Below are positions 1-64,000 of a stretch of 64,000 nt of DNA, piece after piece. The stretch's first letter is position 1. Each line of letters opens with the position of its first letter. Source of the stretch: Dendrobates tinctorius (taxonomy: Eukaryota); NCBI RefSeq assembly GCF_039654945.1, contig NW_027361779.1:16306001-16370000 (forward strand), in the 5' to 3' direction. Both the position numbers and the translations under genes were made by a program. A model generated the notes under the pieces. It was not told where the DNA came from. It ran no database searches and saw nothing but the letters and a program-made list of their open reading frames with translations.

Positions 1-997
1 TTGTATTTTTTCATAATCAGTTACGTTTTGAGGTGTATTTACATTCTATAATTTATCGATTTTTAATAATTACCAATAAAGATATTTTTTGTAGTGTATA
101 ATCAGTGATTATACAGTATATGCTATAATATACACTTTCCATTTATTTGGTGGGCAGGCTGAGGCAGCATCGGTGGTCAGGCTGAGACGACCCTTAGATT
201 CTTCTTGACTGGGTGGTTGGCGCGGTGGCAACACCGGTTATGTGAGTAAGTAACAAGTCCATGTATTTGTTTATTCACCATTTCAGTATGTGATTGTACT
301 TACCGTATATATACATTGCTATTGGGAAGTCGAAGGGGGAGGGGGAAGGAATGATTGTATAATGATTGTATAATGATTCCTTCCCCCTCCCCCTTCGACT
401 CCCCAATAGCAATGTATATATAAGCTACTGGATGATCCTGACCTGCTGGAAAACCAAATGGCCAATGATAACATAAGGCAGCAGTGCTCAGGATAATCCA
501 GTAGCTTAGAAGTGAAAGGGCGGAGGGATTTTGGAAGGTTTGCATGGTGGAGGAGGAGCTAGGGTGGAAGCGGAACTGGGGGTGGAGCCTGGGTGGAGTC
601 TCAAGGGGGCCCCATAAATTTTGCCAGTATGGGGCCCCGAAATTCCTAGTGGCAGCCCTGGGTGCTGGCATCGTCCATGGATCTCACTGCAGGAGCTCGG
701 CCGTTAGCTGTGACGAGCTCCTGCGGTGACCGTTTGGAAAGTGCTGATATTTCATGTCCTGATCAGTAAGTTTGATTTACTGATCAATCACAGCCCTCTG
801 AGTGCGGTGACCGATGGCATGGGTCACTGCACAACTTCCTGTGCTGCTCAGCTGTCGGTGACAGCTGTCGGCACGGAACGGTCACAGTGTGTTTACAAGC
901 AGTGACTGTTTTAAAGCAAGACTGACATAGCACGTCACGATGTGGGAACTGACACCCTGCTCACGATGTGCTATGTTCGTGATTACTTGTGAAGGGG
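1..997. mobile_element. piggyBac-like element, right end, with inserts
   Basis: Ends gtgaagggg-TTAA; subterminal sequence resembles 12000-12270. Confidence 0.6.
306..422. repeat. Short near-perfect palindrome (mini-MITE, TA-flanked)
   Basis: ~50-bp inverted arms tatatatacattgctattggg..aaggaat / attcctt..caatagcaatgtatatata. Confidence 0.8.
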
Positions 998-1676
998 TTA
1001 AGTAGAAATAAAAAATGTAGACCAGATAAGAACATACTTTATTCTAAGGAACTCATTATAAAATGGAGGCTGATTATTTTCCTAACACAGTATTTAATTT
1101 ATTAAGTATATGTATTATAAACCGCATTAAACTATTAAACTGACTGTTTCTTCTATAACATTGATCTGAATGGTTTGGTGTTCTCCACTAAATCAACCAG
1201 TGCAACAAAGCTTGGACATTCTTATTAGCTGTCTGTTATGTTAAATGTTTCCCTTGTAGAGGTCAAATTGCAACTTTCCCAAGACACAAAGCTGAGAAGT
1301 GAAGTTTTGGGACAAAGAGCAGATGCCTGGTAAAAATGTAAAAATCTATCGGAGCAACAATCTACAATAACAGGAAAATCCATTTAAAATGAATAATTAG
1401 ATTAGGTTACTTTATTATTGTTATAAATGGACATTATTGTAGCTACTAAATGAAAGCATGTTGAGAGAAAAACTAGACCTTGTAGGCAGTACTGGTAAAG
1501 TGGTGGTTGTCGAAAAGAATGTAGATCAATTTGCAGGGACAAAGTGCTCGAATCTCCATCTCCCCCAATCCAAGTGCAAAGCAGGTCATGAACAGAAAAA
1601 CCACCTGCTTTAAAGGGAACCTATCAGTAGAATCAGACCTCCAAAGCCGTCTATATGGGCATGCAAATCATGGTAA

Positions 1677-1874
1677 GGCCGGGATCACACATGCGAGAAA
1701 CACGTCCGAATCTTGCATGTTAATACCCGGTACTGCTGCTGCCGGCACTCGGATCGGAGAGTGTGGCTCCATGTATTGCTATGCGGCAGCACGCTCCGCT
1801 CCCGAGTGCCGGCGGCAGTGCCGGGTATTAACATGGGAGACTCGGCCGTGTTTCTCGCATGTGTGATCCCGGCC
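1677..1874. mobile_element. PIF/Harbinger-like MITE, nested in a T2-like MITE starting at 1614
   Basis: TAA TSD, TIR GGCCGGGATCACACATG, fully palindromic. Confidence 0.88.
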
Positions 1875-2504
1875 TAAGCGGAATAATATGATACCCTGAT
1901 ATCTGCGATCTTAAAAAAAAAATCTCCTCTTAAGGAGAGCTACTTTCAAGTTTATGCTCACATGTATTATTCACACTCGGGTTTTATGATTCAGAATATG
2001 GGTTTTGGCTTCAGTTTTGCTATTATTTTTTACATTTTACATATATTGCCATTGATCTCTATATAACTTAGCCTGTTTTGGTACAGTGATCAAAGCCATT
2101 AGGCTATTGCCTATTAGAGAGCAGTAGTCTTTTTAGACAACGCCCTGTTGTGGGAATGCTCTTGACAACATATGTAGTATTTTTGCCTTTTAATTTTGAT
2201 AAAGAAAAAAATGGCGACAATGAGTAACCTAGAAACTGAAACCAAGCAAATGTAAACTTGGTCTTTCCTTATTGCATTTGTTTTCTTGAAGGAAAGAACA
2301 ACTTGTTGTGCACTGATACCAACATTTGGCACAGAATAGTAATGTGTTAAACACAGAAGTGTTACTATATAAAGACAGTGCTGCATTTGGATATCTTTTT
2401 TAGGCGTGCTTGATGATGAGCACAAACAGATAACTGAGCGCCAGCGATTTCTGTGGGCAATATTGTGTGCTTCTGGACTGAGAAAAAGCCGGCACAGGCT
2501 TCAT

Positions 2505-2752
2505 ATTTATTTATCTTAATCAATTATATAGCACTATCATACTCCGCAGCGCTTTATAGACATCAATGGGACTCAGAAGCTAGATTCCCTATCAGTGTGT
2601 ATGTGTAGAGTGAAATAAAACCAAAGAGCCCGGAGGAAACCCACGCTACACAGGGAGAATGTACAGACTCCTTACAGATAGTTTCCTTGGTAGGATTTGA
2701 ACCCAGGACCCCAGGGCTGCAAATTAACAGTGCTAACCACTGAGCCACCCTG
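2505..2752 (-). mobile_element. tRNA-derived V-SINE-like element
   Basis: A box GTGGCTCAGTGG, B box GGTTCAAATCC, V-domain-like core, L2-like tail. Confidence 0.8.
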
Positions 2753-2787
2753 GTGCTCATTACAACTGCTTCACATTATTATTGTTA

Positions 2788-2997
2788 GGCCGGGGTCACA
2801 CTTGTGAGTATGATGCAAGAAACACGCAAATCTCTCACATCAATACCCGGCTGCCGGAACTTGGAACGGAGAGTGCGGCTGCTTAGAAATACATGCAGCC
2901 GCACACTCCAGTCCCGAGTGCCGGCGGCAGTGCCGGGTATTGATGTGAGAGACTCGCGCGAGTTTCTTGCATCAAACTCGCAAGTGTGACCCCAGCC
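2788..2997. mobile_element. PIF/Harbinger-like MITE
   Basis: TIR GGCCGGGGTCACACTTG, flanks tta/ata. Confidence 0.85.
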
Positions 2998-3809
2998 ATA
3001 CTATCATCATTATTATGTTCGCTCCAAGATTGGGGATAGTGCTTTGTGTATACTCTCAGTTGTGCTCTAGATTGTTGAGTTTTAGTTTAAAAAAAATAAA
3101 AATAAATTGGTATATCAGGTCACCAAATAATTGTTATTAATGACTTGAAAGAGAAAAGATTCCACAGTTTTCTAGGCTTATGTGAATGTCACTTTTTTGT
3201 TCATTTTTGCTGGCCAGACACATAAACCATAAATGGAGTATGCCAGCTCAAAATGACTATTCAAACCAAGCACAGGTGCTCTGTGCACACTCCCACCTGC
3301 TTGTTTTGCATCTAGTTTTGCCCTGCTCTTCGTTAATTGACTTTTCTGGCTTTGCGGGATCCGCAGAAGGATGTTGATGACACATAAAAGCTACGGTACG
3401 GTCCTGCTTATTTGAACGATGTATGACCCAATCTGGTTCCTTTTTGATCATTCTGATGAAGGCATTTTTCACTTTATTTTTTATCTTCCAGAAAGAAATA
3501 TTTGAAACCACTCAATTTATGCATCTTGGCATATTTGTTATTTTTATTTCTTTATTTTTAGAAGCCTCATTTATTTTTTGTCTATCTAGTATCATTATTA
3601 TTATTATTATTATTAAGATTATTATTTGCTATTTGTGCACCATGTTCTTCAAAATGGTGAGCATGGTTCATGAATTTTGCAAAGTAAAAAAATTATCTTT
3701 ATTTTGGTCTTTATTTATCCCTTTTTCACAAAATGGCGCAAATATTGTTCAAAATGTTCTATTGTACATAAAATCACCCGAGGGGGAATTAGAGTGCATT
3801 TGTGAGAAA

Positions 3810-4638
3810 AGTTGTGACTTTTCTGGATGATCCAGAGGAGGCATGGGAGAAGGTCATGTGGTCAGATGAGACCAAAATAGAACTTTTTGGTGTCAACTCC
3901 CCTTGACGTGTTTGGAGGAAGAAGAAGGATGAATGCAACACCAAGAACACCGTCCAAACCATGAAGCATGGTGGGGGAAACATCATACTTTGGAATGCTA
4001 AGGGGACAGAACAACTGCACCCTTTTGAAGGGAGGATGGATGGGGTCATGTATGCCGAGATTTTGGCCAACAACCTCCTTCCATCAGTAAGAGCATTGAA
4101 GATGGGTCATGGCTGTGTCTTCCAGCATGACAATGACCCAAAACACTTAGCCAGGGCAATTAAGGAGTGGCTCCATATGAAGCATTTCAAGGTCCTGGAG
4201 TGGCCTAACCAGTCTCCAGAACTTAACCCAAGAGAAAATCTTTCTAGGGAGCTGAAACTCCATGTTGCCCAGCGACTGACCCGTAATCTGAAAAATAAAG
4301 TGAAGATCTGTATGGAGGAGTGTGCCAAAATCCCTGCTGCAGTTTGTGCAAACTTGGGCAAAAACTACAGAGAACATCTGACCTCTATAATTGCAAACCA
4401 AGGTTTCTGTACCAAATATTAAATTCTGTTTTTCTATTGTATCAAATACTGATTTCATGCAATACAGTGCAAAATTATTGTGTAAAAATCATACAATGTG
4501 ATTTTCTGGATTTTTTTTAAGATTCTGTTTCTCACAGTTGAAGTGTACCTACCGTAAGTTAAAAATTATACTTCTCCATACTTTGTAAGTGGGAAAACTT
4601 GCAAATTCGGTAGAGTCAAATACTTATTTTCTCCACTG
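3810..4638 (+). mobile_element. Tc1 transposon, 3' half (same family as 12810-14326)
   Basis: [26 protein letters not shown]. Right TIR ends cactg-TA. Confidence 0.9.
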
Positions 4639-4846
4639 TAAATCATATCACCTAGTACTCTCATATCCATTCACCACACAAATACATTTTGTATACGAAG
4701 CTGGTAAGCCTGTATCCATTGCTATCATGGGACTGATATGAAAGAGAAACTGTACATTTTGTAATGTAAAGGAAAGATATTGCTGTAATGATGCTGTACT
4801 ATAGATTACATTGATGCTATGAAGAAATCCGCTTTGTGGTTCTTAA

Positions 4847-5400
4847 GTCTGTGATTCCCCGGCCCCTCCACCTATCTCCAATTTGTAATTCCTCAGGTGC
4901 CTCCACCTGCCTCTGGTCTGTGATTCCGCAGATGCCCTTCGCCTGCCTCCGGTCTGTAATTCCCCAAGCCCCTTCGCCTGTCTCCGGTCTGTGATTCCCC
5001 AGGTCCTTCCACCTGCCTCCAGTCTGTGACTCCTTGGCCTCTCCACCTGCCTCCAGTCTGATTCCCCAGGCCCCTCTGCCTGCCTCCGGTCTGTGATTCC
5101 CCAGACCCCTCTGCCTGCCTCTGGTCTGTGATTCCAAAGATCCCACCACCTGCTTCCGGTCTGTGATTCCCCAGGCCCCTCCGCCTGCCTCCGGTCTGTG
5201 ATTCCCCAGACCCCTCTGCCTGCCTCTGGTCTGTGATACCAAAGATCCCTCCACCTGCTTCCGGTCTGTGATTCCCCAGACCTCTCTGCCTGCCTCTGGT
5301 CTGTGATTCCAAAGATCCCTCCACCTGCTTCCGGTCTGTGATTTCCCCATGCCCCTCCGCCTGCCTCCGGTCTGTGATTCCTCAGGCCCCTCTGCCTGCC
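4847..5400. repeat. ~38-bp minisatellite (cctgcctccggtctgtgattcccca...), about 14 units
   Basis: Directly visible. Explains the repetitive ORFs at 4817-5449. Confidence 0.92.
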
Positions 5401-7349
5401 TCTTTGAATAACAAGTCGCTGCTTCCTCTATTTGAAATCTCTTCTTCAAACAAAGGATGCAGGTGGAGGTGTTGGGGAGTCACAGAGAGGGAGGAGAAGC
5501 CCCCAGTCCAGCCCCTGTGCACCGAAATCTAAATAGCAGAAAACTTCAAATGGTGATTAATGAAAAACAGAGTGGATTTCTTCACCTAAGGCATCATTGT
5601 AATCAGTATTAAAGCGCCATTACAGTTATTACTTTACTTTACATTGCAAAATTGTGCTGACTGGTTCTCTTTAAGTACCACTACAGTATCAATGATCTCA
5701 CTGTGTTGAACAATGTAATGGTATAATAGTTATACTAGCACTATCTACTTTGTAGTTAACTGAATTATATTTGGCATATTAAGGTTTAGCTATAGAAAGT
5801 TATATTATTCACCTTATTTCCCAATGCGCACTACATATAGCACCAACATGGGCTGTATAGCATTTACACACACACACTTCATCAGCAACCAGTTACAGTG
5901 GTTATCCGAGACTTGGTTTTTTTTTTCTAAGGGACTAAACACTTATCGGCACATAGTTGCTAACTTGCGAACTACCTGCTTGTTCTGCATTTCAGCATTG
6001 CTGACAGCTCCTGGCAGCGATTCTCCTAACTTCTGTGAAGTCATGTCGACAGAGCAGTTTCCTCTTGCACTTTCTTGTATTCTGTCAATGGGGTATCACT
6101 GCCAATGTCATGTTGGTTGACAGCCAACTCAGCCTAATTCAGTGGGGAGCCAGCTGTCAATCAACATAATATTGGCAGTGACGCCCCATCAACAGAGAAG
6201 ATCATAAGAGAAAGTACTGCTCTATGTATCAACATGATGTCACAGAAAGCAGGAGAATCATTGGCAGGAGTGGTTCATGACTGCTCTGACCTTGGGGAAA
6301 TCGGCACATGGCAGAACAGGTAGCAACTACCATATTGATAGGGTAAAGGACTTTTAGTAACCTATCAGTATGGTTTTGAAGTGTGTGAGGTGATAAGAAA
6401 ACGCCGCTCTGAAAATCCAGGACCCCAGGGATACATCAAATAAATAAACCTTGCTGTTTTTGCCTTTAAATAAGTACTCCACAAAACTTTATTGCCTAAA
6501 CCTGTATAAATGTACATGTAGTGCAGATGAAATGTTGTTATATACTCGCCGATTGCCATCTTCTCCTAATTTCCAGAACCACTCTTGTCCCCTTCAGGGT
6601 CAGGTGACAACTATTCTGACTTCCCGGATCACATTGGAGGCTATGTGTGAACTGCAAATCGTTTTAATGATATAACCCTATGGAGACTGGTTCTGGAGAT
6701 AAAATTTAGGTGGAAGTGCTTAATTTAGGTATAAAACGTAGAATAAGTCAACACACTACTCGAAGCACCATAATAATTATAGAGCCATTCTGGGGCATAT
6801 ACTGCATACAGAATATATAATAAGGAATTAATGGGTTAAGAAAGAAAATCTCTATCAGCTCAGTAAATGTAGAAAAGTAACTGTAAATCTGTAGATTCTC
6901 AGTATGGCGTAGACTAACGTCTTAGCAAAACATTATTGAAATTGCATGAAAAATATTTGAAAAATAAACAAGGAATGAATAGCTAAAAAACCCACAAACC
7001 TCAAAGGAATAGTCTATCCCCTTTCCATTTTCTCTCCCTCCTCCATCTCCGTCCTGTTTTCTAAAGTCTATTTTTGGAAAATCCATAAAAAATGTGCATG
7101 CTAAACTTCTATCTTGGTTTCCTGATATAAGAAAAATGAATCATCTCGAAGTTATGGAATAAGCAATCTGCAATTTTCTTGCAGACAAACAAAAAATCCT
7201 ACACTATTTGTGCACTGTGCTGTATGCAAGCTCGGATTAATTTCCTTGGTCCAAAGGGAGGCGAAACATAGCCTTCTGGTCAGTTGGGGCCAATATTTTG
7301 TCATGCTCAAAAGACTTGAATCAAAAAGTGAATTAGTCGTAAACCAGCT

Positions 7350-8750
7350 CAAAAACAAAAACTAATTCTAAAACTACAATTGCTTTATTGAAATATACTA
7401 AAACCATAGACATACATGAACACCACGCAAATTTGATTGCTGATCAAAGTTGTGACCCTAGTCACATACAAGAATAGGGTAGGGGAAATCACAGGCCAAT
7501 TTTACCCCTAGAAGGCCCTTTTCTTCCCCCTGCCTAACAGCGGAGGTTGGCACCCTCTTGAAGCGCAAATGGTGCCCCCGCTCCACGAAGGCTATCCCTA
7601 TTCACCCTATTAAGTGCTACTCTTCAGGGCAACAACATCAGGGTATAACAGTTAAAATGCACAAAGATATGGTCGCCAAACAGTCACAGTTTTTTACAGA
7701 TTCTTCCAACAGTCCTAGATCATCAAAGACCAATAAATACTAAAAGGCCCAGGGTGAGGGGTATACAACCAGTAACCGATAAGCAGATTTACTTACATTT
7801 ATGGGAAACTGAACTTGGAATTTTGCCTAAATTCCCTATTTACATCATTCCCTGCCTACCAGCGGAGCTTTTTCACCCTACTTTAAATTGGTGCCCCCGC
7901 ACCACGTCGACTATCCCTCACTGACCCTGTATATCCAAAACGATACCAATTAGATCACAGGGACAAGGAGACCAAATGCTAATGGACTGTTTGACAAATC
8001 AAATTCATATCATAATACCTGAAAAAGGGTCACAACAAAAATAGGGCTAGAAATGTCTCAATTCAAGAAGACATTCCTTTTTGTGCATAGGGGTTATTAA
8101 TCTTAATGGCACCAATAATAAGTACACATAGGGGTTGATAGTTGTAGAGGCACCAAAAATAAGAATAAATTCACCACCACTCCCCTATAATCTTAAAGGC
8201 ACCAATAATGAGTACACATAGGAGTTATTAGTTGTAGAGGCACCAAAAAGCACCAAAAATAAATTCACCATCACTCCCCTATAACCATACACACACTCAA
8301 TTGATGCTATTATTACCACACACGCTCATATTGCACACTGCCCAAAAACTACAGATCAGTCAATATATTCATCAGATACACTTAGCTTATTGCTGATTTC
8401 TATTTCATCTCGCCCCGCCTCGACACATTTCTCTCCCATCCAAGGAGTTCCTCAGGAGGCATATAGTAGTTTTAATGCTCATGCTGAGCATACGATATGG
8501 CACCTGGTTGCAATATTTTGTCATGTGAATGAAAAGACATTTCTCACTTACCTAACAGGAGACGTCATGCCACCCATCTGTTATACAGGCAGGCACAATG
8601 CGCCCAACACAAAGCCAGTCATGGCAGAAAAATATGGGCATGACGGGTCCAATTTTATCAATGGCACATAAACCCTGCCTAAAACATATTAGTTGCAAAA
8701 TTAAGCTGTGTCTTAACTTTATTCCATATATCTGCATTTCATTTGTTTTT
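7350..8750 (-). mobile_element. Penelope-like / retrozyme-like non-coding element
   Basis: Minimal hammerhead at 8417-8460, duplicated structured motif (7528-7600, 7850-7920), 90-bp tandem duplication at 8101-8284, minus-strand AATAAA near 7384. Boundaries approximate. Confidence 0.55.
8417..8460 (-). ncRNA. Minimal type I hammerhead ribozyme (CpG-decayed)
   Basis: Minus strand GCCTC CTGAGGA ACTCC TTGGATG GGAG A GAAA TGTG TC GAGGC: stem I, CUGANGA, stem II, GAAA, UC cleavage site. Confidence 0.75.
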
Positions 8751-9176
8751 TTCATTTGGGGGAGGGAAAAACTTTAAAAAAATGTAAAGATACTATCATG
8801 CAAACAGTAGTAAAGAATTTTGTTGTACTATTGTCCTGTTTGCATAGACAATGTATTTATAGAGATTTTCTGGTTTCGAAAAAACCCTTTACCAAGTAAA
8901 CAGTTTGCTTAAAACACAAAAAGACTAAATTGTTTTACTCATCTTCCTTAGGTCCAGCACTGATTCTTTATCGTTGCTCCCAGCATCTGTTAAGCGCTGC
9001 CGTCCTGATGTCATGTCGACAGACTGTAGCCAATCAGTTAGGTTGTGCCGTTAACTTGGGCAGAGCTGTTGGACTCAGGAGTAACAGTGAAGACTTTGTG
9101 CTAGACAAGGGTAGGTGAAAAAAAACAAACTGTAGCCAGAGTTAAGGAGTTTTCTGAAACCAGAAAACCACTTTCA

Positions 9177-9816
9177 ATGGAATCTGTGAGTAGGATCAAC
9201 CCTCCTAAGCCATCTACATGGGCATGCAGGTCGTAGGAAGCTGATTAAAATGATAACTTGATGTCTGCATTCCCATGTTTTAGAACAGAGAAATCCACTT
9301 TTTTCTTATACGTAAATGAGCTGCTCCAGGCGATTGACCGGACACAGTGAAACGAGGCGTTACCAGTGTGATATGTAATGGCTACTCTCTGCTCTTCTGA
9401 CCTCACTGCAGAGCTGTGTGTGGTTATACCCAACACATCTGCAGGTTCCTCTCAGTGGCCTCAGCTTCCATCTCACAGATAGACAGGGTTGCAATAATGT
9501 TACAACAGAGCAGAGCTGTGAGAGCTGAAGCTTCAAACATGTTTGCTATGAGACTAACTTCAGTTCTGCTGTATTGTTACATGTCTCAAACTGGTAAAGC
9601 CTACTTTTATTTAAAAGAAGCTCTGGAGGCAGATTCTCATGCAGATCAGTTTCCACCCATAGTCCTGAACAGCTCATTTACATATAAGAAAACATGGATT
9701 TCTCTGGAATTAGACATTGTATTGGAGATACCAAGGTATCATTTTATTCAGCTTCAAATGACCTACTTGCCTATATAGATGGCTTAGGAGGGTTGATCAT
9801 ATTAACAGATTCCCTT
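9177..9816. mobile_element. Kolobok/T2-like MITE
   Basis: Inverted ends ggaatctgt..gatcaaccctcctaagccatcta, TTAA on the right. Confidence 0.75.
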
Positions 9817-9820
9817 TTAA

Positions 9821-12270
9821 CCCCTTAACGACCAAGCCATTTTGGAGGTTAAAGACCAGGCCTTAATTTTGAAATCGGACCACTGTCACTTTATATGGTT
9901 ATAACTCTGGAACGCTTCAACGTATCCCGCTGATTCTGAGAATGTTTTTTCATGATATATTGTACTTCATGTTAGTGGTAAAATTTCTTCGATATGACTT
10001 GCGCTTATTTATGAAAAAAATGGAAATATGGCAAAAAAATTTAAAATTTTGCAATTTTCAAACTTTTAATTTTTATGCCCTTAAATCAGGGAGATATGTC
10101 ACAAAAAATAGTTAATAAATAACATTTTTCACATGTCTACTTTACATCAGCACAATTTTGGATCCAAATTTTTTTTTTATCTTAGGAAGTTATAAGGGTT
10201 AGAAGTTGACCAGCGATTTCTCATTTTTCCAACAAAATTTACAAAACCATTTTTTTTAGGGACCACCTCACATTTGAAGTCAGTTTGGGGGGCCAATATA
10301 GCAGAAAATACCCAAAAGTGACACCATTCTAAAAACTGCACCCCTCAAGGTGTTCAAAACCACATTCAAGAAGTTTATTAACCGTTTAGGTACTTCAAAA
10401 GAATTGAAGCAATGTGGAAGGAAAAAATGAACATTTAACTTTTTTTCCCAAAATTTTTTATTTGGACATAATTTTTTTTATTTTGTCAAGGGTATCAGGA
10501 GAAAATGAACCACAATATTTGTTGTGCAATTTCTCCTGAGTACACCGATATCCCATGTGTGGAGGAAGTCCAATCTTTAGGCGCACGGCAGTGCTCAGAA
10601 GGGAAGGAGCATCATTTGAGATTTTGAATGTCAAATTGGCTGGAATCGAGAGCAGACGCCATGTCGCGTTTGGAGAGCCCCTGATGTACCTAAACAGTGG
10701 AAACCCCCCACGAGTGACCCCATTTTGGAAACTAGACTCCCCAAGGAACTTATCTAAATGTGTGTTGAGCACTTTGAAATCCGCAAGGGCTTCACAGAAG
10801 GTTATAACATAGAGCCGTAAAATTAAAAAATCATATTTTTTCCACAAAAATGATCTTCAATGAGCTATAATTTTTCCATATTTCGGCCAACAGAGTCATG
10901 TGCAGGCTTGATTTTTGCGGGAAGAGCTGACGTTTTTATTGGTACCATTTTCAGGCACATAACGTTTTTTGATCGCTTTCTATTCTTATTTTTCTGTTCA
11001 TATTTTGAATGAGCAAAAACCAGCAATTTAGGAATGCTTTTTTTTTCCCCCTCCGTTCCGCATGTGGTAAAATTAGTATGGCAGCTTTATTCTTCGGGTC
11101 ACTACGGTCACAGCAATACCTCATTTATATCTTTTTTTATGTTTTGGTGTTTTTTACACAATAAAAACTTTTATAGAAAAAATATTTTTGCATCACTTTA
11201 TTCTGCGAGCTATAACTTTTTTTATTTTTTTACTGATGATGCTGTATTGTGGCTCGTTTTTTGCGGGACAAGATGACGTTTTCAGCGGTACCATGTTTAT
11301 TTATATTCGGCTTTTTGATCGCGTGTTATTGCACTTTTTCCTAGCGGTATAATGATACTGCTTGGAAAAAGTATAGTTTGCTACTTTTTTGTGTTTTTTT
11401 TTTACAGCATTCACTGAACGGGTTAACTAGGATGACACTTTTATGGATGGAATTTTTACGTACATGGCGATACCAAACATGTGTATTTTTTTGTTTATTT
11501 TATTTTTTTTACTTAAAAATGTGTAATTTTTAGGGGATTTTTTAGGGAATTTTTATATTATTTTTTTAAAACATTTTTTTACTTTTTTTAATGTTTTTTT
11601 TTTACCTTGTCCCTTTATGGGACTTTCACTTTCGCTTTCACTTTAGGTATAATACATTACAATGCTCCAGCATTGTAATGCATTATACCAATGCTAAGAG
11701 CTGCTGACACCATGCTGTGAGCATCATCTCACCAGCTCTCCATAGGTAAATGACCCGGAGGTTGTCATGACACCTCCGGGTCATCATGGCACAGGTCGGG
11801 CCCCGCGATTACATCGCCGGGACGCCGACCTGAGGCAGAGGGAGCCCCCTATCCTCTGCCTCCCCCTCTGAACGCTGCGATCACGCTCGATCGCAGCAGT
11901 GAGGTGGTTAACAGAGGCGGTGGGGGCTCCGCTCCTAGCTGTCAGTGCAGGAGGCTCAGCCACTGCAGCGCTGGGCTCCTACACTGATCAGGCAAGAAGC
12001 TCAAATTTCAGCTTCTCCTGCTGATCAATGCTGTGTTTGGTCTGTCAGATTGACCAACCAATCACAGCGCTGTGGGTGCAGGGACCAAGTGCAAGGGTCC
12101 CTGCCCCCCTTCCTGTGCCTCTCAGCTGTCATAGGCAGCTGTCGGCACTGAACTGAAACTACGTGTTTACACGCAGTGACAGTTCAAAGACAGGACGTGC
12201 AGAGTCCGTCATCGTGCTGAAAGTTACCTCCTGCCATGACGGACTGTGCACGTCCATAGACATTAAGGGG
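9821..12270. mobile_element. piggyBac-like non-autonomous DNA transposon
   Basis: TTAA-CCCCTTAA ... TTAAGGGG-TTAA termini. No transposase ORF. Internal sequence related to 62000-64000. Confidence 0.85.
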
Positions 12271-12809
12271 TTAAGAGTGACATATTTAAAAGAGGTTGGG
12301 TACTTAGATTTAGACAGTCTTGGTTCTGCTGGCAGAAGCAGTGAGCATGTCTTAAAAATTTATAGACATTGAACTTCAGCCCTGTTACTAGTTGTCAGAG
12401 ACCAAGTCTTATAGTATTGAACATCCAGAATAGTGTCAATTTGGGGTTTTTGTTCTAGGACCAGCATACATCTGATTAAGGCAGTGACATGAGCAACAGT
12501 GTTGGGAGTTCACAATTTGTGCAGTGCATATGTTCAAGCATAAATACATTTCAGGGTTTTATTTGTAATTCAACTAAAGGCACCACAAGTGGGCTTACAA
12601 GATGTCCATTACACTAGTAAACAATGGCCACTAGTTTTAAAAGACTGAATATGTCACTGACCACCAAAGATTAGGAAGAAAACTGAGGCATTTACAGAAT
12701 GTGTCAGCTGCTACCTCTGCAACCCCATAGCATTAACCTGGTGCTAAAAGCAACTGGAATTTGTTTTTCATCATGTCTCGACTAACGTTTCAAAATAAAA
12801 ACACATACA

Positions 12810-14326
12810 CAGTAAGGAAAATAAGTATTTGATGCACTGCCAATTTTACAAGTTTTCCCACCTACAAAGTGTGGAGAGGTCTGCAATTTTAGCGTAGGTA
12901 CACTTCAACTATGAGACAGAATCTTAAAAAAAAATCCAGAAAAATCACATTGTAAGATTTTTCCATAATTAATTTGAATGTCAATGCATGAAATAAGTGT
13001 TTGATAGAATAGAAAAACAGAACTTAATATTTGGTACAGAAACCTTTGTCTGTAAATAGAGGCCATATGTTTCCTGTAGTTCTTGACCAAGTTTGCACAC
13101 ACTGCAGCAGGGATTTTGGCCCACTCCTCCATACAGATCTTATCCAGGTCTTTCTGGTTTTGGGGCTGTCGCGGGGCAACATTTAGTTTCAGCTCCCTCC
13201 AAAGATTTTCTATTAGGTTCAGGTCTGGAGACTGGCTAGGCCTCTCCAGGACCTTGAAATGCTTCTTACGGAGCCACTCCTTACTTGCCCTGGCTGTGCG
13301 TTTCGGGTCTTTGTCATGTTGGAAGACCCAGACACGACCCATCTTCAATGCTCTTACTGACAGAAGGAGGTTGTTGGCCAAAATATCGCGATACATGATC
13401 CCATCCATCTTCCCTTCAATACAATGCAGTTGTCCTGCCCTCTTTGCAGAAAAGCACCCCCAGAATGTGATGTTTCCCCCACCATGCTTCACAGTTGGTG
13501 TTCTTGGTGTTGTACTCATCCTCCCTCTTCCTCCAAACACAGCAAGTAGAGTTGATATAAAAAAGTTCTACTTTGGTCTCATCTGAACATACTTCAAATG
13601 GGCCTGGGAATGTGCTTGTATGCCCTGCAGGATTTTGATGACTGCGTAGTGTGTTACTCACAGTAATGTTTGAGACTGCAGTACCAGCTCTCTTCAGTTC
13701 TTTGACCAGGTCCTCCCATGTAGTCCTGGGCCAATTCCTGACCTTTCTCAGAATCATCCTTGCTCCACGAGGTGAGTTCTTGCATGAAGCCCCAGACCAA
13801 GGAAGATTGACAGTCATCTTGTATTTCTTCCATTTTCTAATAATTGTGCCAACAGTTGTTGCCTTCTCACCAAGTTGCTTGCCTATTGTCCTGCAGCGCT
13901 TCCCAGCCTTTTGTAGGTCTGCAATTTTGCTACTGGTGTCCTTACACAGCTCTTTGGTCTTGACCATGTGGAGAGGTTGGAGTCTGATTGAGTGTGTGGA
14001 CAGGTGTCTTTTATATAGGTAACAAGTTCAAACAGTTACAATTAATACAGGTAATGAGTGCAGAGTAGGAGGGCTTCTTAAAGGAAAACTAACAGGTCTG
14101 TGAGAGCCAGAATTTTTGCTGGTTGGTAGGTGATCAAATACTTAGTTCATGCAATAAAATGAAATTTAATTATTTTAAAATTAAACAATATGATTTTCTA
14201 TTTTTTTATTTTTTGAGTGTCTCTCACAGTTGAAGTGTACCTACAATAAAAATTACAGACCTGTCCATTCTTTGTAGGTGGGAAAAATCATCAGTGTATT
14301 GAATACGGTACTTATTTTCCCCATTG
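12810..14326 (-). mobile_element. Tc1/mariner transposon with long (~230 bp) TIRs, degenerate transposase
   Basis: MVKTKEL.. HTH in ORF 13416-13967 and DD34E catalytic region ([24 protein letters not shown]) in ORF 12905-13540. TIR cagt..aaaataagtatt at both ends, TA on the right. Confidence 0.92.
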
Positions 14327-14511
14327 TAGATAGAAATGTACACATTTTCGGAAGAAAACATCAGCAAAAACATCCAAGTCAATCGGTGCATGTAATCACT
14401 GAAGTAGTAGGTTTAATTAACTTTCTCAAGGCCTTCATGTCTTAAACTTTCTCTAAAAGATCATGACTATGTGTTTGGTAACAACTAAAAATGGAAGATG
14501 ATCTCCATCCG

Positions 14512-14715
14512 AAAAATATTTGTACTTGAGAGTCCTCAGTGGTTGATACCTCAGTGGATCTCTTCATCAGGCACTGAGCCAGAGTAGTCTCGAAAGCTTG
14601 CAATGTGTTACCATCTTTTCAGTTAGCCATTAAAAGGTATCAACCACTGAGGACTCTCAATTCTGAATATTTTTCTATCTAGTGGCTAACACGGTGCAAA
14701 GATATATATCTTTCC
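14512..14715. mobile_element. Penelope-like inverted remnant with broken hammerhead halves
   Basis: Inverted repeat ttgagagtcctcagtggttgatacct / aggtatcaaccactgaggactctcaa. CTGATGAAGAG on the minus strand and gtctcGAAAGCTTGC on the plus strand. Confidence 0.6.
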
Positions 14716-17209
14716 TGATGTACATCTGTACACTCTACTGATCTATTTTACGTTATTATCTATGCACTAGCACATCTACTTTTCACGTATTAAAGAATTA
14801 TTGGAAATACCTTTCAAGCTATCTGAAGTCTCATAAGTAAACTACGGGGACCATGTTCTGAATTCAGATTAAAAATATATTTGCTGTAAACTATGTCAAA
14901 CATGGTTTTCACATCTGCAGCCCAGATGGCACAGGTATAATATGTAGATGCAAAAAGTGTCTCATTCAGATATGTTCCATTTACAGTTCTCACAGTGAAT
15001 AGTCTGTTGCCTGAGATATAAAATAGAGAGTGAACATCATAAGTAACTAAAATGACACAGATCATCACTCTGCTATCGCAGCCAAACATTCGGCCATGAA
15101 TGCGTGCTGGAATGTAATCCTAGAGAAACACAATTTTAAAGAACTGAACTGTTCTATATATCTGTCTAGATAAATGAGCACATGTTGGTTTCAAGGGAAG
15201 CAGTCTGATCTGTGGACTTCATGGTATAGGTATAGAAGAAGCTGAGCAGAACGATACATAGATTTACTGGAAAAGATTCAGTACAACGTATTTCATTGAA
15301 ATCTTTGGCGTTTATATGCTTATGAGACCAGTAGGCGGTATTACTAGTGACTGACAGCTATCTCTACATGTACAGTCATACAAGGAAGACTGACAATCAC
15401 TGGACTTGTACATATACTGTCCAAACACCAGGGATTTCAATGAATAAAATACAAGTTTGCTCATAAAAATTTCTATCAATCTTTTCTATCAATCTGATCT
15501 TCTCTTACGGTTCTATAGCATCCTGTCTGCAGATCAGGTAGAATTTTTAGCAGATTCCCAGTTTAAAAAGCGATCTACCAGTATTTCCATAGAATATTAG
15601 GAGACCACTTAGATGACACCTTCTAAATGAGCACTGACTGAGTCAGCTTAGTCAGTGACCTTGTAGGACATAGTGTACATAGTAAATAGGATTATTTAGG
15701 ATTAGTTGTCTAAAGAGTGACTGGCGCATACTTTATGGTGGAGCGCTAAAGCAAAATCTATCCAATTATTAATAACTAGAGAAAGACCATAAATGTCCAA
15801 AATTCTAGTAATTGCACCTAATTAACATTGTCCTTTTAATACACGATTCTGTGGCTTTTAAAGTACTGGCATATAAGGTTTCTTAGTGCTACTAACTGGC
15901 CAAGAGAGCTCTCTCAGGGGTAATGAATGGGAAGGTTTTACTATACCTGGGTAAAAGAATCTGTTTCCTAAACTAACCCTGTATCTAGATCCTCCCAGGA
16001 CAAGTCCCTGGTGCACCTCTACTTTTGCTTCTGGGTGTGTTAAGAAATTGCAATGTAGTGAAAAGCTTTTTTTGGATGTCCTATTGTCACTAAAGAAGGT
16101 GGTCTTACGCACTAGCGTAATGTTACTGGGGCTTCTTATATACTGATCATTAAAATACCAAGAATTAGAACGAAGCAAAACAAAAAAGTGCAAAAGTCGT
16201 AGCAATGATAATGTAATATGAAGCATTGTATGCCAAGTATAATTAGTTTATGCATAACATATTTGCGTGACACTAATTCAGCTTCTCAGGAAAAACTGTA
16301 CATCGTGTAACCTTGACCTTATACCGAGACCAAATATGTTACATTACAGGCCAAATATTGCTGCATTTCCTCCAGATCATCACCCCACAGTTTAGCTCAC
16401 TCTCCAGAAAAAGAATCAGAAAAGTCCAAATGTTTTACTTCCTAATCCGATTACTCCATATTTATTTTAAGCAAAGAACAGAAGAAATGAATCAGTACAA
16501 TGTTAATTAGTAGAGACATATATATGGCATATAGAGAAGGAATATTAGCCCCAGATCTAACATCGGTACTCTGCAGTACATGTTGCTAGAGTCATTCTGG
16601 ACAGATACTTACAGCTTCTTCTCTCCCTCCCAGCTTAGCTGCTAGTGGCTTCTAGGGAGGGCTCCCAGTTACACTCTGGAGTCAGTGAGCAATGTATCAG
16701 TAATTCCAGTCTTGTCTGATTTTGGCTCTCAGGCAGCCCGGCTTTGTTATTCCTCACATTTATCCTAATGCTTGTCTCCTAAATAGCAATACCGGATGTT
16801 TATATTCAGCTCCTAAACTTGCAAATTAGAGAAAGCAGCATAGATTTAATGAAGAATGTAAAGTTCAGCTGGATTCCTTTTAACCATGGCCAGAACCCAA
16901 AGGGCTAACTTTCGGAATTTCAGTGGCTGAAGAAATGAATGGAATGTGTTTCTGGCAGCACACAGTTGTGAAGAGGATATAAAGATGTATAGATAGGATT
17001 TCAGGGATGTTTTTTTCACTAATATAAAGGGAGCCATCAAATATGGAAGCAAAAGATAAAAGTGATTTTTTTTTCGGTGATCGACATTTCCCGATGAAGA
17101 ATTCTATAACCAATTTTCTCACAAAACTATATATCAGTTTATTCCACTCCCCTTGCTCTATAATCTACAGATTGGACTGCATTTTTTTTTTTTGGTTGGT
17201 TACCTTTAA

Positions 17210-18282
17210 TCCCTATACACCACAGAAAATTTCGGGGTTTTTTGTTTTCGCTTTTTCCTGTCCTTCCTCCAAGAGCCATAACTTTTATATTTCCATCCAC
17301 ATAACCGTATGAGGGTTTATTTGTGGGATGAGTTGTACTTTTGAATGGCACCATTCGTTTTAACATGTGATGTACTGGAAAGCGACAAAAAAATCCCAAA
17401 TTTTGAAATTGTTGAAATTGCAAAAAAAGATTTTTTTTTTTAATAAAGTGGTTAAAAAAATTCAGAAATTGGAAAAAAAAAATGCTTCTAGCCATTTTTC
17501 AAAGCCTGTAACATTTAAAATTTTTGGGATATGGGACTGTGTGAAGGATAATTTTTTGCACCCTGAGTGGAAGTTTTATTGATACCATTTTGGAATAGCT
17601 ATGTCTTCATCACCTCTTATTGCATTTTATTGCAATGTTGAGTAATGCAAAACAACGTAATTCTAGTGTTTTAGATTTTTTTTCTCGTTAGTCCATTTAT
17701 CAATTGGATTCTTTTTTTTATATTTTGATTGATTATGTAAGCAGCGATACCAAATATGTGTATTTTCTTTTTTTAATTGTTATATTTTTAATGGATTAAA
17801 AGGGAGGTGATTTGATCTTTTGTTTTGTTTTTACTTTGCCATATTTTGAAAACCATTTTTTCCACTTTTTACTGTATTCGTTAGTCCCTTTCGGGGACTT
17901 GAAGCTGTGATCATCTGATCGCATGTTGAAATTAACAGTAGCATTTAACAGGTTGACAGCTGTGGACAGAGCACCTATCCACCTGGGGCTGTTAGAGAAG
18001 AAAGATGTGGGTTTGGCTTGCGAGCACGCATAAAAGTCAGGAACATGGCATATGATTAAGACCGGGGTCAGACTTGCAAGAAACTTGGACAAGTCTCGCA
18101 CGTCAATACCCGGCACTGCCGCTGGCACTCGGATCGGAGCGTTCAGCTGCATGTATTTCTATGCAGCTGAACGCTCCAATCCGGGTGCCGGCGGCAGTGC
18201 CCGGTATTGACGTGTGAGACTTGTCCGAGTTTCTTGCAAGTCGGACCCCGGGCTTAGATGTATATCTTCTGTCTTGAAGGGG
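17210..18282. mobile_element. piggyBac-like non-autonomous element
   Basis: TTAA-tccct ... gaagggg-TTAA. Homologous in reverse to 21800-22482. Confidence 0.7.
18059..18254. mobile_element. PIF/Harbinger-like MITE
   Basis: Palindromic; same internal cccggcactgccgcc motif as the 1677 and 2788 copies. Confidence 0.82.
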
Positions 18283-19304
18283 TTAATGTCCACTTGATTA
18301 ATTCTACTTTGATTAAAGCTATCACATTTGACTTTGTGACTCGCATTAAAACTGACAAAAAATTGTCCACGTTTCTTTATTCTTCTGTAGTTTTAACATT
18401 TATCAGCTGAACTGGACAAAAAGATGATGGTTACAGACTTCAAAAAAATCCTGTGTAGTCTGAAGCAGCAATTCTGTTACTCCCTCTTATTTGACCTTTT
18501 GCTTCTTGCTAGCCTGCACAGTAAGACTGCACATAGGTATCTAATAACAAAGCCAGGCTACATACATTTATAGAGAATAACAAAGATATGTATTGGTAGC
18601 CATAATCAGCAGACAAGTTTTGAATCACATGAACCCTTAAAATAGCCTGCTGTTACTAAATATACCAAATCAGGGATGGACCAAAAAAATTAACTTGGCG
18701 TGTTCCTAGAGATTATAACTTAGGTGTGAAGTGTAATAGCTTTTACTTCCACTCAGAGATATTGCAACATATATAAGGATATGCTTTATATATAAGTACT
18801 TTTGTGATGTTGGGCCTATCTCTATACTTGAGAACTTTGGAGATCAGCATTTAGGCACTTAAAAGGAGGATAAATAGTGATGTGAATAGTATAGTATGGC
18901 ATTTCACACACAAATAGTACAAACTAACCCCATTCATTACACCTCAAAATGAAGTCAGACCACACTCCAGACCACTAAATGAATACTAAGCACACAGTCA
19001 CTGAATATCATAATAAGGGAGGACACAATAAAGAATGATGCAATAAGCAAAAAGGGAGAATATTGTATATAGTGGTCTATGAAACACATCTGAGTGGGCG
19101 CTCTGCCCATGATTGCATGGACCAGCTAATTAAATTTGTACCATGCACATCTACAGGTCCCAGTGCAACCTTAGCAATAGAAAAGGCATGCATGGAGCTT
19201 TTGCTTTACAAACAAGAATATCATCAACCGTGGTTGCTCCTCAGAAAGCTCAATGACTACAGTACTGATCAGTCATAGTCAAAGGCCACATAAAAATTTG
19301 CAAG

Positions 19305-21380
19305 CGGTGACTTTCCTTCACCTCCCATATACAATCTCTTGCCCGCTCTTGCCGCTTACACCTAAAGAACATCTCTAGAATCCACCCCTTTCTCACCATA
19401 GAAACAACAAAAACTCTCACTGTTGCCTTGACTACTATAATACTCTATTAATTGGCCTCTCCCTCACTCGACTTTCTTGTGGCGCCCCTGAGGCTCAGTC
19501 GCCACAGAGGTACTGCACCTTCTCCTAAGGTGTAGTGCCCCACCACCTAGGTAAGTTGGGAACTCCTTTCCACACTACAACACCTGCTCTCACACACAGG
19601 ATAGTTCAGCACTGATCACATTGCGGCTCATGCTGAGAGGGTAGCAGAGCACCTCTGGTGATTCCTTGCTTCGTAACACGAGATGTGCTGGGAGGTGGGT
19701 GGAGTTGAGATATATAAAAGGTTGGGAAGGTTTAGAATTACAAGTTCAGTCGAGTTCAGTCAGAGGAGTCTGGAGGAGAGCAGGCTGACAGGAGGTCAGC
19801 CTGAGGGGAGCTCAATGCGGAGGAAGACAGTCAGTCAGGCGAGGCTGAGGACTGGTCTTAGTGGAACGAGCTCCCTAGGAAAGGAACAGAAGGAGAAAGA
19901 CGTAGAACTGCAACCTAAGCTTCCATAAGAGAGAGAAGGAACAGCGCGGAACGAAGGAGTAGGAGAACAGAGAGGAGTTGTGGGTTGGAAGAGGAACCCT
20001 GCCTATAGGTTCTCAGCGCAAGGCCAGGGCCCGGACCCCGAGGTTGTATGGACACTTATGGTTCTGCAGCAGACACCGGTGGAGTAGTTGGCTGTAAATG
20101 CATTACTCCAATCCAAGACTTGGGGCACAACAGCAACTGAATAGAGAGCCAGAACTCCAGAGAAGGGAGTCCCCGAGAAAGGCTACAGCTGTCTGTCATA
20201 CAAGTAGAGTTGTTAGGAACATCTGACAGGAGGAACTTCAAAGTACCACGGTACTGGAGCTCTTTACACTAAAGGCGCAATAGAGGAGTCGTTCAGGAAA
20301 GGTACATGTTGGCGGAGTATTGGAGAGGAGAAGTCTAACTTGCCCGGGAGGTTGATTGAGTCTCTACCCCGGAGGACGCGGCATGGAAGCGGGCACCAGT
20401 GGTTACCAAGAACTGTGAGTAAAGCGTTGAAACTGCAAGCCCTGGTGTCCTCCATTCCTTCTTGCACCCACCAGCACTGCTACATTCCCTGCGCTGGACA
20501 CTACACCATCAAGGTGTCCCCAGGGCCACGGACCGGGTCCCAGATGCCGTGATACTTTCCCCCTGATACCGGCCCGGTACCGAGTACCCCACAGCCCTGG
20601 GAAAGGGACGACCCATTCCCCTCTCCAGTCCATCCTTAATGCAGCAGCCAGGGTCATTTAGCTGGCTAAACGATACTCTGACACGTCTGCTTTGTGACAG
20701 TCATTGCACTGGCTGCCCTTACATTATAGGATCCAATTTAAACTACTTGTTCTTACCCACAAAGCTCTCCACAGTGCGGCACCCCCCCTACATTTCTTTC
20801 CTCATTTCTGTTCATCGACCTACGCTCCTTAAATGACTTTTGACTAACATCCACACTAATCCATACCTCCCGCTCCTAGCTCCAAGACTTCTCACAAGTT
20901 GCACCAATCCTCTTGAATGCTCTACCCCAAGAAATCAGGATTAACAACAACTTATATTTTTAGGAAGCGCCTAAAACTGTATATCTGTTTAGAGCGGCCT
21001 ATCACGTCCCTAGTTAAAGTCCTTATATATATACACTGTGTGTGTGTATATATAGCCCACTCACTTTCTCTGAACATAACTCTCCATCAAATTCCACTGC
21101 ACCCAAAAGCACCACACATACTGGCTGGTGACCAGCTCATGCAGCCTTTATTTATCCCCTTTCCCTCAAGATGGCTGGACCATCTTTGTAAATAAACACC
21201 TGTACTTTGTGTCTTCCACCACCTCACCGTAGAATGTAAGCTCTTATGGGCAGGATCGTCATTATCTTTGCTTTTATTATTGTATTATCTTTAACGTTGT
21301 TACTTATGACTTGTATATGAACTGTTGAATTGTAAAGCGCTGCAGAATATGTTGGCGCTATATAAATAAAGATTATTATT
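19305..21380 (+). mobile_element. L2-clade LINE 3' fragment, split by a solo LTR
   Basis: RT C-terminal remnants HLKNISRIHPFL..LLIGL | PLQSILNAAAR. Tail tgtaaagcgctgc..ggcgctatataaataaagattattatt. Confidence 0.85.
19478..20615 (+). mobile_element. Solo LTR (Gypsy-like, ~1.14 kb)
   Basis: TG...CA termini, flanks ttct/ttcc, TATATAAAA near 19711, AGTAAA near 20418. The L2 sequence resumes across it. Confidence 0.8.
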
Positions 21381-21429
21381 AAGGTCTACACTGTAGTCAT
21401 TCTTTTTATTTTTTGGTCTCCGTCTACTG

Positions 21430-22482
21430 CTGTTTTGAACAGCTGACATGCCCGCAATAGGTACAGGTGGAATCGCGATCCACCTGCTCCTATTAACCCA
21501 TTAAATGCCTCTGTCAAACGCTGACAGCAGCATTTAACCGGTGCCTCCAGCCGCGTGCATTTAACCGGTGCCTCCAACCGGTGGTCAGCGCTCATAGCAA
21601 TGCTGTCATTCTACATATAGGGGGTCTGCTCATCGTCTATATGTAGCAGAGCCAATCAAGTATGGCATGCTTCTAGCCTCCCATGGAGGCTATTGAAGCA
21701 TGCCAAAATTAGAAAAAAATGTTTTAAAAAATATGAAAAAAATAAAAAAATTTAAAGTTTAAATCACCTCCCTTTCGCCCCATTCAAAATAAAATTAAAA
21801 AAAATCACACATACACATATTAGGTATCGCCATGTTCAGAATCACCCAATTTATCAATAAAAAATGCATTAACCCGATCACTAAACGGTGTAGCAAGAAA
21901 AAAAATCAAAACGCCAGAATTATGTTTTTTTGGTCTCTGTGACATTGCATTAAAATGCAATAACGGGCGATCAAAAGAACATATGTGCACCAAAGTGGTA
22001 TCATTAAAAACGTCAGCTCGGCCCGCAAAAAATAAACCCTGACCCGACCCCAGATCACGAAAAATGGAGACGCTATGGGTCTCGGAAAATGGCGTTTTTT
22101 TTAACAAAATTTGGAATTTTTTTTCACCACTTAGATAAAAGAGAACCAAGACATGTTTGGTGTCTATGAACTCGTAATGACCTGGAGAATCATAGTGGCA
22201 GGTCACTTTTAGCATTTAGTGAACCTAACAAAAAAGCCAAGCAAAAAATAAGAGTGGGATTGCACTATTTTTGCAATTTCTCCGCACTGGGAATTTTTTT
22301 TCCCATTTTGTAGTACACGACATGGTAAAACCAATGGTGTCATTCAAAAGTACAACTCGTCCTGCAAAAATTAAGCCCTCAAATGGCCATATTGATGAAA
22401 AAATAAAAAAGTTATGGCTCTGGAAAGAAGGGGATTGAAAAATGAAAATGCAAAACCAAAAATACCCCTGGTCGTTAAGGGG
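21430..22482. mobile_element. piggyBac-like non-autonomous element, partial
   Basis: Ends gtcgttaagggg-TTAA; left end not seen. Confidence 0.7.
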
Positions 22483-22950
22483 TTAAAGGGGTTTTCTCAA
22501 CTTAATAAGTTTACGATGCACGTGCATCACACCTCTGGGAATCACACATTTGTGGAGATCAGTGGTCTCTCAAATCCACCTTCAGATGGAAAAAAAAATG
22601 AATGGCTAGGTGACGACAGATGTTCAGTTTTCTCTATTTACGTTGAACAAAATGTGTGTACAGTGGCATGTAAAAGTTTGGGCACCCGTGGTCAAAATTA
22701 CTGTTTTTGTGAATAGTTAAGCAAGTTGAAGATAAAATGATCTCTAAAAGGCCTGAAGTTAAAAATGACACATTTACTTTGTATTTTAGGCACAAAAAAA
22801 TATATATATTTTTTCATCTTTTATATTTTAAAATTACAAAAAGGAAATGGGCTGATGTAAATGTTTGGGCACCCTTGGAGATTTATGTGCTCAGATAACG
22901 TTGCTAATGTTTCAGACCTTAATTATCCTTTAAGGGTTATGGCTTGTTCA

Positions 22951-23330
22951 TGATATAGAAGGGTTAATGTTTTTCCTCTCTGTTCTAGATTTTGTTTTTA
23001 TATTACCCAGCCTTATAGTCTCATATTCAAGGATGTTATACTTCTTAGCTTATATGCAATGTTTTTAAGATTTTGCAAAAACATATTTTGGGTACATGGT
23101 AAATAAAGTCATCATGACCTGGGTAATGGATGGATGGGCTATATGAGTTACATTTCTGTAAATGGTCTAAGAAGACAGCATTGTGTGAATAACCAGAAAA
23201 TTGACTCGCTCACAATAAGTGTGCACTCTTTTCAATGAGCGCTCGTTATATGAAGGCCTGATTTTTTAATTTGGCCTCACTGGTGATCCGGTATAACTGA
23301 CTTTGGGTCAGAACAAAAAGAGCTACAACA
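22951..23330. mobile_element. Solo LTR (380 bp)
   Basis: TG...CA termini with an exact 4-bp TSD ttca (22947-22950, 23331-23334), interrupting the Tc1. Confidence 0.75.
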
Positions 23331-23666
23331 TTCACTATCATCATTAGGAAAGTCCAAGTGATGCAAATTTCCCAGCTTTATAAAAAGACAGCCTCCCCTA
23401 ATCTTGTGCCAAAAAACATTGGCTCTTTTAAGCAGCCGCCTAGCCTTTTAAAAATGAAAATGATGGGAGGCCCACAAAGCAGGAGAAGGCTTTAAGAAGA
23501 CAGCAAAGTGTTTTCCAGTTGCCCTCTCCTCAGATCAAAATGTAATATAAAAAATGGCTTTTAACAGGAACAGTGGAAGTCAAGATAATGTCTGAAATAC
23601 CAAGCAAAATTTTATTTAGAGCTGCTCATAGGAGTGCTACAGAGACAAGTCAGAACTCCCGCTTAA

Positions 23667-24114
23667 AGGGAATCTGTCACCCCTTTTTTTGAGATATCAT
23701 ATAATGATATCATTCAATTGTGTGTCACATAAGGATTCTCTTAGTACTTTTGCTTCCCCCTGACCCCGCACCTTTCATGCATAAACACCTTTTTTAGATC
23801 GGTTCAGATGTGTGTAAACTGCCGCTGTCCGGTCCGCTGGGCGGGGCTTATTCAACTGCTCCCCCCTCCCTGTCTTGCTCTACACAAGAAGAAATGCATA
23901 GTGCAAGACAGGGAGGGGGGGAGCAGTTGAATAAGCCCCGCCCAGCGGACCGGACAGCAGCAGTTTACATACATCTGAACCGATATAAAAAAGGTGTTTA
24001 TGCATGAAAGGTGTGGGGTCAGGGGGAAGCAAAAGTACTAAGAGAATCCTTATGTGACATACAATTGAATGATATCATTATATGATATCTCAAAAAAGGG
24101 GTGACAGATTCCCT
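23667..24114. mobile_element. Kolobok/T2-like palindromic MITE
   Basis: TTAA TSD, AGGGAATCTGTCACCC termini, ~210-bp near-perfect inverted arms. Confidence 0.9.
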
Positions 24115-26589
24115 TTAAGTGCAAAAGACCTTCAGAAATATTTAGCAGATTCTGGAGTTGTGGGACATTATCCTACTGTTCAGAGACACCTACACAAATA
24201 TGACCTTCATGGTAGTCATGAGAAGAAAACCTCTCCTGCATCCTCACCTTAAAATTCGCCATCAGAATTCTGCAAAACTACATCAAAACAAGACCGATGA
24301 GGTTAAAATAGAACTCTATGGCCACAAAGATCGACGGCATGTGTGGAGAAAAAAGGCCACAGAATTTCTGAAAAAGAACATCATGCCAACTATTAAGCAT
24401 GGGGGTGGATCAATCATGGTTTGGGGTTGTGTTGCAGTTAATGGCACAGGGAACATTTCATGGGGGAAAGAATGGATTCAATGAAATTTCGATAAATTCT
24501 TGATGCAGACATAACACCATCTGTAAAAATCTGAAGTTGAAATGAGGATGGAAATGGATAATGATCCTAAACACATGTGAAAATCCACAATAGACTACCT
24601 CAAAAGGGGCAAGGTGAAGGTTTTACACTATCCCTCACAGTCTCCTGATCTGAACATCATCGAAAATCTGTGACTAGACCTCAAAATAGCAGTGCATGCA
24701 AGACACACAGGAATCTTATAGAACAGGAAGAATTTGCCAAGGAAGAATGGATGAAAATCCCTCAGAACAAGAATTGAAAGACTCTTGTTTGGTTACAAAA
24801 AGCATTTACAAGCTGAGACACTTTCAAATGGGGGTTCTACAAAGTACTAACCACACAAGGTGCTTAATATCTTGCATCAGCTCATTTTCGTTTTTGTAAT
24901 TTTTAAAATGTTAAAGATAAAAAAACATAAAAATTTATATATAGGCTTTTTAGAGATCATTCAATCTTCAACTTGCTTTACTGTGTTCACCATAACAGTA
25001 ATTTTTACCAATTTTTGCCCAAACTTTTATAGGCTACTGCAGTGTTGGACTGGGGTGCCAAGGGCCCGCCAGTAACATTGACTATGGAGGCCTGCTTTTC
25101 ACCTGCATACAAACATTACATACCCTCATTACCTATATCCCTATATAATAATAAACTGGGTAGTTTGTTTAATTAATGATGAGATGCTGTTTTTTTCTGT
25201 ACAGAGTGAATCAAGTGAATTAAGCCAAGTACTGCCCATACAATGGGGTTGTTGGCCCAGATCTGCACAGGGGGATTCCCCTGCTCCCCTATGGGACAGT
25301 CTGAGCCTGTGCCACTGTACACGTGCTCACCGTGCTCACTAGGCAATTCTGTGGACCACTTCATTATCCACGTAGGTTCAGAGTGTTTTAGGTTTAATTT
25401 CATTTTAATTTCTCGTGACTTTTAATAAATAGTTTTTAAAGTTTTCCTGACACATTTATATAAATCAGGGACCTATGGAACACATAGATCTATATGAACT
25501 AGCTGCTGGGAAACATTTCATGGCCTTTAAGGGTACTTTCCATTATGCAAGGTCACCAACCGCTACTTTAAATGTCCCACTGGGGATATGCACCAAGGAG
25601 AGAAGACAGATTCTGTATATAAGCAGATGAATGAGATCATAAGCCACCTCTTCCAAGCAGATATTAGGCCTTTGCATAATGTTTTTCACATTCAGGTCCA
25701 CTTAATCTGCTTCCATCAGGAAATTTACAGTTTAATATAATAATAAATAATAATACATTTTATTTATATAGCGCCAACATATTCCACAGCACTTTAAACA
25801 ACAGTAGGCAATACTGTATCGGATGAATACGTTAATGCCATTGTCCCTAATACAGCTCTTTTAAGAGAATTTTGTCAATATATTTCTACATTTCATTAAT
25901 GTGTATTAAATATTATTACGAAATAAAATATTACTAATGCTTGTATTTCAATATATTTCTAAATTTATGATAATCAAAACTAGAAAACTAATTTTTACCT
26001 CTACATAGTCCCTCTACAAAGTAATAACTCTATTCCCATCATTTGTATCTTCTCCAAGTTGTATACAGCACGTACGTGAGAGTAAATGAACGAGCCATCT
26101 GATACTCGCTACTGTTATTTCGCTCATTGTCTCCTAATATACCTAAATCCTTTCTCATATCAGCTTTCTCCACTTGCCTCCCTGTTAGTGTTACTGCTGT
26201 CACTAGTGAAGTGCAAAATCCCATGTAAGTTTACATCTGCGATAAGGGTCACCTTGATGCTCTTGTCCACTTTTTTGATTTTACTATATCCATTTGCAGC
26301 TGGATTTATGTTCCCTTTCTCCTTCATTTGTCATATGGGGGAACTGAACACAAGTGTATTTGCAAAACCAGACTAGAAATTCTGAGTGAAAATTGTGTTT
26401 TGCCAGGGGTCACAAATTATTTTGGTGGATATGATTTACCCCCACAAAATTAATGTTAAAACAAAATGTCCTCCAAAGAAGTAGGTTTTCTTAAAGGTAG
26501 TCCGAACCTAAGAGAAAAACAAAATGAAAAAAATACCTGGCAATAAGTAAATACAAAAATAAATAGTAATAATGCATGTAAATAACATA

Positions 26590-26668
26590 GGGTACTTGGC
26601 TGGCTCTATCTTGATCAAAAGAGCATAAAAGCCATCCTGCCGCAACAAGATGTACCCAATTGGGATGA
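26590..26668 (-). ncRNA. HDV/CPEB3-like ribozyme fold, copy 1 (decayed)
   Basis: TCATCCC AATT GGGTAC ATC TTGTTGC GGC AGGATGG CT [P4 GCTCT..AGAGC] G CCAA GTACCC. Confidence 0.55.
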
Positions 26669-27007
26669 TCCTTAACTCTTGCAGTTCACCATACTATGTG
26701 ACACTTGACCGGATAATAGATGGGGTAGAGTCGGACTCAAAGTTGACTGTTTTGCACCTGCCTGGGAAAGCTATATAGACAAGATGCATAGCCCCAAAAG
26801 GGGGAGTCACGCCCCTGTATGTACAAATTACATAGAACTAAAGCAAAACCAAAGAAAAGTGCCAGAATAGATGTTGGTATAAGTGCAATGCGTAGGTGCA
26901 CATGCACACTGTGGCCATTTAATAGACAGCATCTACGATAAAAAAAAATTGCATATACCCTGAAGTAAGTAAATATATAAGCAGTAATAGTACATGTAAA
27001 TAACACA

Positions 27008-27086
27008 GGGCACTTAGCTTACATTATTTTGATCAAAAGAGCATGAAAGCAACGCTACTGCGACAAGGTGCACCCAATCAGGATAG
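27008..27086 (-). ncRNA. HDV/CPEB3-like ribozyme fold, copy 2 (decayed)
   Basis: CTATCCT GATT GGGTGC ACC TTGTCGC AGT AGCGTTG CT [P4] G CTAA GTGCCC, 418 bp from copy 1. Confidence 0.5.
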
Positions 27087-27175
27087 ACCCTAACCCTCAA
27101 AATAGATGGGGGCAGAGCAGGACCCAAACCACACTGTTTTGCACCTGCTTGTGGAAATCTATATAGACAGGATTC

Positions 27176-28000
27176 TGTTACCACCGCTGGTCGGGTGAGG
27201 GTAATCTCCAGGAGTGGACCCTCTGGATCGTGGCTCCGAGGGGCCCTGGGCGAGCGGCCAGGTGGAGCCGACCCCTAAGCAGGGATCGTTAGGAGCAGGC
27301 CCAGGGGTTCGGATACCATGATAGCTGGTACCTAGAGGGGCGGCTCAGAATGGACTGGAGTAGGAGTACGAGACTGTAGGCAATAGGACCAGAGTGGGGT
27401 TGCGGGACTGGAATATAGATAGCAGGACTGAGCAGGATAACTGGAGACAGGACCGGAGTTGGACTGCGGGACTGGAGCCTAGACAGCAGGACGGAGCAGG
27501 AACATGGGAGGCATGACCGGAGAAGGACTGCAGGGCTGGAGCTTAGATAGCAGGATGGAGCAGGAATACGGGAGGCAGGACTGGAGTAGGACTGCAGGGC
27601 TGGAGCATAGGTAGCAGGACTAAACAGGAACATGGGAGTACAGGACTGTGAGACTGCGGCAGGAACCACAGAGTACGGGACTGAGATACTGCGGCAGGAA
27701 CACGAGAAAGCAGGACCTAGTGTGCTAGCAAACACATCGATCAGGCACCTCCCTCAAAGGAGGACAGCCTGATATGCCCCTGTGTGAACTGTCATTGGTC
27801 CGGTGGTGCTTCCGGGTCACGGCATTGCCGGAGCATAAGTGACAGTAGGGAGGAGCGGCCGCGGCCTATGGCGCATGTGCATTGCATGCAGAGACGCCGT
27901 CGGCCGCGGACCTGTCAGAAGGGACCACCTTGGATGTCGGACGGCAGAGGGCTGCGGCGCGGGAGCGGAGGCTGGGTGAATATACAATGGCTGCGTGACA
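27176..28000 (-). mobile_element. Solo LTR (Gypsy-like, 825 bp)
   Basis: TGTTAC...GTGACA inverted termini, flanks gattc/cattc, GC-rich with internal gcaggactggag repeats. The host repeat resumes across it. Confidence 0.82.
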
Positions 28001-31000
28001 CATTCACAGCGTAAAAAGGGGAAGTCACGTCCCTTTATGAACAAAGTACAAAAAACTAAATCAAAATCAAAGAAATGAGCTGGAACAATTCCAGTCTAGG
28101 ACTTGAGTGAAAATGTTGTTTTGCCTGGGGTCAGATATTCTTTTGGTGGATCTGATTACATAGCTCCTACAATATAAGCATTAAAACAAAATTACCAACA
28201 AAGAACTAGATGTTCTTAAAGGTATTCTGTCAGCACAAAATGACCGTTCAAACTGTTCATGGAGAGCAATGCCCAGAAATATTTTTTTCCACATGTAATT
28301 TTATTTCATAAATTTAATCAGTCACCTTTTTACAAATAGAACAATCTAATTTTATTATTATTATAATTTTATTTTATAATTTTATTTTTTTACAAATAAA
28401 ACAATTTAACATACTAACGACCAGGCCATTTATCCCCCATGCTTAGCCAGGCGCTTTTTTTTTCCATACATGCAATTTAAAGAGCTGTACATTTTTTTTT
28501 CTCATGTGGATATTGAATTTTTTAATCCTTTCTTTGTGATACCTTGACATACATTTTATATCTTTCCTTTTGGGCTACATTGTTCTGTCATTGTCAAACT
28601 TGCTTTCCTTTTTTTTTTTTTTGCAGCTATCCTTGTTAAAGTAAAGGAAATGCATATCTATTGTTCACATTTTTTTCAGACCACAAATGGCCACTAAAAT
28701 ACATTTAAAAATTTGTTGCTCATACTGTAACTATTATTTTTATACAGTATATTGGACATTTTTTTCTGATAGGGATGGGGCTAGTAAAGGTAATTTGCTT
28801 TGGCAGTCTTTATTATATTTTTTTCTACCGGCTTTTTATTTATTTACTTTTTGATTTGTTTCATATATAGCTCCCCCCATAAGGTAAAAAAAAAAAAAAA
28901 AAAAAAGACTTTTGAGGGGAATTTCATAATTTAATTTTTTTTTACCCAATTTACCCTGCAACTTGGGCTGGTATGTATATTGGCCCTAGTTAAAGTGGAA
29001 TTGCAGCCTCCTGGTTGCTTAGAAGAGCAGATTGTGACTCCTAGAAGTCAGCAGCTTGTTTATATATTCTCTAGACCCAGTAATCACATAACCGCTGTGC
29101 CCAGACTACGAAACGGTGATCGAAGGCAGAAATGGCAACAAACCATCCCTGCCTTCTATCTAGGCAGGCGGTGTCTGACAGCTGGATCCCTGCTCCCACA
29201 GCTGCATGTGCAGCTTTTCTACTATGCAGTGACGTTTTAGAACATCACTACAGAGTAGCACACAGACAGCCTAGATGTTATTTTTTTTTTACCTATGGGC
29301 GGTTCAGAAGTAGCTGAAGAGCAGCTGTCACTAGAGCAAAAGAAGTCACATTTTTATTTTTATTATATTCCTGCTGCTCTCCTAAATATTCATTTTTTTT
29401 AAAAAAATCTCCATGCATAGATATGGGTCTTTTTATTTGGTGCTAATTTTCTTGTGTTGTACCAAAGGGGCGTTACTCGCAGGATTCTCTTGGTATGTGT
29501 TTTTAGACGGCTCTGCATTATTACCCTATGAGTCACGCCCTCTTGTTAAAGACCATAAAAAGTAGCACTTTATAAAAAGGTCTACATCTCTGGAATCATA
29601 TGGTGGATTAAAAAAATACTCATGGTGGCAGCAGGAATAAAGTCAAAACTCACCACTTAACCACTTTTGACCTGTTCTCTTTGCTCAACGCATCATTTCC
29701 CAAGAATAGCAGTCCTTATTTTTTTCCTTGTGTGTCTCCTTCCATTAGATGGTCAGGTGTATGGGTTGGCTTTGAGTGACATGTTGAGTGTATTAGCAAA
29801 TGCATAAACAAGTACACTGAAACTATATAACCTCGACTTGTTTATTAGAGATAAACATTCTTAAATGAGTCCACTTGCATTTTACAGGCTGCTAGGTCAC
29901 TCTCCGTGGATGGGAAACTGTGACCTCGCTTCAACACCTGTCGCAGTATATAAAGAGGATTGAAGGAGCAGAGTGTAATCCTTGTTACCATGTTCACAGG
30001 GAGGTCTATAAACAAGGAGGCAGCCTATCTAGCGAGTGTCTGCTCCCTGAAGAAACGGATCCTCAGAAGTCCAGCCATACAATATATCATCTTCAAGCAC
30101 TAATATGAGCCTCCTTATTTCCCATCAATGCTTTCAAGATAAATAAAGATCAGTAAAGAAAGACACAATTAGTTCATGAACACTGAAGAATTTGTAAGGC
30201 CAATGAAGGGTGGAAGGACTCAAAAGCCACAGCGAAAAATAATCAGCACAAGCATTTTAGGAAGCTAATTTTATTAATGAAAATATTAGCATTTCTATAT
30301 TCACTTTTTTGGTATATATACACCTTCCATATAGCATTTGGACCAAAAGAACATTTCTATTACGATCTGCAACTGTACAACAATTAACGTTTGGCTTAGA
30401 AACTATAGAGCGGGGGTGCAAAACTTTTTCTGTCCAAAGGGTCACATTGTCAGACTGAACAAATGCCAAGAGCTGAAAAAAAATAAACTAAAGCGGTGTT
30501 ACGATCTGAGACATTTATAAAATATAGTAATGAAATGCCATAAATGTCAGATATATGCAAGTTACAGTCCCAGGACTCCCACCTATCCTGTTCGCATTCG
30601 AGAAGGGAAGAGACGTGCAAGCTGCACCTTCTACTGTACTTCATGTGAGTTGCTAAAATAAGTTTCACTCCTCCCATAAACCTACCTTGAAGAGAGCCCC
30701 ATTGAGGTATGGCTACCTCTCTATGTCATCTTCTCCTTTCTGGAGTGCTACAAATTTGATATTTGAGGATTCCAGAGAGGGATTCAGCGTGCTTATCCTT
30801 CCTTGCTCTGCACTACCCCACACATCTACCTTCTTGCAAGGAATATACATGTAAGGAGCCAGACACAGAAAAGCATATCTATGTGGCCAACGGGGTGCAG
30901 GGTGTGCATCCCTGCTGTAGAGCTACAAAATTGGTATTTTTCCATTACCTGTAAATAATTTGATAAAATACTAACCTGGGTGTGATACGTTGATGGAAAT

Positions 31001-31104
31001 GGTAACCCCTCTAAGCTTTTGTAGCTAGGGAGTAGATCACTTCGAGAACTAGGTAAAGAGCAGCACATAAATATTACTCTATATAGTGCCAAGTCCCTAG
31101 CCAT

Positions 31105-31340
31105 AATTACTGGAATGCTGGGTTCAAATCCCACCAAGGACAACATCTGCAAGGAGTTTGTATGTTCTCCCCGTGTTTGCGTGGGTTTCCTCCGGGTACT
31201 CTGGTTTCCTCCCACATTCCAAAGACATACTGATAGGGAATTTAGATTGTGAGCCCCATCGGGGACAGTGATGATAATGTGTGCAAACTGTAAAGCGCTG
31301 TGGAATATGTTAGCGCTATATAAAAAGAAAAATTATTAGT
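31105..31340 (+). mobile_element. V-SINE-like element, 5' truncated
   Basis: B box, core gttctccccgtgtttgcgtgggtttcctccggg, tail tgtaaagcgctg..gcgctatataaa. Confidence 0.82.
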
Positions 31341-33037
31341 ATAATAGATTATTATATAATAATAATCTGACCTTGCATGCTAGGTCAGAGAAGGGGTTAA
31401 TGTCAGGATCCCTAGTGGTCTGGGCAAAGAAGTGAGTTGTTATTATTGGCAGTGAAGAGCACATAAAGGTTGATCCCTTGTTCCTGTTGTCACCTCTCCT
31501 TGCAGTGTCCTTTCGTGGTTTAGATTCCTCCTCTCTCTGCTCACTGAGTGATGGGAGAAAATAGAGAAGGCAGGAATTGTAGAATAGGGCGAGGACGGTA
31601 ACTGGACAGCTACACAGGCATATGTATGATCTGGCAGAGTGTTTTATTAACAACGTTAAGTGTCTAATGCTATTTCTTTTAATAATATTGAGTTACTTTA
31701 CTGCTGGACCCAATCACTGTACTAAAATGTGGAAGATGAGAGCTACAACATGACAATGCTTGAAGAAACCACCATCCATCTTACAGTAGCTATTTACACA
31801 ATACCAAAATACCATGCTAGCCCCCTTAGATGGCTGTGTCACAAATGACAGTAAGCACCATATCGTTTCTGTCGCATGAATTGGGGGAATCATTGTCAAA
31901 ATCGTAAAGAAGTACTCAAGGCAAGCTAGTTTAATCATGCCCTTACAAACATTTCATGCTTTACAGCTGTCAAGAGAGGAGGGTTGTGCGTTACCCAGAG
32001 GCAAACTATATGCTTTTCCGGTCACAGACCACTTTCATAGAAAGAGACACACGTGTGGAAAATATGGTAACTGGTCAAACTTAAGGGAAATATGGAAACT
32101 CGTAACATGAGACAGAATGGAGTACAGTACAGCTGCTCTCATTAGTCCGAGTGGTGACCGTAGCCGTGCCACCATGCCTGCATGACTGAATCCTGGCGGC
32201 TGCCAAGGAAAATAAAGTTAATTTTCTCCCCGGAGCCGCACTTCAGTACTGCTGCCGGGCTAATAATAATAATTATAACCCCATAACTTCAGGTTAATAG
32301 CGTTATGGGACATGACATTCCCTATAAACATTTCCTACATGCTCGCCATTACCATTTTTTTTGCTGTTGGAAGACCTGTTACCTTTCAGAAGTGCAATTC
32401 CTATCCCTTTCTGCATCCCTTCTAGATGATATTGTTAGACAAATTTGGTACTCAGCTTTATACAAGCAGAGTACAAATACTAGATGATGGAACATGCCTA
32501 TGTGACATTCATGCACCTGCCATGCCCCGTTTTAGTACATGTCTTCAGTAGGAGCAGTATCCAGCCTCTGTCCCCACTGTGCACTTGGTTTGTGTGCTCA
32601 TTACAGGCACTCTCTAGGTTAGGCTGGATTCACACTTCCGTGTATCATGGTCAGAGTTTGATGACAGCCAGAGCACACGCTACAGAACAAGTAGTCAGTC
32701 AGTGGGCCGAGCAATTGGTACATAACCAATACTGGTTGTTTTGCTCTTGGCATACAGTTATATAAACCCTTACTAGTGATCAGTGTGTTACTTCTGCTAA
32801 TAAGCCAAACCTTTTGTTTTTCTCTCGCCATGAGTTTGTTACTCACATCCTGTAGCCCAGAGATTTCAGGAGAACTGTCCATACAATATGTAGTAATTAG
32901 AGTGAAAGCTTATACTCAGGAGTCCATTCCCATTCTTTCTAAGAGATTTGCTTGTCTGCTTGTCACAGCGCAGGAAGTCTGATCTCCTGTCTGCTGAGGA
33001 GTTCCAGATTGTGGAGCAGACAAATTCTTTTTCTTTA

Positions 33038-33237
33038 GGCTCATACTCAGTTGCGAGAGACTCGCATGATTCTCGTGTGAGTCTCTCGCATGAAAACCCG
33101 GCACTGCCGCCAGCACTGGGACCGGAGCGTGCGGCTATATAGAAATACATGTAGCCACACGCTCTGGTGCCAGTGCCAGGTTTTCATGCGAGACTCACAC
33201 GAGAATTATGCGAGTCTCTCACAAATGAGTATGAGCC
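33038..33237. mobile_element. PIF/Harbinger-like MITE
   Basis: TIR GGCTCATACTCA, palindromic, same internal motif. Confidence 0.8.
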
Positions 33238-33251
33238 CTTTGGAGGATTGA

Positions 33252-33803
33252 AGGGAACCTGTCACCTCGTTTTTCCGCAATAAGCTACGTCCACTGCCTT
33301 TCAGGGCTTATCTACAGCATTCTAGAATGCTGTAGATAAGCCCCCGATCTAACCTGGGTGTCGCAGGTCCGTGTCAGGCGCCTCCCATCTTCATGCAATG
33401 TTGTCATCTTCCTTGCTTCGTGCTGTGCTCCTGCGCAGGCGTAAGGATCTGCCCTGTTGAGGGCAGAGCCAAGTACTGCAGTGCGCAGGGCCTTTCTGAC
33501 CTTTCCCGGCACCTGCGCACTGCAGTATTTGGCTCTGCCCTCAACAGGGCAGATCAGTACGCCTGCACAGGAGCGTGGCACAAAGCAAGCAAAAATTACG
33601 ACATCGCATGAAGATGGGAGGCGCCGGACCTGTTCCTGTGACACCCATCGGACCGGACCACCCCAAGGGTGAGTATAATATAACTTGGTTTTCTCTTTCA
33701 AGTTAGATCGGGGGCTTATCTACAGCATTCTAGAATGCTGTATATAAGCCCTGAAAGGCATTGGCCGCAGCTCATTGTGGAAAAACGAGGTGACAACTTC
33801 CCT
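33252..33803. mobile_element. Kolobok/T2-like palindromic MITE
   Basis: AGGGAACCTGTCACC termini, ttga/ttaa flanks, long inverted arms. Confidence 0.85.
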
Positions 33804-34279
33804 TTAAGTGGAAGGATATCTGAAAAAAAAAAAAACTGCTTTCATCTTGATAAAATTCAGAAGTTAATCAAATAGGGAACCAGAATTGTTTTTTCAAGGC
33901 AAAGCTTCAGAATCTACTTCTAGGTGCCACAAAGCCTTCAAAGTGGATAATGTCTTAAATAAGGTGATGATGACTGAATGGAAGCATCTAAGAAATAGCC
34001 CTGTCCTTATAAAGATTTAGGAGCAGATTTCTACCAGTTAAGATCAGTGCAGTGAATGGGATCTAACACTCAGCATCACCATGGTTATGGGCATGTTGTC
34101 CATGGCTACAAACCTACCTATGGAGGGTAAGGCTCCTATTTACAAGACTCCATAGAAAGGCAAACAGATGGCAGTATGATGGATGAGACGGGGACTGGCA
34201 AATACCAGGATAAAGTTATCTGCCTAACTGCAAGCTCTACGAAAGTTTCAAGAAGAGATAGCGAAATGGGGTTGTCGTA

Positions 34280-34700
34280 GGTCCCTTAATTCAAATGAAG
34301 GGAAATCTTAGTGCACTAGCATGTTAAGGCATTTTGGACAACTGCGTGCCCTTTTCTTTTTCAGTATGACAAGGCCCCAGTGCACAAAGCAAGATTGATA
34401 AAAACATGGCTGGGTGAGTTTGGTGTGGAAGAATTTGACAGGCCTGCAAAGAGCCCTGAACTCAACAGCATCAAACAGCTTCGGGATGAACTAAAACAGA
34501 AAACAAAATAAACCATCTCATCCAACATCAATGTCTGTCCTCACAAATGCTTTTCTGGATGAATGGGCAAAAATGTCTACACTTCAAAATATTGGAGAAA
34601 GCCTTCTCAGAAAAGTGGAAGCTGCTTTGGATTTAGAATGGAATGTCAAAAAGCTCCTGTGGGTGTAATAGGCAAGTGTCCTAATATTTACATAAAGTGG
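34280..34700 (+). mobile_element. Old Tc1 transposase 3' fragment
   Basis: Remnants reading FQYDKAPVHK and ..SPELN. Confidence 0.55.
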
Positions 34701-35909
34701 ATATACATTTTCCTTGATTTAGGTATATGGCAATGAAAGTTTATTGACATGAAACCTGAAAACTTCTTTCTCCATGTTTCTTCTGCATCGTAATCTAGAA
34801 ATACACTACTCTAGAAATGATGGGGCCTTTCACTAGCACAATGTCTTCAATGGTTTTTTCTACAAATGATAAAGTATTTCCACTCATGAAAAGATATCAA
34901 GCTCAATTTATTGAATGAAGACCATGAAACACAAAAAGAAACACCAAACATTTTGCATCCATTCTTCTATTCATGTTATATTGTTTTGACGGGACATCAA
35001 ATTAAATTTCTTACATTTGGAAATATATTTTTTACAAACCTTTTGAACAAAAAGCGACTTACCCATCTCTTAGAGATATTTTAATGAAATATGATGCTTG
35101 GTAAAGTCAAGCAAACAGTGATCCATCTGTAGTAGTAAGTGGTCAGAAAAGGGCAATGGAACATTGGGAGATATGGATTAGGCGTCATTTTTCACTGAGA
35201 ATTATATTAATGCTAGATGCTCAATATGACAATGTCTGGCCAATTCTACCCTAAATTTAGTACAATAAGGCATTAGTTCTAACTAAACATTGCAGCCAAA
35301 CATTGTTGCCAGCGCGAGCATGTGCTTCTAAATGCTGTACAGAACCAACCAGCTCCATACCTATTCTAAAACTGCAACTCCCAGCAAGCTGGGGTCGTGG
35401 CTGTCTATCTTTTGCAAAGTATGCCGATGTAGTTTTGCAATATTTGAGAGGAGCCACTGATTGGAAAACACCGTCCTAAAGCATCTGGCCTGGAGTCTGA
35501 GGGTGTGTGCGTAAGAACGACTTTCTGTCCATGTGTTGTCTTCTTGAACTTCTTTTAACTGCTTCAGTTATCCAAAGATGCAAAGTGGTTAAAATAAGTG
35601 ACCTAACCATTCTTCAGGCAGCTCATTAGTTAATACATTACAAATTCTTTAAAAAGCACTGGTGGAAACACTTGGAAAAAAAGAAAACTATTGCAAAGTT
35701 GCCAAAACACACTTCAGGAAGAATAATGCTGATAATATTTAAAGCATCTTCCTCCTGTAAAACTCAGTGGGTACGCAAATGGCTAAGAGACGTCATGCGC
35801 AGATACCCTAAATATTGTAAGAAACGTGGCTGATTTTAATTACAAGGCTCTGTGCACACTGTGTCTAAGCCTTATATTTACCATATACACCTAGAACAGA
35901 TGAATGTCA

Positions 35910-37445
35910 AATGTGTACATTCACGTATTAAACATGTCACCAATTTTCTATGTAAACATATTTCTAAAGGTGCTATTGACATGAAATTCCCACCAGATGT
36001 CGGTAACAATCCATCCAATCCACACAAGCAAAAAAGTCAAACCATAAATATTCATTAATTAATTTGTGTGTAATAATGAGACATGACACAGGGAAAAAGT
36101 ATTGGAACACGCTTAGTGAAATTTATTCAATATTTCATACAAAAGCCTTTGTGGTGTTGAAAGCTTCAAAATGCCTCCTGTGTAGAGAAAGTACTCGAAT
36201 GCATTGCTCAGACGTTATCTCGTCCCATTCTTCCTCACAAATAGCAGTGAGCACAAATGCTCTTTAGTTTGCCTAGAGTGCTCGAGTGACATGTTCGAGT
36301 CCCCGAAGCTGCATGTTTTGCGGCAGTTAGACAGCCACAGAACATGCGGGGATTGTTCGTGTTTGTCAGGCTGAGTTTCAATGGCTGTGTATTTGGGATC
36401 ATTGTCTTGCTGAAATGTCCACCCTTGTAGATGGCAGATTTTTATCAAGAATGTCTCAGTATATTTGTCCATTCATCCTTCCTTCAATTACATGAAGTTT
36501 GCCAGTGCCATACGCTGAAAAACAGCCCCATACCATGATGTTCCCACCTCTAAACTTTACTGTTGGTATGGTGTTCTTGGGGTGATATGCAGTGCCTTTT
36601 TGCCGCCAAATGTATTATGGCACCCAAAGAGTTCAATTTTGGTCTCTCACCAGCCTATATTCTCTCAGCATTTCAAAAGCTTGTTTAAATGTTGCTGAGG
36701 AAAACTTTAAACTCGCTTGAATATGCTTTTTGTTCCGCAATGGAGTCTTGCATGGTGAGCATACATGGGACATGGAGGTTGAGTGCATTACTTAATAGTT
36801 TTCTTTGAAACAATTGTACCTGCTTATTCCAGGTCCTTCTGTAGCTCTCCACAGGTGATCTTTGACTCTTGGATAACTCTTCTCAATTCTTTTCCCTCCG
36901 CTGTCTGAAATCTTGCAGTGGGCACCTGGAGGTGACCTGTTTATAGTGAAACGATATTCTTTCCACTTGTGAATTATGGCCTCAACAGTGTTCAATGGAA
37001 ACTCCAGTGGTTTAGAAATTCTCCTGTAATGAATGCCATCATTATGTTTTGCAACAAGAAGGTTGCAAAGGTCTTGACACAGCTCACTGGTTTTACCCAT
37101 CATGAAATGTTTATTTTGTGGCACCTTTGTAATGAGACATCTTTTCATAGGCCATTAATAGAACAAGCTGAAACTATTTTTCACCAAGTTGCAGGATTAC
37201 TTTCTAATTACCGATAGATTTCAGCTGGTATCATGACTTTCCAAGACGTTTTGCACCTCCTTTTATTCAGGTTTTCAATACTTTTTCCCTGTGTCATTTC
37301 TCATTATTGCACATAGCAACTAAGTTACGTTATCTATGGCTTGGGTTGGTACAGACATCTGGTCAGCATTTCATGTTAAGAACACTTTCGGAAATATATT
37401 TACTTACAAAATTGGTGATGTGTTCAATGCTTATCTCACCTGCTT
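35910..37445 (-). mobile_element. Degenerate Tc1 transposon
   Basis: MGKTSEL..HTH (ORF 36792-37148) and FQQDNDPK (ORF 36215-36472). Inverted ends aaaaagtattg / caatacttttt. Small insertion at about 36243-36370. Confidence 0.82.
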
Positions 37446-37453
37446 TATGTGTG

Positions 37454-37458
<5 letters not shown>

Positions 37459-37506
<48 letters not shown>
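37459..37506. repeat. (TA)n microsatellite
   Basis: Directly visible. Confidence 0.95.
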
Positions 37507-37510
<4 letters not shown>

Positions 37511-38456
37511 CATGCATGGGGAAATCATCCTTAAGGAGCACCGATCAAAAAATAGTGAATAGCGCAAGTGCACGTTACTAGAGTTTGCCTAGGGTGCTAG
37601 GGCATGCACCAAGTATTGTAGGTGCTTGAGTGACATGTTTGAGTCCCCATGACCGCATGTTTAGCAGCTGTTAGACAGCCACAAAACTGCGGGAACTGCA
37701 CTTACGCTCATCACCATCAGTCATCCATTTTAAAATAAAACAGTATGCAGCCAGAGAATGATGATTTTTCTAAATAGCACAAAAGTCCGGTTCAAACTCA
37801 AGGGTTGTGGAATCCTGCCATGCAGAGTGGGATCCTACCGCTTTCTACGGCATTCCTCACTGTCATAGAGCAAGACCTCGTGTGTTATTGCGAGATCTCG
37901 TACACGCGCTGCCGTATTCTTTACTAACCAGCTGCCGAATGGTAACCAAGCTAATCATGTTACCGATCAGTAAGTGCTTATGAAAGGATACCGCAGAGTT
38001 GATTTAGTTCCTAGCCCGAGTTCTTGCGATGCAAGCAGTTCTTGCACTGAGAGAGTGAGGAGTACCATGGAGAGTTGTGGGATCCAGCTCTATATGACGG
38101 GATCCTACAACTTGAAACTTCGGGCCTGACTTTTGCTATGAAGTCTCAGAAGTTTAAGGTGGCAATCATTTTGACAATAAATGCTTTTTAGAAATTACCA
38201 TCAGTCTGTGGCGGCCTAGTGCTTTCTTAAAAAAAAAAAAAAGGACAGCTTGATGATAGGAATTCTTCAGGTGTATCTCCAATGTCAGGTTAGAACACAG
38301 AGTGAATTAAGCTTAACCATCCTCATTTAGGTTTCAGAACTGTTCATTATGCCTTAGTGGGAAAGTTGAAACATCCCACAAAGGCAATAATAGAGAGTGG
38401 GAGTTTTGTAGATCTACTCCCTGTTGTGTCAAGAGGACAGCTAGTAGGAGAGGAAC

Positions 38457-38584
38457 NNNNNNNNNNNNNNNNNNNNNNNNNNNNNNNNNNNNNNNNNNNN
38501 NNNNNNNNNNNNNNNNNNNNNNNNNNNNNNNNNNNNNNNNNNNNNNNNNNNNNNNNNNNNNNNNNNNNNNNNNNNNNNNNNNNN
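38457..38584. other. Assembly gap (128 N)
   Basis: Run of N. Confidence 1.
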
Positions 38585-38713
38585 CACCACACAATCATCC
38601 ATCCAAGATCAGCAATTCAATCATCCAATGCAAAATTGTAATTTTTGGTTAAATATTAAATTGAACTTTAAAAATTAAACCTGTAGATCCCCAAAGAGCG
38701 TATATATTCTTAA

Positions 38714-39043
38714 AGAGAACCTGTCATTACATTCAGAGTGCTCTGAATATGTTAAGGATCAGAGCCTGTTTGTGTGATAGCTGTCAGATAAGTTTTTTGC
38801 TTAAACGCTGCAGCATTTCAGAGAAAATATAGTTTGAAAAGATGTTGCTGGCTGCTTTCTATCCACAACTAACATGTTTCTCCCTATATACATATATGGA
38901 AGAGACTTGTCAATCAACTGGAGTAGGGTCAGGTAGAAACCGGCAGATGACCTGCCTTAAACTACTCAGGTGTTTCTCTATAGTCCTTTGCCAGCTTTTC
39001 AAATTATTGGTTGAGGCAGTATGAATCTAATGACAGGTTTCTC
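38714..39043. mobile_element. Kolobok/T2-like MITE just downstream of the UFL1 stop
   Basis: TTAA TSD, TIR AGAGAACCTGTCATTA. Confidence 0.78.
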
Positions 39044-39096
39044 TTAAATAATATTTTGGTCAAGAACAGTAAGATTCTCCCTAACCATAATACTTA

Positions 39097-39116
39097 TTTA
39101 TTCATATTCCTTTATT
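39097..39116 (-). promoter_or_regulatory. Candidate UFL1 polyadenylation signals (two AATAAA)
   Basis: tttatt on the + strand at 39097-39102 and 39111-39116, about 85-100 nt after the stop. Confidence 0.5.
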
Positions 39117-39198
39117 TGCAAAATCAAAATGGTCTTGAGTGTTCATCGGAGCTTAGCAGAAATAAAGCTTGTGGATATAAAAAGGAATCAATGCCTGG

Positions 39199-39417
39199 TT
39201 ACTCTTCTGATGCTGAGGACTTTCTGGGACGGAGAGCAAGATCTTTGATTGCAGAAGACAACTCTTGAAGTTCTTTTCTAATGATATCTGAAGCTTTATC
39301 AGATTCGTCTGCTAGATCTCCAGTCGTGTCTACATCATCATCATCCTTCTGCTTGGCCTGACCTATTAACTGCTTAACTACCAGGCTTTGGTAGTTAACC
39401 AACAAGCTGTGCTGTTC
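39199..39417 (-). CDS. UFL1: UFL1 last coding exon ([17 protein letters not shown]...[26 protein letters not shown])
   Basis: Poly-T tract plus acag acceptor, TAA stop at 39199-39201. C-terminus matches human [26 protein letters not shown]. Confidence 0.95.
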   Translation of the reverse strand, partial: [72 protein letters not shown]

Positions 39418-40278
39418 CTGTGTAAAAAAAAAAAAAAAAAGAACAAGCAGACAATAGTATTAACAAGACAGAAAAATAATCTAAAATCTAAATTGCATTT
39501 GCACATGCTAATTAATACTCTTCGTGTATACTATACAGTGGATATAAAAATTGTACACACCCGTTAAAATTTGAGGTTTTTCTCAATTGAGAAAAAAAAG
39601 ATTGTACTAATAAGAATCATTTCAGACCTTTTTCCACCTTTAATAAAAGCTGTAATTCCTTAACACTTACTCCAATTATGATGAGAATACATTCAAATTA
39701 GAGCTGAGAGTCTGTACGTTAAGCCCATATTGATTATATAACTGTATCTCGAATATGTTTTGGTAAATAGCCAAAACTTGTGTCACGGTACACATATTTC
39801 TGGACCTAACTGTACATAGATAGTAAATCAATAGGGTTTAAAAGCATGTCCCCAGAATCATAACTTATTAGATATCCACAGGATAGGAGACACATCTATG
39901 ATCAATGAGGATCCTATTTGCTAAGATCCCCACAGAATATGGGAAAAGGGCTCCCATGTCTCATATGGATACTTTTGGGACTGACAACAATAGCTGACCA
40001 CAGGATTAGGATTTTTCAGCACTCCCGTAGACTTTGAATAACCCTGTGGATAGGTGATAAGTTGTGATTATTAATTATAATGCATATAAGATTTTTATTG
40101 AACCTAAATATTCACCAGCAATTCAGTAAAACACCAAAAATGTATCAGAGGGCTGAGCATTTTATGGGTCTGAAATATACAATTCAACAGATGCCTTATG
40201 TACATTATGTATGCTGGTTGGGCTCATGGGTTTCTGTGGAGCTCCGATAAAGATACTGCGTTTCATGTATGACAATAC

Positions 40279-40459
40279 CTCAGGGATCTTTGTGCTTAGG
40301 AATGAAATTATCTGTGGGACACATCTTCCTGGGGCATGAAGCATACAGTGTGTAGTGAACTGAAACAACAGGACGGACGTCAGGTGTAGCACCAGGGCTG
40401 CATCTTCTGTCAGTTTCAGCTGCTCTATAAGGGCTTGCCTGTGCTGGAACAAAACTTGT
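40279..40459 (-). CDS. UFL1: UFL1 coding exon ([60 protein letters not shown])
   Basis: 181 bp, acceptor ttttcag, donor GTATTG. Near-identical to the human UFL1 C-terminal region. Confidence 0.96.
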
Positions 40460-41319
40460 CTGAAAACAAAGAAAATAGAAATCATACACTCGGGTCATTT
40501 AATACCTTGCTGAATGATTTTAGAGAATCAGTAAATTTACAGGAAGCCTGAGGATTGGTTCATACAGCATCAGACGCTTGCTGCGGTATTACATCTGTTT
40601 TACTCTGAAGCACCGCAGCCATCCTGTGACTCTTCATTTTGGAGGACTAGCTCAAAGGAGGTCCCCTGTGATGTCTCCCTGGCCCAATTCCCAAGTCCCT
40701 ACCTACATACATGTAAGGAGAGACCTGTCAGTCAACCGCTCTCAGTAATGTTGCAGCGTTTCAGAGCAAAGCAATGAAAGCATACATGGCTGCAATAGCG
40801 CAGCCCGAGTCTCATTCATGCTGCATGACTCTACTGTTTGGTTCCCTTTAAAATAAGTGATAAACAGTGTTGTGCATTTCAAATTTTGCACTTTGAGCAA
40901 TTAGACCAGACTTAATATGCTTCTATCACATAATGTTCTGTTGACTCACAAGGTTCGATTTTAAGAGTTTTCAGTATGACCAGATTTATAAAAAACACAT
41001 TATGAGGTTATTGCATTTGAAATACTTTCTTGAAACCCTTGGATCTATAGGTTTTTCAAAGAGTTCCCACTAAAAGTTGGATTTTTTTTTTTTAATTAAT
41101 TATCTGGTAGTGGTTTACGACTATTTGCAGGAGATATGTAAAAGCCCCCTTATACATTAGCTGCTTGTCGGTAGAACAATGCTTTGGCTGGTCGTTCGCC
41201 TGACTATCTCATACAAAGGAGCGCTCACTTGACCTCATATACATTAGAGTACTGGCTGAACCCATCGATATCAGTGTGTTTGGCCAACATTCGTCTAATA
41301 TATATGCGGATTTACATTT

Positions 41320-41493
41320 ATGTATTTATTTTACTCATTTATATAGCGCCATTAATTCCACAGCGCTTTACAGACATTATTGGCACTGTCCCCGATGGGG
41401 CTCACAATCTAAATTCCCTATCAGTATGTCTTTGGAGTGTGGGAGGAAACTGGAGAACCCGGAGGAAACCCACACAAGCACAGGGAGAACATA
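41320..41493 (-). mobile_element. V-SINE-like element, 3' part
   Basis: Reverse complement of 31160-31330. Confidence 0.8.
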
Positions 41494-41621
41494 CGAACAA
41501 TAGACATTGGACAGTGCTGATTCAGGTTGGCCAACAGAAGCTAAAAATCAGAAAATAACCTAATACACACACTACAGTAAATTTTGGAAATCTTCTTGTC
41601 CAATGAAAAAAAGAGATGTAC

Positions 41622-41707
41622 CTCTCTTTCTTCTTATCTCCTTTTTTAACTAAAATCCCACATGCGTCAGCTGCTGCGTCAAGGAAAGAAAGAAATTCTT
41701 CTATACT
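41622..41707 (-). CDS. UFL1: UFL1 coding exon ([29 protein letters not shown])
   Basis: 86 bp, acceptor cttcag, donor GTACAT. Ends in phase 2, matching the next exon. Aligns to human [29 protein letters not shown]. Confidence 0.93.
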
Positions 41708-42908
41708 CTGAAGAGTTAAAACACAAACAAAACAGGCAGCAATAAGGCAAAAGTAGGAGATGTTATTTTGACAACTAGGAAAACATCTGTCAAACTCACA
41801 AGAAAAGAAAAAACTCCATTGCTTTTACAAAACACATGAGCATAAATCATAGTGGGGCACTATCAGTGTGGGGACCACACTAGAAGATTAGAACAGTATA
41901 GCTTTGAGGAAGAATCACATCAAGCCACTTCAGATCAATGGCACGTCTATGTATTGCAGAACAGGACCAGTCCTCCAGAATGAGAGACTCTGAGCAACTG
42001 CTCTCCTCGGCCCAAGATATGAGGATCCTGGAAAGAGGACTCCCTGATGTTCTTTTTTTTTTTTTTTTTTACATCAAATCATTTTTATTGAAACAATTTT
42101 TTTATCATTTAGTTTCGTTACAAACATCATTAGCAACATTCACATAAAGAACCACATAGTATAGCTAACAATCTAGCTCAACGCTGTCCAGTAATTCACA
42201 TTCATCATATCAAAATAGTGTGATCTTACCTTCCTGTAGAAGACAAAATTCTTATATAAAACATTTATATTATAGGACTAAACATATAATATCACCCAAA
42301 ACACCTGCTAAAAAATAATTCACACTTTATTAGTGAGGCATCAGGTCCCAATGGTCTTTAAAAAGGTATATGAGAACTGGTGTTCTAAACTGAACAAGCC
42401 CTTTAAATATACATACCGGATTTTTCGGATTATAAGACTCACTTTTTTCCTGCAAATTTGGGTGGAAATGGTGGTGCGTCTTATAATCCGAATGTAGCTT
42501 ACGGGGGGGGGGTGGATGCAGATGTGTCGGCTGCAGTGGAGCAGGGTCGCTGGTGCAGTAAGCTGGCAGCAAGCAGGAGTGGGGCAATGCTGCGGGTGCT
42601 AGGCTTTCACAAAATATCTGGAGCCCCTGAACTTCTCATTGTTTTCGACTGTTGAAATCTCAATCTGCATATGTGCCAATCCCAGCGATCATTTTCCCAA
42701 ATTTCATTGCATTCAAAAGGATGGGAAGTGTGGGGACTCCAGACATTTTGTGAAAGCCCAGGGCCCGCGGCAGCCTCGAACCTCTGAACACGACCTCCTC
42801 CCAGCCTGGGGCCCGCAGCATCACGACACTCCTGCCACTGCCAGTTTCCTGCAGCAGCATCACTGCCTGTTGCAAATTAGGTCACATATAGAAGATTTTT
42901 CAATTTAC

Positions 42909-42989
42909 CTTGCCAGCCAATGAACTGTTCAGCTTTGTCAATGGGCCTTTTGCTTCTTCCTGGAATTTATTTAACATCTTTTTCCTAAC
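42909..42989 (-). CDS. UFL1: UFL1 coding exon (VRKKMLNKFQEEAKGPLTKLNSSLAGK)
   Basis: 81 bp, acceptor ccgcag, donor GTAAAT. Aligns to human [27 protein letters not shown]. Not in the ORF track. Confidence 0.93.
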
Positions 42990-44161
42990 CTGCGGAGAGA
43001 AAGAAAACAATAAGTTATCTGCAGTTTGTTTAGATTTTTTATCTGCCGAGATTTAGATTAAGTCACTGTGACCAACATTTGTATCAGTCTTTCGGATCTG
43101 CACTTAGACAACAGATACTGTAACTAGGAGGCAATATGCTGCTATTTGTCCCCAAAATGCCTGGTGGTGTGGTGGGATAAACATTTTATACAATTCTCCC
43201 TGGCCAAAAAATACTAACAAAGCAAGGGATGTTATTTCAGAGGACTGAGAAGTGGCTGTATACAATGGCTATATTGGGATGGGGTAAGTTTTGTGTATGC
43301 AAGATGTCAAACAAGTGACTATTATGTCTGTGTGTTAACTCTGTGAGTAATGCCCATGTAATAGGGTGGGTGAAGTTACTCACCTGAGAGAGTGTTGTTT
43401 TAGTTTATATTTCACAAATCAATGATACATATATAAATAAGCAACTATGTAATATATCTTACCAGAGAGATTTACTTCTTTCATCTCCTGGACTGATCTT
43501 TTATGCTCAATTCATGGGTAAAATTTGTAAAATCTGTGTTCAGTGAAGACATTTTCGAATGAATGAATGATCATTCCAAAGGGAGATATAAGCAAATCTC
43601 TCTAAGATATAATACAAAGTTTCTTATTTTCGCGTGTATTATTGATTTATAAAAAATAAAAAAAAAAATCAATGGATAGTTCTTCCTAAAGACATATTGA
43701 CTTTTGTGAGTACATCATTGCTATTCTGTGGAGAGTGGACAGTATGTTAGGTCTACATTACATCCGGAGCCACAATAAGCAGATGTAATGCCGGTAGTTA
43801 TGCGCAGACGTTTCTATACCGCTTGTACAAGGTGTAATGTATGGGAGCACTGCTCGTCTTTAGTCATACAGTTCACGGACTCACCCGTAAGGCAGAAATT
43901 TTACAAAATAATTACTACCTCTTATTACCAATATGTCAGTCCTATCATGACCAATCATTCTGGAATATTGTTTACTATCCAAATACATAAAATATTACAT
44001 TAATGGAGTTGAATTACACACCATCATGTGCACACCCTCGTTTGTCCCTCTCTTATTTCTTTTCCTATACTCCTTTGGCTTGCTTATGTTGGTAACAAAA
44101 TAAGGATTTTTTACTCCCTGTAAAATCCCTTTCTCGTAGTCTTCATTGGGGGCCACAGTTA

Positions 44162-44570
44162 GGGTCCCGTTTCACATTTAGCGATGCACCAGCGATCCCG
44201 ACAACGATACGTCCTGGTAGGGATCGCTGGTGCGTCGCTACATGTTCGCTAGTAAGCTGCCAAACAGGCAGATCTCTTCAACGACACACCAGCGATCCCG
44301 ACAGCGATGCGACCTGGTAAGGATCGCTGGTGCTTTGTCACACAGCAGCTATTCTGAACGAATCCAGCTTGCATCCCTGAGCTCTGCGTCGCTAACGACG
44401 CTCGTCAGCATCAAACACAGCGATGCATGCTGTCCAGCGGTACACCGACGATGAAAAAATGGCCCAGGGCATTCGAGCACGATCAGCGATATCCCGCGGG
44501 GGGACCGGTCGTCGCTATGTGTCACATGTAGCGAGATCGCTGTTGCGTCACAAAATCGGAGACAGGGCCT
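44162..44570. mobile_element. PIF/Harbinger-like MITE in the DIRS terminal repeat
   Basis: TTA TSD, rich in cagcgatc repeats. Confidence 0.78.
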
Positions 44571-44902
44571 TTAGTGTGGGATAGTCTGCTGCCACCTGGA
44601 GGCTGACAATATTAATATGCCACTAATTGAATATTGGCTCCTCCCCGGCAGACTGTACCTTGCTTGCTAGCAACAGGATCCTCAGTTTAGACAAAAAGCA
44701 GTGAGAGAAAGACAAAGAATTAAGGCACGAAAAGAAAAATAAAGCACACCTGATTGGGCAACTAAAGGTGGGAGCTGTGTCCGAAGACTGACAAAAATTT
44801 TTTATGGCGAGTAAAAAAAATCCTTACTTCTCGTTTGTCTTACTGGGGGACACAGTAACCGTTGGATGTCCCAAAGCTGTACCAAGGGTGAGAAAAACTT
44901 AA

Positions 44903-45383
44903 AGGGAACCTGTCACCAGAGATAACACTGTGAACCTGCAGATATGGTGTTAATCTGCAGGTTAACAGTGCTATGATGCTGCCCAGCGCCTGCACGTAGC
45001 CGAATGCAGAAGGGAGAAAATGATCTTTATTTTCCCCGCCAGCCACCAGCATTTGGTATTCAGTCGTGGGGGGGCAGCGCAGGCGCTGGTTCAGTCACTG
45101 CTCTGATTATATAGAGTGGCCGCTGTACCCCCACCCGACTGATACTGGCTCTACATTACGGCTGGTTGTCAGTCAGGGCCGAGGGCACGGCGGTTACAGC
45201 GTCCACTCTGTATAATAAGAGCGGTGACTGAACCAGCGCCAACGCTGCCCCCCCATGACTGGATACCAAATGCTGGCGGGGAGAATAAAGATCATTTTCT
45301 CAAGGCTGCATTTGGCTATGTGCAGGCGCCAGACAGCATCACAACGCTGTTAACCTGCAGATTAACCCCATACCAGGTCCCCT
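44903..45383. mobile_element. Kolobok/T2-like palindromic MITE inside the DIRS
   Basis: TTAA TSD, AGGG termini, inverted arms. Confidence 0.82.
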
Positions 45384-46970
45384 TTAAACATCATACAGTT
45401 ACCAAAGAACATTTTCCACCTTTTCTCAAGCCTTTATCTGAGCAATTGCTGCCTGCAGTATCTTCCTCCTCAGATTTGCATCTGCCAAACCAAAGGTGTG
45501 AACCCTGTAAAACGTGGAAAAGGAATACAATGAGAAAGTGGCTGCTTCACAGAATTACCAGGAAATCTCTTGCAGTAAATGCATAGTGCACACATACCAT
45601 GAAAGGGGGGAGCACTGGCACCTGCCCTATAAGTCTCGCTAATGTCTCATCTAATCCAGGGAGCAGATAGCCTAGAGGCGGTCGGAGCTCTGCCGGAGCG
45701 TACAGGGATGATCCCAGGGCAACCGATAGGAGCTTTGAGAGACAGGCAGAGTTGCACTGCTTATGGCTACATAAACCTATGTGAAAACCTCTCAAGGAGG
45801 CGACGCACCTAATGAAGGGAGAGTATTCTTCCCATTAAAATAAAAATGCGGAGAGTTCCACTTAGGCGAAAGGAGGGAGCTAAACACCTGAATACTCTGT
45901 CCTGAAAAAGAAGAGAGAAAAATCACAAAAAAAATCAACTGGAAAGATCTCTCTGATCAGCACAAAAGGGTAAGGACCAAAGAACGACTGGACCCCTTCA
46001 GGCTCCCAGGGAATAATATAGTGGCTGTGAGTTTTCCCTGCCTGGGCAGGCAGCTCTGACCTCTGGCCTATAAGATAAATTCTGCTGGACCAGGATTGCC
46101 AAGGCAGGAGCTTTGAAGTTTGACTCCCAAAAGCCATCTAGACCAGCAAGTAGTAAAAAGAAGGATATTGCTCTATGAGCACTGCCCATGCACTCTCACC
46201 TATGAAACAGGTGCTAAATTAAAGCGACCTTTAAGCGCCTTTGTTCCTTAAATCCAGTCAGACAACCCTAAACTGAAAAGACAGTCTTCCGAATTGGGGA
46301 CCCGACAGTCTTGCATGTAAACTAAATGACAAAAAATAAATTGGGTAGAAGAGAACAAGCCTGGGAAAGGTCTGTCTGGATAATACTCAGTCCAAGATGG
46401 GAAAGGAGAATCCTGCCGTAATAAGGAAAGACCAAAATTCCTCTTGAATGTGGAAAAGCCTAGATGTCTGCCCTGACCCATCACCTTCCGGGGAAAGATG
46501 AATTGTAAGCAGTAGGCTACTTAGGAGACCCTTAGAGGGATAAGATCTCCATACACCCTGGAGGTCCAGTCATCGTATCAGAAGTCAATCATTTGAACGA
46601 CCTGCCTTAGCCCCAAATGACACGGACTTGGCTAGTGCTCCCATAAAAAGTGAAAAGATGGGAGCACTGTTAGACTCTGCAACCCATACCTCGAGACTAG
46701 GTGAAAAGGAATAGGGAAGAGGTGGAGACAGACAGAATAAATGATGAAACCAACTACTTTTCATTTTAGGCCAGATAACCCCTTTAAGGGATGCAGTAAG
46801 TTGAGCAGTCTCTTCCGGAGACAAAAATACTGGCTCAAAGTTAAAGAAGTGCACAGAAGTTCTGCAACTGCACCAACTCGAAAGGTCTTTGTCGATAGGT
46901 TAGAATCACCTAGGACAGGACCAAAGATCTGTTGTCAAAAATAGTAAGGTATTAGTTGAAATTAGTATTA

Positions 46971-47501
46971 GGGTGCAGTCACACTAAACGACGCACCAGC
47001 GATCCCGACGATACGACCTTGTCAGGATCACTGGTGCCTCGCTACACGATCGCTGGTGAGCTGTCCAACAGGCAGACTCACCAGCGATCAGGGCCAGCGA
47101 GGACGCTGGTATCCAAGGTAAATATCGGGTAACTAAGCGCGCACGTCATTTAGTTACCCGCTGTGTACCTTGGATACCATCTCCCAGCGCGAGCACGCAG
47201 GTATTCAAGGTACACAGCGGGTAACTAAGGGACGCGCGCGATTAGTTACCCGATATTTACCTTGGATACCAGCTCCCAGCATCTGCTTACAGCGCTGGGA
47301 GCTCGCTGATCGTTGGTCTCCCGCTGCCAAATGCGATGCGCGCTGGCCAGCGGGAGACCAACGATCAAAAAATGGCCCAGGACACTCCTGCACGATCAGC
47401 GATACCTGGCGGGGGGGGGGGGGGGGGAAGGATACTGATGCATGTCACACACAGCGATGTTGCGTCACAAAATCAGCGATCTCGCTGTGTGTGATGGGGC
47501 C
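46971..47501. mobile_element. PIF/Harbinger-like MITE
   Basis: TTA TSD, related to 44162-44570, internal hairpin. Confidence 0.78.
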
Positions 47502-49621
47502 TTAAGTCTCTCATGATGGGTGTTCACACTGTGATGCATTGAGAGTGTGCTGGCCAGCCCGCCTAATCAAAAAGTAAGGGCGTGACTAATAGGCTGTGAA
47601 CCAGACACTATGCGGCACCCTTGTGTAAACAACGTCCTATGCGGGCCTTTATAGTGCAATTGTATAATGGGCAGTCACCCCCTCCAGGAATGGGTAGGTG
47701 GAAAATAGCTGTTTTATCTGGTATTTAGCACCTGTGTTGCTAACATCTTGCTTTATGGGCTGGCTGCACCCTGTAGTGCATTTGTTCCAAGATCTGGGCA
47801 GGTAAGTGTTGCTGTCTTTTTGTCTGCTGTTTACACTGAATTTTTGGAGACCTTGAGTCTTCTTTAGTGGCTTTGCTAATCAGTTTTCTGCCCAAAATAC
47901 ACCCTACCGAAGGGTCTGAATTAGCTGGACAGACTCGCCTAGGACGAAGCCAAGGTACGCCCTGGTCCATGTGTGCCAACTGACCTACCAAGCGGTCCCC
48001 ACTAAACGGTGACTCATCTTGCATATTGGTCTGGGTGCCAACTGGATTACCTGCATGATCAGCCATAGGCCTCGCTTGTGTTGATGGCCTGCTCAGAAAA
48101 AAATAGTCAGACTAATGACTGTGCAACACGCCAAAGTGAAGGTCTCAGTTAGCCTGACTGATTTCCTTTCTGAAGATGCATTTGCCTTGGGAAGTGGTCA
48201 GGGTCCACTAAGGACTGATTACATGCTACCTTCAACCAAGGAGTCCGATGGTGTGACATCTCAAGGGAAGAGATCAAAGTAATGAGTGATCTATTATGAT
48301 ATCTCCTGTGAGGAATCACATTTAGTTGAAAGAGCACTTCCTAGTTTGCCTTTGTGCCATGTAGTTCATTTGTGCGATAAGACCTACAAATGAGAGAAGA
48401 CACTGTTAAAAGGTCAGACTCACTCTGAGCACTTGTCAAGTTTGCTTGCCAGCTCTGCCTGATAATCCGACCCCTCTGGGAGAGAGCATATAGAGTAACC
48501 GGAGTGACCTGACAGAGTCAAAGCAGAACTAATGGTCCAACACTAGTGAAGCATTCTGACAGCTGGCATGGTAACCAAAACTCCCCTTAATTAAGAGCAC
48601 AGCATAGCTAGACAGGATACTGTTACTCACCTGGACAGTACACACCTCTGAGCGCCATCTGCTTGTAGGTCTGACCAACCGCGAACCTCTAGCAGGGTTG
48701 ACTCGCTGAGGAAAGAGGTAGACTGCTATATAAAGCATCTCTTCGACACGCCCCCCTTACCTGCTGTGGAATGTGCTCCACCTAGTGTGCAAGTTGTAGG
48801 TTCACCTGTGGAAACTGCAAGGCTGTGAGGTCTCATCTGGGGTGTTTGACTCCCTCAGAAATGCAGTCTGAATGACCTCTGGATTTGAAGAGTCCTCTGC
48901 AGAATTCGTCTGGCTGTAAGGCCTCAGCTGGTAGGTCCGATTCACTCTATAAGGTGGTCAGAATAACCTCTGGATTGCAGAGTTACCTGCAGTATTTGTC
49001 CAAATGGCAGATCTCAGCTGGAGGGCCTTTCCTTCAGGACAGTAGACCGAGCAGCATCTTAGTTGGTAGGTCTGACATACTCATTAAAATTGTCAGCTTA
49101 CCAGAACCGGGAGGAAGCCGTTAGCTGCCCTACAACAGCAAACCAGGACAATGATCCCCTGGCAAACTTGGCCCCTGCTTAGACGAGGCTACAGCCTATT
49201 TAGGAAAAGAGTCCGCAAGTAACGACATGGTACAGGCGGTGCCAGAAGTGAAGATGGCTTCGGATTGAACCTCTGAAAAACCTGCACTTACTAAAGGGTA
49301 CAAAGGGCAGTCTGGTGAACCCAATCCAAGGCTGTTTGGACAGACTCCGCCCTAGGCTGTGGTGGTGCTGTCCCACTGGTAGATGTGACACTGGGCTTTG
49401 GCCATAGTACTAAAGATAGTAACAGTCCCCACCAAGGTGTATTATACAAAAGAGCTAAAGACAGGACACATGCAGGGTGAAAGGCACCTCCTCATACCCT
49501 CACAGCAGGTGTCCACTGAGCATCAATTGGAACGAGAAAGGAGGTACCAGCAATATGATATGCTAAGGCTTTGTCTGAGGGAAACCCGGCCTTGCAGGAG
49601 ATACAAGTGAAGACATAGCAT

Positions 49622-49987
49622 TGTAACTTAATTAACCAGTCGACTGTTTTTAACAAGCCAAGAAGAATATACTGTTACCTATAAGTTGACTTTTGAATGT
49701 ATGTGTTTCTTTCTGGTTGGTCAAGGAACCAGACATTTGCTGGTGTAACCCTGGAATATTAACTTGTATGCTGATATTTGATATAACAGTGTGCTCTTAT
49801 CCTTGATAACTAGTGATGTTTACTGATATGTTAATTATGCATTATGTAGGCCAGATAGTTTGTTGACTTTGAAAACAGAGGAGGAAAAACTATGCACATA
49901 GATCTCATCTCCATTCTTACCCTTTATGTAAATACTGAATGAAGGACACTTGTTAAGTTTAAAAATAGGTTACATGCCTCTGTATAT

Positions 49988-50025
<38 letters not shown>

Positions 50026-50594
50026 CCAGAGATTCTGTCAAGACATCCAAATATCCAGGGGACCCTACAGGACTGCTGCCAATACATCATGGCTCCATCA
50101 CGAGGGACACGGATCTATCATTCTGCAGGAAACAACCTAGTAGAACTCGGCCCTGGTTGGAAGAATACAGATCTGCTCCATTGACCATCACTGAACCATG
50201 GATCCATTTGGAGAAAGCCAGGATTGGGAGCCGATGGTCGCCTGGCTCCATGGAGATGTTTGGAGAAGCCAGGTTGTGACCCCTGGGTCAACTGGCCTTG
50301 TACCTGAATGGACTGTCATCTTTCTACTCTTGTTGTTACCTCCTCTGTGTTCGTGCCACAGGTGGGGTAGTTGACCCTGGGAGCTCTGAAGAAACAGCTG
50401 CCATTATCCCGGCGAATCAGTAGGAGGGTGAGACTCTATAATGTGCATCATCTTGGGGTATTTTGCTGGGACTGTTCTACGTGTTATCTGCTTGTTTTGT
50501 GGTTCAATAAAGCATTGCCACACTGTTTTACCCACAAACTGTGTTGTCTGAGTAGCGTTATGCCCACAATATAGGGAGAGCAATGAATGGCTCG
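49622..50594 (+). mobile_element. LTR-like fragment, 3' truncated
   Basis: Begins TGTAAC; TATA-like element, (GA)n at 49995-50021 and AATAAA near 50506. No closing CA or TSD seen. Confidence 0.5.
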
Positions 50595-50745
50595 GAGAAA
50601 AGGATTTTACGGTGAGTACACACAAAAATCCCTTTTTCTCCTTCGCCTCATTGTGGGACACAGGACCATGGGATGTCCTAAAGTAGTCCCTGGGTCGGAA
50701 ACCACACAACAGCTGAAAACTTATGCACCAACCGATTAATCTGGC

Positions 50746-51783
50746 CTACAGAAGCGATACCGCCGATTGCAGAATCTGTCTGCCAAGGGCCGCATCTGAA
50801 GAGGCTTGAGAATTAATGCTGTAATGCTTAGTAAACGTGTGAAGGCTGGACCAAGTCGCAGCCTTGCACACTTGCTGTGCCAACGCTTGGTGCCGAATAG
50901 CCAAGGAGGCCCCCACTGACCGAGTGGAGTCTGTCTTGATCCCCGCCGGGAAAGGCTGACCTCTGACACGGGAAGTCTCTTGGATCGCAGAGCAGATCCA
51001 TCTGGCTATTGTAGCTTTAGAAGCAGTTAGGCCCTTTCTGTGTCCCTCCGGAAGCACAAACAGGGAGTGTGATTTACAGAAAGACGCTGTTCTGAAAATG
51101 TATTTCCTGAGTGCCTTCACCAAATCCAAAGTGTGGAGAGCTTTCTCAGTACGATGGACCGGAGCTAGGCAGAACGAGGGCAAAACTATGTCCTCATTCA
51201 GATGAAAAGAAGAAATGACTTTAGGCAGAAAGACGTGGATGTTCTTAACACCACCTTGTCCTGGTGGAGAACCAGAAAAGGAGGTTTGCAAGACAGAGCT
51301 GCCAGTTCCGAGACCCGCTTGATGGAGGTTACTGCCACAAGAAAGGAAACTTTCCAAGAAAGAAGAGTGAGTGATGCGTCCCGCAGGGGTTCGAAGGGGG
51401 CCTCTTGCAAGGCACCTAGGACCAAATTAAGGTTCCAAGGTTCCAGAGGCATCTTGTAGGGAGGGACAAGGTGCGACACTCCCTGTATGAAGGTCTTGAC
51501 CTGCGATTTGGACGCTATCCTTCCCTGGAACAGGACAGATAGTGCTGAAATTTGGCATTTGAGAGAAGCCAGAGCCAGGCCTGAGCCTAATCCTGCTTGA
51601 AGAAATTCCAGAATGGAAGGGATAGAAAACACAAGTGGGGAACATCCACGGGTTTTACACCAAGAGAAAAAGACCTTCCAAACACGATGGTAAATGCACA
51701 TAGAAGTAGGTTTCCGGGCATTGATCATGGTGAACGCTACTTGTTGCGAGAAACCGGCCTGGGCTAGGATCCAGGATTCAATG
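50746..51783 (-). pseudogene. DIRS tyrosine recombinase, frameshifted
   Basis: KRVSELAAL (catalytic R), DSTR in place of the usual HSTR, ATWSS..TFTKHY (catalytic Y). Frameshift near 51240. Confidence 0.9.
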
Positions 51784-52155
51784 GCCAGGTCGTTAAACTC
51801 AGCACTCTTGAGTTTTGGCGGTAAAAGGGCCCCTGAGAGAGAAGGTCTGAGCGGTCCAGTAACTGCCAGGGAATGTCGGCGACTAGTTGCACCAGTTCCA
51901 CGTACCACGCTCGGCGTAGCCAGTCTTTTTTTTAATCAGATACATTTTTATTAAATAATAGCAATTATAACATATATGAAGTCAAGCAGTTGTTCACATA
52001 TAATCATATTTTTTATATGAACAAACCCCCCCCATCCCCCCCTCCGAGACCCTTTCAGTGTCTTCCTCATTACTATTCCGGTACTCTTTCCCACATCCAT
52101 ATATAATTGTTTATTATGCACATCATCTATATCCTAATTCATCCACCCCACAAAT

Positions 52156-64000: not shown

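Follow-up and report, generated by a model that had tools for sequence, protein, structure and literature searches.

The window, that is the whole 64-kb stretch of DNA analysed here, holds an old and decayed insertion of an abundant tandem non-coding frog repeat, and in public runs the locus is common to a close relative of the source species. Self-match BLAST and alignment resolve the array into about 1.9 decayed tandem units of some 390-420 bp, 67-76% identical to one another, and each unit carries one copy of a 79-nt motif on the minus strand. Copy 1 lies at 26590..26668 and copy 2 at 27008..27086 (read 26668->26590 and 27086->27008), 418 bp apart, and on re-reading the letters, coordinates, length and spacing given for them in an earlier note on this DNA were all correct. 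The tandem repeat described in that note is real, but it is untidy and has a foreign insertion of 821 bp within its claimed span.

All modules of the array read on the minus strand. The body of unit 1 (module C, 26933..27175, by BLAST self-match and alignment) holds copy 2, and the body of unit 2 (module C', 26508..26785), which BLAST matches to 26933-27173 at 67% identity, holds copy 1. Contiguous with C' is the upstream part of unit 2 (module B', 26784..26867), delimited by local alignment to 28002-28085, and the latter stretch is module B (28002..28085), a leading partial unit aligned in turn to B' and split from C by the insertion. A spacer between C and B' (26868..26932) is without counterpart in the other unit and is multi-copy in reads. 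Outside these lie the flank module A' (26368..26502), 78% identical to 28091-28227, and its direct-repeat partner A (28091..28227, by BLAST self-match); A' is single-copy at 80% likeness, with a depth of about 6 in the public read runs. The unit has short ORFs only and no Pfam match, in line with its earlier description as non-coding, and protein searches with its spurious ORFs gave no candidate for further repeat copies.

The 821-bp insertion (27176..27996, no strand assigned) is an unrelated, GC-rich and very abundant repeat, with a summed contig depth of 1e4-1e5 in the public runs. It contains a 64-bp minisatellite in four copies (27385-27646), is flanked by a duplication of about 9-10 bp (27166-27175 and 27997-28005), and has no tRNA-like head by ARAGORN. 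One contig of run X5 does not contain it, B' and C' are contiguous in the window, and it entered the array later than the array's own insertion. As for other elements, there is no Penelope-like element within the 64-kb window and the only reverse transcriptase there belongs to an APE-type LINE at 52-57.5 kb. A search of the window for further motif copies, made with BLAST, nhmmer and approximate patterns, turned up a single very decayed homologue at 18600..18679 on the minus strand (nhmmer E = 0.21, plus alignment), its helices mostly lost and P1 keeping 3 of 7 pairs. The resemblance of another core, at 62.0 kb, does not extend to a complete HDV fold.

The HDV-like parse and its chance level

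Both copies can be parsed, element by element and as the earlier note had it, into P1(7) J1/2(4) P2(6) P3(3) L3(7) P3'(3) P1'(7) J1/4(CU) P4(29) J4/2(GCYAA) P2'(6), so that the HDV elements stand in canonical order and length in each, with three unpaired cells in either copy. Copy 1 pairs 6/7 in P1, 6/6 in P2 and 2/3 in P3; copy 2 pairs 5/7, 6/6 (two of them wobbles) and 2/3, and its P4 is poor. Over the two copies 85% of helix cells are paired (27-50% in controls with slid partners), and a composite of the two in P1 and P3 does pair fully, as had been claimed. At the level of letters J4/2 is GCCAA in one copy and GCUAA in the other, directly 5' of P2', with a cytosine at the catalytic position followed by N-A-A, and L3 has U first and G sixth in both (U21 and G26), the letters of the HDV U20.G25 reverse wobble. 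Where HDV-like ribozymes have the G1.U37 wobble, copy 1 has U1.G37 and copy 2 has C1-G37. A P1.1 pair G23:C38 is possible and the same in both copies, opposite in orientation to that of HDV and with the U.U kept, and being invariant it is uninformative either way. P4 is the best-kept part between copies 1 and 2, which is unusual for HDV-like ribozymes. The parse would place the cuts 5' of 26668 and 27086, but with helix lesions in both copies these are probably dead, as previously suggested; judged on the unpaired positions in P1 and P3, and on the poor P4 of copy 2, both should be inactive and cleavage is not expected.

Matches to the HDV topology are common by chance. A relaxed generic descriptor set to the quality of these copies gave 14 matches in the window and 18.7 +/- 3.7 in dinucleotide shuffles. 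With a descriptor based on the literature (U first and G6 in L3, any Watson-Crick P1.1 pair, NCNAA in J4/2 and P2 6/6) shuffles give a chance expectation per 64-kb window of 1.25 at the quality of copy 2 and 0.38 at that of copy 1, and there are two unrelated matches in the window, at ~44.96 kb (+) and ~16.3 kb (-). Descriptor matches are not above chance, and so fold topology alone is no evidence. Rfam 15 gave no match in the whole window at the gathering score, and with E<=10 on 26000-28600 it matched neither hammerheads nor any other class of ribozyme. Matches to an 18-nt core pattern numbered 97 in metagenome contigs and 5 in viral ones; these are chance matches throughout, the fold being completed at none of the loci. 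A pattern for the 23-nt 3' block found nothing in viral or prokaryotic genome contigs.

Family copies in public read runs

Public runs of the source species and of the close relative, with contigs matched at 80% likeness, bear out the claim of a multi-copy family, the motif blocks being matched by 70-120 contigs per run in two species. The 3' block of the motif has 4-70x the contig depth of the rest of the unit and is the most widely shared block, and the 5' half, from P1 to L3, has a contig depth some 8x lower than the 3' half. Among the read-versus-window differences listed (40 of 291, uninformative on other helix positions such as column 7), U30 and G31 account for 80-92% of the depth when this is summed over the other contigs of the family, again in two species. 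Copy 1 has C30 and A31 (window 26638, 26639), and the majority letters give A18:U30 in P3 and C7:G31 in P1; the prediction that family letters would repair the lesions is thus borne out for these two positions of copy 1. Decay of a CpG as the source of the 30/31 dinucleotide (UG in the majority, CA in copy 1 and UA in copy 2) was rejected, because symmetric decay from CG would be expected to give as much CA as UG and yet UG holds 80-90%. The consensus of 119 contigs that diverge in P4 (loose end at 26597) retains the J4/2 cytosine. Run X12, the only run guessed to be RNA, covers the repeat thinly and ambiguously.

Rival folds and the origin of the conserved block

Comparison of copies 1 and 2, the two usable ones, finds ten helix pairs of the HDV parse that differ: none has changed on both sides, five have changed on one side and still pair, and five are broken in one copy. 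Five kept and five broken is much as neutral decay would give. The sole two-sided change, U-A to C-G at 19:34, is held by a simpler and wholly nested fold, a three-way junction in which a helix 12-17/74-79 encloses a hairpin 18-24/29-35 and a helix 36-39/68-71 that closes 45-49/62-66. That fold is the MFE structure of copy 1 (-23.4 kcal/mol, z = -1.84) and pairs 90.9% of its cells in the two copies, against the 85% of the HDV parse. Pairs kept in its hairpin number 7/7 in copy 1, 6/7 in copy 2 and 5/7 in the decayed third copy, the corresponding figures for P1 being 6/7, 5/7 and 3/7.

The nested fold belongs to a rival reading in which the conserved block is structured but has no catalytic role. 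It would be an RNA or DNA element of a retroelement, perhaps a site recognised by the reverse transcriptase or a promoter, and its likeness to HDV would be an accident of register; this reading seems possible though doubtful. The majority letters U30 and G31 still pair in the nested hairpin; they change two of its pairs from Watson-Crick to wobble, and with four consecutive G.U pairs the hairpin would be weak. Further, the MFE fold of copy 2 is no better than shuffles (z = +0.5), and the nested fold pairs the conserved J4/2 cytosine and leaves positions 1-7 unexplained. A nested MFE alternative is in any case expected even for true HDV-like ribozymes, as MFE programs cannot draw pseudoknots.

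That there is no RNA function at all, the block being the slowest-decaying or youngest part of the repeat and both folds chance drawings on related sequences, would agree with the commonness of chance descriptor matches, with half of the helix substitutions breaking pairs much as in neutral decay, with weak thermodynamic z-scores and with the ease with which short cores recur (the 18-nt core is matched by chance some 100 times in metagenomes), but it is distinctly improbable given that 0 of those ~100 core matches completes the fold, that 85-91% of cells are paired (HDV and nested folds) against 27-50% in slid controls, that the majority letters pair both lesions of copy 1, and that the remainder of the unit is much less widely shared than the block.

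Overall, at this locus the HDV drawing does no better than chance and the simpler fold fits equally well or slightly better, so that what lies here is a decayed retroelement array with, at most, the dead relic of a ribozyme of this type. What stands of the assignment to HDV-like ribozymes is the parse, the conserved letters and the majority U30/G31; set against it are a fit not above chance, the lack of an Rfam match or of any compensatory change, and a nested fold that fits at least as well. We nevertheless tentatively favour, at a little short of an even chance, the reading that, in each unit, the most widely shared block is what remains of a self-cleaving ribozyme, a variant of the HDV-like type. 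At the cut site such a variant would have pyrimidine-1 paired with G37, its P1.1 would be a G:C38 pair reversed with respect to HDV, and it would retain the L3 U...G pair and, in J4/2, the cytosine with N-A-A after it. Multimeric or read-through transcripts of source copies would be cut by the ribozyme immediately 5' of P1, so that every unit-length RNA would start at a fixed position with a 5'-hydroxyl, and a reverse transcriptase supplied in trans may then copy the unit-length RNA.

To our knowledge all known retrozymes use a hammerhead. Frogs might hold very abundant retrozyme-like non-coding tandem retroelements with a variant HDV-like ribozyme that cuts multimers to RNAs of ~400 nt, possibly circular, the present locus being a dead copy; this wider proposal appears rather unlikely as it stands. 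If intact family copies do cleave, retrozyme-like repeats in animals would be processed by HDV-type ribozymes as well as by hammerheads. A large vertebrate group would then escape the standard HDV descriptors, which ask for G at position 1 and an L3-C:J1/4-G P1.1, and the result would have a bearing on the frequency with which the HDV fold is taken up by unrelated mobile elements. By itself the locus adds little, being two worn copies, beyond a caution that the fold at a single locus is not above chance and that a competing nested fold is to be excluded at the level of the family.

Comparison with known systems

With the CPEB3 and HDV ribozymes (RF00622, RF00094) the motif has in common the order P1, P2, P3, L3, P1.1, P4 and J4/2, a P1 of 7 bp, a P3 of 3 bp, a 7-nt L3 that begins with U and has G at its sixth position, and a cytosine in J4/2 with N-A-A after it; as in CPEB3, where P1.1 is one G:C pair plus U.U (PMC4836649), so is the candidate P1.1 here. 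In contrast to theirs, the first P1 pair of the motif is pyrimidine:G rather than a G.U wobble and the G:C of P1.1 is reversed, it is scored by no Rfam model, and it sits in a repeat and not in an intron or viral genome. The 5'-terminal HDV-like ribozymes of R2/RTE-type retrotransposons have the same proposed role of freeing element RNA from a longer transcript (PMC3774820), although they belong to autonomous, coding elements and have a core of the standard type.

Parallels in architecture are offered by the non-LTR retrozymes of animals, in which non-coding units with type I hammerheads stand in tandem and which are related to Penelope-like pLTRs. Shared with these are the lack of coding capacity, abundance in amphibians and tandem units of a few hundred bp with one ribozyme each, here a candidate one (PMC7229834; bioRxiv 10.64898/2026.07.22.740005). 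No hammerhead is found here by Rfam at E<=10, and the candidate is of HDV type instead.

The interchanged letters of P1 and P1.1 are not without precedent. P1.1 composition varies among fast-cleaving ribozymes of the HDV family (PMC13635239), and in the L1Tc/ingi HDV-like ribozymes the orientation of P1 G-C pairs and the P1.1 both differ from HDV (PMC4035085). The L1TcRz of the trypanosomatid L1Tc, NARTc and SIDER elements differs from the present motif in lying at the 5' end of dispersed elements, where it doubles as a promoter, and in having a P1.1 of a single pair. The likeness lies in these points: its carriers are mobile non-LTR elements, non-autonomous ones included, its P1 G-C orientation is unlike that of HDV and R2, its P1.1 composition is different, and standard descriptors miss it, although it is active in vitro (PMC3185411, PMC4035085).

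The repeat array and its surroundings

In minus-strand order the locus is a decayed tandem retroelement array, in which a flanking module A (28227-28091) precedes module B (28085-28002), a leading partial unit, and a foreign element inserted between B and C (27996-27176). Then come module C with motif copy 2 (27175-26933), a 65-nt spacer that has no counterpart (26932-26868), module B' as the upstream part of unit 2 (26867-26784), module C' with motif copy 1 (26785-26508) and the second flank, A' (26502-26368), all on the minus strand. Identity between C and C' is 67% overall and 76% across the 135-nt block surrounding the motif, and between A and A' it is 78%; the decayed array thus amounts to about 1.9 units, each of 390-420 bp. 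ORFs in the repeat unit are all short, Pfam has no match to it, and protein searches with spurious unit ORFs brought up no candidates. No further good copy of the unit occurs inside the 64-kb window, which holds one very decayed motif homologue (copy 3; 18679-18600, minus strand).

The insertion is 821 bp long (27176-27996) and GC-rich, holds a minisatellite of four 64-bp repeats at 27385-27646 and has duplicated sequence of about 9-10 bp on either side, and B' adjoins C' with no insertion in between. Its family is very abundant (summed contig depth 1e4-1e5, in two species) and is also covered by X12, a public sequencing run guessed to be RNA. The insertion has no terminal inverted repeats, ARAGORN found no tRNA-like head in it, and its 148-aa ORF has no Pfam match.

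The sole reverse transcriptase of the window (52-57.5 kb) belongs to an APE-type non-LTR retrotransposon (LINE) at 52311-57257 on the minus strand, with Exo_endo_phos, RVT_1 and zf-RVT domains, and the element is probably broken because these domains are spread over several ORFs. A Tc1/mariner-type DDE transposase remnant (DDE_3) lies at 12905-13540 on the minus strand, and 38457-38584 is a run of 128 N, an assembly gap or masked. At about 61140-61960, variants of CCCTAA make up a telomere-like, degenerate array (GC skew 0.83), the ORFs of which give spurious Pfam hexapeptide-repeat matches. Telomere-like sequence, GAGGGTTAGGGT, also stands on the minus strand at 27087-27098, abutting the predicted copy 2 cut site on its 5' side, and a cut in the RNA at that point would leave this sequence as the 3' end of the unit before; its copy 1 counterpart (26669-26680) is a degenerate AAGAGTTAAGGA. 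A minimal hammerhead had also been flagged at 8417-8460 and 7525-7925, but 7000-9200 gave no Rfam match to any ribozyme, hammerheads included, even at E<=10.

The HDV-like fold and its chance level

The 79-nt motifs at 26668-26590 (copy 1) and 27086-27008 (copy 2), minus strand and 418 bp apart, lie where the earlier note had placed them, and re-parsing of both reproduced the HDV element order claimed there. Both run through P1 (7 nt), J1/2 (4), P2 (6), P3 (3), L3 (7; UUGUUGC and UUGUCGC), P3', P1', J1/4 (CU), a 29-nt P4 region, J4/2 (GCCAA and GCUAA) and P2'. Pairing in copy 1 is 6/7 in P1, 6/6 in P2 and 2/3 in P3, and in copy 2 it is 5/7, 6/6 (including two wobbles) and 2/3; a 5-bp P4 hairpin is found only in copy 1, and the copies agree at 59 of 79 positions. 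Both are probably inactive.

The topology of the HDV fold at this locus is not above chance. A generic HDV descriptor set at local-copy quality gives 14 matches in the window, where dinucleotide shuffles give 18.7 +/- 3.7. A second one, restricted to letters conserved in the literature (U at position 1 and G at position 6 of L3, a P1.1 Watson-Crick pair oriented either way, J4/2 NCNAA), is expected by chance to match 1.25 times per window when set at copy-2 quality and 0.38 times when set at copy-1 quality, and has two unrelated matches in the window, at about 44.96 kb and 16.3 kb. Rfam gives no match at the locus, E<=10 included. In metagenome and viral contigs the core pattern gave chance matches only, 0 of about 100 completing the HDV fold, and the motif 3' block had no match in viral and prokaryotic contigs. 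With the two copies aligned, 85.3% of cells pair in the HDV structure, and 27-50% do so once the partners are slid; its helices show five one-sided changes, five broken cells and not a single two-sided change, close to what neutral decay would produce from an ancestor that was paired.

Family reads and the rival nested fold

Contigs of four public runs were placed on 26300-28300 at 80% likeness. The single-copy flanks (26300-26500 and 28109-28175) have a depth of about 6, the motif 3' block with some 35 nt downstream reaches about 3600-4100 in 70-120 distinct contigs, and the remaining unit has 50-1700. Run X5, from a second, closely related species, has the orthologous locus at 96-98% identity, and so the array is older than that split. 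Just upstream of module A, 28216-28253 is highly repeated, covered by run X6 and by X12, and its loose ends on both sides suggest either a small repeat in its own right or the conserved end of an element.

It is quite possible that the conserved block of the unit descends from a variant HDV-like ribozyme. Among the 40 of 291 differences listed, plus-strand A at 26639 and C at 26638 make up 80-92% of depth; on the minus strand these read U30 and G31, against C30 and A31 in copy 1, and in the HDV drawing they give pairing at precisely the two lesion sites of copy 1 (A18:U30, C7:G31). The chance that two random changes would pair both lesions is estimated at around 1e-4, with the caveats that copy 2 already implied U30 and that both letters also stay paired in the rival hairpin described below. 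Counting against a ribozyme, the motif 5' half is covered about 8 times less deeply than the 3' half; the thin motif cover in X12 is no proof of anything.

Somewhat doubtful, the block could instead be a non-catalytic structured element. Copy 1 has as its MFE structure (-23.4 kcal/mol, z = -1.84) a nested three-way junction in which P2 is kept, 18-24 pair with 29-35, and 36-39 pair with 68-71. This junction pairs 90.9% of cells across the two copies and holds the sole compensatory change (19:34, U-A to C-G), and its hairpin pairs 7/7, 6/7 and 5/7 in copies 1, 2 and 3 against 6/7, 5/7 and 3/7 for P1. The family letters U30 and G31 stay paired in that hairpin as wobbles, but they would give it four consecutive G.U pairs, and copy 2, taken whole, has no better a fold than shuffled sequence (z = +0.5); that the block has no RNA function at all is unlikely.

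Comparison with known ribozymes and retrozymes

For descent from a variant HDV-like ribozyme the reversed G:C in the local P1.1 is a small departure, because P1.1 differs among known members, HDV having two G:C pairs, CPEB3 one G-C pair together with U-U (PMC4836649), and two fast-cleaving members U:A with C:U or with U:U (PMC13635239). The cut-site G.U wobble, which in HDV and CPEB3 serves as a metal site (PMC4836649), is absent from the local motif; active L1Tc/ingi ribozymes, however, differ in P1 G-C orientation and in P1.1, and they escaped the standard descriptor (PMC3185411, PMC4035085). Retrozymes so far described, including those of Xenopus and axolotl, bear hammerheads (PMC7229834; bioRxiv 10.64898/2026.07.22.740005), and the literature searched held no description of an HDV-type retrozyme.
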